A stretch of 64,000 bases of DNA, from contig CAVSBL010000002.1 of assembly GCA_963726255.1 (NCBI GenBank), positions 480,001-544,000 of the forward strand. The letters run 5' to 3'. Position numbers and translations under genes: made by a program. This stretch comes from Candidatus Bathyarchaeota archaeon. GTDB taxonomy: Archaea; Thermoproteota; Bathyarchaeia; 40CM-2-53-6. This document shows, one piece after another, positions 1-64,000 of this stretch (positions are counted from its first letter, which is position 1; every line of letters begins with the position of its first letter). The notes under the pieces are model-generated. The model saw only the letters and a list, made by a program, of their open reading frames with translations, had not been told where the DNA came from and made no database searches.

Positions 1-515
1 AATTCCAACCTTGGGAAGTAGAGACCCATTAGTGTCAGCCTACGGTTGGAATGTAGAATTGGGGTTTGTTTGTCCACAGGGGTCAGATTGCATAGGATTC
101 ACGAAGTACGTCACTCAAGAATTTGAAAAGGCATATGCGGCGAAGCAAGTTGGTGATGTTCGGTTTTTTAACCCAACTGAGAAAAGCCTTCAGATCTCAT
201 GTCTTTGGATCGATCAGTAGGGATTTCATTAAGGGATGCGGCTGGCGTTTTGGATAATTTGATCTTCTCGATCCTTTTCTATCGCAAAGAGGGCAACCCG
301 CAACCTTGCTCTTCAGCTCGTAACGGTACCTTTTCGTTGAATAACTCAAATTATGAATCGAGCAATATCGATAGGTTCTTTCCACCCAGTAGACCGCATC
401 CTTGAAAATCCGTTTAACCTCCCCGTTCCCTTCCACTCGTGCTGCCTCTGACTTTCTCAAATTAATCACCTTGACCACTCGCTAAGAAACGCTCCAGGGC
501 TGTGCAGTACGTGGC

Positions 516-620
516 TCATTTGTGATGTTTGCGCTTTGCGTTTTCGTGTTTGAGCTTGTGCGTAGTTAGATCGTGGAAGTGAACGGTTCTTTTGCATACT
601 GGACAAGTTATTTTGGACAT
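516..620 (-). CDS. small C2H2-type zinc-finger protein (34 aa)
   Basis: Manual translation MSKITCPVCKRTVHFHDLTTHKLKHENAKRKHHK, with a CxxC...HxxxH pattern. It is below the ORF-track cutoff. Confidence 0.5.
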   Translation of the reverse strand: MSKITCPVCKRTVHFHDLTTHKLKHENAKRKHHK

Positions 621-693
621 ATCTTGTCAAAGGATGACTAAGTATTTACGGACTTCATTTTGGATGATTGTTAGCCATCTGTCTTTCTTTGCC

Positions 694-800
694 TCAAATC
701 TGAATCACTGCGGCTTCTGCTGGCGTTTGTCCTTCTAGTGCCATGTGCGGTCTTACGTAATCAAGCGTGAAGTAAATTCTACCTTCTTGAATGAAGTAAT
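694..800 (-). mobile_element. IS6-family (DDE) transposase C-terminal remnant
   Basis: YVRPHMALEGQTPAEAA matches the typical archaeal IS6-type transposase C-terminus (YN..RPH..L.G.TPAE.AG). The upstream part is degenerate. Confidence 0.6.
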
Positions 801-1062
801 CGTTCACAGCCGAGTGCAACGGACGATTTCTCCGAAGATCAGCTCTGAAATCATAGATGCCCCAGATTTTCTCCATCACAGCCACAATGAGACGATGTTC
901 TGATTGGAATTCAAGGTGTATGTTCCTTTTGTTTCTCTCCGCAGCTACATGATGCAACGGAGCGTTGTAACCATTGTGAGTCTTGAGGGCGTAAGGATGG
1001 ACATGGTCATGACAATGATACGTTAAGTAGCTCGGTCCATAACGGTGGCGCGTGAACACCTC

Positions 1063-1236
1063 ATGGCGAACAAAGCAGACCCACAAAGTAACTGCGGAGA
1101 ATGTGGTAAAGACTTAGTCGATAGGCCCGTCCATAACTGGGGCACATGTGAAGCATGCGGAGTTATGTTCTGTAAGAACTGCCTTCAAGTATTCCACAAC
1201 TTGAATTGTGAGAGTATACGAATAACGCCACACTAA
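1063..1236 (+). CDS. small Cys-rich zinc-finger protein
   Basis: CGEC...CEAC...FCKNC...H...C, an AN1/B-box-like ligand pattern. Confidence 0.5.
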   Translation: MANKADPQSNCGECGKDLVDRPVHNWGTCEACGVMFCKNCLQVFHNLNCESIRITPH

Positions 1237-1353
1237 CCGTGCTGGTACATCGCCGTCGGAGCACTCACATGCATGTCAAACTTATCCTAGGAAGACTTAG
1301 CTTTGATGTGATCACACCGCCGTCATTCAACGTTCTTAATGGTAAGCAAATGA

Positions 1354-1701
1354 ATGAACACTGTTCTTCCGTATGGTTACGAGGTCACTGTGCCATATGT
1401 AAGGAAGAGGCTCTCGATGAGTTCAACGAAGTCTAAGGTCATGGAACGATTCCGATCTTCTCCTGATCTTCTGGTGATTGATGAGGAAAAGGAAGAGCTA
1501 AGCTTAGTTGAGGTGAAGTGGAGAAACTGGAGTCAGCCATACATTGATGCCCAATATCTGGCGCTATCACGATACAAGGAGGCAATGCAATCGTATGGGT
1601 CTTCTCGATCTGGTGATGCTACGCTAACGAGACGTGCCGCTAGTGTCACAGGGGAAAGTCAACCCCTTTATAGCAAGCTGAGGATGCGGAATCGGTGGTG
1701 A
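1354..1701 (+). pseudogene. PD-(D/E)xK nuclease fragment
   Basis: PDLLVID...LVEVK motif. The C-terminal part looks out of frame or degenerate. Confidence 0.5.
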
Positions 1702-1703
1702 AC

Positions 1704-1808
1704 TTGGTTAATTGTGCGAAGTGTGGAAAGGCGATCGAAGCTGGCAAGGAAGTAAAGAAAGGCTGGATAAGTAAGAAGCAGTATCACGCTGAATGCGCCC
1801 CAAAGTAG
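1704..1808 (+). CDS. small CxxC...HxxC zinc-finger protein (34 aa) upstream of cdc48
   Basis: A GGTGGTGA SD-like site precedes a TTG start. Translation is MVNCAKCGKAIEAGKEVKKGWISKKQYHAECAPK, and it stops 4 nt before the cdc48 ATG. Confidence 0.6.
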   Translation: MVNCAKCGKAIEAGKEVKKGWISKKQYHAECAPK

Positions 1809-1812
1809 CCCA

Positions 1813-3993
1813 ATGAGTAGTATAGAAATCTCTTTGAAAGTTGCTGACGCCAGGCAGCGAGATGTTGGGCGCGGCAAAGTCTGCGTTGACAACGACACGA
1901 TGCAGAAGCTCGGAATCACTGCGGGACATTTTGTTGAAATTCATGGGAAAAAGATGACTGTAGCTGCTGCATGGCCCGCGTACGCTGAAGATCAGGGACA
2001 AGAAATTGTAAGGATGGACGGCCTTATTCGAAGGAATGCTGGTGTTGCTCTAAACGAGTACGTCAATGTTAGAAAGGCAGACGTGAAAGAGGCTCAAGCG
2101 ATCGTGTTCGCGCCAACAGACGTACGTCTGAGTGTGGACGAGGAGTTTGTGAGTTTCGTGAAAAGACGTTTGATGGACATGCCGTTTATTGAAGGAGACA
2201 TGACCCTTCTTTCGATCTTCGGAAGCGCGGTTCCATTGATAGTTGCGAGAACACGTCCGCGTGGCCCAGTGAAGATTACGGAGACAGCCCAAGTCCAAGT
2301 ATTAAGCGAGCCGACGCCCGAGAAGAAAGGGATCCCGATAGTAACATACGAAGACATAGGCGGTCTACACGAAGAGATGCAAAGAATTCGTGAGATGGTA
2401 GAACTGCCTCTCAGACATCCGGAACTCTTCCAGCGACTTGGTATCGAGCCACCTAGAGGAGTATTCCTGTATGGACCTCCAGGTTGCGGGAAGACACTTC
2501 TCGCAAAAGCTCTGGCTAACGAGTCTGACGCAAACTTCTACGTGATCTCCGGACCGGAGATAATGTCAAAGTTCTATGGGGAATCAGAAGCGAGATTACG
2601 GGAGATATTCCAAAAAGCACAGGAGACATCGCCCAGCATAATCTTCATTGACGAAATGGATGCGATCGCACCAAAACGTGAAGAAGTAACGGGCGAAGTA
2701 GAACGTCGAGTCGTCGCACAACTCCTGTCTTTGATGGATGGAATGGGAGCTCGCGGCAACATAATAGTAATCGGTGCAACCAACCGGCCGAACGCAATCG
2801 ACCCAGCACTACGTCGACCCGGGAGATTCGACCGCGAAATCGAGATTGGAGTTCCAGACAAAGCGGGAAGATATGAAGCACTCCAGATTCATACGAGGAA
2901 TATGCCCCTGAGTGAAGACGTGGATCTGAAGCGACTTGCAGACGTGACACATGGATACACTGGAGCCGACATTGCCTCGCTATGTCGAGAAGCAGCAATG
3001 AAGGCGCTCCGACGGTACATACCAGAAACCAACCTGGAGAAGGAACGCATTGCGCCCGAAATCCTCGAAAAAATGGTTGTCAAGATGGAAGACTTCACGT
3101 CAGCATACCGAGAAATCACACCTACAGCAATGCGCGAAGTCTATGTCGAAATCCCACAAGTGAAATGGGATCAGGTCGGTGGTTTGAAGCAAGTCAAACA
3201 GGAACTCATGGAATCTGTTGAATGGCCGCTTAAGAAGCCTGAAGTATTCAAGAGAATGGGAATCAATCCGCCGCGTGGAATCCTGCTCTACGGACCACCT
3301 GGTTCCGGTAAGACGCTGCTAGCACGAGCGGTAGCAACAGAAAGCGAGGCCAATTTCATTTCAATAAAAGGCCCAGAAATATTCTCCAAGTGGGTTGGAG
3401 AGTCAGAGAAGGCTATCCGCGAAGTCTTTCGAAAAGGAAGAACCGCAGCTCCTGCAATAATATTCTTCGATGAATTGGATGCCATAGTGCCGAGACGCGG
3501 GTTGGGATACGCTGATTCTGGAGCCAGCGAACGAGTGGTAAGTCAGCTCCTGACTGAAATCGACGGCATAGAAACATTGCAGAACGTTCTCGTAATCGCA
3601 GCCACCAATCGGCCGGACATGCTAGATCCAGCAGTGATGAGACCAGGAAGATTCGATAGACTAATCTACGTTCCCTCCCCAGACTTCGACTCACTCAAAG
3701 AGATCTTCAAAATTCACGCAAGCTCAATGCCCCTCTCTAAAGACGTGTCATTGGACGAACTCGCAAGGAAATCACGAGGCTATTCAGGCGCAGACATCGA
3801 AGCAATCTGCAGAGAAACGGCCATGAACGCTTTACGAGAAGACATAGATGCCACAGAAGTCTCAAGCCGAGATTTCGATGAAGCAATGGAACGAGTTGGT
3901 CCTAGCATAGCCCCCGAAGACGACGCATGGTACCAGAAATTCTCTAAGAGACTCAGAAGAGAAAGAGCCGCAGCACGTACGCCGGTAGCCTAG
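1813..3993 (+). CDS. cdc48: CDC48/VAT family AAA+ ATPase
   Basis: N-domain plus two AAA modules ([16 protein letters not shown]), Walker B IIFIDE/IIFFDE and SRH motifs. 726 aa. Confidence 0.97.
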
Positions 3994-4000
3994 GCCAAAT

Positions 4001-4018
4001 GACCGCTTCGTGGCGGTC
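4001..4018 (+). terminator. short hairpin after the cdc48 stop codon
   Basis: GACCGC-TTCGTG-GCGGTC, a 6-bp inverted repeat just after the stop. There is no U-tract, so its function is uncertain. Confidence 0.3.
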
Positions 4019-4497
4019 GGAAGTGTTAAACATGCAATGGCGACATTAGATCTACGCGTGATTTCTGTGCCGAAGAAGAAGAAACCAAAGAAGAAAAAGT
4101 AACCAAAGAACTAAGGATTTCCTTTGCGGCGACGAGCGGGTCGAGTAGGTAAGTTCCGCGAAGCTCTTCCACTGAAACCCTACTGCCCCTAGGAACCTAC
4201 CTATGTTTATTATGTGATGAGTGCCGCATTCGCGGGTGCGGCGCCCTTCGGTCTTACCTCAAGTATTTCATGCGGAGTCATCAACTTCGTCCGAAAATTG
4301 GATGTGGAGACGAAGAGACGACTCAGATCAGGGAACGCTGAACGTCGAGGCATCTGACGTCCTTTCGCCGGTGTTCCGTGACCGACTCTGTATGGCGAAC
4401 ATTTGGTCTTGGCTTGGGTCGAAAGCAGTTGCCCCCGATGGTGAGGCACGTTAAAATGGAGAGTCGGGCTGTCACCTTGTAGGATAGGCAGTGTGGA

Positions 4498-4800
4498 TTG
4501 GGAAAGAGAAAGGTCCTTTCAGAAGGGGACATTAATCAACTCGTTCTTCCAGGAACGGGCCAGCTACTTGGGATTGTAACCCAAATGTTCGGGTACGATC
4601 GGATAATGGTGAAGTGTTCAGACGGAGCCGACCGAGTCTGTCGGATACGAGGCAAGATGAAGAGGCGGACCTGGATCAAGAATGGCGACGTGGTCTTGGT
4701 TGCCCCCTGGGATTTCCAAACCAGTCGCGCGGACGTACTCTGGCGTTACACACAGAACCAAGCGCAGGCACTTCACAGCAAGGGCATCCTAACGATGTAA
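4498..4800 (+). CDS. eif1a: translation initiation factor aIF-1A
   Basis: CRIRGKMKRRTWIKNGDVVLVAPWDFQ...WRY signature. Confidence 0.95.
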   Translation: MGKRKVLSEGDINQLVLPGTGQLLGIVTQMFGYDRIMVKCSDGADRVCRIRGKMKRRTWIKNGDVVLVAPWDFQTSRADVLWRYTQNQAQALHSKGILTM

Positions 4801-4870
4801 TCCCATAGTGCAGGCCTGCATTGCGAAACGAGATGCAATTGAGCGTCTTTCACGTAATCCAGATGATTAA

Positions 4871-5179
4871 TTGTTGCAGGGACACAGGTGCAAGCGATCG
4901 GGGGACTGCTGTGTCATTCATTGGGGATCCTTTGAGGCAACCCACGAGGACATAGTGCGTTGGAAAAGGCAGGGACGAGAAGACATCTTGAAGCACATAG
5001 CGCTTGATTCGACTGACCCTCACAATCGACACGCAGTTTTCGTTACGAAGAGTTGCCCCTTTCTGAAAAGAGAGGAAACAGGCCTATACTCGTGCGCGAT
5101 CCATGAGACAAAACCGTTCTACTGCAGGATCTACCCAGACGACGGCATGTGTGAACACGAGGAAAGCGTAGAAGACTAA
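4871..5179 (+). CDS. YkgJ-family cysteine-cluster protein
   Basis: CKRSGDCC...CPFL...CAIHETKPFYCRIYP pattern. Confidence 0.8.
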   Translation: MLQGHRCKRSGDCCVIHWGSFEATHEDIVRWKRQGREDILKHIALDSTDPHNRHAVFVTKSCPFLKREETGLYSCAIHETKPFYCRIYPDDGMCEHEESVED

Positions 5180-5630
5180 GCCCTGACAACGGGTCCGAAT
5201 TGCGAAACCACATGCCCTCGCCGCTGGAATGCCCACTCGAGGGCGTGCGGAGCATCCCTGCAATGTCTTGACGGCTGGGCGATGCTAAATACATCATGTG
5301 GTCGAAATCACCTAAACCTATGGCGCGGCCGAAAACATGGCTGGACACGCCCAAAGTATGGGCGGGAACCTGCGGCCCACCACCATTCTTGAGTGAGTCT
5401 TCATCGAAGTCGTAGACACAGAGACTCTGGAACCACTGATGGAAAGGCACTATTTGAAGCGGTTCAGAAAACGCTGACTTACCCAGAAAAAGAGATTCAC
5501 GAACTAATACAAAGCGGGATTCTCCGTAGAGACGGCGATGGCCTGAGCTTCACCTCGACTCCCCTAATTGAGGGAGGGGAATCGATAAGGTATTAGTGTA
5601 TGATTGAATTACTGATGGCGTTGTTTGACC

Positions 5631-5744
5631 ATGATGTCTAGGTTCGAAAAGGAAGGACACCGATTTGTGTGCGATAAGTGTGGTTTCGAAACGAACAGTT
5701 CAGAGATCTTCCCTTTACACAAGAAGAATTGTCCCAGAATTTAG
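5631..5744 (+). CDS. small zinc-finger protein (37 aa)
   Basis: Manual translation MMSRFEKEGHRFVCDKCGFETNSSEIFPLHKKNCPRI, with FxCxxC...HxxxC. Confidence 0.5.
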   Translation: MMSRFEKEGHRFVCDKCGFETNSSEIFPLHKKNCPRI

Positions 5745-5937
5745 TTTCCTCTGCCCGCACCATATGACGCACGCACACGAAAACGTTTGACAAGAAACTG
5801 AGATTTCCCGTCATTACCGGTGCTAGAATGTTCGCCTAGTATCTTCGGCGCTTCTGGTAGCACTCTCTACAGTAGACCGGTTTACCCGACGTTGGCACAA
5901 ACGGTACTTGCGTATTTGCGCCGCGCGGCGGTAATGG

Positions 5938-6045
5938 TAACACGGTAGCAGATCTAGGATCAGGTCCTGGCTACTTCACAGCAGCGATGGCCGAAATCGT
6001 CGGACCCAAAGGAAAGGTCTATGCTGCCGACTCAGACGATAGGTC
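5938..6045 (+). pseudogene. class I SAM-dependent methyltransferase fragment
   Basis: NTVADLGSGPGYFTAAMAEIVGPKGKVYAAD covers motif I to strand 2. There are in-frame stops upstream, and the ORF is cut by a tRNA-like fragment. Confidence 0.65.
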
Positions 6046-6052
6046 CCACCAT

Positions 6053-6082
6053 GTCGTGGGTTCAAATCCCACTGGCCCACCA
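6053..6082 (+). other. tRNA 3'-end fragment (T-arm plus acceptor strand), att-like
   Basis: GTCGTGGG-TTCAAAT-CCCAC-TGGCCC-A-CCA. The T-stem/loop is perfect, the acceptor strand is one nt short, and no 5' half lies upstream. Confidence 0.6.
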
Positions 6083-6106
6083 TCAACGAACCGCTGTCTC
6101 AATAAG

Positions 6107-6484
6107 CTAAGTTTGCAATTCAGCAACTTTGCGCTCGATTTCGTCTCTGATCTGTCTCACTTTCTCAATGGGTTTGCCTTTTGGATCTTCTAGGTTCCAG
6201 TCCACGAGTTTCTTCTGCATCTTGGCGATGATGGGCGCTGGGCATACTTCTTCGACTGAGCATCCCATTGTTACAACTAAGTCAGCTTCATTCACCATTT
6301 GCATGGAAAGGGTCTTTGTGCGGTTCGCTGAAATGTCGATTCCCCTGTCCTTCATAACGGCCGCAACAACGGGATTGATTGCAGTTGCGGGAAGAGTTCC
6401 TGCGCTCATGGCGGACATACCATGGCTTGCTGCAAAGGCTTCGGCCATCTGGCTTCGCCCAGCGTTCTCAACGCAAACGAACAA
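6107..6484 (-). CDS. arsC: LMW-PTP family arsenate reductase
   Basis: FVCVENAGRSQMAEA P-loop, TMGC...CP and W.LEDP motifs. The true start may lie a few codons upstream. Confidence 0.9.
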   Translation of the reverse strand: MFVCVENAGRSQMAEAFAASHGMSAMSAGTLPATAINPVVAAVMKDRGIDISANRTKTLSMQMVNEADLVVTMGCSVEEVCPAPIIAKMQKKLVDWNLEDPKGKPIEKVRQIRDEIERKVAELQT

Positions 6485-6510
6485 TGTTTTCTTGTTTTTG
6501 ATGTCGGGTT

Positions 6511-7098
6511 TTATGTTTCCCTCGCCTCTGTGCTGCTTCCTTGCTCTGAGGTCTTCTCGTATCTGTGGGCGATGATCTCTGCCATTATGCTGAGGGCTAT
6601 TTCGGCAGGTGTTCGGGCCCCTATGTCCAGACCTATGGGCGCGTTGACTCTTGCTAGCAGCTCGTTTGATACGCCCTGTTGCTTCAGGTGAGAGAAGGTC
6701 GCCGCGACCTTATCTTTGCTTCCAATCATGCCAATGTATCCGGGAAGCTTGTTCTTGGAAAGGCATTCCTTCAAGACACCTTCGTCATGTTGATGCCCAC
6801 GTGTGATGATGACAACGCAGTCATCTGGAAGAAAGTCTGTAGTCTTAATTACTTCCGCGAAATCTCCCAACTTCACTGCATCAGCTAGCGGAAAGCGCTT
6901 CGTATTGGCGAATTCTTCTCGGTCGTCAACAACAACCACAGCAAACTCAAGGGCTTTAGCGAACTCGACTAGAGGAACGGCAATGTGGCCTCCGCCGAAG
7001 ACGTACACCGTGGAGGTGCAAACAATGGGTTCCACGAAGACCTTCAGCTTGCCACCGCAAAGTACTCCAAGGCACTTTGACCCACCCACTTCAGTCAT
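6511..7098 (-). CDS. XdhC/CoxF-family protein lacking most of the N-terminal domain
   Basis: LCGG motif, GGGH Rossmann fold, TRGH..D, YIGMIGS and APIGLDIGARTPAEIALSI. Confidence 0.85.
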   Translation of the reverse strand: MTEVGGSKCLGVLCGGKLKVFVEPIVCTSTVYVFGGGHIAVPLVEFAKALEFAVVVVDDREEFANTKRFPLADAVKLGDFAEVIKTTDFLPDDCVVIITRGHQHDEGVLKECLSKNKLPGYIGMIGSKDKVAATFSHLKQQGVSNELLARVNAPIGLDIGARTPAEIALSIMAEIIAHRYEKTSEQGSSTEARET

Positions 7099-7520
7099 GG
7101 TTCACTCTCAATGGTTGGTTCGATTAGGACTGGTGGCTTTATCGAGTTTGCAATCAAGCTGTACTTTCGAGCCCATTCCAGCGCCTTTCCCACTCGTCCC
7201 ACAGATTCTGCCTTCACCTTGATCTTGGGTCTGAGAATGGTCTGAGTGAACGTGGAAGTCCGATCTAGCAAGTCGACCACGTGACCTTCGGCTTCGCATT
7301 CGTACGAAACTAGGTGAATTCTCAAGCGTTCAGTAGCCCAGATGAACATCATGTGAAAGCACGTGTTCAAAGCGGAAACGTAGGCGTCTTCTGGGGTCAT
7401 GACACCAGGACGACCTTGAAGCGCTGGGGGTGCAGAGAACATCATCTTGGCGCCATTTCCGCAGGCCAGTTCGCCGTCATGGCCCCCGGCCCAGACAACC
7501 TTGGTCCTGTATACTGGCAA
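7095..7520 (-). CDS. OsmC-family protein
   Basis: TPEDAYVSALNTC motif. The second conserved Cys position reads YSLIANS. Confidence 0.8.
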   Translation of the reverse strand: MPVYRTKVVWAGGHDGELACGNGAKMMFSAPPALQGRPGVMTPEDAYVSALNTCFHMMFIWATERLRIHLVSYECEAEGHVVDLLDRTSTFTQTILRPKIKVKAESVGRVGKALEWARKYSLIANSIKPPVLIEPTIESEP

Positions 7521-7524
7521 TCGC

Positions 7525-7944
7525 TTACACCCAGTGCCTCAGAACCTCATCGACTTCTTCCGCAATCCTGTCAGCAACTTTTCTGGTGGCTGTCATGGTT
7601 TCGTTGTCCAGCTTGCGTCGAGCGCTGAGTTTGGGGCATTGCCAATTCTTCGTCAAGTCAGTTACCACAATTGATGAGGCTGGTTTGCCACTATATTGTT
7701 CTGTGGCAATCTTTGCACACATCTTGTCGCATCCATCAACCGTAATGGTCGGATAGTCTCGTGCGAACTCTCGCTCTTCTCTCCCGCCGGCGAGAAATAA
7801 GGGAAGACAGATTGTTACGGTTTCATTCGGTCTAAGCTTTCCTAAGACCAGACGGGTGGCTACTCGTGAAATCGTCCCTTCAACGCATTCTTCGCCACTG
7901 CACGAGATGATACCAACCTTCTTCTCCGGTCTTTCCGTCATCAT
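7525..7944 (-). CDS. DGC-domain putative zinc-binding protein
   Basis: ISCSG...CL...VDGCDKMCA. Confidence 0.85.
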   Translation of the reverse strand: MMTERPEKKVGIISCSGEECVEGTISRVATRLVLGKLRPNETVTICLPLFLAGGREEREFARDYPTITVDGCDKMCAKIATEQYSGKPASSIVVTDLTKNWQCPKLSARRKLDNETMTATRKVADRIAEEVDEVLRHWV

Positions 7945-8360
7945 TGCTCCCCCAGCAGCTCATCCACTTTGTTGGCTATTTTTTCAGCAAGCTTCAAAGC
8001 CATTTGCTGGCCGTCGTTATCGAGGAGGGTCACGGTTCTCGGCTTCAGGTGCCTATTCTCCTTGTAGGCATCGACTACTCGGAGGCTCCCGGCGAGGTTG
8101 CCGCCTGCGAGTTTGACGTTCTTCTCAGCGCACTGGAGTGGGCATCCGTCAATCGTTATGCATCTATTGTCGCGCACAAGCCGCAAAGATTCCTGATCCC
8201 CGCTCACAAGTAAGGCAAGACAGAGGGTCTGCGTGACGTCCTTGCGGAGGTTCTCAACGACCTCGTAGGTTGCATCTCTACTGATGCTACCAAACGCCTT
8301 GCCGATTCCACTGCAAGAGATAACGATGATCTTCTTGTGCTGTGGGCCAGTGGATTTCAT
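7941..8360 (-). CDS. DGC-domain putative zinc-binding protein
   Basis: ISCSG...CL...IDGCPLQCA. Confidence 0.85.
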   Translation of the reverse strand: MKSTGPQHKKIIVISCSGIGKAFGSISRDATYEVVENLRKDVTQTLCLALLVSGDQESLRLVRDNRCITIDGCPLQCAEKNVKLAGGNLAGSLRVVDAYKENRHLKPRTVTLLDNDGQQMALKLAEKIANKVDELLGEQ

Positions 8361-8815
8361 CGTGACTCCAGCTTCTCGTGTTCCGTTTGGAGTTTCTGCA
8401 GCATCAACTTGTAGTAGTCATCGGCATTCAACAATGTCCTCTGATCATCGTTGAGGTTACTGGGTGAAATGGTAGCCAGCCAACCTTTCCCGTACGGGTC
8501 CGAATTAATCAGCTCAGGCTTAGCGGTGAGCTCATCATTCGTCTTATCGACTCTTCCCGACAAGGGGGAGAGCAAAGCAATAGTCGCCTTTGCGCTTTCC
8601 ACAGTTCCGAGTTCCTTGCCCTTCTCAACCCTTGACCCTGCCTTCGCGACTTCGATGAATGCCACGTCACCCGACGTCTTCTGGAGGTAATCACTGACTC
8701 CCACCTTGGCTTGCCCATTCTCGATGCTAACCCACAGGTCGTCGTTTGTATAGTAGAACCCTCTCCGCACTCGCAGCTCGAACTTGTCGTACGTGGTTCG
8801 GAGATATTCGCTCAA
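8357..8815 (-). CDS. gcvH: glycine cleavage H-like lipoyl-carrier protein
   Basis: VGVSDY, VESAKA (lipoyl Lys retained) and INSDPYGKGWL. Confidence 0.88.
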   Translation of the reverse strand: MSEYLRTTYDKFELRVRRGFYYTNDDLWVSIENGQAKVGVSDYLQKTSGDVAFIEVAKAGSRVEKGKELGTVESAKATIALLSPLSGRVDKTNDELTAKPELINSDPYGKGWLATISPSNLNDDQRTLLNADDYYKLMLQKLQTEHEKLESR

Positions 8816-9021
8816 CTCGAACCGCCTCTCGAAGATGACGCGGCTCTGAAGGGTTCACAGTCCATGCAATAATCCGTGTCTTTGTTTGTCCAGTAGACAT
8901 TCCCGCATCTGGGGCAAGTTGTCTTTCTGAGCCAATCTCTCTTTGGTGGGGGCGCTCTCATGATGTCGGAATACCTGGCACCACAGGCGCATCCTTTGGC
9001 AGTCTCATCGACCCGATCCAT
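8812..9021 (-). CDS. small Cys-rich zinc-ribbon protein
   Basis: CAC...CPRC...CMDC. It overlaps the gcvH start, consistent with an operon. Confidence 0.65.
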   Translation of the reverse strand: MDRVDETAKGCACGARYSDIMRAPPPKRDWLRKTTCPRCGNVYWTNKDTDYCMDCEPFRAASSSRGGSS

Positions 9022-9070
9022 TTCTATTCCGACCTTCGGGGTAGCTCAGCCACCGGTATCAGCCAGTCAA

Positions 9071-9451
9071 TTACCATCGTTGCTTAGAATCCTCCTGCAA
9101 AACACGATGCCTTGTAATCAGATCTTGATTGACCGTAAATGAGGTGTACTTGCCCTTTTCTTTCCTTGTGATTACGCAGGCGTCTTCTAACATGCTGACG
9201 TGGTGGACGACAGTTGAAGCTGGAACCTGCAACGCTTGGACTATGTCGCAGAGGCATAGCTCTTCAACTTCCAGTAGGCCGAGAATCATTAGTCGAACCT
9301 CGTGGCCGATCGCCTGAAAGAACCGCGCCCGTCGGACAAGCGCCTCTGAGTCATCCAGAATAGGATGATTGGTACGTGATCTCTTCACTATGCTGCGTAG
9401 TTCCTGAGGTTTCCGCTTCGAGAGGGCGAATTGAGGCACTAACCTAGACAA
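9071..9451 (-). CDS. ArsR/SmtB family transcriptional regulator
   Basis: FQAIGHEVRLMIL...ELCLCDI...STVVHHVSML wHTH. Confidence 0.88.
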   Translation of the reverse strand: MSRLVPQFALSKRKPQELRSIVKRSRTNHPILDDSEALVRRARFFQAIGHEVRLMILGLLEVEELCLCDIVQALQVPASTVVHHVSMLEDACVITRKEKGKYTSFTVNQDLITRHRVLQEDSKQRW

Positions 9452-9480
9452 GTCGTATCGTAGCTATGCGCGTGGCGAGG

Positions 9481-9505
9481 TATTTATAAAACTAGTTTTC
9501 TAGTT
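9481..9505. promoter_or_regulatory. divergent TATA box with overlapping palindromes (candidate ArsR operator)
   Basis: TATTTATAAA followed by the palindrome AAAACTAGTTTT (9488-9499) and AACTAG-N4-CTAGTT (9490-9505), lying between arsR and fmdE. Confidence 0.45.
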
Positions 9506-9608
9506 GTATTCTCGAAAGACAGGGTAAACCATATACTCATTCCGAGATTGTCCAAAGTCTTGGTTGAAGTAAACATGAGTTTGATGCAATTATCAGGAGG
9601 AGAATAGG

Positions 9609-10241
9609 ATGAGCACACAGCTTATTCCACCTGAATGGGCGTGGGAGTTTCATGGACATCAGTGTCCCTTCATGCCTATCGGATACCGGATGGGCAAGCT
9701 GGCCATGCAGTACTTGGGCGTGGAACATGAAGCCGACCACGGCTTTTTCGTCTTTCCCGAACTGGGTGAAGGCCACCCGCAGACGTGTATGATGGATGGC
9801 ATGCAGGTTGCGACAGGCGCGACTTACGGCAAGTTGCTTATGGCGAAGACGTTCTACGGGAAACTAGCGGCCACCTTCTACCATAAGAAGAAGGGCGCCG
9901 TGCGCTTCTCGCTGAAACCTGAATTTGTTGACGCAATGGGGAAGTTCGAGTTCTTCGCCTACCGCAAGAAGGGAGTTGAGCCTTCTCAGATTCCACTGCC
10001 GGTGCGGCAGGAAGTAATCAACTGGGTTAACGACCAGCCTGACGATGCAATCTACAAGGTGGAGGCTAAACCGGATTTCACGTATACTCCGCCGAAAGGT
10101 TCGTTCAACAAGACCAAGTGCAATGTTTGCGGAGAATACGTGTTTGAACGATACGTTCGCTTCAAGGACGGGCAACCAGTGTGCATCCCATGTTCGGGCT
10201 TCACGGACTCAAGGCTGGGTGCCTTAAAGGGCACGCAATGA
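9609..10241 (+). CDS. FmdE/FwdE-family protein with C-terminal zinc finger
   Basis: FHGHQCP..PIGYRM, CMMDGMQVATGATYGK and C..CGE...C..C. Confidence 0.9.
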   Translation: MSTQLIPPEWAWEFHGHQCPFMPIGYRMGKLAMQYLGVEHEADHGFFVFPELGEGHPQTCMMDGMQVATGATYGKLLMAKTFYGKLAATFYHKKKGAVRFSLKPEFVDAMGKFEFFAYRKKGVEPSQIPLPVRQEVINWVNDQPDDAIYKVEAKPDFTYTPPKGSFNKTKCNVCGEYVFERYVRFKDGQPVCIPCSGFTDSRLGALKGTQ

Positions 10242-10251
10242 GACCATCGAT

Positions 10252-11025
10252 ATGAGCATCACACTTCTACTTGTGGTCACCATTGTCTTTGTCTTTTTGA
10301 TAGGTTTCGTATTCTCGATGTTCGGGCAGGGTGGAGGGTCGGTATACTCCCCGACGATGTTCCTGCTTGGTTACGCAGTGTTGCTTGCTACGTCCACTTC
10401 CCTAGTGTTGAACCTAATAACATCGGTCTCTGCGGGCTACATTTTCTACCGTAACAAGATGATTGACTTCAAAACGTCCCTCATATTCGTGCCGGGTATC
10501 TGCATCGGCGCCCTGCTAGGAGGAGCTCTGGGCAATTTTGTCGATACACACATCTTGCTGTGGCTGTTCGTCTTTTTCCTGGTTGGTGTCGGAGCTAGGT
10601 CTATCTACACCTATTGGGAAAGGGCGCAGGCCGAGAGAGATCAGCCTCCAACAGACTTCTCCGCCGCCATGTACGTGCTCATCTTGTCCGTCAGTTTCGT
10701 CGTAGGATTTATCTCCGGCCTGCTGGGGGTCGGCGGCGGCATACTCATCGTTCCTTTCATGGTCTTCGTTTGTAAGTATCCAGCGAAGTGGGCGGCTGGA
10801 TCTTCACATCTGATTATATCCTTCTCAGCACTTTTCGGAATAATAGGTCATTCGGCATTTGGCAGTCTCGATCTTCCATTGATTGCGGCGACTGGTGTGG
10901 CCGTTCTCATTGGTGGAAATCTAGGGGCGAGAACCAGCATGAAGTTCAAATCTGGAGCGATAAAGGCCGGGCTGGGTCTTATAATGTGGGCGCTTGCCGC
11001 CCAGCTCCTAGTGAAGCTCCTATGA
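10252..11025 (+). CDS. TauE/SafE (TSUP) sulfite exporter family membrane protein
   Basis: Two repeats G(Q/V)GGG...P and about 8 TM segments. Confidence 0.9.
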   Translation: MSITLLLVVTIVFVFLIGFVFSMFGQGGGSVYSPTMFLLGYAVLLATSTSLVLNLITSVSAGYIFYRNKMIDFKTSLIFVPGICIGALLGGALGNFVDTHILLWLFVFFLVGVGARSIYTYWERAQAERDQPPTDFSAAMYVLILSVSFVVGFISGLLGVGGGILIVPFMVFVCKYPAKWAAGSSHLIISFSALFGIIGHSAFGSLDLPLIAATGVAVLIGGNLGARTSMKFKSGAIKAGLGLIMWALAAQLLVKLL

Positions 11026-11229
11026 TACATGGAGGGGTACATGAAGCGAGGATGGATCACATTGCTAGGTCTGTCAGGACGTTTGCGGGAACCTGATTGC
11101 TGAGCGGCGCCATCCAGAAGAAACCGACGATCGTTCCGGGAAGGAAGATAGAGGCGAACTTGAAATCCACAAGTTTGTTCCGTGCGAACACGACCGTGGC
11201 AGTAAATTCTTCCCGTACTGGCTGTTGTG

Positions 11230-11430
11230 TTACTCAGGGTTTTCTCGTCTTTCGCGCCATAGTTTCGTCTCATCTTGAGCAAGCCCTTCGTGGCGGTGCT
11301 CCCCAGCCATATGCTTGGGGTAATCATCCTCGCAAAATAGTTGACCGCAGTACGGACATTTCTTGAGCTTCTCGAGCGGAAATTCTTTCCCGCACATTGC
11401 ACATTTAGGCAATATCCAATCCCACACCAA
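11230..11430 (-). CDS. AN1-like zinc-finger small protein
   Basis: CAMC...KCPYCGQLFCED...H...H. Confidence 0.65.
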   Translation of the reverse strand: MVWDWILPKCAMCGKEFPLEKLKKCPYCGQLFCEDDYPKHMAGEHRHEGLAQDETKLWRERRENPE

Positions 11431-11532
11431 TGCGTGGTACCCACATTAGAAGGAAACGGTAGAAAAGCATCGCGTGTGCAAGTCTTTGTCGGGAACTGCG
11501 TTGAGCGTTTCATGTCCTATTGCGAGGGATAA

Positions 11533-11718
11533 TTATCGGACTCTGATTGCGTATCTACCGGGTTTAGTGATGCCTAGTTTCTTCGCAACTTCGGACGCAG
11601 CCGGGTCGATTATAACGATTAGGCCACTCCAGTCATCGCTTAGGTCCGTTGAACCACAGTTGGGGCAAACGGGCCCATTGCTTATGAATTTGCAGTTTCT
11701 GCAGGCTTTTTCAGTCAA
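11533..11718 (-). CDS. spt4: transcription elongation factor Spt4 (RpoE'')
   Basis: KACRNCK...CPNCGS..LSDDWSGLIVIIDP..SEVAK.LGI..PGRYA. Confidence 0.95.
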   Translation of the reverse strand: MTEKACRNCKFISNGPVCPNCGSTDLSDDWSGLIVIIDPAASEVAKKLGITKPGRYAIRVR

Positions 11719-12051
11719 GTAATATTCTCTTCTCAGCCAGACTTTCCTAAATCAGCATGCGACAATCCAATCGAGGTGGGATTGAGATTAAACTGCCGCA
11801 TCCCTACAACTGTCCAGAGACAATTGCAAAGTGCTCTTATTAGCATGACGTGTCTGGTTAATTCTCGGCAGAATAACTGTGGGATACGGAAAAAACAATG
11901 CATTGGCCATAATTCCTGTCAGGCCCGATTTTGTTACTGGGCAATCTTCCAATTCACGGTTACGGTTTCGTTGGAGAAACTCACAACATACCGGTACAGA
12001 ACACATGACGTGATCCTGTACCGGAATAGGGCGCACCGATCCTTGCGCGCC

Positions 12052-12414
12052 ATGGAGATTCAGCTGAAACCAGACCGATATCCCACATTGCCCAGCCGCC
12101 GTTTCGTCATGCCCTGCCGCCCCGTCTGCGGCTTAGATCTTAGACGCGTTCACTTCACATGCCTCCACTGCAGAATCAGAAGAATTCACTCGGGAAAGAT
12201 CCCACCCCTCAACGAACTCGAGGATACGCACACGATCTTGGTTCCGAGGGACGACCTGCTTTGGCCTTACACGATTTACATCTTCAAGAATCAGAAGCTT
12301 GCCGCAATTAAACGGGTTCTGTTGAAACAGTTCATTAGAACCGCGGTAGCTCAGGTCCGAAATGGACGTCTCTTGAAGCGTATTCTCACAGGGTGTGAGT
12401 TTATCGCCAACTAA
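12052..12414 (+). CDS. hypothetical protein
   Basis: Open frame from an ATG with Cys pairs (CRPVC, CLHC). No family recognised. Confidence 0.3.
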   Translation: MEIQLKPDRYPTLPSRRFVMPCRPVCGLDLRRVHFTCLHCRIRRIHSGKIPPLNELEDTHTILVPRDDLLWPYTIYIFKNQKLAAIKRVLLKQFIRTAVAQVRNGRLLKRILTGCEFIAN

Positions 12415-12419
12415 CGGAG

Positions 12420-12662
12420 GTGGAGACACGCAGATCAAGGAATACACTGTCACTAGCAGAATACCACGCTGAGTATGCTTCCCCATCTGACCTTCTTCAA
12501 TATGAAAACGAGGTGGGTCGAACTTTCAATCTTCCACTGTCAGGATTCTGTATCTACAACGCTCGTAGGCTCGTCGACCTTGGCCTACACGAACTTCTGT
12601 TCAGTCTGTTCAAGCCGCATGGCCAAATCATCGCTAAGGGCCTAGCATCCTCTCAAGGCTAG
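12420..12662 (+). pseudogene. MEDS-domain C-terminal remnant
   Basis: LLQYENEVGRTF.LPLSGFCIYN...H..II resembles the C-terminal half of archaeal MEDS sensors. Confidence 0.4.
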
Positions 12663-12728
12663 ATGCCTTTGACCGAAAGAAGGTAGAAAATTTCGTGTGT
12701 GTGCCCCTAACGGTGCGGGGAGCGAAAG

Positions 12729-13265
12729 TTGAACCGTCGTCCGTTTGGCTTCGTGTGCGTGGGTCTAATGGTGCTCGCCGCACACGAGTCAGGTTTTGTT
12801 TCCTTCGACATTGACGTGTTCCAGTTGATACTCAGGAGCATACGTGACAAGGCAAGCGGCTTGGACATAGCGTTGAACTACGCTTTCAGCCGATTCTTTG
12901 AGGAAGAAATCAACGACGCAACCGCGAAGATCATGGGCGGCATGCCCCAATACCGAAAATCCCTAACCGAGGCCATGGAACTCACACATGCCCCACACGA
13001 GAAAATTAACGAGGATTGGAGTGATGACATGATAACGTGGCGCTCGAGACGATACTACATGTTCCTCAAGAATTTACGGGCCATACTACTAAAACAACCT
13101 GAACACGTGAAAGTGTACCTAAAAGAAAGACCATGGTTACGCCGGTCCAAAGAAAGCGTGAATGGCCCCATCGTTCTCATAGAACGAATTCTAGCGGAGA
13201 AGTATCCGCACGAGGCGGCTGGACTCGAACTCAAGCACGTACTGAGACGGGGAGAGAAACCTTAG
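12729..13265 (+). CDS. hypothetical helical protein
   Basis: 178-aa open frame with protein-like composition. The start is uncertain. Confidence 0.5.
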   Translation: MNRRPFGFVCVGLMVLAAHESGFVSFDIDVFQLILRSIRDKASGLDIALNYAFSRFFEEEINDATAKIMGGMPQYRKSLTEAMELTHAPHEKINEDWSDDMITWRSRRYYMFLKNLRAILLKQPEHVKVYLKERPWLRRSKESVNGPIVLIERILAEKYPHEAAGLELKHVLRRGEKP

Positions 13266-13748
13266 AACGCGAGAGGTTCGAGTTACAATTACCTTTCGTC
13301 TTTAACGGGTTCTTGGTTTAGGCGGGTTGACGGCGTCCTCGAAACCCTTCAGTCCGAGGCCGGCTAGGAACGATTCTGCAATCAACGCGTTTGACGGGAG
13401 AATTGCATAGTCTCGCAATTACCTCCACACTTGCACCTGGGCGCTGCTTCAACTCGGAGGATCAACTTCCTAGCAACCGTCAACATAGAATCCAACACAG
13501 TGTCCCCACCAGGCGTCAAACTGACCGCGCAGAGATTCACATGTCTAATGCAATCATAAGAACCACGGTGACGAAAACCGGTCACCCAGAAACCCCAAGG
13601 AAAGTAAAGTACTTGTGGTCCATGATGACAGTTGCCAGTGACTCATTTGCGCGCCTTTGCCTGCATTTTCATTCTACACTCTCGACGAAGATGAACGCTT
13701 TTCCTCTATAACAGGGTCTAAACAGGGCATTTTGTTGAGGCTTGGACT

Positions 13749-14099
13749 GTGGGTCGAACTATACCTTCTTGGCGTATGGTCGTCGTCGGAGAGCTTGAGA
13801 GGTTGAAGAGATTTCGCCAGTTTCCAAGGTCCGAGGACAAGGAGATCTTCGACGACCTCCTCAATCGATGCAGGTTGTATGCTTCATACGGTAGCACGAT
13901 GGCTTTACCCGTGAAGGAGATTCCACGCTTAATGCCAGTGCTGTTCGGCCAACACAAGCGACTTGGATTTGGAAAGAAGCATCAAATCGATGGAATCATA
14001 AGGTGGCGCGATTTGCGGCAGGATGGCGTCCTTAGGCTGCCCCGATCTGAGAGTACCCTCAACCTGTTTAGGATTGGAATCTTCTTAAGCATAGCTTGA
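13749..14099 (+). pseudogene. small helical protein of the type usually encoded beside PolB2 (MGRT.PS family)
   Basis: MGRTIPSWR...E..RL..FR...R.EDKEIFDDL...R.YA...P. The C-terminus appears read-through or decayed. Confidence 0.55.
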
Positions 14100-14166
14100 G
14101 CATAGCTTAACCAACCCTTCGGGAGCTTGGTGAGGAAAAAAGCGGTTTTGAAAGTGAGCTTGTGTC

Positions 14167-14592
14167 GTGCCAAGACTTGCATTACCTGACAAAGAAACTT
14201 CCAGTCGGATGAGAAAGGTAAGGAGCCGAGGTACCGGTCTTGAGAAAGCAATGCAAGAAATTCTCGAGAGTATAAGCGTGGAATACGAGGCACAACCTAA
14301 TCTGGTTGGGCATCCAGACTTTAGAATAAAGGGAGAAAGAGTTCTGGTCTTTTGCGACAGCTCATTTTGGCACGGCAGACGAAAGGAAGACGTCAGCGGT
14401 CTGACTTTTCACAGAAATAAGGCATTTTGGTCGCGGAAACTTGCCGCTACCAGACGACGAGATCGCATTCTCACTCGAAGGCTAATTGAAGATGGATGGA
14501 CGGTGTTGCGTTTCTGGGATTCAGAGATTCTTCAACGAAGGGATTTTGTTAGAAACAGGCTGAGGAGAGCAGTGCATGCAGAAAACCACTAA
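14167..14592 (+). CDS. vsr: very-short-patch repair endonuclease
   Basis: MRKVRSRGT..E, GHPDF, FCDSSFWHG, W..K...RD and GW.VLRFW. Confidence 0.93.
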   Translation: MPRLALPDKETSSRMRKVRSRGTGLEKAMQEILESISVEYEAQPNLVGHPDFRIKGERVLVFCDSSFWHGRRKEDVSGLTFHRNKAFWSRKLAATRRRDRILTRRLIEDGWTVLRFWDSEILQRRDFVRNRLRRAVHAENH

Positions 14593-15676
14593 ACCGCTTA
14601 CCGCAGTTGATGTGTTTTGCGGAGCAGGTGGCTTAACGCTTGGCTTGAAGCAAGCAGGTTTCCACGTAGTGGCTGGGGTCGAGATCAACAAGGAATATGC
14701 GAAAACGTACCTGGCGAATCATCCAGAAGTGAAAGTCTTTACACGAGACGTAAGAGAGGTTAAGGGCAAAGAGATTCTTGAAGCCACTGGGGTCGATTCC
14801 GTAGACCTTCTCGCGGGGTGCCCGCCATGCGAAGGATTCTCGAAACTTACTGACAAGTATCACAGGGATGACCCGAGAAACGAACTTGTTCTAGAGATGG
14901 CTCGGCTAATAGAAGAAATCAAACCCAAAGCTGTGATGATGGAAAATGTAGCGGGTCTAGCTAGAAGGGGAAAGCCGAAACTGGATCAATTCGTAAGGAA
15001 GCTTACCTCATTAGGATATTCTGTGAATTATGACGTGCTGCAATTGGCGAACTACGGTGTTCCGCAATCGCGTCGCAGACTTGTCTTGTTCGCAGGCATG
15101 GGATTCGTGATATTGCCACCAAAGAAAACCAGAGCTTACCGAGAAGATCGTGCCAAGGGGCTGAAACGTTGGATGTGGCTTGAAGATTTCTTGCCCAACC
15201 TTGGAAGGCCAGTAACGCTTTCGAAAGCAATGAAGAACGGTGGGCCGAGAAGGTTCAATTGGCATGTGGTGAGAGACATTGAGGAGATGACGAAAAAGCG
15301 GCTGAGAGCAGTCAAGACTGGCCGTGCTAGAGATTCGCTTCCAAAGGATCTGAGACCTGAGTGCCACACGGATTCGTCTTACGATGGATTCGGAAACGTC
15401 TATGGAAGACTTTCATGGAAGAGCACGCCACCGACGATCACAGGCGGATGTACCACCTTTTGCAAGGGGAGGTTCGGTCACCCAACGCAGTTGAGAACCA
15501 TTTCAGTGCGAGAAGCCGCCCTAATACAGACCTTCCCTCGCACGTATAAGCTCGAGACGGACTGCATGGACATGGTCTGCGATTTAGTCGGCAATGCTTT
15601 CCCTCCGAAGTTCGCGAAGCTTGCTGCAATCGAGTGTTTGAACGTGATTCAAAGTCAGGAGAGGCCTATTCGATGA
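14576..15676 (+). CDS. dcm: C5 DNA cytosine methyltransferase
   Basis: DVFCGAGG (motif I), PPCEGFS (IV), MENV (VI), PQSRRR (VIII), REAALIQTFP and GNA (IX/X). Confidence 0.96.
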   Translation: MQKTTKPLTAVDVFCGAGGLTLGLKQAGFHVVAGVEINKEYAKTYLANHPEVKVFTRDVREVKGKEILEATGVDSVDLLAGCPPCEGFSKLTDKYHRDDPRNELVLEMARLIEEIKPKAVMMENVAGLARRGKPKLDQFVRKLTSLGYSVNYDVLQLANYGVPQSRRRLVLFAGMGFVILPPKKTRAYREDRAKGLKRWMWLEDFLPNLGRPVTLSKAMKNGGPRRFNWHVVRDIEEMTKKRLRAVKTGRARDSLPKDLRPECHTDSSYDGFGNVYGRLSWKSTPPTITGGCTTFCKGRFGHPTQLRTISVREAALIQTFPRTYKLETDCMDMVCDLVGNAFPPKFAKLAAIECLNVIQSQERPIR

Positions 15677-17559
15677 TTCGAAAATTCACCATGGAATTCG
15701 AACCTGCCACAATAGAGCATTTGGGCTTGAAGCTGTACGTTTCACTACCACCCGTAATTGGTGAATTGGTATCCAATGCGTGGGATGCTGATGCGGAAAA
15801 AGTCGAAGTGAGTTTTCCAAGCGGACCTTTGAACGCAGAATCCGAGGTAATCGTACAAGATTTCGGATCTGGAATGGACGCAGATGAGTTGCAAGACGCC
15901 TATTTGAAAATAGGCAGAAACCGCAGAGAAGTCGACGGATTCGAAATTACTAAGAAATTCAATCGCCCCATAATGGGTCGGAAAGGAATCGGCAAGCTTT
16001 CGGTATTTGGCGTGGCTTCAGAACTTGAGATAAGGAGCATCAAGAATCACAACGCGACTTGTCTGCGGCTGAACTACGATAATATGAAATCTTGGCCGAG
16101 AGGAACGCCGTACGAACCCAAAGTCGTGGAGTCTAGAACTGGTCCGACCGACGAAACAAATGGAACCGAGATCAGAATTAGGGAGCTCCACAGAAAGAAA
16201 GCTATCGAGGCTGACTGGATCCGTCGAGAGCTGGCTAGACGCTACACAGTCATCGGAAACGATTTCAAGGTTTTAGTGAACGGCACCGAGATAACCCCTA
16301 AGGACAGACGACTGCAAGAGGACTGCAGGAAATCTTGGGATGTCGCAGATATCAAAGGAGGCAACGTGATAGACGAATCGGCGGGTTGGAAAGTCGATGG
16401 GTGGATTGGCCTGGTGGCAAAGTCGTCGCAAGTCGATAGAGGAGTTGATGTTTTTGCCAGAGGAAAGGCTGTTGAACTTGAGACGATGTTTGGACTCAAG
16501 ACGACTACGATTCAATTTGCTAGGGCATACGTGGTGGGTGAAATAACTGCAGACTTCCTGGACGCAGCCGAAGACGACATTGCGACAGGAAGAAACTTGG
16601 TTCATTGGGAGTCGGATCGAGGCCAGAAGCTTGCCATTTGGGGGCAGACGGCCCTGAAGTGGGTTTTCAACCAGTGGCTTGACTTGCAACATAAGGAGAA
16701 AGAGGAGAGAGTCATCAGAATAGCTGGATTCAGAGAATGGATGTCTACGAGGACCCCGCGGGAGCAGAAAGTCGCTCAAAAGTTGGTTAATGCAATAGTG
16801 AATGATGAGAACATCGAACCAGAATCAGCTGGGCCGCTCCTCGAAATAGTCAAGACGAATGTGGAGTTTCAAGCCTTTCAGGAATTGGTAGACGAGATTG
16901 AGGAATCCGGAGCCAATGTAGCGACACTGCTCAAGTTATTCCAGGACTGGCGCGTTATCGAGGCCCGTGAATACTTACGACTTGCCGATGGACGACTGGA
17001 GATAATGGAGAAACTCTCCGAACACATCGAAAAGGGCGCAATGGAAGTCAAACAGATTCAGCCCCTGTTCGAAGAGCACGGCTGGCTGGTCGACCCAAGC
17101 TGGAAAAACGTTTCCGGTCAAACGCGATATACAAAGCTCTTGCGGGAGAACTGCGCAGAGCCCAAGGCGCTCGACGAAAAAGACAGAAGGATAGACATTC
17201 TAGGGTACTCTGTGAGCGGTATTCTACATGTCGTGGAATTGAAACGTCCGGATAAAACGCTGGCTCGCGAGGATTTGGAACAGGTTGAGAGATACGTTGA
17301 TTGGGCAAGAGCGAACCTCCTTGGTACGGGCGAAGGAACACCCAACTATGCTCGTGGGTTATTGATTGTCGGGAGATTGAGCAAGGATGCTGCAATTCAA
17401 AGAAAGATGGAAAGACTCGCGGGAGACCACATTTTGGTAGATACTTTCGATGGGCTTCTGGACAGAGCCGAGAAGATCTACGGATTGGACGAACAGACGT
17501 TGCGAAATATAGCCCCAGAATACTCGAAACAAGCTAGAAGAGCTAGGGCAAAAAACTAG
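15673..17559 (+). CDS. MORC/GHKL ATPase with C-terminal PD-(D/E)xK endonuclease domain
   Basis: ELVSNAWDA, DFGSGM, GRKGIGKLS and GT GHKL motifs, plus C-terminal RRIDIL...VVELK...Q..RY. Its ATG overlaps the dcm stop (ATGA). Confidence 0.85.
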   Translation: MIRKFTMEFEPATIEHLGLKLYVSLPPVIGELVSNAWDADAEKVEVSFPSGPLNAESEVIVQDFGSGMDADELQDAYLKIGRNRREVDGFEITKKFNRPIMGRKGIGKLSVFGVASELEIRSIKNHNATCLRLNYDNMKSWPRGTPYEPKVVESRTGPTDETNGTEIRIRELHRKKAIEADWIRRELARRYTVIGNDFKVLVNGTEITPKDRRLQEDCRKSWDVADIKGGNVIDESAGWKVDGWIGLVAKSSQVDRGVDVFARGKAVELETMFGLKTTTIQFARAYVVGEITADFLDAAEDDIATGRNLVHWESDRGQKLAIWGQTALKWVFNQWLDLQHKEKEERVIRIAGFREWMSTRTPREQKVAQKLVNAIVNDENIEPESAGPLLEIVKTNVEFQAFQELVDEIEESGANVATLLKLFQDWRVIEAREYLRLADGRLEIMEKLSEHIEKGAMEVKQIQPLFEEHGWLVDPSWKNVSGQTRYTKLLRENCAEPKALDEKDRRIDILGYSVSGILHVVELKRPDKTLAREDLEQVERYVDWARANLLGTGEGTPNYARGLLIVGRLSKDAAIQRKMERLAGDHILVDTFDGLLDRAEKIYGLDEQTLRNIAPEYSKQARRARAKN

Positions 17560-17569
17560 TGGCGTAGAG

Positions 17570-18004
17570 TTGCTCGTGAAGACCGTCGGTCAAGGTCCAC
17601 CGAAGTACCCGAAGAAGGTCCCTCTGGTTTCGTTTCGCCAGAGGGTACCGCATCTGGAAGTGTTTGAACTGAGGGCTAGACCAAACTTCACGCCCTTAGA
17701 CTTCAACATTTTCGCGTTCACGCAAAATCTAGACTGGTCGCTGTCCGACAGGTTCAGGTTTTGGCATGTGCTTGCGGAAGACAAGAGTCTGTCAGGTTCA
17801 CTCAGCGTCTCTAGCTTTCCGCTACACTTGACCCTTCACAGGCTCGACAAGGAAGCGGATGCGTTCTGCCGGTGTATAGTAAACATTGACGGTGAGGTCG
17901 TGGTATGGAGCAATGACGGCGATTATGCCGAGAACTTCTTTGACGAACTATTCGTCAATGTGCCTCCCTCTTTTCACGGGATCACAGATTGGAAAAGCAC
18001 CTGA
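17570..18004 (+). CDS. hypothetical protein in the R-M operon
   Basis: 144-aa ORF 10 nt after the MORC gene on the same strand. Confidence 0.5.
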   Translation: MLVKTVGQGPPKYPKKVPLVSFRQRVPHLEVFELRARPNFTPLDFNIFAFTQNLDWSLSDRFRFWHVLAEDKSLSGSLSVSSFPLHLTLHRLDKEADAFCRCIVNIDGEVVVWSNDGDYAENFFDELFVNVPPSFHGITDWKST

Positions 18005-18147
18005 GGTTGGGTAGATTCGAGTCATGTAATAGAAATGTTTCGTGCTTCCTTAGATAGCGCCATCGGTTGGACCAATAGGATCCCTTCCGCAATAAATCGG
18101 TCGGTAGAAGAAGCCAAAGCTATGAGCTGAAGAATTGGAAGGTCCCA

Positions 18148-18426
18148 GCAGAAGAGAAGATAGCGCAGGCAATGAACCGCCAGTTTGTGGTGATGGCTGG
18201 ATATTCGTCCGAAGAGCTCGAAAGAATGGGTGATCTGTCGCAGAAGCCGGTCGAGGAGATTCAGGAGCTGATACGGAGGAAGAGCATGGAATCATTGGGA
18301 CTAAACGGAAACGGGAAGCAGAAGATTGTCTCAATGAATGACGTAAGGACTTGGATCCTTCGGGGCTGGGAGTATGTCAACGAGCTGCCGAACGGGGAAG
18401 TGATCATCAGGCTACCAACAGGCTAA
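18148..18426 (+). pseudogene. C-terminal remnant of an archaeal tyrosine integrase-like protein
   Basis: RQFVVMAGYSSEEL...NGKQKIV...GWEYVNELPNGEVIIRLP resembles tails of archaeal site-specific integrases (recognised from memory). The catalytic domain is absent. Confidence 0.5.
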
Positions 18427-18463
18427 TTCCGGCACATGCGCTCGCCAGGTAGTTGGGACTCGC

Positions 18464-19807
18464 TTAGTTGTTGAAGCGCAGGCGCAAGTCATTGTATCGA
18501 TCAGCGATGAGGCTGACTGGGTCGTAATCGGTTTCTCTTAGTGACATCATCTCTATCAAGTCCTCATCCTGCAGTAGCAGGATCACCTTTCCATTCTTGT
18601 ATTGGCTAATTTGCTCTCTGTATGCCGACTCAGCAGGTGGGAGCCGGCTCACGAGTAAGGCAAGCATTCCGACGCCCCTTTCATCAAGATATCTTGACAC
18701 GGCATTCACTTCCACTTCTGTTATCGGCGTCGAGTAGTTCTTGGCGTCCACGACGATGTACCACAGCTTGCATAGCTTTTTCATATACTTGAGAAATCCT
18801 GCACTGCCGGCTGGAACTTCAAGTACTATATCACGCTCATGCCCGTCAAGGGTTCTGGGTTTCATTCGCGGGGTCTTTAGAGGTGGGCAGAGCGCGTGAC
18901 CGAGAGCCTTTGCAACTATGAGTTCAAAATCGGAGCAGTGTTCTTGGCCGGGTCTGCAGTTGAACAGGGCCACAGCTATCTCTTGTCCTTTCGTCCTAAG
19001 GTCAGCGAAATCCTCAAGAAGCTTCTGGTTCTTCATCAGGCGCTTTTGTATAATCTTTGAAAGTTTATGTAGCGTATGTGAATCGAGGGATGCCACACCG
19101 GAAACTATGTGATCGAAGAGTTCTGCTACGTTCGGGGCTTCTTGGATGAAATTCTGATATCGTGACGATACTGTCTGTTGATTGTTTCCCTTGCGATACT
19201 CTGTGCCGTGGCCCGTGTCTCGGGGATCGATTGCTCCCGATTCAGAGTCCTCTATTAGAGCCTTCGGAAGTTCCTGAGCGTACGGATTAATGATGGACTT
19301 CCTAACCTCTCCGAACTCGGTTTTGCTTTTCTCGGTGGCTGGATATACAACCCAACTCATCGGATGAGTCAGGCACCTCCCGATGTTAGTGTTCACGACT
19401 AACAGCGCATTCTTCAGCTCATGTTGGCTACGAAAGGCTCGCCTCTCGACCAGCTTGCTGAGAACTAGGTCCGGGCCTATCATGCCATTCGAACCGATGA
19501 CATCAGCAATGCACAGGAGATTCATCCATTCACTTTTAGGATGTTTCTCAAGAAGTTCGTTGAACAGTCGTAGTCGTTTCTCTGGCTCCAGTTTTGGGTC
19601 AAAGATTGCTCTGACGGTTTCTACCATTTCATCCGTAACGGAAGTGGGGATCGACCGCACATATTGAAGTTCATTAGAGCTAAGCGCTTGCTCAACCGGT
19701 ACAATATATTTGACTAGAGATCCGCCAGTCAATTCCGGATTATTGTTGACAAGGGGGGAGCGCACTGGACGCCCGAGTCCATTTGACGACGGACGGACAG
19801 ATTCCAT
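18464..19807 (-). CDS. restriction-endonuclease-like protein (C-terminal Mrr-like PD-(D/E)xK domain)
   Basis: FELIV...ERDIV...IVVDAKNY...V..YL...G.LALLVSR. The N-terminal region is unrecognised. Confidence 0.7.
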   Translation of the reverse strand: MESVRPSSNGLGRPVRSPLVNNNPELTGGSLVKYIVPVEQALSSNELQYVRSIPTSVTDEMVETVRAIFDPKLEPEKRLRLFNELLEKHPKSEWMNLLCIADVIGSNGMIGPDLVLSKLVERRAFRSQHELKNALLVVNTNIGRCLTHPMSWVVYPATEKSKTEFGEVRKSIINPYAQELPKALIEDSESGAIDPRDTGHGTEYRKGNNQQTVSSRYQNFIQEAPNVAELFDHIVSGVASLDSHTLHKLSKIIQKRLMKNQKLLEDFADLRTKGQEIAVALFNCRPGQEHCSDFELIVAKALGHALCPPLKTPRMKPRTLDGHERDIVLEVPAGSAGFLKYMKKLCKLWYIVVDAKNYSTPITEVEVNAVSRYLDERGVGMLALLVSRLPPAESAYREQISQYKNGKVILLLQDEDLIEMMSLRETDYDPVSLIADRYNDLRLRFNN

Positions 19808-20130
19808 CGCACTTTCCCTTTGACCTTATGATAAGCTTCCTTTGTCGTTCACTCCATGACCTATGACGGACTCATGTTCGTCGCACGATGTATAAAAAAC
19901 TTGACAAGTCAGTCTAGGGGATTTGACATCATGAGATAAGCATAGACATGTTAAGACGTTGCAGTTCGTTCTAACTGAGATTAATCCATAGCGGAAATAT
20001 GACGCGTTCGTGTCAAGAACGCCGGAATATGCGGCTACATTTGCACCAAGCGTCAACAGGAGAGTCAAAATGCTGAAATGTCTTTGCTGAGGGGCGCAGG
20101 TCTCCCTAAGTCTAAAGGTGTTGGTTAGGA

Positions 20131-20436
20131 ATGACAAGAGCCAAAGGTGATTATGTGAAGGTCCTTGAGAAGATTGACGGGATATCCGCTAAAATTGTAT
20201 ACGACGATACAATCGCGCGGATTGTAGAGACCATCTCGCAATCTCCTAGAATTCATCAAAGAGGGATTGCTACCAAGGCTAAAGTGAGTCGAGGGCTCTG
20301 CTCGTATCATCTCAAGAATTTGGCGAACGGCGGCATTGTGAAGATTGTTGATACGGGCTACAAGAAGTTCTACGTCCTCTCTGAGGATGGCAGGCGCGCT
20401 CTTGAACTCAGGAGAAGCATCTTCCCCGGTCACTAG
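20131..20436 (+). CDS. winged helix-turn-helix regulator
   Basis: PRIHQRGIATKAKVSRGLCSYHLKNLANGGIV...Y.LSEDG. Confidence 0.8.
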   Translation: MTRAKGDYVKVLEKIDGISAKIVYDDTIARIVETISQSPRIHQRGIATKAKVSRGLCSYHLKNLANGGIVKIVDTGYKKFYVLSEDGRRALELRRSIFPGH

Positions 20437-20769
20437 CCCCCGGTTGGGCAGCGAGTAGCGCCGAAGGAATAGGCATCGCTCTGTCCTACATGAAGTGACA
20501 ATCAGGCCTCCTCAGGTTTGAGTTGCAATCGATACACCCGTAGATTACCTGCTCCTGAAGCTTCGGCTTTCCATCAGGCCCAAACACATTCATGCGTGCA
20601 ATCTTTGGGTAGGGAGAGTAGAACGGTTTCCTCTTGGAGCAAAATGGGTATTCAATTCAGTGCGCTTCTTCACGTTGAAATCTTATCTTCACGATGTCTG
20701 AAGGTACATCCCACCAACTGCCGGTCTTTTCATTGATCGTATTTATCCATGCGATTCTAGTCTGAAATG

Positions 20770-20921
20770 TGGTGCGGCCGCCGGGATTCGGACCCGGGTT
20801 TCCCCGTTGCTATTATGCAACTTTGAGGCTTGGGAAGCCCCCGTCATAGACCAGGCTGCCCTTCCAACCTCTCCAGGTTGGGAACTGGACCACGGCCTAA
20901 TGGAGCAATCCATGCTCACGC
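20770..20921 (-). tRNA. tRNA-Gly(CCC) with three BHB introns (3/4, 15/16, 45/46) and encoded CCA
   Basis: Exons 20921-20919, 20896-20885, 20855-20823 and 20799-20770 join to GCGGCCGTGGTCCAGCCTGGTCTATGACGGGGGCTTCCCAAGCCTCAAACCCGGGTCCGAATCCCGGCGGCCGCACCA, a cloverleaf with a 7-bp acceptor stem. Each intron has a 4-bp central helix and two 3-nt bulges. Confidence 0.92.
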
Positions 20922-21013
20922 ACTCAGAGTCCAGCCACGACGACCGCAAATCGAGAAAGCTCGAGCTCACAATAAAAATCTCCCGACTCCAGCGGAAGAA
21001 ATAGAAGCGTGGA

Positions 21014-21466
21014 TTACCAAATGCCGCATTCCGCACTGGCACTACATGTTTCTCTCAGCTTCCTCAGCAAAGCGCTATCCCTCGACAGGCGCCGAAGAGT
21101 TTTGCTGGTTACGCCGGCGACTTCCAGCTTGTCGAAGGGTAAAAGTTTCAGAATGATGTTCGTGCACATTGTCAGCTCTTCCTGACTAAGCGAAGCCTCC
21201 GCATTGGCTAGCACAGCCGCCATGGTTGCAGTAACGAATGCGTCGCCAATAGTCACATCCTTCAGGCGAGTTCCTTTAGCTGCCTTCGTGAACAGTTTCA
21301 CGAGGTTGTTTCCGATTTCTTCACGCATTTCGTCGGAGAGAATGTACCCTTGTACGGGTATGAAAGTTTCAGGGTCCTTCGTACTCTTTCTCATGATTAT
21401 TCCCCGTTCAAGCATCCAAGATAGGGCAGCTGCAGGTGTGCCCCCTTCGAATATCACGTGCTGCAT
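21014..21466 (-). CDS. hypothetical protein
   Basis: 150-aa ORF with protein-like composition, downstream of fusA in the same orientation. Confidence 0.55.
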   Translation of the reverse strand: MQHVIFEGGTPAAALSWMLERGIIMRKSTKDPETFIPVQGYILSDEMREEIGNNLVKLFTKAAKGTRLKDVTIGDAFVTATMAAVLANAEASLSQEELTMCTNIILKLLPFDKLEVAGVTSKTLRRLSRDSALLRKLRETCSASAECGIW

Positions 21467-21493
21467 GGATGCATTCCTTGCAAACTGATCAGG

Positions 21494-21988
21494 CTAGGCA
21501 CCCACCATTCCCTGGTGCTCTTGTCGTCGCAAGTCAGTGGCATGTGTGGGAAGATCGAGTAAGAGTGCCCTGGCGACATCGATGGTTTCTTCCTTTGCCT
21601 TGTCGGCCAGTCCGTCGGCGAGTTTCGAAACTTGTCGGAGAGGTGGCGAGATTTCGCACAGAGCGTCAATTTCACCTTCGAACTCTTTGAAGATGAATCC
21701 GTCAGCGCAGATTCCGCTCAACATCTCCCCCATCATTCTCTTCGATCGCTTTGTGACTACGTACTGGGCTGAATCAAGCTCCTCAAGCAGTGTGCAGAGT
21801 CCTTTATCGTCCGCGGAGAATTGCTTGGCTGAACCTTCGGAGACCTGCATTGCCTGCTTAACGAGTTTCGGCCGGTAACCTGGTCGTCCCATAAAGCGTC
21901 TCACATATTTTTCAGCTTCTAGAATCGGGACCCTATCGATGAGGCGCACGCGGGGAAGAGAAAGAAGGGTTTCAATTGGGCGTGGCAT
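21494..21988 (-). CDS. hypothetical protein
   Basis: 164-aa ORF with an ATG start and a TATA-like TTATAA about 30 nt upstream. Confidence 0.6.
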   Translation of the reverse strand: MPRPIETLLSLPRVRLIDRVPILEAEKYVRRFMGRPGYRPKLVKQAMQVSEGSAKQFSADDKGLCTLLEELDSAQYVVTKRSKRMMGEMLSGICADGFIFKEFEGEIDALCEISPPLRQVSKLADGLADKAKEETIDVARALLLDLPTHATDLRRQEHQGMVGA

Positions 21989-22049
21989 TGCCGAAGATAG
22001 TGTGGCATGGAAACGCGTTATAATGATTGCTGAAGGAGGGGAGTGTGGT

Positions 22050-24268
22050 CTACGCTTCCATGAAGTCTTCTGCCTTTTGTGGTTCAGGTGGTAGGCCCTT
22101 GCGTTCGCGTATGCCCGTGATGACCTGGTTGATCAACGATTGCGGTACAGGTGCCCAGTGGGCGAACTCCAACCCCCAGAATGCCCGGCCTTGAGAAGCG
22201 CCCCGCATAACCTCTGAGAGGTCAAAGCTCTCAGCTGTGGGCAACTCCCCTACTACATAGACGAGGTGCCCGCGCTGGTCTACTGAAACGATTTTCCCAC
22301 GTTTCTGCGAGATTACACTTGTTGCGGCTCCAAGTAGCTCTGGGGGTACCTTCACCGTGATTCTTTGGACTGGTTCCAGCAGAACTGGGTTTGCGCTGAG
22401 GAATGCGACGAAGAATGCCCTTCTACTCATTGGCATGATCTGCGCTGGGCCTCTGTGGACGGGGTCTTCATGGAGTGAAATGTCCGTAACCTTCACCTTC
22501 ACGCCTCGGATTTGCTCATACGCAAGTGGGCCTTCCTTGAGTCCCCAACGGTAACCTGCAATAACCATTTCCTTAACCTCTTGGACGTACTGGGCTCCTT
22601 TCGTCACTTCCACAAGCATGTTGCTCCCTTCGTCAACGCTCCAAACCCCACGGGCTTCGTCGGGGGGCCATCCTTCCTCGCGAAGTATCTTTGCCATTTC
22701 GTGGCGGTCTTGGTATTCTCCAATCTTGCCCTCTTTGAGCATGCTGATTATCTTGTCAGGTAGAGGCTCGACGGAGAGGTAGATCTTGTTGTGTTTGTTT
22801 GGCGATTTGCCTTCCACAGGGCCGGCGGTGCCTCTGATGCTTTCGCGGTAGATTACGATCGGTTTGGAGGTTACGATTTCCAAACCGGTTTTCGTTATCA
22901 GCGTGTTAGCTATTTCCAAGTGCAGTGTGCCCATTCCGGCTATGAGGTACTCGCCGGTTTCTTCGTTGATCTTCGTCACGAGGTTTGGGTCTTCGAGGCT
23001 AAGCCTGCGGAGTAGCTCCACGAGCTTAGGAAGGTCCCTGCTGTATTTCGGTTCGACTGCCATCGTAACTACGGGTTCCGTAACGTAATGGACGGCTTCG
23101 AAGGGTGCTATGTCCTTTATCGTCGACAGTGTTTCTCCGGCCTTTGCTGCATCGAGCCCTAGGAGGGCGGGGATGTTGCCAGCGCTTATTGTCCCCACGA
23201 TTTCGCGGTAGGGCCCCATGAATATGCATACTTGCTGAACCCTTTGGTCCACCCTCGCGCCAAGTAGGTGGAAGGTTGATCCTTCCGTGATTGTTCCTGA
23301 GAATAATCTTCCACTGGCAACTACTCCTGCCTGCGGGTCAACCACAATGTTCGTAATCGCCATGACCACGGGACCGTTGTCGTCACAATTCATCATAGCT
23401 TTGCCGACTTCGCTGTCTATGTTCCCCTTCCAAATCTTCGGAATCCGATACTTCTGTGCCACATGTGGCGGGGGCAAATGCTCCACGGCCATGTTGAGGA
23501 TGGCATCGTCAAGCGAGGCCCGCTCTCTTAGTTCGCTTACCTTTTCGTTCAGGTAGGCGTCGACGACATCTGAGAATTTGACATTCTTCTCCTTCGCAAT
23601 TTCCGCGTTGAAACCCCATCGGTCCTTGGCCGAACCCATGGCTACAGTGTTGGTTGCGAAGCTTACCTTCCATATCTCACGGTACTCGGGCTCAGCGTAG
23701 AGCTCGATGAGGCGGTTAAACTCGGTGATTATGCGCCCGATTCTCTCCTGAATCTGCTCGGGGGACAGTCTCAATTCCTTGATGAGGCGGTCAATCTTGT
23801 TAATGTAAAGCAAAGGCCGAACACGTTCCTCAAGCGCCTGCCTCGTCACCGTCTCCGTCTGAACCATAATCTCCTCAACAGAATCCACAACTACAACTGC
23901 GCCGTCAATCGCCCTAAGCGAGCGAGTCACTCTTCCTGAGAAGTCAACGTGGCCGGGGGTGTCGATTAGGTTGATGACGTAGGGGGTACCATTCCTCTCA
24001 TGGAGTAGGCTCACGTTCGCGGCCTTGATGGTCATCTGCCGCTTTTGCTCTTCTTCCATGTAGTCTAGGGCTAGTGCTGTCCCAGCCATGCCTGGTGACA
24101 GAAGGCCAGCAGCCGCAAGGAGGGAGTCGCTCATCGTCGTCTTGCCGTGGTCGACGTGGGCGATTATACCCATATCTTCCGGACGCAGCAACTAGGCTAC
24201 GTCATTCGGATTTGGTCCTTGTTAGCTATGATCCTCTGTATTTCCGTCGTAGATTTGTAACGGGGCAT
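22050..24268 (-). CDS. fusA: translation elongation factor aEF-2, spliced from exon 1 (24268-24205) and exon 2 (24175-22050), 729 aa
   Basis: AHVDHGKTT, DTPGHVDF and NKID motifs, plus the diphthamide loop HEDPVHRGPAQ. The N-terminus MPRYKSTTEIQRIIANKDQIR lies in another frame and joins after removal of a 29-nt BHB intron. Confidence 0.96.
24176..24204 (-). other. bulge-helix-bulge intron in EF-2 mRNA
   Basis: Intron UGACGUAGCCUAGUUGCUGCGUCCGGAAG. The central helix is UCCG/CGGA, the bulges are AA|U and AG|A, and the inner stem is GACGUAGC/GCUGCGUC (8 bp). Splicing gives CGA-AAU-AUG-GGU (R-N-M-G). Confidence 0.9.
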
Positions 24269-24485
24269 ATTTTCTCAACTCTGCTCCGAAATCGCGATGG
24301 CAACATAACTCGATGTCATTAAAGCATTACTGTCTGGTGCCTCGTCAAGCCTCGGTCGGTTCAACCGAAAATCGGTCGTTGTGAAGCATCATAGGGTGGC
24401 TTGTGCGAATCCACGGCAGGAGAATTTCAGTATAGTTTTCCACAGAGAAAAGATCTGTAACGCATGATGAAACATTCAGCATGGG

Positions 24486-24623
24486 TCAGCAGGGTGCGAA
24501 CCAGGTACAGCCGAAAATTCTGAGCACCCATAGCATGTAACCCGCGAACAGCCCAATCAAGATGCCCGCCATTAGGGCAAAGAAGATGACCGCACCCAAT
24601 TTTCCTTCGGTTACAACGGACAT
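24486..24623 (-). CDS. small membrane protein (45 aa)
   Basis: Manual translation MSVVTEGKLGAVIFFALMAGILIGLFAGYMLWVLRIFGCTWFAPC, with one long hydrophobic helix. Confidence 0.55.
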   Translation of the reverse strand: MSVVTEGKLGAVIFFALMAGILIGLFAGYMLWVLRIFGCTWFAPC

Positions 24624-24734
24624 AGAAGCCACTTTGTCGGCACGGAATAAAACGGTTTGCAAATGGGTCGCCTTGGTGTGTGAACATGGTTAATTTGTCG
24701 CCTGTGAGTTCCAAGGAGTTTAGGTAGTTGGCCT

Positions 24735-25778
24735 TTGGGTTTCAACCTCTCCCCGCTCGTTGTTAAGCGGCAGCTGCGGTTGGATGACCTGAAGGGGCGA
24801 AGCCTCGCCGTTGACGCCAACAATATGCTCTACCAATTCCTCGCGCTAATCCGCATGCGGGACGGAAGGCCATTCACCGACTCGAAGGGCAACGTTACTT
24901 CGCACTTGGTTGGATTACTTCTTCGCACGACGCGTTTGATGGCAGATTATGGGATACGCCCAGTGTTCGTTTTTGATGGGAAGCCACCTGCGATGAAGAT
25001 GCGGACCTTGGAAGCACGGCGCCAGTACAGGGAAAAGGCGCGGAAGGAGTGGGAAACGGCTGTCCAACGCGGCGACTACTCAGCGGCTTGGTCGAAAGCG
25101 GTAAGGATGAACTCGCTGACGCAACCGATGCAAGAGGATGCTAGGAAACTGCTCGGGCTGCTTGGCGTCCCTTACGTTCAAGCCCCGCAAGAGGGTGAGG
25201 CTCAGGCTGCCCACATGGCGTCCAAGGGTGATGTCTGGGCTGCGAATAGCCGGGACTATGACTCTGTACTTTTCGGTGCTCCTCGGCTAGTTCGGTATGT
25301 AACGATATCTGGGCAAGAATTCTTGCCAAGCAAAGGAATCGCCCGCCCGCTCATACCTGAACTAATTGAACTTAACCAACTCCTGACGGCGCTAGGAATA
25401 ACTCGAGAGCAACTGATCGACCTAGCCATCCTAGTAGGGACCGACTTTAACCAAGGAGTTCGGGGAGTCGGACCTAAAACAGCCCTGAAACTCATCAGGG
25501 AACATGGAGGTCTTGAGAAACTGCCGGACCGATTCAAAACTCAGCTTCCTAACAACATTCAAGCGATACGCACAATCTTCCTCCACCCAGATGTAAGGGA
25601 GGATTACGAGATTCAATTCAAAGGCATGGACGAAGAAGGCCTCAGGAAATTCCTCTGCGAAGAACGTGGGTTCTCCCCAGATAGGGTCAATCTCGCAATT
25701 GAACGAATGCGAGCATTCTACGCCAAAGACCGTTCAACCCTCCAAAGCTGGCTAGGGGGCAACCAAGGAGGAGCATGA
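24735..25778 (+). CDS. fen: flap endonuclease 1
   Basis: DANNMLYQFL, FVFDGKPP, EGEAQAA, DYDSVLFG, GTDFN and a C-terminal PIP-like STLQSWL. Confidence 0.97.
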   Translation: MGFNLSPLVVKRQLRLDDLKGRSLAVDANNMLYQFLALIRMRDGRPFTDSKGNVTSHLVGLLLRTTRLMADYGIRPVFVFDGKPPAMKMRTLEARRQYREKARKEWETAVQRGDYSAAWSKAVRMNSLTQPMQEDARKLLGLLGVPYVQAPQEGEAQAAHMASKGDVWAANSRDYDSVLFGAPRLVRYVTISGQEFLPSKGIARPLIPELIELNQLLTALGITREQLIDLAILVGTDFNQGVRGVGPKTALKLIREHGGLEKLPDRFKTQLPNNIQAIRTIFLHPDVREDYEIQFKGMDEEGLRKFLCEERGFSPDRVNLAIERMRAFYAKDRSTLQSWLGGNQGGA

Positions 25779-27377
25779 TTGCCGCCGGAGACTTCGTTTA
25801 ACCGGTTTACAGAAGTCTGCAAAGCGTTAGAGTCTACTACGAAAAGGACAGAGAAAGTAGCCTACCTAGTGGACTTCCTGAAATCCCTAAGCCGCGAAGA
25901 AATCACACCAGCCGTCTCCTTCCTAGTTGGTCGGCCTTTTCCCGAATCCGATGAGCGGGCGCTCGATATCGGAGGACAGACGCTTTGGAAGATTAATCGC
26001 GGAAGCGGCCAATCTGCCTTAATCTCAAAACCTGTAACAATCCTAGAGGTCTACAGAACCTTCGAGAAGATAGCGACCGCAAGTGGGTCAGGTTCGCGAC
26101 AGAGAAAGGAGACGCTTGTAGACACATTACTCAGCCGGCTTCCCAGAGCCGACGCCGAGTATTTGATGCGGATTATCTTCGGAGAGATGCGCATAGGCGC
26201 CGTAGAGGGCGTCGTCCTAGACGCAATAGCCCAAGCCGCATCCATCAACCCTGAGCGAGTTCGTAGGGCTAACATGCTCATGGGAAACCTCGCCCAAGTT
26301 GCCGAACTGGCACTCACGAAGGGCCAGGAAGCCATCAAGGACGTGGGCGTGACTCTGTTCGTTCCCATCAAGCCTATGCTCGCGGAGATGGCACAAGATC
26401 TTCAGGAGGTTTTCAAAGAACACGGGGGGACAAGCGCCTTCGAATTCAAGTATGACGGTGCACGCATCCAAATTCACCGGAAGGACGGCACACTCAGAAT
26501 TTTCAGCAGAAGGCTAACCGACGTCACATTAAGCCTGCCGGACATAGTCGAGCTCGCAAGGAAACGCGTTCGTAGTGAGGAATTTCTAATCGAGGGCGAA
26601 GTGGTTGCAACCGGCCAGAATCAGAAGCCCCTTCCATTTCAGGATTTGATGAGGCGATTCAGGCGTGTACACGACGTTGACGTGATGCTGAAGGAAATTC
26701 CGCTCAAACTCTTCCTATTCGACGTCATCTATCTCGACGGAAACCTCCTGATTGATACTCCATACGAAAAAAGGTGGGAGACGCTCCGCATCGTAGTCGA
26801 CGAGCAACTACTGGCTACAAGGATCGTTACGAAAGACTTGGTTGAGGCGAAGAAGTTGATGCAAGCCTCAATCGAGGCAGGGCACGAGGGGCTGATGGCG
26901 AAGGACCTCAAGAGCAACTATGCGCCCGGTGTCCGAGGAAAGAAGTGGTTCAAGATCAAGCCCGCGGAAACATTGGACGTGGTCATCGTGGCTGCGGATT
27001 GGGGTTCCGGGAGAAGGCGGGGCTGGTTAAGTAATTATCATCTCGCCGTGCGGGACGAGGCGTCGGGAGAATTTCTAGTGGTCGGTAAGACCTTCAAAGG
27101 CCTCACCGACCAAGAATTCGTTGAAATCACAAAGAGATTGCTAGAGTTGAAGACTAAGGAAACAGATTACACCGTATATGTGAAGCCGTCGATTGTCGTT
27201 GAGGTAGCCTTCAACGAGATTCAACATAGCCCACACTACAAATCCGGGTTTGCCCTTCGCTTTGCGAGAATCGCTCGGTTCAGGGATGATAAACGGGTTG
27301 GGGACGCGGACACACTGCAAAGGCTCTCAAAGCTCTACCAGGACCAGTTCAGGTTCAAAGCTCCCGCAGAGTTCTAA
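25779..27377 (+). CDS. lig: ATP-dependent DNA ligase
   Basis: EFKYDGAR (motif I), EGLMAK, WFKIK and LRFARI. Confidence 0.96.
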   Translation: MPPETSFNRFTEVCKALESTTKRTEKVAYLVDFLKSLSREEITPAVSFLVGRPFPESDERALDIGGQTLWKINRGSGQSALISKPVTILEVYRTFEKIATASGSGSRQRKETLVDTLLSRLPRADAEYLMRIIFGEMRIGAVEGVVLDAIAQAASINPERVRRANMLMGNLAQVAELALTKGQEAIKDVGVTLFVPIKPMLAEMAQDLQEVFKEHGGTSAFEFKYDGARIQIHRKDGTLRIFSRRLTDVTLSLPDIVELARKRVRSEEFLIEGEVVATGQNQKPLPFQDLMRRFRRVHDVDVMLKEIPLKLFLFDVIYLDGNLLIDTPYEKRWETLRIVVDEQLLATRIVTKDLVEAKKLMQASIEAGHEGLMAKDLKSNYAPGVRGKKWFKIKPAETLDVVIVAADWGSGRRRGWLSNYHLAVRDEASGEFLVVGKTFKGLTDQEFVEITKRLLELKTKETDYTVYVKPSIVVEVAFNEIQHSPHYKSGFALRFARIARFRDDKRVGDADTLQRLSKLYQDQFRFKAPAEF

Positions 27378-27412
27378 GGTGTAGTAGCCGTGACTTCAAG
27401 GTGTAGTACAGA

Positions 27413-28096
27413 TTGAAGGTCGCAGTTCTCTTCAGCGGCGGCAAAGACAGCGCATTCGCACTATGGTGTGTCCAAATGCAGGGCTGGGACGTGGAAAGCC
27501 TACTCACCGTCATTCCAGAATCCCAAGAATCTTGGATGTTTCACTTTCCCGGCCTAACTTGGACCAAGCTGCAGGCCCAAGCCATGAGCCTACCACAACT
27601 AACCGTTAAGACCCGTGGTGAAAAAGAACGGGAATTAACCGATCTTGCCGACGGCCTTGAGCAACTCAAGAAATCATTAGGCATCGACACGGTGGTTTCA
27701 GGCGCGGTCGCAAGCGAATATCAGAGAACTCGAATCGACAACGTGTGCGAGACGCTCGGACTCAAGAGTATTGCCCCCCTCTGGCACAAGAACCAAGAAC
27801 AACTAGTTAGGGAGCAGATAGAATCCGGCTTTCAGATCATGGTAACAGCGTGCAACGCGCTCGGCCTTACCAAGGAGTGGCTGGGTAAGAAACTCGACGC
27901 CTCGGACTTGCCTAGACTGGTCGCCCTCCGAAAAAAGTACGGCCTTAATGTGGCATTCGAAGGGGGCGAAGCTGAAACCTTCGTCCTAGCCGCACCCATG
28001 TTCAAAGTGCCCCTTACCGTTGTTCGGTCCACGCCGCGTTGGCGTGACGATTCGGGGTACTTGGAGATAGAAGAAGTTCAGCTAGGCCCTCGGTAA
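27413..28096 (+). CDS. dph6: diphthine--ammonia ligase
   Basis: LFSGGKDS PP-loop, SWMFH, SEYQ, APLW and EGGEAET. Confidence 0.9.
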   Translation: MKVAVLFSGGKDSAFALWCVQMQGWDVESLLTVIPESQESWMFHFPGLTWTKLQAQAMSLPQLTVKTRGEKERELTDLADGLEQLKKSLGIDTVVSGAVASEYQRTRIDNVCETLGLKSIAPLWHKNQEQLVREQIESGFQIMVTACNALGLTKEWLGKKLDASDLPRLVALRKKYGLNVAFEGGEAETFVLAAPMFKVPLTVVRSTPRWRDDSGYLEIEEVQLGPR

Positions 28097-28114
28097 CTAG
28101 GGTGTGGGACGCCC

Positions 28115-29425
28115 TCAACCATGCGCGAGCTCTGTCGCCAGCTCACGCGTCCTAGCTACAATTTGCCCTACATCAATTGTTTTGAACTGTCGATTCTCCA
28201 TTAGGACTTGCCCATCCACAATCGTAGTGTGAACGTTGGCAGATGAGGCTGAGTAGACTAGGTCTGAGACAACCGTTTCCTTGCCGTAGACCGGGTTCAT
28301 GTTAGGCGACTTTGCGTCCACTAGGATGATGTCCGCTCTCTTTCCCGGTTCGAGGCTTCCGATTTCGCGTTCAACTCCCAAGGCCTTCGCCCCTTGAATC
28401 GTGGCCAAGTCAAGCACCGTCTGGGCGTTCAGAACCGTAGGGTCCCACCTATGCGCCTTGTGCAGCAGAGCGCAGACCTTCATCGTTTCAAACATGTCCA
28501 GGCTGTTGTTGCTCGCTGCGCCATCAGTCCCTAACCCGACGGGGACGCCCGCTTCGAACATTTCCGGTAGGGGGGCGACTCCGCCGCTCGCAAGCTTCAT
28601 GTTTGAAACTGGGCAGTGCGCGACTGCAGCGCCTGACTTGGCGAGAAGAGCGACCTCACTCTTCGTCAGCCAAACACAGTGGGCTGCGAGCATCTTCTTG
28701 GACAGCGCTCCAATCTTATCCAAATATTCGACGACCCGCAAACCATGCTGCTGCTGGGAGTCTGCTTGCTCCTTGCGTGTTTCAGCCACGTGAACGTGGT
28801 TGATCACATCATTCTTCTCGGCAAATTCCTTCGCCCAGACCAGGGTCTCGGCGGAGCAAGTGTATGGTGCGTGTGGGCCCAAGGCGAAGCGGATTCTTGG
28901 ATTGCCAAGGCCCTTGATGTAATCGAGGAATTTCCTACTCTTCTCCTGTTCCATTCGCGCTTTCCCGGGGTCGGATAGATCTATGATGCCGTAAGAAAGG
29001 AAGCCGCGCAGGCCTGATTCGGCCACAGCTTTGGCCACGTCGTCCATAAAGAAATACATGTCCATGAAACTTGTCGTTCCGGATTGGATCATTTCAGCTG
29101 AGCCCAAGAGGGCGCCGTAGTAGCAGGCTTCGCCTGTCAGCTTGGCTTCGAGGGGCCAAATTTTCTTCTGCAGCCAATCCTGCAGCAGCATGTCATCCGC
29201 ATAGCCCCGAAACATAGTCATTGAAAGGTGAGTGTGAGTGTTGATGAGGCCGGGCATGGCGATTTTTCCGTGTCCATCAACCTCTGAGTCAGCAGGGCTT
29301 CTGAGGTTCTTCCCGATTTGCTTGATCTCTCCATCTTGGATGAGGATGGATGCGTCCCGGAACACCTCGCGTTTGTTGTCTTGTGTGACAACCCAGTCGC
29401 AGTTCTTGATCAGCAGCGATGGCAT
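28115..29425 (-). CDS. mtaD: amidohydrolase, MTA/SAH deaminase family
   Basis: PGLINTHTH, PHAPYTC, HVAET, HCPVSNMKL and GTDG. It lies near ahcY. Confidence 0.85.
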   Translation of the reverse strand: MPSLLIKNCDWVVTQDNKREVFRDASILIQDGEIKQIGKNLRSPADSEVDGHGKIAMPGLINTHTHLSMTMFRGYADDMLLQDWLQKKIWPLEAKLTGEACYYGALLGSAEMIQSGTTSFMDMYFFMDDVAKAVAESGLRGFLSYGIIDLSDPGKARMEQEKSRKFLDYIKGLGNPRIRFALGPHAPYTCSAETLVWAKEFAEKNDVINHVHVAETRKEQADSQQQHGLRVVEYLDKIGALSKKMLAAHCVWLTKSEVALLAKSGAAVAHCPVSNMKLASGGVAPLPEMFEAGVPVGLGTDGAASNNSLDMFETMKVCALLHKAHRWDPTVLNAQTVLDLATIQGAKALGVEREIGSLEPGKRADIILVDAKSPNMNPVYGKETVVSDLVYSASSANVHTTIVDGQVLMENRQFKTIDVGQIVARTRELATELAHG

Positions 29426-29472
29426 GGCCGGTACGCGTGTAAGATTGATTTGGTTGAGTTAAAAGCCGCGCG

Positions 29473-30362
29473 TTAAACGAACGAGGCTACCCCAAAGCCG
29501 CATGCCATCAGAGCAATTGTTAACAGAATGAATAGCACGTTTGAGCCTAGCGCTGGGACCAAGTTGGATGTTCGGTTGTAGTTCTTCAAAGTGATTCGGC
29601 TGGCTTTGTATGCTATGGGTAGGCTGAGGAGCGAGACGAGCACTGGGAGCGGCGCTGCGCCGATAGCCACAGCGAGAATAATTGATGCGTAAGTTGCTGC
29701 CTGGCCTGCCACGTAGAGCCAAGCCGAGCCTTTTTTCCCCACTAGTATTACAATATGACGCCTACCGCCAACTCTGTCAACTTCGGCGTCAGGGAACTCG
29801 TTAAGAAATAGGAGTAGAGCGACGAGAATTGTGATTGGAATCAGTATGACGATGCCTGCAGCGTCGATCAAACCGGTCTGCGTAACGTACACTCCCAAAC
29901 CCATCAGCCCGAAACCGGAGCCAGCGACAATTTCGCTTACGGCGGGAACGCAGAAAGAACTGGCGTGTAGAGGACGATTACGATCGCTCCGTAGACGATC
30001 AGGGGGAGAAGGACGTTGAACAAACGTACCAAGAAGTAGACTCCAATCAAGGCAGCACAGATTATCGTAAACAGGCAGACCGTAAGTGCTTCCGAGGGTT
30101 TCATCATGCCCTTGACGAGTGTGTCGACCCCGCCGCTGAAAGGTGTCTTAGGGGTTTTCGCGTCGATTTTGGAGCGATAGTCGAAGTAATTGTTGAAAGC
30201 GTTCACTGAGGCGTGTGTAAGTAAACCTCCCACCATGACAAGGGCAGCGTCGATGGGAAGGAAGACCCGGTGCGAATAGAATGCGGCTGCTAGGCCGGCG
30301 AATACTATAACGACGGTTAACGGCAGGAAATTCGCTCGAGTAATCGAAACTAAGTTGCTCAA
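29473..30362 (-). CDS. UbiA/MenA-family prenyltransferase (1-nt frameshift near 29950)
   Basis: NAFNNYFDY...D...TPFSGG and NEFPD.EVD..GGR motifs are split over two ORFs. Adding one base rejoins them. Confidence 0.85.
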
Positions 30363-30463
30363 AAGCTACTTTCCAGCTCGCCACACTCGGAGGCTATCTC
30401 AAGCATTTTAACTTACGCGGCCACATTCCACGAACGGAAGGTACGCTCTGGTATCGGGATGAT

Positions 30464-31711
30464 TTGCGCTTGAGCAAAGTCAAAGATCCGTCCTTGGCCC
30501 CTCAGGGTCAGTTGAAAATTGAATGGGCACGTGTGCACATGCCCGTGCTTGAAAGAATCCGTGCGCGGTTTGAGAAAGAAAAGCCGTTTCAAGGGTTGTC
30601 CATGGCGATGTGCATGCACCTAGAAATGAAAACCGCTGTCCTAGGGCAAACAATGCAGGCTGGTGGGGCCTCCGTGGCGATAACTGGTAGCAACCCACTG
30701 TCAACGCAGGATGATGTTGCGGCAGCTCTGGCGAACTCGGGTGTGAACGTGTACGCGTGGCATGGTGTAACGCCCAACGAACACCGCGAAAACCTGTTTC
30801 AAGTTCTCAGCCACAAGCCGCAATTAATAATCGATGATGGCGCCGAGCTTTCGGTGGCAGTTCACACAGACAAGAAGGAGCTTCTCGGGCATGTGATTGG
30901 AGCATGCGAAGAAACCACGACAGGCGTCCACCGCTACAACGCATTGGAGAAGGATGGTTTACTCAAGTATCCCGTGATAGCAGTAAACGACGCCTATAGC
31001 AAATACCTGTTTGACAGCCAATATGGAACAGGCCAATCCGCTCTAGAAGGCGTGATGCGGGCCACAAACATGCTCATCGCCGGAAAAGTAGTCGTCGTAG
31101 CCGGCTACGGTTGGGTGGGACGTGGCATCGCCTTAAGATCGAAAGGCCTCGGCGCAAATGTCGTCGTCACCGAAGTCGACCCCGTCAGGGCGTTGGAGGC
31201 GGCGATGGAAGGGTATCGAGTGATGCCAATGGCGGAGGCCGCCAAGATTGGGGACATATTCATCACCGCTACGGGCGTGAAATCAATCATAACTAAACAG
31301 CACTTCGATGAGATGAAAGACGGCGCAATCATGGCGAACTCGGGACACTTTGATGTGGAAATTGAGGTCAAGGAACTGCGCGCCACTGCTAGCGCAGTAC
31401 GGGTCGCAAGGCAGAATGTGGAAGAGTTCAAGATGAAGGATGGTAGACGGCTCTACCTACTTGCGGAAGGACGTTTGGTGAATTTGGCTGCGGCAGACGG
31501 CCATCCAGCCGAGGTTATGGACATGAGCTTTGCAGACCAAGCACTCGCGGCTGAGTATCTAGTCAAGAACAAGGGTAAGCTGCAGGCAAAGGTCTACAGA
31601 ATGCCGCTTGAGATCGACAAGGAAGTTGCGAATTTGTGGCTTGATAGTCACGGGTTTAAAATCGATAGCCGGAGCGCAGAGCAAACCAAGTATCTCTCTT
31701 CCTGGCAGTGA
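30464..31711 (+). CDS. ahcY: S-adenosylhomocysteine hydrolase
   Basis: [29 protein letters not shown] and [12 protein letters not shown]. Confidence 0.97.
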
Positions 31712-31713
31712 CT

Positions 31714-32019
31714 TCAGCCAAGTATCCTCCGAACCACCTGCTTCGTCGGAGCGTTCAGCATCCGCGCCAGGGACATCAAGTAGTCGCTGCGGGCTACGAT
31801 TGTGACGACGGGCGCACTAATCAGATAGTACAGCTTCAGAAAGTTCAACGCGAGAACAAACTTCACCCGGCTCCGCTCGCGGAACCCCTTCTGGGCGCAT
31901 AATTCGTGCCTCAAGCGCATCTGAGCATACTGTTCTGCTCGCTGGTTCGTGTCGGAGAACCAACCAGCATGCGCGCGGAGATTCTTGCTCAATTTTGAAT
32001 CCCTGATGCGGTTCTGCAC
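31714..32019 (-). CDS. hypothetical protein
   Basis: Fills the gap between the xpf stop and the convergent ahcY stop, on the same strand as xpf. Confidence 0.4.
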   Translation of the reverse strand: MQNRIRDSKLSKNLRAHAGWFSDTNQRAEQYAQMRLRHELCAQKGFRERSRVKFVLALNFLKLYYLISAPVVTIVARSDYLMSLARMLNAPTKQVVRRILG

Positions 32020-32022
32020 TCT

Positions 32023-32697
32023 TCAGGCGAGCTTTGCCTGCTTCGCAGAACTCTGGCCATATGCCGCATCTAACAATTCATGGATTTTTGCAGCTCTCGC
32101 GTATCCAATACCACCCTTAACAGCTAACTCGGAACGCGAGGCACGAAAGACACTGCGAACTGAGCCGAAGGATTCGAGCAGCTGTTCGGCCATCTTTGGG
32201 CCAATTGTTGGAAGGGTTCCTAAGATCGATAATTGCCAGTCTCTGGTTGTCTCCATCCGGGGTTTCTTAACGAGTAAAGGTACGCCCCCCGCCTTTCCGC
32301 GGAATTTTGTGACTAATACTTCTAGGACGTCGGCGGTTTGCTCTTGATCCAATGTGAAGAACACTTTGAAATCAAATGTCATGGCTAAGGCTAGCAGCGT
32401 TCCCCAGTAGACTCTGGGATTCCGAAGGTCTGCCAAAACCTCCTGGCTATCCCCCTCCACGATGAGCAAGTAATTCTCGTATGAGTGGGAGATGCGTTGC
32501 GCCTGTTCAAACAGCCTCCCCCTATACAGGGAAGTTATGAAGTCGTGCACTGTCTTCCTCTCAACTGCAAACGACGATACTATGTAATCTCCAACGTCAA
32601 GCGTCTTCAGCTGAACGTACAATCCCCGCCTACGCAAGATTTCCGGAATTCCAGAAGCGGCTTCCCGACTGTCCACTACGATTCTAGCGAATGGCAT
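32023..32697 (-). CDS. xpf: XPF/ERCC4 endonuclease (short crenarchaeal type)
   Basis: VDSRE, GDY, VERKT..DF..S...GRL.EQ and HhH IGPKMA. Confidence 0.92.
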   Translation of the reverse strand: MPFARIVVDSREAASGIPEILRRRGLYVQLKTLDVGDYIVSSFAVERKTVHDFITSLYRGRLFEQAQRISHSYENYLLIVEGDSQEVLADLRNPRVYWGTLLALAMTFDFKVFFTLDQEQTADVLEVLVTKFRGKAGGVPLLVKKPRMETTRDWQLSILGTLPTIGPKMAEQLLESFGSVRSVFRASRSELAVKGGIGYARAAKIHELLDAAYGQSSAKQAKLA

Positions 32698-32730
32698 TTT
32701 TGACCCAACCCGTAAAGATTGAGTTGCGGC

Positions 32731-33507
32731 TTAGAAAAGTCGTGGTATTTGAATGGGAATCACTAGATTCGGCAGGGGGACTTTGAAGTACACGTACAGC
32801 GCGAGCCCCACCCCAACGAACGTTGCGAGGATGACGAGATAATCGGCAACCCGCATCCTGAGAGTCACTATTGCGGTTCTTTTCTCAGTCGCACCGAAGG
32901 CTCGAGACTCCAAGGCTTCCGCAAGTTCTACGCTCCTTCTTATGGCTGAGATTATCAGAGGAATGAGGATTGGGACGTAGTTTCGAATGCGTTTCATGAA
33001 GTTTCCCTTGTCAAGCTCCAACCCTCTGGAACGTTGAGCGTCAACAACAGTTTGGGCGTCCACCGCCATCGTGGGCACCAATCGCACGGCGGTTGTGAAA
33101 GTGAACGAGATTGAATAGGGTACGTGTATCTGTTCGAGGGCGAGGCCAAGGTCGTCTGCCGATGTCGTCATGAAGAAGAATGAGAAGGCAGACATTATCG
33201 CGAGGAACCGTATAGCGAAAGCCAACGAAGTAACTAAAGGCGTACCAAAGATCACGTTCATCACGAATATGAAGACGAACAGAAACAGCCCACCCCTCAG
33301 CGAGCGAAGCCACCGGCCTGGGCTCTTGGCCAAAATGATTCCGGGAACCTGCGCCAAGAAAATCACTAAAAGCACGATGATGTTCGTGAACATCAGGGAC
33401 GTAACAAAGAAACCGAGTGTTAGAATGAACTTCGACCTCGGGTCAAGCCTATGAATCGGGCTGTCCATTCTGGTGAATTTGAAACCCTCAACAAACCTTA
33501 GGGACAA
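32731..33507 (-). CDS. ecfT: ECF transporter transmembrane component T
   Basis: LDPRSK, AQRSRG and ALESRAF. The TTG start at 33507 is inferred. Confidence 0.9.
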   Translation of the reverse strand: MSLRFVEGFKFTRMDSPIHRLDPRSKFILTLGFFVTSLMFTNIIVLLVIFLAQVPGIILAKSPGRWLRSLRGGLFLFVFIFVMNVIFGTPLVTSLAFAIRFLAIMSAFSFFFMTTSADDLGLALEQIHVPYSISFTFTTAVRLVPTMAVDAQTVVDAQRSRGLELDKGNFMKRIRNYVPILIPLIISAIRRSVELAEALESRAFGATEKRTAIVTLRMRVADYLVILATFVGVGLALYVYFKVPLPNLVIPIQIPRLF

Positions 33508-33514
33508 CTTGCCT

Positions 33515-34363
33515 TCACCGCCTTTGGGTTGGCGCTCGCGCCTCCACCTTTGCCTTGAGTTTCCCCGAGAAAAATCCCTTGGCAGCATACGCGTCGATGA
33601 TGTTAGGTGGAGGGTTGAGGTCCTTTAGGTCGTTCATCAAGGATGCAATTTGTGGCATAACAAGAGACGCTTGCTTGACCGCCTGAGGGTTCGTCAGAAT
33701 CTCGGCTGCCGGTCCGTCTGCAATGATCTTTCCCCGGGAAAGCAGAACCACTCGAGGTCTGCATTCCGCCACAAACTCCACGTCATGAGTTACAATGATT
33801 ACGGCCTTTCCTTGGGATGTGATCTGGACTATGAAGTTTCGTAGATGGTCCTTCTGCAAGTAATCTTGGCCGATAGTCGGTTCGTCCATCACCACGTGTT
33901 TTGGATCCCAGGCAAGAACCGCGGCGAGCGCAACGCGTTTCCTTTCTCCGCCGCTGAGAACAAACGGTGAGGACTTTTCGTACCGGTTCAAATCCAAAGT
34001 GGTAAGCAAACTGGTGACCCTTCTTTGGATAGTGTCCTCCTTGAACCCGAAATTTCTGAGCGAGAAGGCCAACTCCTCTGCCACGGTCTCAGCGAATAAC
34101 TGGTGGTCGGGGTTTTGAAATATGAGGCCTACATCCCTTGAAAGCTGCGCAACCGATTTTTCCCGTGTGTTAACGCCATCAACGAGAACAGCACCTTCTG
34201 TGGGCTTTAGGAGGCCGTTGAACATCTTCACCAGCGTGGTCTTTCCCGCGCCGTTCTCTCCCATTATTGCAACGAACTCTCCATCTTTGATTTCCAGGTT
34301 AACGTTCTTCAGAACGTCTGGTCCGCCCGTGTAGTGGAAGCTGACGTTCTCGATTGAGATCAC
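33515..34363 (-). CDS. ecfA: ECF transporter ATPase
   Basis: GENGAGKT, FQNPDHQ, LSGGE and DEPT. Confidence 0.92.
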   Translation of the reverse strand: MISIENVSFHYTGGPDVLKNVNLEIKDGEFVAIMGENGAGKTTLVKMFNGLLKPTEGAVLVDGVNTREKSVAQLSRDVGLIFQNPDHQLFAETVAEELAFSLRNFGFKEDTIQRRVTSLLTTLDLNRYEKSSPFVLSGGERKRVALAAVLAWDPKHVVMDEPTIGQDYLQKDHLRNFIVQITSQGKAVIIVTHDVEFVAECRPRVVLLSRGKIIADGPAAEILTNPQAVKQASLVMPQIASLMNDLKDLNPPPNIIDAYAAKGFFSGKLKAKVEARAPTQRR

Positions 34364-35199
34364 TGGGCCAATAGCCTCCTAAGATCGGCGGCTGCTTCTT
34401 CGACTGTGATTGGATTTGTCACTCCGAATCCGTCTATTCGGAGAAGGTGGAAGAGCATCGTGACTTTGGGGAGGCCAATGCCAATTAGTCGTGCTTCGTC
34501 ATTGTAGACTTCCCGAGGGGGTCCGTCCAACGCTATTTTTCCGTTATCCATGACGATAACTCTGTTTGCATACCTCGAGACCACGTCAAGCCTGTGTTCC
34601 ACGAGTAGGGTGGTCAATTGGAGTTCGTGGTTCAGTTTAGCTATGATTTCGACGATTTCCTCCGCCGATTTGGGATCAAGAAAGGAAGTGGGCTCGTCGA
34701 GAACAAGAACGCTGGGGCGCATGGCTAGGACGCCTGCGATGGCCGCGCGTTGTTGTTGGCCCCCTGAAAGCTCGTATGGGGCCTTGTTGCGCAGGTCAAG
34801 GATACCTGTTGCCTCCATCGCCCAACGGACTCTTTCAATGGCCTCTTCCTTAGGTACGCCAAGGTTCTCCAAGCCGAATGCGACATCTCTCTCTACGGAA
34901 AGCGAGAAAAGCTGGTTCTCAGGGTTTTGGAAGACGAACCCAACATGCGTTGCTAACTCCGCCGTAGACCGTCCTTCAACATTTATTCCGTCGACTATCA
35001 GCTCGCCTGTCAATTCGCCTGAGTAAAAATTCGGGATTAATGCGTTCAGGCATCTGCAGAGAGTTGTCTTACCACAGCCGCTTGGGCCGGTCAGAATTAC
35101 GAATTCGCCTTTCTCAACTGAGAAGTTGATATCTTCCATTGACGGCTTCTCGGCGCCCGCGTAAGTGAACGAGAGCTTCTTGGCTTCAATTGCCGGCAA
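34360..35199 (-). CDS. ecfA: ECF transporter ATPase
   Basis: GPSGCGKT, FQNPENQ, LSGGQQQR and DEPT. Confidence 0.92.
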   Translation of the reverse strand: MPAIEAKKLSFTYAGAEKPSMEDINFSVEKGEFVILTGPSGCGKTTLCRCLNALIPNFYSGELTGELIVDGINVEGRSTAELATHVGFVFQNPENQLFSLSVERDVAFGLENLGVPKEEAIERVRWAMEATGILDLRNKAPYELSGGQQQRAAIAGVLAMRPSVLVLDEPTSFLDPKSAEEIVEIIAKLNHELQLTTLLVEHRLDVVSRYANRVIVMDNGKIALDGPPREVYNDEARLIGIGLPKVTMLFHLLRIDGFGVTNPITVEEAAADLRRLLAQ

Positions 35200-35223
35200 C
35201 GGATTAGGCCCCTACGCTTCATC

Positions 35224-36282
35224 TCATTTTTGCGTAATTACGCTAGTTTGAGGTGAAGCCTGCGCATTACCGGTTGTCGTCGTATTAGCTTTTGGGGGAC
35301 GCGAGAAAAATTCCCGAATCAATCCTAGCGATATTCTAAGCGCATCATTTACGTTTCCCGCTACGTTTGCGCCTGCCGCGGTCGCATGCCCCCCACCCAT
35401 ACCATTCATTCTCGCGCCCAGCGGGTTTGCGAGGTTCGTTCCGAGATGCATGCCCGTTTCAGATACGAATTCTCGAGTTGCGCGGAAACTAACGGTCAAC
35501 TCATCGTTTCTCTTTCCCGCAACAATGGCCAAATGCGCCCCAAGCGCAACCAGGGCTCTAGCGGCTGAGGCATGATACGACCCCACTTCCGATAACGCAA
35601 CCACCCATTTTCCGGCGCGTTCTATTCTGACTCTCTGGGCTGATTTGAACCGTGCAATCCTTTCGGAATCATCCATCGTGGCACGTGTAATCTCTCTTGC
35701 TTCCTCAGGGTCGGCACCTGACCGAACCAAGGCATATGCGGATTCGAAAGTTCGGCGCGTGGCAATCGACAAATACCCTGTCTCCACAAGCAACCCGACC
35801 AGGAGCGCCTGGCAAACAGCTCGGCTCGGGACGAGATGTGACTGCTTGTACATCTCGAGAATCATTTCGCAAGTTGAAGTTGCGTGTTCGTCGCAAATGA
35901 CGAAAGTTGCCGTTTTTTGGTTTTCAGGATGGGGTGCGTGGTGGTCTATCATCACCAAAGGTTTGGCGGATTGGAGAACCGGCTCACGAAGTTCGCCCAA
36001 CTGCTGAAGCGTATTCGTGTCAATCGTAACGAGCAGGTCCATCCCCGACATTTCGGGGCGTTCCGTTACCTCTAGGGGGATGGTCTGCAGAATTTGTTTC
36101 GACAGTTTGCTTACGCCCGCGGGAGAAGCGAAGGTGACCTTAACCTTTCTGTTAACGCGCTTAACAAGGGCGACGAATGCGTACGCGGCGCAAACAGCGT
36201 CGGGGTCGGAGTTTTGATGCCCTATAACCAGAACCGTTTTTGCCTTTCGGAGCAGTTTGATTAGGCGGGGGTATCCTCGCAA
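35224..36282 (-). CDS. DHH-family phosphoesterase (NrnA-like)
   Basis: HQNSDPDA, IDHH and GGGHATAAG (DHHA1). Confidence 0.9.
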   Translation of the reverse strand: MRGYPRLIKLLRKAKTVLVIGHQNSDPDAVCAAYAFVALVKRVNRKVKVTFASPAGVSKLSKQILQTIPLEVTERPEMSGMDLLVTIDTNTLQQLGELREPVLQSAKPLVMIDHHAPHPENQKTATFVICDEHATSTCEMILEMYKQSHLVPSRAVCQALLVGLLVETGYLSIATRRTFESAYALVRSGADPEEAREITRATMDDSERIARFKSAQRVRIERAGKWVVALSEVGSYHASAARALVALGAHLAIVAGKRNDELTVSFRATREFVSETGMHLGTNLANPLGARMNGMGGGHATAAGANVAGNVNDALRISLGLIREFFSRPPKANTTTTGNAQASPQTSVITQK

Positions 36283-36563
36283 AGGTTAAGCTCCCTAGCT
36301 TTCGCTTCGGCCGCGGAGAACGCCGCTTCAGTGGCCTGGTCAACGAGAGGCTCCAAATCCTGGTCGCCACCTTCTAGTTCAATCGCCACATCAACAGACA
36401 CGAGAAGCGGCTTATCGCCCACAGCCTCAATCGTGACGTCCAGGTCGCTTACTTGCTTCAACGGGATCTTAGACAACAAATGCTTTCGCGCAGCGTCCTG
36501 AGCTGCCTCGCACATCGCTTCAACCTCCTCAGACGTAGGTATTCTCTTGAACTCAATACTCAT
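36261..36563 (-). CDS. DUF3194-family protein
   Basis: Acidic small protein (DLDVTIE...VDV.IE) in its conserved position after prefoldin beta. Confidence 0.7.
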   Translation of the reverse strand: MSIEFKRIPTSEEVEAMCEAAQDAARKHLLSKIPLKQVSDLDVTIEAVGDKPLLVSVDVAIELEGGDQDLEPLVDQATEAAFSAAEAKARELNLCEDTPA

Positions 36564-36605
36564 TGTGATTACACTCTGCACGGGCGTGCGACTTGCGTAG
36601 CGGCT

Positions 36606-36977
36606 CTACTGCTGAGGGGACGGCTTTGGTCCCTGAAGTCGTTCTTGAAGCTTTTCTTGGGCTTCCTTTAACCGCTCCCTAGTCCGATCCTCTTGTTTTC
36701 CGAGGACCGTGACCCGCGTCGTCAGAAGCTCCTTCCGTTCCTTAAGTTCAGTTAGCAGGTTCTGCCTGTTCGACTTGACAAGTATGCTGCCCACGCTTTT
36801 GTAGACAGGTGTTTCGTCAGTGGACTTTTCAAGTTCAGCTATGGCTTTGTCAGTTTCGTTCAATTCCATCTCCAGCTGCTGTTTTTGCGCTGCAACGGAC
36901 TGGAGTGTTTGTTGAAGTTGTTGGAGACGAACCAATTGCTCTTGGACTTGCGGTGGTAGCTCTACTTCTTCGCCCAA
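36606..36977 (-). CDS. pfdB: prefoldin beta subunit
   Basis: LPPQVQ..L..LQQLQQ...VYKSVG.ILVK coiled coil. Confidence 0.95.
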   Translation of the reverse strand: MGEEVELPPQVQEQLVRLQQLQQTLQSVAAQKQQLEMELNETDKAIAELEKSTDETPVYKSVGSILVKSNRQNLLTELKERKELLTTRVTVLGKQEDRTRERLKEAQEKLQERLQGPKPSPQQ

Positions 36978-37114
36978 AACTTTTGCCTTCAGAACTCGCG
37001 CGAATTCGCGTAGCCATTAGACGGCAGCTAATTAAGCATTTCAGACTTTGTAACACTTTTCCTCAACTCTCCAAGCTAAATCCAAAGGCCACCCACCTAC
37101 CTTTTGATTTTGAG

Positions 37115-37435
37115 ATGATAACGAGCAGCGGCAGGCACATCCAGATAGTGGAGAGGCGCTTTTGTTCGAAGTGCAACGTGTTCACTGACCAAGTTTGCCA
37201 CAAGGTCAGGTACCAGGAGAACGAGGAGCAGTCCGGGACGTTGATCAAGAGGAGTAACTGGGTCTGTCCCACATGCCTCACTGATACCGAGGATGTCAAG
37301 ATTCAGCCGCTGCCATGCGACAAAGTGAGAATCATAAATAGAATACTCAAGATGCAAAACGATTACTCAATCCAATCCATGAGCATCTCATCACACCCGG
37401 AAAAACTAATCGTCGAAATAACCATCAAAGAATAG
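37115..37435 (+). CDS. zinc-ribbon hypothetical protein
   Basis: FCSKC...WVCPTC. Confidence 0.6.
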   Translation: MITSSGRHIQIVERRFCSKCNVFTDQVCHKVRYQENEEQSGTLIKRSNWVCPTCLTDTEDVKIQPLPCDKVRIINRILKMQNDYSIQSMSISSHPEKLIVEITIKE

Positions 37436-37516
37436 CCGGAGTCGATGCAAATCCTTCTCCTTTAATCTCAGCAGCAAAGAATACCGGGCGGTGCCCTTCG
37501 CCTAGGAGATCGTCGA

Positions 37517-38626
37517 ATGCCTGACTTAGTCAAGAAGAATATTGAGATAGACGATGAGACAGGAGCCATTAGTGGATCTCTGACCTACGCGAACGCAAAG
37601 GTTCCTGTCCCAAACAAATTTGCAACCACAACAGAACTGAATGCAACCAAGTTGGTCGGGTTGAAGCAAGACTTCCCGACCGAAATCGTGATCGCGGGAA
37701 AACTGATTTACCCCGAGACTCTGAAGCGTATACTGAAAGAGGAGGAGTTCCTCAAAGAGTTCGCAAGGCGGCTTGCACGAGAAACGTCAAGTCACGAAGA
37801 CTCGTTGAGTATGCTCTTTCTCGTACTGAAGGGCGAAGCCGCCATCGTAGAATCAAGTGACTTACGAACGGTTCTCGACCTCCAATATTTCGCTGATATG
37901 GACGTAGTTACCGTTCAGCAGAGCCCAGGTGTTTCTCCGAAGGATTTCTTCACCCTGTACCGGTTCGCTGAACGGTGGCTGGATAACAGGGGCTTGGACA
38001 AGCCACTCATGCCAGTCTTGACGCCTACTGAAACGAAACAGGACTTCGATAAGATTCTAGGGCAGGTTTTGAAGAGGGGTACAAAGCTGGTCGGGTTCGA
38101 CATGAGAGGGGGCTTCTACTACCAAGCCCTCCGCTCTTTAGAGGAGGCGAAGAAGAAGGATCCGAGCCTCTGGGTTCATGTGTTCCAGGTTCCGCCGAAA
38201 ATTCGCTTCGCTCGAAGCATGCTTCGCTGCTCGGAGGGTATGATGCTTCCACTCTTCGGCGTAGACAGTTTCAACAGGTGGGTTGTGCCACCCCCGCCCG
38301 TTCCACTCACGAAGGACAAGATCAACAGGTTCGATTCCACGAACTGGGGAGTCTTCAAACGAAAAGAGTGGACCGAACAGTACGGCCCAACTCTGCACTG
38401 CACGTGCCCTATGTGCAGCAAACAGCGGCTGCCCACCTTCTACTTAGGGCAGGTGCTTACAGTTTTGGGGAGGAGTAAGGTCCACGACCATTACGCACAA
38501 CGCGAGCAGCTCTTACAATTGTCCTCCCACGTTAAGAGTGGAAACGTGAAGAGCTTCGTCTCTAGGAAGAAGTATCCAAAGGATTTTCTCGCGCAGGTAA
38601 CCAAGTCGGAATCAGAAGCGAGTTAG
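37517..38626 (+). CDS. divergent TGT-fold (tRNA-guanine transglycosylase-like) protein
   Basis: FGVDSFN (compare LGVDMFD) and a CTCPMC-x22-H zinc site. There is no DSGG motif. Confidence 0.6.
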   Translation: MPDLVKKNIEIDDETGAISGSLTYANAKVPVPNKFATTTELNATKLVGLKQDFPTEIVIAGKLIYPETLKRILKEEEFLKEFARRLARETSSHEDSLSMLFLVLKGEAAIVESSDLRTVLDLQYFADMDVVTVQQSPGVSPKDFFTLYRFAERWLDNRGLDKPLMPVLTPTETKQDFDKILGQVLKRGTKLVGFDMRGGFYYQALRSLEEAKKKDPSLWVHVFQVPPKIRFARSMLRCSEGMMLPLFGVDSFNRWVVPPPPVPLTKDKINRFDSTNWGVFKRKEWTEQYGPTLHCTCPMCSKQRLPTFYLGQVLTVLGRSKVHDHYAQREQLLQLSSHVKSGNVKSFVSRKKYPKDFLAQVTKSESEAS

Positions 38627-39252
38627 AGCTTCGCCTCAGCCATCTTAGTCATCAGGGCTCGGAGGTCAACTTCCGAATTCGTTCTCCAACCTAGCCCCAT
38701 CACACCCGCATCATCTTCGTCAAGGTATCCTGTTCGGAGAAATATGTCGACAAGCGTTGCGGCCTTCCAGCGGCCGAACTTATGGGCGAGCAGTTTCTCG
38801 AGGTCTTCGCGTGGGGCCTTGCCTTGCTTGGAGACCAAATATGCAATGGATGCGCTCAGGGCTGCTAAGTTGTCGACTCGCCAACCGATCATCTTTGCTT
38901 CCTTAAGGCCCAGGGTCCCTTTCAGAATGACCTGGTACCTAGCCTCTTCGAGTGGGGCGCCTTCAGGTGTAATCTCACCTGTCGGAGTCTCTTTCACTTT
39001 CTTAATTTCCAAATCCAGTTCGGATAATAGTTGGTTCAACTGTCCGAGGACCTGTTCGTAATTCTTCCCCAACTTCTCCTTCAGTTCCCAGTCCTTAGCC
39101 CCGGGCATTTTGCCGCGTCGGAATAGAAGTAGGTGAACTGCACGCTTCAGCTTGTCTGAGTAGAAACTCTTAGGTTCTGTCTGCGTCTGTGTCGTTCCAG
39201 TGGTTTCAGCAGATTTTGCTTCAGTGGCTTCCGTGGTTGCCAACTTTCTCAA
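38623..39252 (-). CDS. tandem winged-helix protein (KITE/ScpB/NSE-like)
   Basis: Two wHTH-like halves and a C-terminal GYL...LGWRT..E. It is the third gene of the SMC operon. Confidence 0.55.
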   Translation of the reverse strand: MRKLATTEATEAKSAETTGTTQTQTEPKSFYSDKLKRAVHLLLFRRGKMPGAKDWELKEKLGKNYEQVLGQLNQLLSELDLEIKKVKETPTGEITPEGAPLEEARYQVILKGTLGLKEAKMIGWRVDNLAALSASIAYLVSKQGKAPREDLEKLLAHKFGRWKAATLVDIFLRTGYLDEDDAGVMGLGWRTNSEVDLRALMTKMAEAKL

Positions 39253-40037
39253 GCTCCTTGTGGAATCGGTATCGGAAAACTCACACCGCCTTCAATTGCC
39301 TTCTTCGAAGGCTCATCCATCGGGACTAGCATGAGCTGTTCGCCTTCAGTTTGGAGTTTGGCGTAGCCGTAGGTTACGAGGAAGCTTACGAAGTAAGCCC
39401 TCTGGACCGTTTCGTGGTATGACTGTGCATGAACGAATTTCCAATAGTCAATTGGCTTCTGATCAGTGTACTGGGCTCGGAGTTCTTCCCATAATGATGT
39501 GAGCAGTTTTCCGAACTCTTCGCCATGGATCCCCAAACCGGACAGTGTTGAAGAGTCGGCGGTTTCAGGTTTCTTGCCGCCCGAGTAGTCCCTCCGTTTC
39601 CACCTCTCCGAGATAGGCAAGAGCAGGTTCCAGTAGTCGAGGGATAGGGTGACGGCTTCGTTGGTTAGCTGTTCTAATTCTGCGAGGGGGTGCCAACTTT
39701 GGAGAAACACTTCGGCGAGCCGTTTCTCGCTCATTCGTTCAACTTTCCGCGTGATGAATTCGGGGTCGGCGTAGAGTGCGCTGGATTGGAATTTGAGCTG
39801 GGTATTCTGGAGGCGGACTACCTCTGAGAGTCTGTTGAGGGTGTGTGCGTCGAGGCAGTGGTCGTCGAAACTCTCCCAATGTGGGAAATACTCTCGAAGA
39901 GTTTCCACTCCCAGTTTAACATCCATGAAGAAGGGGTTGAACCTCCTCTCTGAAATCGCTTCGCAGGTCTCAATGATCTCCTCAAGCTCCTTTCTGCCAG
40001 ATGCGAGCATGCGCTTTCCTTTGGGTTTCTCAGTCAT
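39249..40037 (-). CDS. kleisin/ScpA-like protein
   Basis: N-terminal NPF..DV and C-terminal wHTH F.SFLVTYGYAKL.TE. It is encoded directly after the SMC gene. Confidence 0.55.
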   Translation of the reverse strand: MTEKPKGKRMLASGRKELEEIIETCEAISERRFNPFFMDVKLGVETLREYFPHWESFDDHCLDAHTLNRLSEVVRLQNTQLKFQSSALYADPEFITRKVERMSEKRLAEVFLQSWHPLAELEQLTNEAVTLSLDYWNLLLPISERWKRRDYSGGKKPETADSSTLSGLGIHGEEFGKLLTSLWEELRAQYTDQKPIDYWKFVHAQSYHETVQRAYFVSFLVTYGYAKLQTEGEQLMLVPMDEPSKKAIEGGVSFPIPIPQGA

Positions 40038-40039
40038 GG

Positions 40040-41992
40040 TTACTTCAGCTCGCTAACTACCGATGTGCCGGCTATGTTCTGGACTACGATCACGTGGCTG
40101 TTCTCGGTGACGTTGACCTGTCCTGGCGTTATGGCCACATACTGCCCTCCAGTCATGGCCCCGGAGCTTGACATGATCAACTGCGTGACGAGTTCACGGT
40201 TCTTAGGGTCCATGTGAACGTCAAACTCGTCGATCGCCCTGAATGGGGAGGTGATGTGTTGTTGGAGCCCTAGCAGGAAGGCCATCATTGCTATGCTGCG
40301 CTCTCCGCCACTCTGCGTGAAGGCGTCGAGGGCGGTGGGTTTGTTTCCCTTGAACCCAACCATTATTTCCACACCACATTTCTCAATATCTCTGGAGGAT
40401 ACGAGCCGAATAGAACCGGTAGCGCCAACGGTTCCTAGGATTTCGTTATAGCGGCCGGTCAATTGTTCTAGGAAGGATGAGAGCACGTCCCGCCATCGGG
40501 AGAGGCGCTTATCAAGCTCCGTTAGAACCTCCTGGCGGTTCTGCGCAACTTGGTCGGCCTTCTGCTTCAGCTCTTCGTAGACCTTCGCGTAGGACGAGTA
40601 CATCTTTTCGACATCTGCCGAGAGCGTTGACAATGGCCTCATCTGCTCTTCGACGGCACCGATTTCCAGCATTATCTCAAGGTTCTTTCTCGGCGATTCC
40701 ACGGCGGCGCCAGTCTTCTCCGCTGCGGCAACCATCGGGTCCAACTCTTCTTTGGCGAGACGAACTTGGGCTTGGAGGTCTGCTACTTCCTCTGTGAGGA
40801 GTTTCCTCTTGAACCCTGAAACCTCATACTCCACGTTCGTGTCGATGAGCCTTGTGAGCGCATCTTCGAGGCGGCCGCTGGTGTCAGCTAGTTTTTCGTT
40901 GAGCGAGGACATTTTCTCCTTCACTCTCGCCAGCTTGCCCTGCGACTCCTCAGCCGTCTCCCGCCAAGAGTTCTTCATCTTGTCGAGTGATTGTAAGGGA
41001 GGTTTAGGCGGCTGTGCCTCTTGCTCGGCCTCAACGGATTGGAAGTTCTGAAGGAGGTTTGTAGTCCATTCGATGTTCAGCTCATGTGTTGTGAGTTGCT
41101 TCACGAGGTCAACCCGTGAATCTTCGAGTTCCATTCGTCCAAGGTTTAATTCGTCAAACTTTGCCTGGCGTTTCTTCTTCGACTCCGCGAGCTCTTGGAT
41201 TTTGTTCTCAATCGATTGTAAAGCTCGCGTCTTCGATTCAATTCTGGCTTCGATGTGAGTTAATGCTTCCTTCTTCCTCTGGATCCGGCTCCACAAGAGT
41301 TCCCTCTTGAGGTTTTCCAGTTTCGTTTCCAGCTGCTGTTTCTGCAAGTAGCGCTCGTACTCACGCTTCCAATAATCATGAGTCTCCTTAGTGGATTCAA
41401 GAACCTGGGCGAGGGATTGCTCTTCGCTTGCGACACTTTCTAGGCGCTGTCTGGCGTCAATGACTTCTTCTCTATATGATTCGAAACCAACGGCTTCCTC
41501 AAGCATCTTCAACTTGTCTTGGGCGGTTACGGCGGCGAAGCGGCCGACCATGAACTGGTGCATGATGACTAGTATGTTGTCGGGGTTCAAGCCGAGGGAA
41601 AGAAAGGCGTCGGTGATTGCTGATTTAGGCGCTGGCTTGTTCTGGAGGAGATAGTAGTACGTGCCTGTGCTCTTGATTACTCGCGTGATGGTGACGAGGT
41701 CGGTGTGGAAGCGGGGGAATGGGCGTCTCTCGCCTGTATTATCGAGGATTAGTGTGACTCGGGCTTCGTCGTGTCCCCACTTTACAAGATCGCTCAACCG
41801 CTTGGACCGTTCAGTGTAAGCTTGGCCCAGAACTACGGAAACCGCAAGGAGGATGGAGGATTTTCCGGCTCCGTTCGGGCCACAAATGAGGTTCAGCCCG
41901 GGCTCTAACGGGACGTATGAGTTTTCGTAGGACATGAAATTTGTGAGCACTACGCCTTTTATCATCTGAGCCGAGCTACCGTTTGAAACCAT
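40040..41992 (-). CDS. short SMC-family ATPase (ClsN/Smc5-6-like)
   Basis: NFMSY, GPNGAGKSS, coiled coil, QSGGERS and IDEFDVHMD. 650 aa with no obvious hinge. Confidence 0.88.
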   Translation of the reverse strand: MVSNGSSAQMIKGVVLTNFMSYENSYVPLEPGLNLICGPNGAGKSSILLAVSVVLGQAYTERSKRLSDLVKWGHDEARVTLILDNTGERRPFPRFHTDLVTITRVIKSTGTYYYLLQNKPAPKSAITDAFLSLGLNPDNILVIMHQFMVGRFAAVTAQDKLKMLEEAVGFESYREEVIDARQRLESVASEEQSLAQVLESTKETHDYWKREYERYLQKQQLETKLENLKRELLWSRIQRKKEALTHIEARIESKTRALQSIENKIQELAESKKKRQAKFDELNLGRMELEDSRVDLVKQLTTHELNIEWTTNLLQNFQSVEAEQEAQPPKPPLQSLDKMKNSWRETAEESQGKLARVKEKMSSLNEKLADTSGRLEDALTRLIDTNVEYEVSGFKRKLLTEEVADLQAQVRLAKEELDPMVAAAEKTGAAVESPRKNLEIMLEIGAVEEQMRPLSTLSADVEKMYSSYAKVYEELKQKADQVAQNRQEVLTELDKRLSRWRDVLSSFLEQLTGRYNEILGTVGATGSIRLVSSRDIEKCGVEIMVGFKGNKPTALDAFTQSGGERSIAMMAFLLGLQQHITSPFRAIDEFDVHMDPKNRELVTQLIMSSSGAMTGGQYVAITPGQVNVTENSHVIVVQNIAGTSVVSELK

Positions 41993-42222
41993 GGTTGCCT
42001 TCTGCTGCGTAAAAAACGTTCAGGGATTTTGGGACCCTTCTCCATGGACGCTTCTTATTCTCCATGAGTTCATGCGATTTTGAAATTCCGAAAAATACAT
42101 TCCGCGCTGCATTTGTTCACAATAGAGTAAAGACAAATTATATTGAACGAAAAAACTGCGGCGTACGTTTAAATATGATAGTAACCTCACAAATCAACGA
42201 CGGCGGGAGTGACGTAGAAAGT

Positions 42223-42453
42223 TTGCGCAGGCTCGGCAAAATTCTTCATCTTTCGAGCAGCCGTAGCCTCATAGTGAAATGCGACGAAGCCCGCTTCGTC
42301 AAATTGGGCACCCGAGCTTGTGATAGCAAACTCAAGGAGATAGGAAAAGTCCAAGACCTATTCGGACCCATATCCTCCCCTTACATCTCGATCAGACCCT
42401 TGGGTCCTTCGCCTGCCAAGTATGTAGGGCGGATTGCTTACTCCTTGGATTAG
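42223..42453 (+). CDS. gar1: H/ACA RNP subunit Gar1
   Basis: LRRLGKILH...IGKVQDLFGP...PY. It is upstream of TFB, a conserved synteny. Confidence 0.9.
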   Translation: MRRLGKILHLSSSRSLIVKCDEARFVKLGTRACDSKLKEIGKVQDLFGPISSPYISIRPLGPSPAKYVGRIAYSLD

Positions 42454-42466
42454 GGTAGATGAGAAA

Positions 42467-43423
42467 GTGTCTGAAGAAACTGATGGTGGAGTAGGCGAAA
42501 CGCTACATCCCACTCAAAAGGTGCGTGTATGCCCTGAGTGTGGCGGCCCTAAACTGATGCGTGACTACGAAGCCGCTGAAATTGTTTGTATGGCTTGCGG
42601 GTTCGTGATCGACGAAAAGATTGCTGACACGAGGCCTGAATGGCGCGCGTTTGACGACGACCAAAAGGCCAAACGTAGCCGTGTTGGTTCTCCTCTAACG
42701 TATACCATTCATGACAAAGGGCTCTCAACTGTAATCGATTGGCGTGATAGGCGTGTTCTTGGGAAACGGGCAACCGCCGCCCAAAGGCTGGATCTTTACA
42801 AGCTTCGCAAATGGCAGAGCAGGGTGCGGGTGTCGGATGCTACTGAGAGAAACCTTGCAGTTGCTTTGGCTGAACTGACCAAGCTCTCTTCTGCGTTGAA
42901 TCTTCCGAAGAATATTCTGGAAACGGCTTCAGTCATCTACCGTCGGGCAATTAAGAAACGTCTCATTCGGGGAAGGTCAATCCATAATGTAACCGCTGCT
43001 GCCATTTACATGAGTTGCCGGCAATGCGGAGTTCCGCGAACACTTGACGAGATAGCATCATGCTCGAGTCTCAACAAGAAAGACGTCGGTAGGAGCTACA
43101 GGTTCATGGTGCGAGAACTTGAAGCGTTCGTGCCCCCGTCTACGAGCAGGAATTACGCTGCAAGGTTCAGTAACAAACTGGTTATTTCTGGAAAGGCGGA
43201 GGCGATTGCTATTCGCATCCTGGAGATTGCGAAGGAGATGAAGTTGACGAGCGGCAGGGGGCCGACGGGTATCGCTGCCGCAGCCACATACATCGCTACG
43301 GTCCTCACAAACGAACGGAAGACTCAACGTGAGATAGCTGAGATAGCGAATGTGACTGAGGTTACGATTAGAAACAGGTACAAAGAACTGCTTGAGCGTC
43401 TGTTTATCGAAGTTCCGTTGTAA
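42467..43423 (+). CDS. tfb: transcription initiation factor IIB
   Basis: CPECG zinc ribbon, PEWRAF, HDKGLST, cyclin repeats and VTEVTIRNRYKEL. Confidence 0.97.
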   Translation: MSEETDGGVGETLHPTQKVRVCPECGGPKLMRDYEAAEIVCMACGFVIDEKIADTRPEWRAFDDDQKAKRSRVGSPLTYTIHDKGLSTVIDWRDRRVLGKRATAAQRLDLYKLRKWQSRVRVSDATERNLAVALAELTKLSSALNLPKNILETASVIYRRAIKKRLIRGRSIHNVTAAAIYMSCRQCGVPRTLDEIASCSSLNKKDVGRSYRFMVRELEAFVPPSTSRNYAARFSNKLVISGKAEAIAIRILEIAKEMKLTSGRGPTGIAAAATYIATVLTNERKTQREIAEIANVTEVTIRNRYKELLERLFIEVPL

Positions 43424-43435
43424 GATACCCGTAGT

Positions 43436-46400
43436 CTATTGCTTCGCCGTGCTTTTTCCGCCTAATCTTGCTTTCTCGAATAGGCCGAACTCATACGTTT
43501 CTGACCCAATCTGCCACGCCTTAGTGTAGTAGGGAATCTTTGTTTGTTCTCTTTTCGTAGTAATTGTCAGTTGTTTTGCCCGAACTTCCCCGGCGATGTA
43601 ACTTCGCTTACCTTTGAGTAGATTCGCGGCGTTTGCTGACGGTGCGAGGATGTAGGCGTTCACGTACGAGTCCACCTTGAGGTCCATTTCCTTTCGCATT
43701 TGCTGCATGCGCCTTACAGCGTCTCGAGCTAAGCCTTCGGCCAGTTCACTCTTCGTAAGTTTCAGGTCAACGTATACTGAGCCGTCAGCGAATTCGGCTT
43801 TAGCGAAACGTGCGGGTTCTTCGTATTTCGAACTTGCAGCCCTGTCGGTTGAAGTCAGGGTTCTTGTGTTTGCTTGATCAAGAACGAGGGTTGAGTAGGT
43901 CTTCAGGGCCTTTCGCACACGTTTGGAGTCGGTTGCCACCACTATGCGTGGGACAGGTTGCCTTTGTTTCATCGCCTTTTGCATACGGGCTACGGCGACC
44001 GTAGAAATCACATCTTTGGCTGCATTCATCTCTTCCTCAAGGGAGTCGCTGATCCACTTCTCGTCGAATTGTGGCCAGTCAAGCAGGTGTACGGTCTGGG
44101 GGAGTTTCGGTTCAGCGTTCCTGAACATGTGTTGGTAGATTGATTCAGTTAGGAAAGGCGTTATTGGGGTTAGCATTATGAGAGCAGCTTTAAGGGCCGT
44201 ATAGAGGGTTGTGTATGCTGCCAGCTTGTCTCGTGTTTGTTTCTCAACCCATGTTCGGCGCCTGATGAACCTGACGTATGTGTGGCTTAGGTCCTCCACT
44301 AGGAAGGTTTTGAGTTTTCGAACCGCTTCATGGATCTTGTATTCTTCCATTAACGTGGTTGCTTCTTTGATTGTCCGGTGCATTCGGCTTAGGAGCCATC
44401 GGTCCTCAGGGCGCAGGCTGCGCGTGAGTTGCTTCAAAGACATTTTTGGTGAGAACTTGTCTAGGCACATGTATGTGCTCGCGAAGACATAGGTGTTCCA
44501 GAATGTGCTCAAGTCACCGCTGTATTGTTTGACAGCGTCCCATGAGAATCGGAGGTCTTCCCACAACGTGGTCTGGAGAACATAGTAGCGGAATGAGTCT
44601 CGGCCGAATTTCTCTGTAACCTCATTGGCCGTAACGTAGTTGCCTCCTGACTTATGCATTTCACGCCCTTCGGAATCAAGTGCGAAGCCGTGCATCAGGA
44701 CAGTCTTGTATGGTACCTTGCCCATCGTCACCATTCCGCTTTTCAGAAGGGCAAAGAACCACAGCGTTACCTGGTCGCGTCCCTCTACGATGAAATCGGC
44801 AGGCCACCAGTATTTGGTCTCAGAACTATTCTTCGGGTATCCCAAGCATGCCAGTGATGCGCCACCCGAGTCGAACCAAACGTCCATAACGTCCGGCACG
44901 CGGGTCATGTCGGCTCCGCAGTCGCATCTGAACTTTACTTTGTCGATCCAAGGCATGTGCAGGGTTGGCAGGTCCACCGGTGAGGTCGCATTCTCAAGGA
45001 GTTCTTGCTTTGACCCGATGATCTTCCGTTTTCCACAGGACCCACATGTCCACACTGGAAGCGGGGTGCCCCAGAACCTCTGGCGTGAGATCACCCAGTC
45101 TCTCAATGCCCCAAGCCAATTCTTGAACTGGACGGCTCCAGCCCACTCAGGGATCCATAGTGTAGAGTCGACTTCTTTGATGAAGGCATCTTTCTTCTGT
45201 GCGATTCGGATGAGCCATTGGTCGGTCGCGCGGATTATGAGTGGCGTTTTGCAGCGCCAACAAGCGGGGCTTCGGTGTTCTATTTCTTCCCGTGAAGAAG
45301 CATTCCAAGCGATTTCAGATCATCAATTACCTCAGGGTTTGCATCTCTAACGGGTTTCCCTGAGTACTTCCCAGCTTCAGGAGTTAACTTTCCTTGGTCG
45401 TCGACCAGCATTAGGACGGGTAAGCCGTAGCGTACGCCCACTTCGTAATCTTGCTCTCCATGACCTGGTGCGGAGTGAACGCATCCAGTCCCTTCCCCAA
45501 GGACCACGTACTCCTTGCTTAGAACAACTCGGTGAGCATTTTTCAAGTTGCGTTGAGCGGGAACCAAGCTTTCCAGAGGGGAGCGGTAAACCAAACCGTC
45601 AAGTTTCGTTCCAGGGAAACTTTCTAGAAGCTGCATGGTTTGGCCTGAGGCCTTTGCGACCTCTTCTATTCGTTCCTTTGCGAGTATGAACGTCTCCTGT
45701 CCCGATCTAACTCTTGCGTACTCAAAATCTGGGTTCACCATGACGGCCACGTTTGATGGTAGCGTCCAAGGCGTTGTCGTCCAGATCAGTACGAACTCGT
45801 CTTGCTTGCTTTCCACGGGGAACTTCACGTAGATCGATGGGTCTCGAACCATCTTGTACTCTAGGGCAACCTCGTAATCCGAGAGGACCGTTTCATCCTG
45901 AGGGCACCAATGTACGACTCTCTGGCCGTGCTCAAGGAGTCCCTTCGACGCCGCTTGCTTGAAACCCCACCAGCCGCTCTCAACATAGGAATCCAGATGC
46001 GTCATGTAGGGCCGGTCCCAGTCCATCCAGATGCCCAGATCCTGGAAAGCCCTTGTCAGTGAAGCCGAGTTCGTTTCTGAGAATCGTTTGCATTCCGTGA
46101 TGAACCGTTCGAGTCCGAAGCTTTCTATTTCCTTCTTAGTTTTGACGCCAAACTTCTGCTCTATCGCGAGCTCAACGGGCAGGCCATGGCAGTCATAGCC
46201 CGGTTGATCCCTGACATTGAACCCGCACGAACGTTTGTAGCGAATTACAGTGTCCTTCAGAACCTTGCCCCAAGAGGTTCCTATGTGGGGTTGGTCCGCA
46301 CTAGGGAAAGGAGGGCCATCTAGGAAGTAGAATTTTGGATTTTTGGATTTTGCCTTCTTTACTGCTTCGTATGTTTGGTTTTCTTCCCAGAGAGTCTTTA

Positions 46401-46461
46401 CTTCGCTTTCAACTACTTTGGGGTCGTATTGTTTCGGCAGTTCGCCAACGTGCTTGCTCAT
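43436..46461 (-). CDS. ileS: isoleucyl-tRNA synthetase (1-nt frameshift near 45290)
   Basis: DGPP...HIGT, WTTTPWTLP, GTGCVHSAPGHG, CWRC, DWVISRQRFWG and EMHKS. The two ORFs rejoin by adding one G. Confidence 0.95.
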
Positions 46462-46690
46462 TACCGTAACCTCTGCTTGTCGGGTCCTACGAGAATTCCT
46501 GGATGATTTCGCCGCATTGATTGATAACAATGCCAGTAAGTATGCTTCAGAAGCTTACTGTTCGATTTCTCGGTCACCTTTCACCGGCGACACCATCAAC
46601 GCGACTCACGATGCTATAGCTTATTTTAAGTTAACTAACCATTTCGAGACCCTTTTCTGGCTGTGTTCACAATCCTTGGCTGCGATTGCT

Positions 46691-47689
46691 TTGTACTGCC
46701 TGGGAATAGAGTCCACCGCGCATACTTTTGGTGCAAGCGTTGTAACTGACAGTGGGCGGATACTATCTGATTCACGAGACGTTTACGCCTCTGCTCCCGG
46801 GAAGGGGATACATCCGCGTGAGGCGGCTGAGCATCACAGTGAAGTTGCCGCTGGCGTCATCTCGGATTCGTTGAAAAAAGCGGGCAGCGTCAAACCTTCG
46901 GAATTGGACGGCGTCGGCGTCTCTCTAGGGCCCGGGCTCGGCCCATGCCTCAGGGTTGGGGCGACGGTTGCCCGGTCCATATCGGCTTTCTTTGATATTC
47001 CGTTGGTACCCGTGAACCACGCCATTGGCCACATCGAAATTGGGATTCTCACAACAGGCGCCAAAGACCCATTGGTGGTACTCGTTTCTGGAGGTCACAC
47101 AGCAATCGCGGCTTTTTCCGGAGGGAGGTGGAGAATATTCGGGGAGACTGAGGACATTACCATTGGAAACTTATTCGACATGTTCGCGAGAGAGATTGAC
47201 CTGCCATCGCCGGCGGGTCCGCAGATTGAGAAACTAGCAGGAAAGTCATCACATTTCCTAATGCTCCCGTATGTAGTCAAGGGCAATGACGTCTCATACT
47301 CCGGGCTGCTGACGGCTTCCCTTGCGAAGTTTAGGTCCGGCGCAGGCTTGGAGGATGTCTGCTACTCGATGCAAGAGGTCTCCTGCTCGATGCTGGCAGA
47401 AGCCGTTGAACGTAGCTTGGCCTACACGGGCAAGAAGGAAATCCTCCTAACGGGAGGTGTGGCAGCCAATAAAACCTTGAAAGAGAAACTTGAGGCCGTC
47501 GCCGGGCTTCATGACGCCGTCTGCTACGTGGTCGATTCCGCCTATACGGGCGATTGTGGCGCGCAAATCGCGTGGACCGCAATGCTGGCGCTTCAGGCTG
47601 GTTTGGCCACTTCCGCACACGCGGCGCTCGTTAGGCCGAAATGGAGGTTGGAAGATGTCGATATCCCCTGGAGAAATGGCGCAAGCTAG
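46691..47689 (+). CDS. kae1: KEOPS t6A transferase Kae1
   Basis: GIESTAHT, GIHPREAAEHH, GPGLGPCL, NHAIGHIE and GGVAAN. Confidence 0.95.
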   Translation: MYCLGIESTAHTFGASVVTDSGRILSDSRDVYASAPGKGIHPREAAEHHSEVAAGVISDSLKKAGSVKPSELDGVGVSLGPGLGPCLRVGATVARSISAFFDIPLVPVNHAIGHIEIGILTTGAKDPLVVLVSGGHTAIAAFSGGRWRIFGETEDITIGNLFDMFAREIDLPSPAGPQIEKLAGKSSHFLMLPYVVKGNDVSYSGLLTASLAKFRSGAGLEDVCYSMQEVSCSMLAEAVERSLAYTGKKEILLTGGVAANKTLKEKLEAVAGLHDAVCYVVDSAYTGDCGAQIAWTAMLALQAGLATSAHAALVRPKWRLEDVDIPWRNGAS

Positions 47690-48317
47690 ACTCATTTACA
47701 AGGGCGCCGAAGCCGAAATCTACCTCCAAGACTGGCAAGGGGAACTAGCGATCAGAAAGAGCCGTATCCCGAAACCGTACAGGGTATCCGAACTCGATGA
47801 ATCAATACGCCGGATGAGGACAGCCCACGAAGCGAATATGATGCACGAAGTAAGGAAGCTGGGAGTTCCAGTTCCCACAATTCGGCATATTGACCCCGAA
47901 TCGACGACGTTGATTATGGACTATGTAAGGGGGCCCACATTGAAAGAGGAGTTGTACGAGCTCTCGATGTCAAAACGCCGTGAACGCTGTAACTCACTAG
48001 GCAACATAGTCGCAGTAATGCATGAGGGAGGGTTTGTTCATGGGGACATGACAATTTCGAACGTACTATCCGAGGACGGCAAACTGTTCATGATCGATTT
48101 CGGGTTGGGTGATTTCTCGAACGAGATAGAAGATATGGGTGTAGACCTGCTCCTTCTGAACCGGGCGATGAAGAGTACTCACTACTCGTTCCACGCCACC
48201 CTGTTCAATTCCTTCCTGAAAGGCTACGCAAAGACTATCGGCAAAAGGCGAGCGAGGGAGACTTTCCAGAAGATGCGCGAGATTGAGAAGCGGGGCAGAT
48301 ACTTTGAGAGGGGCTAG
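47676..48317 (+). CDS. bud32: KEOPS kinase Bud32
   Basis: GAEAEI, K.R..KPYR, HGDMT, IDFGL and RGRY. Confidence 0.95.
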   Translation: MAQARLIYKGAEAEIYLQDWQGELAIRKSRIPKPYRVSELDESIRRMRTAHEANMMHEVRKLGVPVPTIRHIDPESTTLIMDYVRGPTLKEELYELSMSKRRERCNSLGNIVAVMHEGGFVHGDMTISNVLSEDGKLFMIDFGLGDFSNEIEDMGVDLLLLNRAMKSTHYSFHATLFNSFLKGYAKTIGKRRARETFQKMREIEKRGRYFERG

Positions 48318-48894
48318 CAAGACAGTCTATTTCGCAACAACCAACCGGGGAAAGTTCATTGAAGCCGCCCAGGTCGCTTCACGTTTTGGAATTAGGCTGA
48401 AGCAGTTGCGTGTAGAGAAGCTGGAGATTCAGTCAAACGATTTAGAACTCATTGCCTCCTTCGCAGCTATGTGGGCAGCGCGGTCAAACAAGTGCCCAGT
48501 GGTGGCAGAGGATGCGGGCTTCTTCCTGAAAGCGTTAGGCGGCTTTCCCGGCCCATACTCATCATACGTCTTCAAAACTCTGGGGACGAGTGGAATTCTG
48601 AGACTCATGGAGAACGCAAGGAACAGAAGGGCATCCTTCCGAGCGGCAGTGGCTTTTTGCACCCCTAAGACGCGCCCTTGGTGTTTTACAGGCGTCGTGG
48701 AGGGTCGCGTAAGCAGAAAGGCTAGGGGAACTCACGGCTTCGGTTTCGACCCGATCTTCATCCCCCGGAAGGGAGACGGGCGCACATTCGCTGAGATGGC
48801 CACTGAAGAGAAGAACGCCCTCTCGCACCGTGCCATGGCTTTTGCAGGTTTCTTGAGATGGTTCAAGGCCGAAGAGAAAAGGTTCTCGGGCTAG
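48304..48894 (+). CDS. rdgB: non-canonical purine NTP pyrophosphatase (RdgB/HAM1)
   Basis: FATTNRGK, EDAG, GFPGPYS, GFGFDPIF and EKN..SHR. Confidence 0.95.
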   Translation: MRGASKTVYFATTNRGKFIEAAQVASRFGIRLKQLRVEKLEIQSNDLELIASFAAMWAARSNKCPVVAEDAGFFLKALGGFPGPYSSYVFKTLGTSGILRLMENARNRRASFRAAVAFCTPKTRPWCFTGVVEGRVSRKARGTHGFGFDPIFIPRKGDGRTFAEMATEEKNALSHRAMAFAGFLRWFKAEEKRFSG

Positions 48895-48928
48895 AGCGGT
48901 CACACTAACCTGGGATTGCCGAGTTCGT

Positions 48929-49549
48929 TCAGGTTTGCTTTGACCCACACTCGCCGCAGAACCGTGAACCCGGACGTAGCTCTGCACCGCAGTTTACGCA
49001 GAAACTTGCCTTTCCGGACTTGGCTTTTGGCTTCGTAGCGCTCCGTCCCTTGATGGCCGTTGTCAATACAAAGAGGACTACAACGATCATGACGATTGCA
49101 GCAAGGCCCAGGAACAGCGAATCACTCAACCCGTAAGCTGCGTACGCTGGAGTCATTGCGAAGTTCGTGTACGTTACCTGGACCTGTTGGGTTGTGGCCG
49201 ACTGAGTTGTGAGGGTGACTTGGGAAATCTGCGTGTGTGCCTCGTAAGTCGAGAGTGTTTGGGTGATGGAATAGGTTTGGGTTGGGTAACAGGCCATTGA
49301 GGCTGGGTCACAGAAATAATTGTAGACCATGGACAATCCTGTGGATGTCGAGTATGGAACCCAGCCAGCGCTTGTTGATGAAACCGTACTCCAGTAAACG
49401 TAGTTGCTCGCTGTTGTGCTGGCGAGGGTATCAGTTCTTAGAATAGGCACGGTTACGAGTGGATAGGCTAGCGATCCCAGGCTGAGAACCGCTACCGCTA
49501 GAAGTACGAGAGCGAAGAGCAGGGAGGGTGCAATGCGAGGCATGAGCAA
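48929..49549 (-). CDS. membrane protein with Ser/Thr-rich ectodomain and C-terminal zinc ribbon
   Basis: N-terminal signal/TM, a second TM, and FCVNCG...FCGECG. Confidence 0.75.
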   Translation of the reverse strand: MLMPRIAPSLLFALVLLAVAVLSLGSLAYPLVTVPILRTDTLASTTASNYVYWSTVSSTSAGWVPYSTSTGLSMVYNYFCDPASMACYPTQTYSITQTLSTYEAHTQISQVTLTTQSATTQQVQVTYTNFAMTPAYAAYGLSDSLFLGLAAIVMIVVVLFVLTTAIKGRSATKPKAKSGKASFCVNCGAELRPGSRFCGECGSKQT

Positions 49550-49730
49550 GTCACCTGCCGGACCGGGTAATTACTCTACCTCAACCCCGGAGTACGTTGA
49601 ACGCTCGAATGGAAGTGTAATTTAACCTCCAGGGAAAATGCGAAGTCTCACGCCGTGACGGTCGCGACAAGTTAAATAATCGAGGGGCCGAGGAGGAGGT
49701 AACAATTTCAAGTTTGGAGCACGTAATTCG

Positions 49731-50180
49731 TTGGCAAGGCTTTACACTAGTAAGCGGGGAAGGTCAGGGTCAACCCGCCCCATAAGCAAGAAAGCACCAA
49801 CATGGTGCAAGTATACGCCCGAAGAGGTGGAAGCACTAGTTCTCAAACTATCCCGGGAAGGTAATTCCCCCAGCACCATAGGAATGCTCATGCGTGATCG
49901 CTACGCCGTCCCATTAGTCAAATCACTTACGGGGAAGAATGTGCAGGAGCTGCTGCAAGCAACAAAGCAAGCCGGGGCGCTGCCCGAAGATTTGAGCGCG
50001 CTTCTAAAGAAAGCAGACCACCTTAGGCGCCACCTAGAGAAGAACCGGAAGGATTACGTTAACAAACGTTCCCTAGCTATGGTTGAATCGAAGATTCACC
50101 GCTTAGTTAAGTACTACCGGGCCAAGGGGCAACTTCGACCTGAGTGGCAATACAAACACGTTGTAGCGTCAGTGGCCTAA
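49731..50180 (+). CDS. rps15: 30S ribosomal protein uS15
   Basis: GRSGSTRP, LPEDL..L and ESKIHRLVKYY. Confidence 0.96.
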   Translation: MARLYTSKRGRSGSTRPISKKAPTWCKYTPEEVEALVLKLSREGNSPSTIGMLMRDRYAVPLVKSLTGKNVQELLQATKQAGALPEDLSALLKKADHLRRHLEKNRKDYVNKRSLAMVESKIHRLVKYYRAKGQLRPEWQYKHVVASVA

Positions 50181-51627
50181 TGCCTTCGGAAGGTAACCGT
50201 GAGGCTTTCATCGAACGCGCAAAAGCAGTTTCAAACGTAATCAAAGAGCACCTCCAATCAAACTCATTTTTCATGGTCGTATCCCACCACGACGCGGACG
50301 GCTTGTCATGCGCAGGAATAATGGGCGCCGCCCTAGCACGTGCCAATGCCAGATTCACAATTCGAATAGTCGAGGAATTACGCGAGGAATATGTGGACGA
50401 CATCTCAAAAACAAAACCTGACATCGCAATCTTCACGGACATTGGAAGCGGCTACTTGGACGTCTTGAGTTCCCACCTCGAAGCAAAGGCAACTCTCATA
50501 CTTGATCACCACCCACCAAGCGGCGAGGCGCCCAGCAGAATCACCCAACTAAACCCACATGAGTTCGGAATAGACGGGGCTACCAGGGTGAGCGCAGCAG
50601 GTGTCACTTACCTTGTGACTCGCGCGCTCTCTGAGGCCAACAAGGACTTGAGCGCGCTGGCAATCGTTGGGGCACTCGGCGACATGCAAGATAAGAACGA
50701 AAAAAGGTCGCTATTGGGGTTGAACGAGATACTGGTTGAGGACGGCATTTCATCTGGAAGCGTGAAGGTAGACACGGACCTTGTGGTTTACGGAAGAGAA
50801 ACACGGCCGATTCATAGGTCATTGGCATTCACCACAACTCCCTACATGCCGAACCTGAGCGGCCGCGAAGACAACTGCCTAACACTCCTCTCGAACGCCG
50901 GAATCAAGCTGAAGGAGGGCGACAGATTCCGGACTATAGCTGACCTTAGACAGGATGAAAAACAGACGCTAGTCAACGCCATAATGGGTTACTTATCCTC
51001 CATAGGTTTTCAATCAAGCGTCGTTCTCGACATGGTCGGGTCCGTTTACACATTGGTAAATGAGCCCCCCGGTGGCCCGACGAGGACGCGAGAGAGTTCT
51101 CAGCCTTATTGAACGCCTGCGGCCGCACAGGCAACCCATCCATAGGAGTCAGCGTGGGCATGGGTGATAGGAAAACTGCCCTGGAAGAGGCAAATGAAGT
51201 CGTGGCAGTCTACAGAAAGACGCTTGCAAGTTACATGGAATGGCTAACAAAATCACCTGACGCAATTCAGAAATTCAAAGCAATATGGGTCATTCGCGGG
51301 GAGAACCATATTCAAGAGAGCATGACCGGAGCGTTCTCTTCAATTCTCTCCTCAGCTGGTAACCTCTCATCCGATAACGCAATAATCGTCTTAACGAAAG
51401 CCAAGGACGGCGGGATCAAGCTCTCGGCCAGGGCGCCACCCAAACTGCTGAAGATGGGTGTAAACTTGGGTTCCGCACTCACCATAACGGCGAAGAAGTA
51501 CTCTGGTTTTGGGGGAGGACACAACGTCGCAGCGGGGGCCCACATAAAAGTCGACGACCCCACCCAATTCCTCCAGGATCTTGACCACGCCCTTCTTGAC
51601 CAGATGAAAGAGAATGTTGGAAGCTGA
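50180..51627 (+). CDS. RecJ-like DHH phosphoesterase (1-nt frameshift near 51085)
   Basis: HHDADG, DIGSG, LDHH, GALGDMQ, (D)AREFS.LLNACGR and GGGHNVAAGA, in the conserved S15-DHH-Pcc1-S3ae synteny. Confidence 0.9.
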
Positions 51628-51874
51628 AATCTCCCTCCGCTACCCTTCCGCACTTTTCGCGAAGAGCGTCATGAAAGGAATCTTGCCTGACAACAAATTA
51701 ACTGGTCGCCGAATGCAGATTTACGCCAGCGTGAGCGGAAAGACGTTGAGAGTGCGCGTAAGGCAATGCGAGCGAGTTGAGACGCTGCAGACAACCGTGC
51801 AAGACATTTTCCGGTGCATCCGTGCCGCTGAATCTTCTCTGATGAAACTCTCGGCTTCACGACAGCCTCTATGA
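51614..51874 (+). CDS. pcc1: KEOPS subunit Pcc1
   Basis: Small alpha/beta protein with LPDN, in its conserved position before rps3ae. Confidence 0.8.
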   Translation: MLEAEISLRYPSALFAKSVMKGILPDNKLTGRRMQIYASVSGKTLRVRVRQCERVETLQTTVQDIFRCIRAAESSLMKLSASRQPL

Positions 51875-51957
51875 AGCCTGCTGGAATTTTGCTCTGAACC
51901 ATTTAAATACCGCCCAACCGGTACGTTGCTGAATTCCGAAGTTAAGGTGGGATACCG

Positions 51958-52608
51958 TTGTCCAAAGCCACGAGAAAAGTCAGGGACAAGTGGAGGCTGA
52001 AGGAATGGTACGACATATACAGCCCGCCATATTTCGGCGAAAATATCGTGGCGAGCATACCATGCGAAGTTCCCTCCGCCATAATTGGACGGGTTGTGGA
52101 AACTACACTTTATGACATAACGAATGACTTCGCCCACCAATCAATCAAACTATACTTCTTGGTCGTTAACGCGCAAGAACACAGGGCAAGTACGATTCTC
52201 AAGTCACACGAATACGCGAGCGATTATTTGCGCAGCCTCGTCAGGCGGGGCAGCACCAGAATGGACGGCATCTTCACCGCAACAACAAGGGATCAGTACT
52301 CTTCCAGGCTTTCGATCGTGGCGTTCACCCGCGACAGGATCAAGGCGTCTCAGGAGCACGGGGTTCGCCAGGTAATGCGGCAGATTGTTGAAGATAAAGC
52401 AGCCAACCTGAACTACGACCAGCTATCACAAGAGTTCGTGCTAGGTAAGTTGGGGTCCGACATTTACAATCTCGCTAAGAAAATCGCACCCTTGAGGCAT
52501 GTGGGCGTCAGGAAATCTAGGCTTGTCTCGATTCCAGCAGGAGTGATTGCAACTCCAGCCCAGATCATGGAGCAGGCCAAAGCAGCACAGACCGCTGTCG
52601 CAGCCTAG
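51958..52608 (+). CDS. rps3ae: 30S ribosomal protein eS1 (S3ae)
   Basis: DKWRLKEWY..YSPPYF, GRVVETTLYD and DYLRSLVRRG. Confidence 0.96.
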   Translation: MSKATRKVRDKWRLKEWYDIYSPPYFGENIVASIPCEVPSAIIGRVVETTLYDITNDFAHQSIKLYFLVVNAQEHRASTILKSHEYASDYLRSLVRRGSTRMDGIFTATTRDQYSSRLSIVAFTRDRIKASQEHGVRQVMRQIVEDKAANLNYDQLSQEFVLGKLGSDIYNLAKKIAPLRHVGVRKSRLVSIPAGVIATPAQIMEQAKAAQTAVAA

Positions 52609-52883
52609 CGCGTCGTTCTCTTATACATGCGTTTAATCTCTTCATGTATCTCGTCGAGCTCGCGTTGCAGCTCATCCACTTTGACGCTATCGCTGGAATC
52701 GCCCGCGCCAGATGTGGAAAACATACTCTTCAGCTGGTCAGCTTTTTCCGTTGCAAGGCGTAACCGCTCCTGAACGTCGGCCATCCTCTCGAGCCCATGC
52801 AGGAAACCGGCCAACCCAGCCGTCAACGCGCCTGCAGCTACTCCCGCAAGGAAGGAAACAACATCAAAAACCATAATCTGCAC
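52605..52883 (-). CDS. membrane-anchored coiled-coil hypothetical protein
   Basis: N-terminal hydrophobic helix followed by heptad repeats. Confidence 0.6.
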   Translation of the reverse strand: MQIMVFDVVSFLAGVAAGALTAGLAGFLHGLERMADVQERLRLATEKADQLKSMFSTSGAGDSSDSVKVDELQRELDEIHEEIKRMYKRTTR

Positions 52884-52963
52884 ACGGCATTTACCCTATC
52901 TTTGCCATATATCTAATTTAAAGCGCTAAGGGCCAACGTTAACGAGTGGTTGGGTAGCGGAAC

Positions 52964-54244
52964 GTGAAGGCAGTTGTACTAGCTGCGGGAGAAGGAACTC
53001 GCATGTGGCCACTCGCGGCCACCAAGCCGAAACACCTACTTCCGGTTGCCGGAAAGCCGATCATCTCGTACCTTCTTCAAGCACTCGCTGATAATTCCGT
53101 GAGGGAAGTCATTGTTGTCGTCGGTTACATGGGGGAGCAGGTCGCATCTGCACTGGGCGACGGGGCCAGCTTCGGCCTCAACATCGAGTACATAAGCCAG
53201 CCACGTTGGACGGGAACAGCTTCCGCGATTAAGATCACCCATGCTGCTGTGGGAGATGACCCCTTCCTCGCAATATACGGGGACCTTTGGGTAAGCCCAT
53301 CAGCCATCCAAGCAGTCGTCGAGAAATCGCAAGAATCTTCCAAGGTCATGGGGGTCGTGCGCGTAGAGAACCCCGCCGAATTTGGGGTTGTTACGATTCA
53401 TGGGGAAAGGGTTGCTGCAATACGCGAGAAGCCTTCGAATTCACGCAGATCAGAGGGCTGGGTAAACTCAGGCATCTACCTCCTAGACCGGGAGGTTTTC
53501 GAAGCGATAGAGAAAACTACGAAGTCAAAGCGAGCAGAGTACGAACTGACCAGTTCCCTTCAACACTTGATCGACCAACGAAAAGAGGTGAGGAGCGCGG
53601 TCATCGCGCGGGAAGACTGGATGGATATCGGCAGGCCTTGGGATCTCCTCGAAGCCAACGAGAGAGCCCTCACAAACTTACCCCACCGTGTGAATGGAAT
53701 CGTTGAACAAGGGGCGGTGTTGAAAGGCCCTGTATGGCTCGAGGAAAGCGCCTCAATCAAATCCGGCAGCTACGTTGAGGGGCCGGTATACATAGGCAAA
53801 GAGAGCAGAGTCGGGCCCAACGCGAGAATCCGTCCCTCCACGAGCATTGGAGACAACGTTTTCGTGGGGGCATCCTGCGAAGTCAAGAACAGCATAATCA
53901 TGAACGGAACAAGGGTCCCACACCTCTCCTACTTAGGCGACAGCATAATCGGTGAAAACTGCAACATCGCTGCCGGAACAATAACGGCAAACATACGCTT
54001 GGACGAAAGAGTGATCAGCGTGGAGGTAAAGGGCCGAATGCAGAGCACGGGCAGGAAGAAGCTCGGCGTCATAATGGGTGATGCAGTTCAGACGGGAATA
54101 AACGCAAACATCATGCCGGGAATCAGAATCGGTTCAGGCGCGCACATCGGCCCTGGTACCGTCATCTTGGAAGATGTCAAGTCGGGGCAGGTCGTATTCG
54201 CGAGGCAATCACTCGTGAAAAAGCCTGCGGCGAAGCGAAGGTAA
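52964..54244 (+). CDS. glmU: bifunctional sugar-1-phosphate nucleotidylyltransferase/acetyltransferase (GlmU-like)
   Basis: LAAGEGTRM.P...PK, hexapeptide repeats, HLSYLGDS and RKKLG. Confidence 0.9.
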   Translation: MKAVVLAAGEGTRMWPLAATKPKHLLPVAGKPIISYLLQALADNSVREVIVVVGYMGEQVASALGDGASFGLNIEYISQPRWTGTASAIKITHAAVGDDPFLAIYGDLWVSPSAIQAVVEKSQESSKVMGVVRVENPAEFGVVTIHGERVAAIREKPSNSRRSEGWVNSGIYLLDREVFEAIEKTTKSKRAEYELTSSLQHLIDQRKEVRSAVIAREDWMDIGRPWDLLEANERALTNLPHRVNGIVEQGAVLKGPVWLEESASIKSGSYVEGPVYIGKESRVGPNARIRPSTSIGDNVFVGASCEVKNSIIMNGTRVPHLSYLGDSIIGENCNIAAGTITANIRLDERVISVEVKGRMQSTGRKKLGVIMGDAVQTGINANIMPGIRIGSGAHIGPGTVILEDVKSGQVVFARQSLVKKPAAKRR

Positions 54245-54254
54245 TTCTAGTGGG

Positions 54255-55466
54255 CTAGGCGTGTCTCTTCGTGCTTGTAATCGAGATGACGTCTCTATCT
54301 TTCAAAACATAGTCATCCGCCACTCGCATCTTCGACCTGATTTCAGTTGCGTAAAGGAATCCTTCCGCCAAGTCGGAATGAATCACCCCGGCGAATTGTT
54401 TCGCTGTCGTTCCGTATGGGACGAGGTATGCGTCGGGGAGAACCCTGCCCTTATGGTCAGTGAGTTTCTCGGGGTCTTCGACGGGATACACGGTCACCAT
54501 CTGGAGAAGTTTGAAGAAAGCTAAGTTCAACGCTTCCTGAACTCCCGTCGACCCCAACGGTATGAGGACCTGTTCCTTTATTCTCGTAAGGGCGTCAACC
54601 TGTTCGGTTGAGAGCTTACTCTTGTCGCTTATTCCGAAATTCCCGTCACCTGGAACATAGGAGACAATTCCCTTCTCAGCAGCTCTTCTCAGGGCGAGTT
54701 CAGCTTCGGCACAGCAGGGAACCACCATGTAGCCCATTGCTCTCAACGCTTCCAAGTTCTTCTCAGCGGGTGGGACATCCATTTTGTTGGCGGCGATCAG
54801 CAGGGGTTTCGAAGCCTTACGAAGTTCCGTAATTAGGCCAAGTAGGTTCTCGTCGGACCAGGCGCTGGGTTTCTCAAAATTAAGTTTGGTCTTAGCCTTG
54901 GCTGAGAACAGGTGCTCCTTGCGGATCCCGAGCCCACTCAGCTTGTCTTCTAATATTGGAAGAAGGTCACCTTTGGCCCCTTCGACTTGCCTCACGGCTC
55001 GGTCCCATTCTTTCTTGACAATCTGGAGAAGCCACATGTCCAGTTCATGTTCTAGAAAACGCACATCTTCCTTCGGGTCGTGGGTCCCCGGGTCGCACGG
55101 TTTTCCTTCAGAATCGGTTCCGCCAGAAGCGTCCACAATATGGATGAGTGCATCCGCCTGACGAATTTCGTCGAGAAACTGGTTTCCTAGGCCTCGGCCT
55201 TGCCAGGCACCTGGAACTAGTCCGGCGCAGTCAACGAGTTCAACTGGCACTAGGCGTATCGAGTTGACACACGTGGAGTTGCCGGGCGAGTCGGTAACAT
55301 TGAACTCAGGGTGCACACAGGGCGTCCTGACGTATCCCATCCCAATGTTGGGCTTTATCGTTGTGAAAGGATAGTTAGCGATCGGGACATGTGCTAGCGT
55401 AGCCGCATTGAAGAATGTGCTTTTTCCAACGTTCGGTTTTCCAACGACACCGACGATGCGAGGCAA
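54255..55466 (-). CDS. ychF: YchF/Ola1-family P-loop ATPase
   Basis: GKPNVGKST, NYPFTT, GLGNQFL, NKMD and a TGS domain. Confidence 0.95.
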   Translation of the reverse strand: MPRIVGVVGKPNVGKSTFFNAATLAHVPIANYPFTTIKPNIGMGYVRTPCVHPEFNVTDSPGNSTCVNSIRLVPVELVDCAGLVPGAWQGRGLGNQFLDEIRQADALIHIVDASGGTDSEGKPCDPGTHDPKEDVRFLEHELDMWLLQIVKKEWDRAVRQVEGAKGDLLPILEDKLSGLGIRKEHLFSAKAKTKLNFEKPSAWSDENLLGLITELRKASKPLLIAANKMDVPPAEKNLEALRAMGYMVVPCCAEAELALRRAAEKGIVSYVPGDGNFGISDKSKLSTEQVDALTRIKEQVLIPLGSTGVQEALNLAFFKLLQMVTVYPVEDPEKLTDHKGRVLPDAYLVPYGTTAKQFAGVIHSDLAEGFLYATEIRSKMRVADDYVLKDRDVISITSTKRHA

Positions 55467-55490
55467 ATGCGAATTTCCTACGGCGGGGTC

Positions 55491-56177
55491 CTAGCTATCC
55501 GAGGGGAGGCCTGTAATCCGGATCCCTGCGCCTTTAACTTTATAACGCATATTTATGCCGATGAGAAGTGCTGTGATCTGTTCCACTATTCTCGAATTCT
55601 CCAAGCGACCCCCATCAATTGCCTTAACGCCGGGTATCTTTCTAGCAAGATCCATGACGGCATTTCTAACCTCGAGGGAATCGCCGCAGACTATCACATC
55701 CGAATCAATATCCCTGCTAATGTCTTGAAGTGACTCCGCGACCACGTTGTGGAATGCGGACGCGACCTTAGTGTGCGGCGGAAGAAGCCTAACCGCCTGT
55801 TGCGCGGCTGAACCTTCCCACACTCCGAGCGCTGTAGACGCGCCCCCTCCTACGGCTGTGGAGAGGGGAACCACGACGTCCACGAATACGTCGTCTGGTT
55901 TGATGCTATCATGAACCGACTTAATCATATCCACATGGGCTGCGAAGGGGACCGACATGACGATTATGTCCGCTGCGGCTGCAGCCTTCGGATTTTCCAT
56001 GCCTGAAACTGGGGGGTTGCCTCCGAGGATATCTCGAGCCTTCTTGGCGGCGTCCTCGGCTTTTTGCTGCTGCCTGGACCCTATGATGATTGTCTCCCCT
56101 GCCTTAGCCCAACGGAGAACCAATCCAAAACCTTGATCGCCTGTTCCACCGATCACCGCTATGGTTCGATTAGGCAT
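55491..56177 (-). CDS. npdG: F420H2:NADP+ oxidoreductase
   Basis: IGGTGDQGFGL..R.A, GSR, SAFHNV and E.ITALLI.IN.RY. Confidence 0.92.
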   Translation of the reverse strand: MPNRTIAVIGGTGDQGFGLVLRWAKAGETIIIGSRQQQKAEDAAKKARDILGGNPPVSGMENPKAAAAADIIVMSVPFAAHVDMIKSVHDSIKPDDVFVDVVVPLSTAVGGGASTALGVWEGSAAQQAVRLLPPHTKVASAFHNVVAESLQDISRDIDSDVIVCGDSLEVRNAVMDLARKIPGVKAIDGGRLENSRIVEQITALLIGINMRYKVKGAGIRITGLPSDS

Positions 56178-56265
56178 AGTCTAAGACACCGTGAAATTCT
56201 TGCCAGTAGAATACGGGATTAAAGGCTAGCCCTCCAAGTCCAGAACTGGAACGTTCTACCGCCAC

Positions 56266-57599
56266 TCAGGTTGGAAACTCTTGGATGAACCCGCCCCTCA
56301 TCATATACCGCGTCTGCTCGCGCGCACGCTTAATGATCGACCTAGCGCTCGTATACAATTCGTCATGCGTCCGCTTCAATCTCGCAACACCTTGCTCAAT
56401 CGCCTTCTCAGCAACTGCTGTGGCTTCACGGGAAAGACTTCCCAATCATCCATCGTAGGAATAATGTTCTTCGCCGATAGGCCACGCTCTTCCGCGACTT
56501 TTGCCAGTTCGAACGCCGCTGCCAGGCACATTTCATCGCTGATCGTCTTTGCCCGAATGTCGATGGTCCCTCGGAATATTCCGGGGAAGCCAAGTGAATT
56601 GTTGAGTTGGTTGGGAAAATCGGAACGCCCAGTTGCGATAACTGCTGCACCTCCTTCTTCCGCTTCCCAAGGCCAAATTTCCGGAATCGGGTTGGCGCAA
56701 GCGAAGACGATGGCATCGTCACTCATTTTGGAAACCTGCTCCTTTGTCAAAACTCCTGGACCTGGGGTGGAGAGCGCGATACAGGCATCCGTTCCAGCCA
56801 TGGCGACCTCGATGCCTCCCTCCCTTTCCTCCGCGTTAGTGGTTTGGGCGAGTTTCCATTTCTTTGGCGAGGCGTGTTCGAGGTCTTTTCTGCTGTGGTG
56901 AAGTATGCCTTTACTATCGACGAGTATGAGGTTGCCTGGTTTCGCTCCAGCCGAGACCAAAAGACGAGCGAGCGTGACGTTTGCGGCACCTGCCCCTATC
57001 ATTGACACTTTGACTTCGGGCAGTTTCTTTCCAACAACTTTGATGGCGTTGACGAAGCCCGCGAGAACGACGGTGGCGGTTCCCTGTTGGTCGTCATGCC
57101 ACACGGGGATGTCGAGCTGTCCTTGAAGAGCTTCGAGCACTTCGAAACATTTGGGTTGAGCGATGTCTTCCAAGTTAATCCCTCCAAACGAGGGTTGAAT
57201 CCATTTCACAGCCGCAACTATTTCTTCAGCCTTCTTGGTTCCGAGACAGATAGGGAAAGCATCAATGCCGCCAAGATACTTGTACAGCAAGGCTTTCCCC
57301 TCCATGACGGGGAGCCCCGCTTCTGGCCCGATGTCACCGAGGCCGAGGATCCTAGACCCATCGGTCACTATGGCTATGGTATTCCACTTGTTTGTGTTCT
57401 CGTAGACTGCCTCAGGCCTAGCCTTTATTGTCTCACAAGCTTCGGCAACGCCGGGCGTGTACCAAATCGCGAAGTCGTCAAATGAGCGAATGGGGCACTT
57501 TGGAACAATCTCAATTTTCCCGCGGTAAAACGGATGGTACTTCAGTGCGAGTTGTGCGGGTAGGTATGCTTTCCTCAATGATTCGTCGGTTGATTTCAT
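56266..57599 (-). CDS. NAD(P)-dependent malic enzyme (1-nt frameshift near 56431)
   Basis: YTPGVA, GLGDIG, EGKA, INLEDI, HDDQQGT and ATGRSDFPNQ. Adding one C restores FPREATAVAEKAIEQGVAR through to the stop at 56266. Confidence 0.92.
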
Positions 57600-57727
57600 T
57601 CCTCAACTTTCCTTCCTAGGTTGCAAGTCACTTAAATAGCAGCGCGGCTCTCAAACTGCCGGAAGCTCAGAGAAAAACGCCATTTGTCTTAAAGTTTCAC
57701 AATAATTGGTTGCGGTCGAGATATCCC

Positions 57728-58159
57728 ATGGGCACGTACAAGTATTTGATTCAGACGTGGAATCAGCGAGAGAAAACGGACCTCCAACAGTATCTCCGGC
57801 AAGTCGCCATAAAATGGAGAAGGGAACCAACTGTTCACAGGGTTCAGCATCCTACAAGGCCAGACCGGGCAAGGGCTCTTGGCTACAAGGCTAAGCAGGG
57901 GTACGTGGTCGTTCGCGTTCGCATAAGGAAAGGGGGAGCCCGCAAACCGCGCCCTAGGGCAGGTCGGAGGCAGAAGGCCCTCGGCGTGACGAGGTACACA
58001 CGAGCTATGAGCTTGAAGAATATTGCAGAGCAGAAAGCAAAGAAGAAGTTCCCAAACCTTCGAGTCCTAAACTCGTACTACGTTTGGGAAGACGGGATGC
58101 ACCACTGGTTTGAAACGATATTGCGTGACCCAGACAACCCCTCCTCCGCAATTGCGTAG
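57728..58159 (+). CDS. rpl15e: 50S ribosomal protein eL15 (short form)
   Basis: WRREP, PTRPDRAR.LGYKAKQG and LNSY.V.EDG...WFE.IL.DP. Confidence 0.95.
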   Translation: MGTYKYLIQTWNQREKTDLQQYLRQVAIKWRREPTVHRVQHPTRPDRARALGYKAKQGYVVVRVRIRKGGARKPRPRAGRRQKALGVTRYTRAMSLKNIAEQKAKKKFPNLRVLNSYYVWEDGMHHWFETILRDPDNPSSAIA

Positions 58160-58200
58160 GATCAGCGTCGAAACGCTAATGGTCTCTACGTTCGAGACTA

Positions 58201-59037
58201 ATGCTCACTCTTCCGCCTTTGTCTGAGGCGGTTACATTGGATAAGCCTTTAGTTGTCATAAAGCTAGGGGGCTCCGCCCTCACCGATAAGAGAAGAATCT
58301 ACACCCCGCGAATCCCCGCAATCCATAGGGCCGCCAAACAAATTGCAGGAATTCGAGAACATTGCTCAGTTGTCTTAGTACACGGGGCGGGAAGCTACGG
58401 CCACATTCCAGTTAGAAAATACGGACTCCAAAGCGGCCTGAGAAGTCCCAAGCAACTCAAAGGACTGAGTTTGACAAAGTTCAACCTGTTGGAGTGGGAA
58501 CGCCTACTCAACGAAATTTTCCTAGAGCATAAAGTTCCCGTCATCCCGTTTCTTACGTCCGATTTCGTCATCATGAAGAAAGGAAGAATCGTTTCAGCGG
58601 AACTAAAGCCGTTAACGAACTGGTTACGTTTAGGCTGCGTTCCAATTACAGGCGGCGACATAGTGCCGGACCTTAGCGATGGCTTCTCAGTACTCTCTGG
58701 TGACCAGATCGCTGCATTCATCGCAGTAAGGCTCAAGGCGAAGAGGTTAGTGTACGCCGTTGACGTTGACGGAGTATTCAACTTCGACCCGAACCGTAAC
58801 TCAAAGGCTCAGCTTATCAACTCCCTTACTCCGACTTCGGCCGCTCGCCTAGTTTCAAAAGTGACTTCGGGAACCACGCCGGACGTGACTGGGGGAATGG
58901 CGGGAAAAATAAGAGAATCTCTGGCAGCAGTACGGCATCGCATACCTGTTTACTTTGTGAACTTGACCAAGGATGATAGGCTTCGCAAGGCTGCGTTAGG
59001 ACAAAATGTAGTGGGTTCTAGGCTCATAACGGGCTGA
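58201..59037 (+). CDS. ipk: isopentenyl phosphate kinase
   Basis: IKLGGSALTDK, HGAGSYGH, SGDQ and DVTGGM.GK. Confidence 0.9.
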   Translation: MLTLPPLSEAVTLDKPLVVIKLGGSALTDKRRIYTPRIPAIHRAAKQIAGIREHCSVVLVHGAGSYGHIPVRKYGLQSGLRSPKQLKGLSLTKFNLLEWERLLNEIFLEHKVPVIPFLTSDFVIMKKGRIVSAELKPLTNWLRLGCVPITGGDIVPDLSDGFSVLSGDQIAAFIAVRLKAKRLVYAVDVDGVFNFDPNRNSKAQLINSLTPTSAARLVSKVTSGTTPDVTGGMAGKIRESLAAVRHRIPVYFVNLTKDDRLRKAALGQNVVGSRLITG

Positions 59038-59040
59038 CGA

Positions 59041-59403
59041 CTAGAGCAATGGAAGTTCGCCCGTTATCTTATCAACACGCTCTGCGGGTGCCGGACCGAT
59101 ACCTACGCACGTGGGAGTGCCTGGCTCTACTTGAGTGAGGCCGCTATCGTGGATTATCGCAGAAGCCAAACCTAATTCCTCTGCACTCCTCTTAAGTTCG
59201 AGCAGGTCGCTTTCAGAATTCACCTTGACTACAACCTTCGCCTGCCCCTCGTGGAACCATTCCCTCCACCAGTCCGGATGTTGCCTGCGCGTCTCCTCAG
59301 CAACCGTGATGGCCGCGTGGCCAACCTGTACAGCAATCTTACCCTTCCCCATATCCAAGTCGCGTCTGACCGCAACCACCAGTTTATACTTGAAATCTGA
59401 CGT
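59041..59403 (-). CDS. pth2: peptidyl-tRNA hydrolase Pth2
   Basis: R.DL.MGKGKIAVQVGHA, GQ.KVV.K, DSGLTQ and GIGP. The frame extends to SDFKYKL with no ATG/GTG/TTG. Confidence 0.93.
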   Translation of the reverse strand, partial: TSDFKYKLVVAVRRDLDMGKGKIAVQVGHAAITVAEETRRQHPDWWREWFHEGQAKVVVKVNSESDLLELKRSAEELGLASAIIHDSGLTQVEPGTPTCVGIGPAPAERVDKITGELPLL

Positions 59404-59430
59404 AGCCGGAGCCCCGCCTTTTATTCAACC

Positions 59431-59913
59431 ATGTGGCAAATAAGTGCGAACAAGAGTCCGGTGTTCAAGTTGAATACACATGCCGTCCAGTCCGTTGAGA
59501 TCAGCGCAATCGCCCACGCGACGGACGATCTCGAGAAGGTTCAGGCCGCGCTTACAAAAATTCTGCCTGAATCCTTGAAGGGGCGGCAACTCTTCACGAG
59601 AAGGTACCTGGAAGGGCACTACAGGAACCCTATCACCACTTTTGAGGCAAGGCTTACAAAGCCTGCAGAGGTTGAAGAATTCACAACCAGCTTCTTTCGT
59701 CATCTGACAAAGAGCGAGAAACTGCGGATCGAGAGAGACCTCGCTCTCCACTCGGACATGGAAGGCAACCTTTACGTCAGAATTGATAAGCAAAAGGCGT
59801 TCGGTGGAGTCGTCGAGCTCGGGGAAGAGGATCCAATTCGTGTCCGGTTCAAGTTCAATCGCCTAAGCGGCGAAGCCACGGAACTCATGAAGACAATCTT
59901 GGGAGCTGAGTAG
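59431..59913 (+). CDS. DUF54 exosome/RNase P-linked RNA-binding protein
   Basis: AHATDD.EKV, GHY.NPI and YVRIDKQ. The likely start is TTG 59470. Confidence 0.88.
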   Translation: MWQISANKSPVFKLNTHAVQSVEISAIAHATDDLEKVQAALTKILPESLKGRQLFTRRYLEGHYRNPITTFEARLTKPAEVEEFTTSFFRHLTKSEKLRIERDLALHSDMEGNLYVRIDKQKAFGGVVELGEEDPIRVRFKFNRLSGEATELMKTILGAE

Positions 59914-59914
59914 T

Positions 59915-60625
59915 CTGGCGAAGTACGCAGACCTGCACGTAATTCCACGAGTTGAGGACGAAAGGTCATGTAGGCGAATGGCTGAGCTGATAAGAATCGC
60001 TGGTTACTCTGCTGTAGGATTAACGGTTCCGACCGGCTTGCTGCGTGAGAGGATTACCCTACTAAGGAATGTCTTCAGTGAGACTGGACTTGAGACTGCG
60101 CTCCGAATAGACTTGACTTCAACTTCGAGAATGGAACTGCTTCGGTTGCTGCGACGGTTCAGGAATTCATACGATGTCGTCGCGGTGAAGTGCGTTAACT
60201 CTCGCGTTGCAACCGTCGCTTGCAGGGATAGACGAGTCGACGTCATTTACTTTGACCATACGAACAGAGCTGTCAGATTCACCCATCCACTCGCCAACCT
60301 TCTTCGAGGGGCCATCGAATTCAACCTAGTCTCCACGCTCCTCAAGGAATCGAGAGGTGAAGTGCTCTCTGCAATCATGAAACAGTGTGCAATTGCTCGA
60401 GAGCACAAGGTCAGCGTAGCCCTATCGAGTGGATGTAACCATCCAGAGCTAGTTAGGAGCCCGCTTCAAATCTGTGCCCTCGCCTCCGCGATGGGTCTAT
60501 CCGAAATGCAGGCCCTTGCTGGCGTATCCTCAACACCCCTCTCGATCATCAAACGCAACTTAGCCCATCGTTCACCGCAATTCGTAGAAGAAGGAGTGCG
60601 TGTCGTCTTACCCAAGGTGCATTAA
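59915..60625 (+). CDS. rnp3: RNase P protein Rpp30
   Basis: PHP-like fold with YADLHV at the N-terminus (CTG start at 59915) and SSG...LVRSP, in exosome superoperon context. Confidence 0.85.
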   Translation: MAKYADLHVIPRVEDERSCRRMAELIRIAGYSAVGLTVPTGLLRERITLLRNVFSETGLETALRIDLTSTSRMELLRLLRRFRNSYDVVAVKCVNSRVATVACRDRRVDVIYFDHTNRAVRFTHPLANLLRGAIEFNLVSTLLKESRGEVLSAIMKQCAIAREHKVSVALSSGCNHPELVRSPLQICALASAMGLSEMQALAGVSSTPLSIIKRNLAHRSPQFVEEGVRVVLPKVH

Positions 60626-60630
60626 CGATA

Positions 60631-60939
60631 ATGGCAAAGCGTTACATCCTAGTCAAAGTTGTTTCGGACCAACCTGTATCACGGGACCAGTTTGGAAGTG
60701 CTGTTATCGATTCAGTTCGGAGGAACTTCGGCGAGATTGGCCTGTGCAGAATTGACCCTAAGGTTGTACGTTTTGACGGAGTAGGATCACGCGCTATTGT
60801 GGCCTGCAGAGCCGGCGCGGCAGGCGAGCTTCAAGCCGCGGTTACCCTGATTTCCGAAGCCGCTGGAACCCGTATCACGCCCTTGGTTGTTGGCGTTTCT
60901 GGAACGATAAAGGCTCTTGGAAAAAGAAGGCCAAGGTAA
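60631..60939 (+). CDS. rnp2: RNase P protein Pop5/Rpp14
   Basis: KRYI, FGEIG and GVSGTIK. Confidence 0.9.
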   Translation: MAKRYILVKVVSDQPVSRDQFGSAVIDSVRRNFGEIGLCRIDPKVVRFDGVGSRAIVACRAGAAGELQAAVTLISEAAGTRITPLVVGVSGTIKALGKRRPR

Positions 60940-60970
60940 CTTTTTCTTTCGGGCAACATGCTTTGAGTCC

Positions 60971-61042
60971 GGGGATGAAGAAGCCAGTCCCAGTCAGATC
61001 TTTTTGCTGAAGATATGACGACCTCAGCGACGGGCGGACCCC
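60971..61042 (+). ncRNA. box C/D sRNA candidate
   Basis: GGGG/CCCC terminal stem, C box ATGAAGA, D' CTGA, C' ATGACGA and D CGGA. AGCGACGGGCGG is complementary to 16S rRNA CCGCCCGUCGCU. Confidence 0.6.
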
Positions 61043-61205
61043 ACATGAAACGATGCGCGCAAACGATTGCAGCCTATGCGTTTGCCGTTCCGTGACTTAG
61101 TGATTGGTCATCCAGTCACAGATTTAGTAGTCAGTGTGCTGTACCTCAAGGGTTTTATTGCAGAAACTTACTGAAAGGGCCAAATTTCGCTTTAGGTGAA
61201 TTGAT

Positions 61206-61952
61206 TTGTCAATGTTTGCTGTTCCAGGCGCTTACGACCGCGCAATCACTGTATTCTCGCCTGACGGGCGACTGTTTCAAGTCGAGTATGCATCTGAAAC
61301 CGTCAAGCGGGGCGCGACGGTTCTTGGCGTCGTCTGCCCTGAAGGGATCGTCCTAGCCGCAGAGGAAAGGCCCACCTCCAAGCTACAGGATCCGAACTTC
61401 ATGTGGAAGATCTTCCAAATCGACGAGCATGTGGGCGCTGCGGTTGCGGGTTTGAATTGCGACGCACATATCCTAGTCGATCAAGCAAGAGTTTACGCCC
61501 AATCGAACCGTTTACTGTACGACGAACCAATCGATATCGAAGTCCTGACGAGGCGAATTGGCGAGATAAAGCAACTCTACACACAACATGCCGGTGTCCG
61601 CCCATTCGGTCTTTCAATGCTTTTCGGAGGGTTGGACCGCAAGGGAAGCCGACTTTTCTGGACCGACCCCAGTGGGGCATTCTTTGCTTTCAAAGCTCTG
61701 GCGATCGGCGCCGGGGGAGATGCCGCAAACGAAATCCTCGAAGCGGAATACAAGGATACAATGAGCCTTGATGATGCAATCCTCCTTGCTATCAAGTGCA
61801 TGAGCAAAGTCCTGGAAGACAAGTTGGACGCGCAGAAACTTCGCATCGCCACTGTACCTGCAGCGACCAAGAAGTTTGCTAAAATGCCGCCGGAAGAAGT
61901 AGAGAAACATATCAAACGGCTGGATTCCTCGAAAAAGGCCGTTAGCCGATGA
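61206..61952 (+). CDS. psmA: proteasome alpha subunit
   Basis: YDRAITVFSPDGRLFQVEYA, GVRPFG and TDPSG. Confidence 0.97.
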   Translation: MSMFAVPGAYDRAITVFSPDGRLFQVEYASETVKRGATVLGVVCPEGIVLAAEERPTSKLQDPNFMWKIFQIDEHVGAAVAGLNCDAHILVDQARVYAQSNRLLYDEPIDIEVLTRRIGEIKQLYTQHAGVRPFGLSMLFGGLDRKGSRLFWTDPSGAFFAFKALAIGAGGDAANEILEAEYKDTMSLDDAILLAIKCMSKVLEDKLDAQKLRIATVPAATKKFAKMPPEEVEKHIKRLDSSKKAVSR

Positions 61953-62638
61953 GTGAAACATTCACTACGGCTCGAATTTCAAAAAGCGGGGAAAAGTTCG
62001 AAATCCTAGTAAAGCCTGAACCAGCTTTAGACTACAAAATGGGCAAGCCCGTCGGCCTATCGCAATTTCTCGTCATAGAAGAAATCTACAGCGACGCCGG
62101 AAAAGGAACGCGGGCATCCGCCGAGAAACTTGAGAAAGCCTTCGGCACAGTAGATCCGGTAAAGATCGCCGAAGAGATAATGAAACATGGTGAGCTCCAA
62201 CTCACAACGGACCAAAGGCGACAATTGGTTGAAGATAAGCGCAAACAGATAGTTGCTTTCATCAGTAGGAATTGCATAGACCCACGAACAGGAACGCCGC
62301 ACCCGCCAATAAGAATCGAACAAGCATTGGCTCAGGTCAAGTATTCAGTCGACCCTTTCAAGAGTGCGGATGAGCAGGCTAAGGATATCATTGAGGAACT
62401 TCGCACCCTCTTACCTATCAAAATGGAACAGATGCGGGTTGCGGTCAAGATACTCGCCGAATTTGCGCCTAAAGGTTACGGGGCTCTCAAGGGCTACGGA
62501 ACGATCTCCAAAGAACAATGGCAAGCCGACGGCGCACTAGTCGCCGTTGTCGAAATGCCTGCCGGAGTATACGGCCCGTTTATCGAGCGGCTCGGCAAGA
62601 TTACGCAGGGCACCATCCAATCGAAGGTGCTAAAGTAG
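61949..62638 (+). CDS. ribosome maturation factor SBDS/Sdo1
   Basis: GEKFEILV, AFGT, GELQLT and DPRT..PHPP.RIE. Confidence 0.95.
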   Translation: MSETFTTARISKSGEKFEILVKPEPALDYKMGKPVGLSQFLVIEEIYSDAGKGTRASAEKLEKAFGTVDPVKIAEEIMKHGELQLTTDQRRQLVEDKRKQIVAFISRNCIDPRTGTPHPPIRIEQALAQVKYSVDPFKSADEQAKDIIEELRTLLPIKMEQMRVAVKILAEFAPKGYGALKGYGTISKEQWQADGALVAVVEMPAGVYGPFIERLGKITQGTIQSKVLK

Positions 62639-62732
62639 AAGCCTAGACCTCGAAACGAAAGCTACGTAGCACAAGAAACAATTGTGCGAAAAAGCACCGG
62701 CAATCGTAACTTTCAGCGAACGGTTCACGCGG

Positions 62733-63536
62733 TCAGACAGGTTTGACCCTCCCGCTCCTTCGCCGGAACATAATGGCTACGAGGCCGAGAATCAACACTG
62801 CCGCCACTGCTGCCACGGTGAGGACAAGGCCATCGGATGATGGCGCAGAGCTAACACTACTGCTTTGAGCCAGCATGGTCGTCTCAATGTTCTGAATAGC
62901 GAATGTAGTGGTCGTTGCATAGGTCTGGGTTGTGCTTTGAATCGCCGTATTCAAAGTGTAAGCGGTGAAGCGGACAGGGTAGACTTCTCTACCCGCAAAA
63001 ACGAAAGCATACTGCCCACTCTGCGGCGCGGTCCAGTTCAAGTCTGATGAAGATGCGACTGTGCGAACCGGAGCAGGCCAGGACCCATTATTGCAGGCAT
63101 AGCTGTCGACATAGTCCAGCTGCCGGGGGCTCATTATGTAAAAGGAGATTATCTTCGGAGCGTCAAAGTGAAGGAACACTTGTTGTGACGCCACAGCGTC
63201 ATATACGAAGTACTCATAGTGGAGGCAAGTGTATACGTCAATTTCTAGACGCGGACTGTTCTTAGCTAAGTTGAGGACGTGACCGTGAACTTTCACCTTC
63301 GCCTGGTTAAGCAAGAATGAATTCGCCTGATAATTGTAGGTGGCTGGCGCTCCAACAAAACGTAGGGGCTGAGTCATCGTGGAGGTCACGACAGCCTGCG
63401 AAAATTCGCTGCCCGTTGACGTGACAAATATTGTGTTGGTCTCCGTTGAAGCGGTTTGATAAGGCACCAGTTGAGACACCAACAGGGGGCTAAGTGACGA
63501 AACAAGAAGCAGCACTATTACCAGGAGTTTTGCCAT
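62733..63536 (-). CDS. secreted or surface protein with C-terminal membrane anchor
   Basis: Signal peptide, Thr/Ser-rich linkers, a beta-rich domain, and a C-terminal TM followed by RRR. Confidence 0.7.
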   Translation of the reverse strand: MAKLLVIVLLLVSSLSPLLVSQLVPYQTASTETNTIFVTSTGSEFSQAVVTSTMTQPLRFVGAPATYNYQANSFLLNQAKVKVHGHVLNLAKNSPRLEIDVYTCLHYEYFVYDAVASQQVFLHFDAPKIISFYIMSPRQLDYVDSYACNNGSWPAPVRTVASSSDLNWTAPQSGQYAFVFAGREVYPVRFTAYTLNTAIQSTTQTYATTTTFAIQNIETTMLAQSSSVSSAPSSDGLVLTVAAVAAVLILGLVAIMFRRRSGRVKPV

Positions 63537-63699
63537 AAGCGTCCGGCCTGTTACGGACACCTGTCCGACCTTGCCTACATTAGTATATGCTTGAAGACCT
63601 AAGTGAAGGTGGGTTTTGTCAGCGGTTGAAATCTCCCTGAATCGTATAGCTGTCAAAATATTGGAGAATGCATATAGCTAGAAACTCTCGTAAGGCTCG

Positions 63700-64000
63700 A
63701 TGAAGGCAGCTCTCTTGAATTCAAGCAGCAAAGCTTGTTCAGGCCTCATGCTTATGTTGGCATTGTTATTTCTACTGATGACCGTCTCGGGAGTAGCAGC
63801 CGCACGCTGCCATGTTACGAATGTATCGTACGCCTACCCGCACCAAGCTGACCCCAACCAGCCAATCACGGTCGGTACAACCGTGAGTGGCTCGTGTACT
63901 TCGACTGGGATCGACTATTATTCACTGAGGGTTGACCTAGTAGACCAGGCGTCTAACTCCATCGCACGCAACAGCACGCCCATCGGTTACAACGCAAACA
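63700..64000 (+). CDS. secreted protein (partial, runs off the window)
   Basis: A signal-peptide-like stretch LMLALLFLLMTVSGVAA, then an open frame to the window end. Confidence 0.55.
   Translation, partial: MKAALLNSSSKACSGLMLMLALLFLLMTVSGVAAARCHVTNVSYAYPHQADPNQPITVGTTVSGSCTSTGIDYYSLRVDLVDQASNSIARNSTPIGYNAN

Follow-up and report, generated by a model that had tools for sequence, protein, structure and literature searches.

Introns at position 3/4 have been described 'in certain Thermoproteales tRNAs', and 45/46 is among the known intron positions (PMC4090602). The tRNA-Pro(UGG) gene of Pyrobaculum islandicum is interrupted three times, at 25/26, 37/38 and 56/57; position 15/16 is absent from the positions listed in that paper, in a list that ends in 'etc.' (PMC4090602). 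The tRNAscan-SE 2.0 paper puts the archaeal maximum at three introns per tRNA gene, and the record at 71 introns in 46 genes (PMC8450103). Introns of this kind are excised from bulge-helix-bulge (BHB) motifs, in which a 4-bp central helix, H, is flanked on both strands by a 3-nt bulge cut after its second nucleotide (PMC4090602). The strict form, hBHBh', is defined in PMC7714728 by at least two Watson-Crick pairs in both outer helices. EndA enzymes of the (alpha-beta)2 and epsilon2 types carry a loop insert and cut non-canonical introns, according to PMC5829648. In split tRNAs, a leader or trailer holds the pieces together for EndA and ligase, and the disrupted genes of Caldivirga include tRNA-Gly isoacceptors (PMC4090602; PMC4033280).

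A candidate tRNA-Gly(CCC) gene in the window (the whole 64,000-nt stretch of Bathyarchaeia DNA that was analysed) contains three introns, equal to the archaeal maximum given in PMC8450103. Like the multi-intron tRNAs of Thermoproteales, which have up to three short BHB or HBh' introns at non-canonical positions including 3/4 and 45/46, it is found in a host with a predicted (alpha-beta)2 EndA, and intron turnover among its relatives is fast. Unlike them, it belongs to a member of the Bathyarchaeia and not to a hyperthermophilic crenarchaeote, and it combines introns at 3/4, 15/16 and 45/46 without a canonical one.

The candidate gene occupies 20770..20921 on the minus strand, as do all the features described below, with G1 at 20921 and an encoded CCA at 20772-20770. 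Read 5' to 3', exons of 3, 12, 33 and 30 nt are separated by inserts of 22, 29 and 23 nt. Exon 1 (20919..20921) consists of G1, C2 and G3, and is followed at position 3/4 by intron 1 (20897..20918; 22 nt), with H AGUG/CAUU and inner stem GAGCA/UGCUC. Exon 2 (20885..20896) supplies positions 4-15, which belong to the acceptor stem and the D arm. Intron 2 (20856..20884; 29 nt), at 15/16, has H GUCC/GGGC and inner stem CCAACCU/AGGUUGG. Exon 3 (20823..20855; 33 nt) covers positions 16-45; it completes the D arm and holds the CCC anticodon in an uninterrupted anticodon arm. Intron 3 (20800..20822; 23 nt) lies at 45/46, with H CCUC/GGGG and inner stem GUUGC/GCAAC. Exon 4 (20770..20799; 30 nt) runs from position 46 to A73 and then CCA; it contains the T arm, in which loop position 55 (20791) is an unusual C, and the 3' acceptor strand.

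When the four exons were joined by these coordinates, ARAGORN called a 78-nt tRNA-Gly(ccc) with an acceptor stem of 7/7 pairs, all G:C, an anticodon stem of 5/5, a D stem of 3 bp and a variable loop of 4 nt. A tRNA-Gly has an anticodon NCC, and the archaeal and eukaryotic identity set consists of C2:G71, G3:C70 and A73. The spliced product carries anticodon CCC, G1:C72, C2:G71, G3:C70 and A73, and so has the complete set. No canonical 37/38 intron was found in the gene at 20921-20770. An earlier note on this DNA had proposed a tRNA-Gly(CCC) with these intron coordinates and helices and with no 37/38 intron; each of the elements it named is present in the sequence, ARAGORN accepts the product, and the anticodon arm, with CCC, is intact.

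All three introns fit the BHB register exactly: each has a 4-bp central helix, paired 4/4 in the window, and two 3-nt bulges. In intron 1 the bulges are C2-G3-U and A-G-G4, the 3' strand of H is CAUU at 20902-20899, and the 5' strand is formed by leader nucleotides -3 to -1 plus G1. The inner stems comprise 5 bp in introns 1 and 3, and one pair, a mismatch and then 7 bp in intron 2. On the exon side the helix h is reduced to 1 bp at each intron, in the window and in 18/18 orthologs. With h' of 5, 1+7 and 5 bp but h of 1 bp, none of the three attains the strict hBHBh' form, and on their predicted folds they are relaxed HBh'-type motifs. They share the 3-4-3 geometry and the processing enzymes of the canonical 37/38 hBHBh' intron, and differ from it in position, in the 1-bp outer helix and in the origin of H, whose 5' strand is drawn from the leader and G1 (intron 1), from D stem positions 10-13 (intron 2) and from anticodon stem positions 40-43 (intron 3). 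Each BHB would therefore compete with the cloverleaf fold. Placing intron 1 at 2/3 instead of 3/4 leaves the central helix unpaired; moreover, the intron ends in UA in three orthologs, which excludes the 2/3 register and fixes the junction at 3/4 without sliding ambiguity. The use of the leader by intron 1, to which the earlier note had drawn attention, is borne out to the extent that three of the four 5' nucleotides of H lie in the leader. It is not a peculiarity of this gene, because nucleotides -3 to -1 are needed for any intact BHB at 3/4.

In its unspliced form the gene escapes standard tools. ARAGORN found no tRNA in the unspliced window, and Rfam no match at gathering thresholds; nor did ARAGORN find a tRNA in the unspliced 221-nt locus, even with introns allowed. 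The locus scored 18.6 bits (E 0.4) against the Rfam tRNA model in a genome-wide run, for which the gathering score is 29. A custom BHB-guided, SPLITS-like search anchored on the T arm and CCA returned exactly the same three introns, of 22, 29 and 23 nt, after sequential mature positions 3, 15 and 48. Could a cloverleaf simply be what three free deletions will yield by chance, or the locus be an unexpressed, decaying pseudogene? When three free introns were allowed in 450 nt, 1/150 dinucleotide shuffles matched the real score of 18.5 and 20/150 scored at least 17. By itself, then, the search statistic is weak. Applied to the whole genome, the same search solved 11/32 T-arm/CCA anchors at a score of at least 18 and gave no solution for 14; the remaining 7/32 had low scores and are likely false, and the search is no substitute for tRNAscan-SE.

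What decides the matter is comparison with relatives. When 41 related genomes were searched at the DNA level, full-length orthologs were recovered in 19/23 genomes of the genus, including the source genome; the four genus genomes without a full-length match are 75-89% complete. The alignment comprised 18 orthologs, leaving out L015, which has a divergent 5' part, and L020, which comes from another genus. In L015 (genome G003, of the same genus) no BHB could be drawn for intron 1, the 5' region being divergent. The same splicing rule applied to the aligned orthologs produced a 78-nt tRNA-Gly(CCC) by ARAGORN in 18/18. Across these 18, mean exon identity is 98.5%, with 9/78 positions variable and five distinct mature sequences; G1, G3 and the whole of exon 2 are invariant, and C2 is kept in at least 90%. 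The introns have an identity of 0.45-0.65, with 16-18 distinct sequences per intron, and their lengths range over 18-24 nt (intron 1), 19-31 nt (intron 2) and 20-24 nt (intron 3).

Pairing is retained through this divergence. The H helix of intron 1 is paired 4/4 in 18/18 orthologs, its 3' strand being CAUU, CACU or CGCU, and ortholog L006 shows a two-sided compensatory change to AGCG/CGCU. That of intron 2 is likewise paired 4/4 in 18/18, with variants GGGC, GGAU and GGAC, and that of intron 3 is paired 4/4 in 15/18 and 3/4 in the other 3. Three pairs in the alignment vary on both sides, and in the inner stem of intron 3 six sequences change UA to CG. Overall, the named structure is paired in 97.6% of alignment cells; sliding the partners by 1-3 columns lowers this to 33-57%. 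Splicing to tRNA-Gly(CCC) in 18/18 orthologs, with the structure kept, upholds the proposal of one gene with three BHB introns. Exons that stay 98.5% identical in 18 species while their introns diverge, and BHB pairing that is kept among them, speak against a chance fold or a decaying pseudogene.

Relatives outside the genus lead to the same result. Among 105 genomes of the order, 46 matched in a pattern search. Twenty loci from other genera were examined, one of them N-masked in its 5' part; the BHB-guided script solved 13 of the remaining 19. Three genomes, from the sister families f6 and f8, have a Gly(CCC) gene without any intron. These genes are continuous across all three junctions and align with the spliced product gap-free over 75 columns, with 65/75, 61/75 and 61/75 identical, a match with natural homologues that again argues against a product of free deletions. 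Elsewhere in the order the introns differ in number and position. In genera g2 and g3 the gene is interrupted at 15/16 and 37/38, in family f7 at 37/38 alone, and in one g7 genome at 15/16 and near 37/38. The 15/16 intron occurs at the same position in g2, g3, g15 and part of g7. The 3/4 intron is found in the source genus and in another genus of its family, g15, where a putative third intron lies in the anticodon-stem region, and among the order loci examined the 45/46 intron was seen only in the source genus. The 'spreading BHB introns' of which the earlier note spoke fit this turnover across the order, from zero to three introns per gene.

A search of the genome for a second Gly(CCC) gene found none: there are 32 sequences resembling a CCC anticodon arm, of which only that at 20921-20770 stands in a tRNA context, and BLAST of the spliced product against the genome returned only two other Gly-like tRNAs. 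An intron-less tRNA-Gly(CCC) elsewhere in the genome, which the earlier note had named as counter-evidence to its reading, was thus looked for and not found. Essentiality of the gene is not implied, because tRNA-Gly(UCC) might read GGG as well. Its apparent single-copy status and a conserved TATA box (see below) speak against a pseudogene all the same. In favour of one, no spliced RNA was recovered from four public RNA runs compared with the locus; these contributed one unspliced contig from a relative (~92% alike) with no joints, and are uninformative on splicing. Parts of the stretch occur in 20 public runs. Taken together, we consider a chance fold or a pseudogene extremely improbable. We conclude, with a probability of roughly 0.88, that the locus is a functional, single-copy Bathyarchaeia tRNA-Gly(CCC) gene predicted to carry three short protein-spliced introns at 3/4, 15/16 and 45/46.

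The genome encodes enzymes suited to such introns. It has two EndA paralogues, one of 188 aa (C2:748279-748530) and one of 187 aa (C2:1451759-1451998), both with PF01974 and PF02778. For the 188-aa protein, PDB chain 3p1z_B gave a match with an E value of 7.7e-41; this chain is deposited as a tRNA-splicing endonuclease and is presumably the Aeropyrum pernix catalytic alpha subunit. The two align at Tyr, His and Lys positions, presumably the catalytic triad of EndA, and across a loop insert, presumably the crenarchaeal specific loop. The 187-aa protein lacks the His-bearing segment when aligned to the Methanocaldococcus jannaschii enzyme and is most likely, as judged from that alignment, a structural beta subunit. 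The pair indicates a crenarchaeal-type (alpha-beta)2 enzyme, its assembly being predicted. A host EndA of a type able to cut relaxed motifs is thus encoded, and the permissive splicing endonuclease postulated by the earlier note, which had called for the subunits to be typed, has its counterpart in a catalytic paralogue and one lacking the His segment. RtcB ligase and an archaeal RNase P RNA are both encoded in the genome.

Introns are plentiful throughout the genome. No more than 17 tRNA loci pass the Rfam threshold, and ARAGORN placed an intron in 31/35 predictions, leaving only two standard intron-less tRNAs, although some of its kilobase-long 'introns' are certainly wrong. Near the tRNA gene, the intron of the neighbouring EF-2 gene likewise looks real from its sequence.

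How the precursor would be processed is suggested by its geometry. Transcription would start ~26 nt upstream of G1, EndA would cut six bonds in the bulges, and RtcB would join the exons. Intron 1 would be removed, and its exons ligated, with the leader still attached, and RNase P would trim the leader afterwards, because H of intron 1 needs leader nucleotides -3 to -1 along with G1, and exon 1 measures only 3 nt. This order is a reasonable expectation from the geometry and would hold for any 3/4 intron. The precursor would also have to refold between steps, since a D-stem strand is taken up in the BHB of intron 2 and an anticodon-stem strand in that of intron 3. In that extra-tRNA sequence supplies one BHB strand, the gene is similar to the split and tri-split tRNAs of Nanoarchaeum equitans and Caldivirga maquilingensis (PMC4090602; PMC4033280). 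It differs from them in being a single transcript, spliced in cis, whose leader would not be removed by EndA and would still be trimmed at -1/+1.

The leader itself is conserved. A TATA-like box, TTTTTATT, lies at 20971..20978 and is aligned in the orthologs. Of 14 tRNA genes in the genome with such a hexamer, 9 have it 23-30 nt ahead of G1; the present gene has it at 49 nt, which suggests a leader of ~26 nt starting near 20947. Within this predicted 5' leader (20922..20947, its start placed only by TATA spacing) are three blocks. Block 1, GCGGUCG (20947-20941), begins 23 nt downstream of the TATA box and is a one-wobble copy of the acceptor 5' strand, complementary 7/7 to the 3' acceptor strand. 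Block 2, GGCUGG (20936-20931), is a second, partial copy that repeats positions 3-7, and block 3, GAGU (20925-20922), ends in the three nucleotides that form the 5' strand of intron 1 H together with G1. Over the 30 nt upstream of G1, mean pairwise identity is 0.59, compared with 0.33 for a control Gly(UCC) gene in 17 loci of the same genus. The linkers between the blocks are variable across orthologs.

The position of block 1 raises the question of whether the true 5' acceptor strand is the one at 20947-20941, with the whole stretch between it and U8 spliced out, as one intron or in nested steps, to give a leaderless, RNase P-free tRNA. The 7-mer stands where tRNA 5' ends usually stand relative to the TATA box, and it pairs with the 3' acceptor strand in full. 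Once intron 1 is gone, a BHB-like fold, GGUC/GGCC, can be drawn between the two copies, and the tRNA-Cys gene of this genome has a similar, truly ambiguous arrangement. A single 48-nt intron, however, would have to be spliced directly at 7/8, where no BHB can be drawn, CGGU facing AGGC unpaired. In the nested version, the leader nucleotide that would become tRNA position 8 varies between U, A and G, whereas the U8 beside exon 2 is invariant. The acceptor wobble would, furthermore, shift between species (UC in 13, CU in 5), and GCGGCCG is present in every other genus. Both versions were rejected on the variable leader position and the missing 7/8 BHB, and we regard this arrangement as very unlikely. 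The 3-nt exon 1 beginning at G1 is retained.

The distribution of the blocks follows that of intron 1. They are kept in 18/18 orthologs and in both g15 genomes that have intron 1 (2/2), where block 2 reads GGCCGG, and they are absent from 17/17 readable loci without intron 1. Blocks and intron are shared by the source genus (g1) and g15, and could stem from a single evolutionary event, because these two genera may be sisters. Block 1 is GCGGUCG in 13/18 and GCGGCUG in 5/18 orthologs, with exactly one wobble each. RNAalifold pairs it with the 3' acceptor strand, and RNAfold gives the same pairing in every splicing intermediate that still carries the leader. Three further pairings were considered, and each meets an objection. 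Pairing of GGCU in block 2 with the last intron nucleotide plus G4-C6 (RNAalifold) would bury the 3' splice site; pairing of its CUGG with CCAG at 12-15 is broken in g15, where block 2 is GGCCGG; and pairing of the leader far into the T arm (RNAfold on a single sequence) involves a part of the leader that is not conserved.

These observations bear on two readings that share the same gene model. The first denies the blocks any RNA-folding role: they would be a duplication relic, or a promoter-proximal or initially transcribed element, and only nucleotides -4 to -1 would matter. Plain-looking tandem 5'-end duplicates do occur upstream of other tRNA genes (C2:1127690-1127890; C2 + 2206595). The block 1 helix shows no two-sided changes; its partner is an invariant exon, which places the pairing beyond a covariation test. 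In addition, the self-complementary GGCC core allows several alternative pairings. Against this reading stand blocks kept in 18/18 and 2/2 genomes of two genera between linkers that vary, a Gly(UCC) control leader that is not conserved, and block 1 variants that are all compatible with pairing (UC or CU, with no transversion). We give it slightly less than an even chance.

According to the second reading, the leader would be a purpose-built helper, an acceptor mimic serving as tether and RNase P lock, for an intron that begins after just three nucleotides of tRNA. Paired with the 3' acceptor strand or with exon 2, it would block the true acceptor stem, so that RNase P spares the leader nucleotides needed for H of intron 1. 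It would also anchor the 3-nt exon 1 to the rest of the tRNA after EndA has cut and until RtcB has ligated. After ligation, the perfect GCGGCCG would displace the weaker mimic and expose the RNase P site. A conserved acceptor-strand copy also precedes tRNA-Cys in the genus, which suggests that the device has been used more than once there. We hold this model only tentatively and think it, on the present evidence, rather unlikely. If it is true, an acceptor-mimic leader would ensure, by simple RNA means, that splicing and 5' end trimming take place in the right order.

A three-intron layout is thus already known from Thermoproteales, and is here found in a lineage for which a search for literature on Bathyarchaeia tRNA introns found no paper, the only matches being a footnote and a paper on rRNA circularisation. 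The conserved acceptor-mimic leader is the only part that could be new; its conservation and its acceptor-strand copies may set the present intron apart from the 3/4 introns of Thermoproteales. The gene takes extreme fragmentation of tRNA genes outside the hyperthermophilic Thermoproteales: it has three introns, of which one is in the acceptor stem and none is canonical. For annotation, the gene is one that standard tools miss, and the 'missing tRNAs' of such MAGs do not represent real gaps. The related genera form a natural series, from zero to three introns at five positions, which is relevant to how EndA type and intron load have co-evolved.

Among the 32 anchored tRNA genes of G000, the genome that holds the window, 4 carry an extra acceptor-complementary site (7/7 positions) no more than 30 nt upstream. 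The genes for tRNA-Gly(CCC) and tRNA-Cys are included in this count, which compares with an expectation of ∼0.6 by our own arithmetic from the non-cognate control rate (0.196 per 330 nt). Tandem duplication of the 5' end immediately upstream of the gene was found at two tRNA loci of contig C2, L083 (1127690-1127890) and the tRNA with its T arm at + 2206595. In one of these duplications ∼20 nt are repeated, the acceptor strand among them; in the other, the first ∼15 nt recur in degenerate form.

At the tRNA-Cys(GCA) locus (L082, C2:667330-667570, minus strand), the acceptor 5' strand (GCCGGGG) occurs twice: an exact duplicate precedes the gene, separated from it by a variable linker of 4-6 nt. 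The first copy lies at a normal distance from the TATA element. Both copies were kept in all 11 of the orthologs matched by regular expression, out of 19 tRNA-Cys loci. Because CCGG is self-complementary, the pair has two readings, one being a copy within the leader and the other a putative 12-nt bulge-helix-loop mini-intron at position 7/8. The mature tRNA-Cys would be identical in either case.

In one genome of the genus, the sequence upstream of the 3' half of intron 1 (position 3/4) of the tRNA-Gly(CCC) gene is unrelated to the conserved leader (L015, G003:C15). No standard BHB could be drawn for intron 1 of this ortholog, since a CU lying upstream forms pairs with AG in the 3' bulge. The divergence could reflect an intron that is longer here, a rearranged locus or an error of assembly. 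The archaeal tRNA-Gly(CCC) locus was also present on contigs of three public metagenome-assembled genome records titled as bacteria (L022, L023 and L033, under the names Acidiferrales, Methylomirabilota and Acidoferrum); these contigs are probably mis-binned or mislabelled.

The T loop of tRNA-Gly(CCC) reads UCCGAAU, with C at position 55 (window 20791) in place of the near-universal U; a pseudouridine could not form there. C55 was present in 16 of 18 tRNA-Gly(CCC) orthologs, the remaining 2 having U55, and in 17/17 orthologs of tRNA-Gly(UCC), whose locus here is L038 (C2:925470-925660). Together with one more tRNA, with its T arm at C2 + 28314, this brings the total in G000 to 3 of 32 T-arm anchors.

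A T arm followed by an acceptor 3' strand and CCA is found at C2 + 134669, ∼1 kb past the tRNA with its T arm at + 133641, and is almost identical in sequence to the counterpart in that neighbour. No matching acceptor 5' strand was found within 330 nt upstream of this orphan, which may belong to a split gene, as its 3' half, or may be a relic.

Disruption by a predicted BHB element was also seen in a protein-coding gene, that for EF-2 (window 24268-22050, minus strand). An insert of 29 nt (24204-24176, minus strand) begins 64 nt past the ATG at 24268 and folds as a strict BHB. The central helix of this fold is UCCG/CGGA, both bulges are of 3 nt and the inner stem has 8 bp. Without splicing, the frame meets a stop after 23 codons. 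Excision in silico fuses the short upstream frame with a 713-aa open reading frame, giving an EF-2 of 729 aa whose N-terminus continues into the GTP-binding motif. The known case of such an mRNA intron is cbf5 (PMC2738675); a literature search found no paper that brings together elongation factor 2, BHB motifs and cbf5-type mRNA introns.

The tRNA genes of G000 are heavily disrupted: only 17 loci score above the Rfam tRNA threshold in a genome rated 98.5% complete. An ad hoc search solved 11 genes at a score of at least 18, and these contain 17 introns, or ∼1.5 introns per gene. On the basis of this search and its 11 solved genes, the intron load of G000 would be comparable to that of the published record holder (71 introns in 46 genes; PMC8450103).

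Follow-up and report, generated by a model that had tools for sequence, protein, structure and literature searches.

The Interrupted EF-2 Gene

The window, the whole 64,000-nucleotide stretch of a Candidatus Bathyarchaeota contig (CAVSBL010000002.1) that was analysed, carries on its minus strand an EF-2 gene that falls into three parts: a 21-codon open reading frame (24268-24205), a 29-nt insert (24204-24176), and the remainder of EF-2. The long EF-2 ORF (22050..24191, minus strand) begins MLRPEDMGIIAH, and a separate ORF from the ATG at 24268 codes for MPRYKSTTEIQRIIANKDQIR, followed by Met-Thr and a stop codon. The sequence and the ORF list thereby bear out the earlier note on this DNA, which had observed that the annotated EF-2 starts abnormally and that its N-terminus lies in another frame. 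The parts of the gene are as follows.

24205..24268, minus strand: EF-2 exon 1, ATG 24268, 21 codons (MPRYKSTTEIQRIIANKDQIR) plus A24205 (sequence, ORFs)
24176..24204, minus strand: predicted bulge–helix–bulge (BHB) intron, 29 nt (UGACGUAGCCUAGUUGCUGCGUCCGGAAG), containing a UAG in frame at 24199-24197 (fold, relatives)
22050..24175, minus strand: EF-2 exon 2, opening with AU, which completes the Asn codon, and continuing with MGIIAHVDHGKTT... as far as the stop codon (ORF, TIGR00490)

A24205 is the first base of a split Asn codon, and the insert is located just 5′ of the GTP-binding loop (P-loop) of EF-2. Exon 2 matches the TIGR00490 aEF-2 equivalog profile with 885 bits over profile positions 22-720, and exon 1 corresponds to the 21 profile positions that are absent from the match of the long ORF, which starts at position 22. 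Exon 1 also aligns with the N-termini of Bathyarchaeia EF-2 proteins whose genes lack the intron. The earlier note had ended the exon-1 frame at a UGA and had given the unspliced product 22 residues; the in-frame stop is in fact the UAG, and the ORF list gives a peptide of 23 residues. A single EF-2 gene was found in this genome, which is 98.5% complete, and it contains no second intact fusA of the kind that the earlier note had named as evidence against splicing. FEN-1 is encoded upstream of the gene, and downstream of it are two ORFs to which no family was assigned; a survey of this neighbourhood recognised no homing endonuclease adjoining the EF-2 gene.

BHB Structure of the Insert

The fold of the insert and its flanks comprises the following elements.

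24207..24210, minus strand: 5′ strand of the 4-bp central helix, UCCG, in exon 1 (fold, relatives)
24178..24181, minus strand: 3′ strand of the 4-bp central helix, CGGA, in the intron (fold, relatives)
24204..24206, minus strand: 5′ bulge AA/U, predicted EndA cut between 24205 and 24204
24175..24177, minus strand: 3′ bulge AG/A, predicted EndA cut between 24176 and 24175
24182..24203, minus strand: 8-bp inner helix, GACGUAGC (24203-24196) with GCUGCGUC (24189-24182), and a 6-nt loop (24195-24190) (fold)
24170..24174, minus strand: 3′ strand of the outer helix, UAUGG, in exon 2, imperfectly paired with CCAAA (24215-24211)

The UCCG strand (24210-24207) is made up of the last bases of an Ile codon and the first bases of an Arg codon. 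Two 3-nt bulges lie on opposite strands with a 4-bp helix between them, as in BHB introns, and helices flank the bulges on both sides, the inner one conforming to the strict form of the motif and the outer one to the relaxed form. The motif is classed as relaxed rather than strict hBHBh′ because the outer helix, CCAAA/UAUGG, is weak, with one A·A mismatch in the window and, among relatives, 75.9% of its cells paired and one conserved mismatch. The helices and bulges described in the earlier note agree with the sequence and with the unconstrained MFE fold of positions 24222-24165, which has a ΔG of −18 kcal/mol and a z of −2.52, equally good folds being obtained in 4 of 200 shuffles. A single hairpin at z −2.5 is by itself not beyond chance; it is the conservation and covariation of the BHB in relatives that place it there.

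Conservation and Covariation among Relatives

An alignment of fusA from relatives, which the earlier note had suggested, recovered an insert at the same codon, where it splits Asn after the first base, in 55 of the 65 EF-2 genes that could be classified in the order, the compared genomes being assemblies, many of them fragmented, with estimated contamination of up to about 9%. Further carriers are G001, which was read by eye, and three outgroup genomes. The remaining 10 genes have no insert and run continuously over the predicted junction as ...Q(I/V)R-N-(I/M/L)GIIAH, and database EF-2 proteins of 728-730 aa have the N-terminus MPRFKTT..QIRNIGIIAHVDHGKTT. A search of contigs for related loci, dominated by matches to generic GTPase motifs, returned, among the matches listed, mostly bacterial EF-G, together with about 15 useful archaeal loci, all intron-less.

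The inserts are 25-54 nt long, and their lengths modulo 3 are 0 in 16, 1 in 20, and 2 in 19. A stop codon in the exon-1 frame is found inside the insert in all 54 distinct sequences (UAG in 46, UAA in 5, and UGA in 3), and conservation of the UAG extends to cases in which the partner that it pairs with varies. The absence of a mod-3 length bias and the universal stop indicate that the insert is non-coding. Exon 1, on the other hand, evolves as protein, since its summed entropy by codon position (8.4, 6.4, and 23.1) is concentrated at third positions.

The central helix is paired in 54/54 distinct sequences, as UCCG/CGGA in 49 and UCCG/CGGG in 5, and in the outgroup it reads UUCG/CGAA in G107 and UGCG/CGCG in G139 and G143. 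Bulge 1 in the relatives is AAA (44), UAA (6), or AAU (4), and bulge 2 is AUA (25), AGA (15), AAA (6), ACA (5), UAA (2), or CAA (1). The inner helix covaries, with both-sided changes at six of its eight pairs. Paired cells amount to 84.7%, compared with 78.0% in shuffles, and double-sided changes number 77, compared with 26.8 ± 4.6, neither value being reached in any of 500 shuffles; the relatives are not independent, and these shuffle statistics overstate significance, whereas slid controls, which are free of that flaw, give 8-20 double-sided changes. The BHB core is part of the MFE fold in 46 of the 54 distinct relatives, the central helix being missing from it in the other 8.

Splicing Enzymes and Predicted Splicing

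The genome encodes both a splicing endonuclease and an RNA ligase. Two ORFs of the EndA family, of 188 and 187 aa, each contain an N-terminal and a catalytic domain and represent a catalytic-type and a divergent subunit (the two-subunit, alpha/beta type); the best matches of the first are the PDB chains 3p1z_B, 3ajv_B, 2cv8_A, and 2zyz_B. RtcB is encoded by one uninterrupted gene.

When the EF-2 sequence of the window is cut in silico two bases into each bulge, the coding frame is re-established and reads IR-N-MGIIAH, the EF-2 consensus anticipated in the earlier note, with a junction matched by the orthologues without intron; the predicted mature RNA would be functional. Applied to the relatives, the same rule yields ...R-N-(M/I)GIIAH in frame for 55/55 inserts, with AAU (52) or AAC (3) as the junction codon and a mature sequence that is the same as in intron-less orthologues.

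The EF-2 gene would be transcribed from upstream of ATG 24268 into one RNA, in which the exon-1 UCCG would pair with the CGGA near the insert's 3′ end; the two 3-nt bulges and the inner hairpin would flank this helix. The two-subunit EndA would then cut each bulge between its second and third base, and RtcB would ligate the exons and probably circularise the 29-nt intron. Translation of the mature mRNA would give a full-length EF-2 (about 729 aa) in which the rejoined codon A/AU (Asn) immediately precedes the P-loop, while a ribosome on the unspliced RNA would halt at the in-frame UAG after 23 codons. Cleavage, ligation, and circularisation are here predictions from the motif and the enzymes encoded. 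Very probably, the insert is an archaeal BHB (tRNA-type) intron that EndA and RtcB remove by cutting and rejoining the pre-mRNA of a single-copy EF-2 gene, and most likely the cell would have to splice the EF-2 mRNA to make the protein. The proposal in the earlier note that EF-2 synthesis needs EndA/RtcB splicing gains support from the comparison, through the site of insertion, the intron-less junctions, the covariation, the stops, the single gene, and the enzymes.

Alternative Explanations

It is very unlikely that the exons are left unjoined and that translation begins only at AUG 24173 (or UUG 24191), giving an EF-2 that lacks residues 1-21. The template would then be either the unspliced RNA or the 3′ product of EndA cleavage, which would be nearly leaderless, and the 23-codon ORF would serve as a leader peptide or persist as a relic. 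Such a truncated EF-2 is conceivable in the window's own genus, because exon 2 there begins AU-AUG; public gene calls in close relatives are 706/707-aa proteins starting from that Met, and the P-loop would still be present. However, reinitiation at the first full exon-2 codon is not general, since this codon is AUG in only 18 of the 55 intron-bearing genes and AUU, AUC, or AUA in 37, in which the next Met lies after the P-loop and marks the start of public calls of 693/694 aa. The intron-less EF-2 of G063 has the same Met, so that it is simply a residue variant. Exon 1, for its part, retains EF-2 N-terminal sequence with mostly third-position change and fills exactly the 21 missing aEF-2 profile positions, and the EndA cutting rule restores the frame for every insert, whatever its length; all of this speaks for the joining of the exons.

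Translational recoding, by ribosomal bypass as in phage T4 gene 60 or by frameshifting, would dispense with RNA splicing altogether and is extremely unlikely. A stop codon and a stable hairpin do lie just after the would-be take-off region, which we take to be a superficial resemblance to a bypass element, but inserts of 25-54 nt vary over all three mod-3 classes, so that no fixed frameshift would work. The stop lies three codons past the junction rather than adjacent to it, a ribosome landing on the CGG in CCGGAA would not be in the frame of AUG GGU, and conservation falls on an EndA substrate, the 4-bp helix and its two 3-nt bulges, not on take-off and landing codons that match each other. 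The probability that the insert reflects a faulty assembly, a sequencing error, or a decaying pseudogene is practically negligible: the genomes are indeed assemblies with the contamination given above, but the same feature recurs in 55 independently assembled genomes as 54 distinct sequences, and the interrupted gene is the sole EF-2 gene of its genome, with the rest of its ORF intact and scoring at equivalog level. Other classes of element were also considered and rejected: a self-splicing group I or II intron, the ribozyme core of which takes up hundreds of nucleotides, compared with at most 54 here; an intein at the insert, given a frame shift or stops in all 54 distinct variants; and a programmed frameshift or bypass element, given mod-3 classes of 16/20/19 and no in-frame landing codon. 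No Rfam family matched at its gathering threshold anywhere in the window.

Other Introns and Inteins in the Lineage

The earlier note had expected further hidden mRNA introns in this lineage, and the cbf5 gene of the same genome does contain a 19-nt BHB insert, at the catalytic-Asp codon and with a 3-bp inner stem. A strict genome-wide scan for ORF-restoring BHBs narrowed 17,091 raw motifs to 148 short candidates, with EF-2 at rank 15, and missed cbf5 (19 nt, 3-bp inner stem). A relaxed scan returned 293 candidates out of 73,563 raw motifs, with cbf5 at rank 102 and EF-2 at 157, and at such ranks the ordering is non-discriminating. The scan, which had been proposed as a check, thus recovered EF-2 and, in its relaxed version, cbf5, but yielded no new intron among the 20 candidates whose two flanks were compared with Pfam, all 20 being rejected as adjacent complete genes, such as RpoB/RpoA′, PurS/PurQ, the end of MoeA, Trm112/RidA, and two ABC ATPases; further mRNA introns may lie among the other candidates, about 280 in number. 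ARAGORN in intron mode reported many implausible kilobase-scale introns in the genome, and its output was left out of the characterisation of tRNA introns.

The EF-2 gene of G026 contains a second BHB intron, six codons downstream. True inteins occur elsewhere in the EF-2 genes of some relatives, and a homing-endonuclease intein is located in the P-loop codons; with the second intron of G026, this gives the EF-2 site the look of a hot spot. The EF-2 gene of G001 would need both RNA splicing and protein splicing.

Comparison with Known Systems

A BHB intron in the pre-mRNA of cbf5 was reportedly described by Watanabe in 2002 and by Yoshinari in 2006. Such introns in cbf5, which encodes a pseudouridine synthase, are known from Desulfurococcales and Sulfolobales, with cDNA and in vitro support for their splicing (Yokobori 2009, PMC2738675). 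The cbf5 introns resemble the EF-2 intron in being cut between the second and third bulge residues, in having a highly variable interior, in belonging to a lineage with a hetero-oligomeric EndA, and in their patchy presence and absence among relatives, which suggests gain and loss (PMC2738675). The cbf5 intron of the window's genome comes from a lineage outside the sampling of that study (Yokobori 2009, PMC2738675). In contrast to the experimental support for cbf5 in that source, the splicing of EF-2 is inferred from sequence. The EF-2 intron also differs in its host, an essential translation GTPase, in its lineage, Bathyarchaeia, and in its position, which is 21 codons into the gene, immediately ahead of the P-loop.

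The splicing endonuclease of Haloferax volcanii is of the homodimeric type. In this euryarchaeon, the HVO_1309 mRNA carries a BHB intron in its 5′ UTR and, as predicted for the EF-2 mRNA, is an mRNA substrate of the archaeal splicing endonuclease (PMC7714728). As described there, however, the HVO_1309 intron lies in an untranslated leader and interrupts no reading frame, whereas the EF-2 intron splits an ORF (PMC7714728).

BHB introns of archaeal tRNA and rRNA share with the EF-2 intron the 4-bp helix between two 3-nt bulges, a similar size range, and the same predicted enzymes, EndA and RtcB. Unlike them, the EF-2 intron has a messenger as its host, so that the exon bases of the motif double as codons (Ile-Arg-Asn, Met/Ile-Gly), and its removal must be base-exact to keep the frame. 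The eukaryotic HAC1/XBP1 mRNA undergoes unconventional cytoplasmic splicing by Ire1 and a tRNA ligase or RtcB, and it is likewise a short mRNA intron that is non-spliceosomal, cut by a protein endonuclease, and followed by tRNA-ligase joining, with splicing that alters the reading frame and the protein made. There the endonuclease is Ire1, the RNA motif is another, and splicing is stress-regulated, whereas the EF-2 intron has a predicted EndA motif. RtcB has been linked to XBP1 splicing (PMC8718801).

Implications

In the literature searched, to which subscription-only papers did not belong, cbf5 is the only protein-coding gene documented with an archaeal BHB intron that interrupts the coding sequence, and no prior report was found of a BHB intron in EF-2 or of a cbf5 intron in Bathyarchaeia. 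On the comparative evidence, the predicted EF-2 intron is a real and new case of the rare archaeal BHB introns in protein-coding genes. Since 2002, the intron of cbf5 has stood as the textbook exception; a single EF-2 gene that appears to depend on the tRNA-splicing enzymes would mean that mRNA splicing by these enzymes is no cbf5 oddity.

EF-2 is widely used as a marker in phylogeny and in estimates of completeness, and its mis-annotation matters for that reason: public Bathyarchaeia EF-2 entries are 706/707 aa long, are 693/694 aa long and lack the P-loop, or read into the intron. The relatives also offer an evolutionary series, from ancient presence through precise losses and a second insertion site to G001, with its combination of RNA and protein splicing. 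The outgroup families have the EF-2 intron with a compensated central helix, indicating that it predates the order.

A coupling of elongation capacity to tRNA maturation through the intron, which the earlier note had proposed, is speculation. It is doubtful, though conceivable, that the EF-2 intron is an ancient, selectively maintained checkpoint tying translocase output to EndA/RtcB activity and that BHB introns are mobile in Bathyarchaeia genes; if so, they would be mobile among conserved protein-coding genes, as at the two EF-2 sites and in cbf5. A short, conserved, and essential mRNA substrate of this kind would allow a direct test of whether archaea regulate expression via EndA/RtcB.

The EF-2 Gene Is Split by a 29-nt Insert

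The EF-2 gene on the minus strand of the window is divided by a 29-nt insert (24204-24176) into exon 1 (24268-24205) and exon 2 (24175-22050), which the ORF list gives as two reading frames:

24268..24197, minus strand: 23-codon ORF, encoding MPRYKSTTEIQRIIANKDQIRMT and ending in TAG
22050..24191, minus strand: long EF-2 ORF, beginning MLRPEDMGIIAHVDHGKTT, in a frame different from that of the 23-codon ORF

The minus strand reads ATG(24268) CCC CGT ... ATC CGA A/TGACGTAGCCTAGTTGCTGCGTCCGGAAG/AT ATG GGT ATA ATC GCC CAC GTC GAC CAC GGC AAG, with slashes at the borders of the insert. The archaeal EF-2 equivalog TIGR00490 matches the ORF from MGIIAH on with 885 bits, and because this match starts at profile position 22 of 720, the long ORF lacks 21 N-terminal positions, precisely as many as the upstream mini-ORF has codons ahead of the junction. 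The earlier note had described the insert as a bulge-helix-bulge (BHB), the motif of archaeal tRNA-type introns; every helix and bulge of that description is present in the window sequence, and the proposed structure is the unconstrained RNA fold of 24222-24165 (dG -18 kcal/mol; z -2.52, a stability matched by 4 of 200 shuffles). Two of its details are corrected here, as the in-frame stop is UAG and not UGA, and the unspliced peptide has 23 aa in the ORF list instead of 22. A second intact fusA, which the note had counted against splicing, was not found in the genome (2.42 Mb, 98.5% complete), where EF-2 is single-copy and the sole other match is a distant GTPase (E = 3e-7). Two ORFs (164 and 150 aa; 21014-21988, minus strand) lie directly downstream of EF-2 and a 95-aa ORF (24427-24714, minus strand) lies upstream, all without a Pfam family, and a FEN-1/XPG-type flap endonuclease gene is located upstream on the opposite strand (24735-25778).

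Distribution and Covariation of the Insert

EF-2 was searched in 41 related genomes and then in 105 genomes of the order, 84 of which matched at E <= 1e-100; the matches either start near residue 20-22 of a probe that lacks the intron, are full-length with one internal stop, or are full-length and clean. The 5' regions of EF-2 were fetched, and 65 were sorted by script. The insert occupies the identical place in 55 of these, between the first two bases of the Asn codon following Arg-21, and is absent from the other 10 (locus/genome: L020/G037, L027/G026, L135/G057, L136/G048, L137/G058, L138/G063, L139/G041, L140/G056, L150/G049, and L152/G062). Five loci with a contig end, or an intein before the anchor, were left out of the script count (L017, L018, L030, L031, and L141), although in L017, from genome G001, the insert was read by eye; L146, with the insert and a divergent exon 1, was placed by hand. 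The 10 insert-free genes are continuous, reading ...Q(I/V)R-N-(I/M/L)GIIAHVDHGKTT, and EF-2 proteins of Bathyarchaeia in the database (728-730 aa) start (M/V)PRFKTTADI(M/V)KIIQNK(E/D)Q(I/V)RN(I/V)GIIAHVDHGKTT (P0056, P0059, and P0104, with P0066 and P0081 similar), so that cuts after the second bulge bases would yield the normal protein of close relatives.

An alignment of fusA from relatives had been suggested in the note, and it reveals stem covariation alongside the presence and absence of the insert. Of 54 distinct sequences, 49 have UCCG/CGGA as central helix and 5 have UCCG/CGGG, with a U.G pair; the bulges are 3 nt in all. When the note's structure is laid on the alignment of insert regions, 84.7% of cells are paired versus 78.0% in column shuffles, and 77 cells are changed on both sides versus 26.8 +/- 4.6, each value being reached by 0 of 500 shuffles. 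As the relatives are kin, these shuffle counts overstate independence; controls in which the partner was slid by 1-3 columns are free of that flaw, and gave only 8-20 double-change cells with 24-50% pairing. Double changes occur in six of the eight inner-helix pairs (for example, A-U 30, G-C 16, and G-U 5, or C-G 33, U-A 15, and U-G 5), and the BHB core lies within the unconstrained minimum-free-energy fold of 46 of the 54 sequences. This pattern indicates that the BHB structure is under selection. The outer helix, with 75.9% of cells paired and one conserved mismatch, is weak, which makes the motif a partly relaxed one.

Alternatives to Splicing

The 55 inserts range from 25 to 54 nt, with lengths of 0, 1, and 2 modulo 3 in 16, 20, and 19 cases, and all 54 distinct sequences contain a stop in the exon 1 frame (UAG in 46, UAA in 5, and UGA in 3). 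This length spectrum, together with the universal stops, cannot be explained by read-through or a frameshift of fixed size, and ribosome bypass or frameshifting across the insert fails also for want of an in-frame landing codon. A truncated EF-2 initiated after the insert would be possible only where the codon there is AUG, and just 18 of 55 genes have AUG as the first full codon of exon 2 (the others AUU 22, AUC 12, and AUA 3), so that this cannot be the general route to EF-2; in genomes without AUG there, the next Met comes after the P-loop, where the public gene calls of 693/694 aa begin. Such initiation would moreover leave the BHB motif and the conserved exon 1 unexplained. Exon 1 behaves as coding sequence: the summed column entropy of codons 2-21 is 8.4, 6.4, and 23.1 at codon positions 1, 2, and 3, and its start codons in the 54 sequences scored are ATG (32), TTG (12), GTG (9), and CTG (1). 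The view that the insert is an artefact or the mark of a pseudogene fails against 54 distinct conserved versions in a single-copy gene. The insert is thus very probably a spliced BHB intron, for which we infer three steps: cleavage, predicted to be by EndA, ligation, predicted to be by RtcB, and circularisation of the intron.

The in-frame UAG (alignment columns 20-22; window 24199-24197) is more conserved than pairing demands, as its U and A reach at least 90% conservation, whereas 22 and 23 of the 54 sequences have an unpaired base at the partner positions. The cause may be selection to end translation of unspliced RNA early, or simply shared descent; a regulatory role would be speculation, prompted solely by the early stop in every intron and by UAG columns that outconserve their partners.

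Splicing Machinery and a Second Interrupted Gene

The genome encodes RtcB, in an uninterrupted gene, and two EndA-family ORFs of 188 and 187 aa, each with N-terminal and catalytic domains. The best PDB chains for one of them are 3p1z_B, 3ajv_B, 2cv8_A, and 2zyz_B, all entries for tRNA-splicing endonuclease, of which the first three are chains of crenarchaeal enzymes. 2zyz, a P. aerophilum structure, is likewise crenarchaeal (PMC2724299). The second ORF diverges further and, on visual inspection, lacks the His of the Tyr-His-Lys stretch, as would be expected of a structural subunit. No tRNA gene was found within the 64,000-nt window; ARAGORN in intron mode called 35 tRNA genes in the whole genome, with introns in most and many of them implausibly long, and the tRNA set may be intron-rich.

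The suggestion in the earlier note that hidden mRNA introns occur elsewhere in this lineage is borne out by cbf5 of the same genome, which is split into profile positions 6-73 and 70-322, in different frames and 7 nt apart:

C2:296552-296570 (a contig of the genome; L175:1483-1501), plus strand: 19-nt BHB insert in cbf5, inside the catalytic-Asp codon (G/AU)

The insert has a central helix CCCU/GGGG, bulges AG/A and UA/A, and a 3-bp inner stem GAC/GUC, and its removal restores the motif AGHGGTL-D-PKVTGVLPVAL. Among the 56 genomes of the order that have a cbf5 match, only three show it uninterrupted (G081, G083, and G084). A genome-wide BHB scan, also proposed in the note, recovered both EF-2 and cbf5 and could not tell real introns apart from operon junctions; of its further candidates, the 20 that were tested were all adjacent genes.

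In its relevant passages, a 2009 survey places cbf5 introns in Desulfurococcales and Sulfolobales only, with none for Thermoproteales, Cenarchaeum, Nitrosopumilus, or Korarchaeum and with Bathyarchaeia not included; it likewise describes a variable interior for these introns, and its rule for where they are cut is the one applied here to EF-2 (PMC2738675). A 2020 Haloferax study names cbf5 as the one additional BHB intron described up to that time and contributes a case from a 5' UTR (PMC7714728), a 2025 structural paper cites the cbf5 papers alone in its passage on the topic (PMC12397907), and a 2026 preprint on tRNA introns of Asgard archaea says nothing of mRNA. In the full-text literature searched, with subscription papers outside it, neither a BHB intron in EF-2 nor a cbf5 intron in Bathyarchaeia is reported.

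A Second Insert Site, Inteins, and Gene Annotation

Genome G026 is without the usual EF-2 insert and carries a canonical BHB insert of its own six codons further downstream:

L027:252-293, plus strand: 42-nt insert between His and Val of AH/VDHGKTT, phase 0, with in-frame stops

Its central helix (GCCC/GGGC), long inner stem, and stability (dG -24.7 kcal/mol, z -4.43, 0 of 200 shuffles as stable) indicate that it is a second, independent intron site within EF-2. In G001, of the same genus as the window's genome (L215 and L017), the EF-2 P-loop is interrupted from a Cys after AHVDHGK to VVHN before TTMSD; the insertion holds a LAGLIDADG homing-endonuclease domain (E = 7.6e-21) and a C-terminal intein block, by which it is identified as an intein. 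Open frames of EF-2 extend over 1061-1332 codons in G001, G023, G043, G046, G053, G054, G055, G060, and G084; direct inspection covered G001 and the C-terminal end of G023, and the other inteins are presumed from open-frame length. As G001 also carries a 29-nt BHB insert 11 codons upstream of the intein, its EF-2 gene would seem to depend on RNA splicing as well as on protein splicing.

Public gene calls of intron-bearing EF-2 are systematically wrong at the N-terminus (P0002, P0038, P0050, P0057, P0065, and P0120), giving 706/707 aa from the Met after the intron, 693/694 aa from after the P-loop, or a reading into the intron (for example, LLSPEYIGIIAH...).

History of the Insert

Beyond the order, 151 genomes of the class were searched and 140 matched, most sampled members aligning from residue 1 without stops. 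The same site nevertheless holds an insert in three outgroup genomes from other families of the class, G107 (L207), G139 (L208), and G143 (L209), with compensated central helices (UUCG/CGAA in G107, UGCG/CGCG in the other two). In G139 and G143, the frame is kept solely by the canonical register of 4 bp and 3-nt bulges, and the predicted junction codon is Asp or Ala instead of Asn. G177 is intron-less, the fetched stretches of G105, G126, and G130 have no P-loop anchor, and that of G185 is truncated where its contig ends. The simplest history would be an old gain of the intron, followed by several precise losses, in the g2, g3, and g14 genera of the window's own family, in family f6, and in G026.
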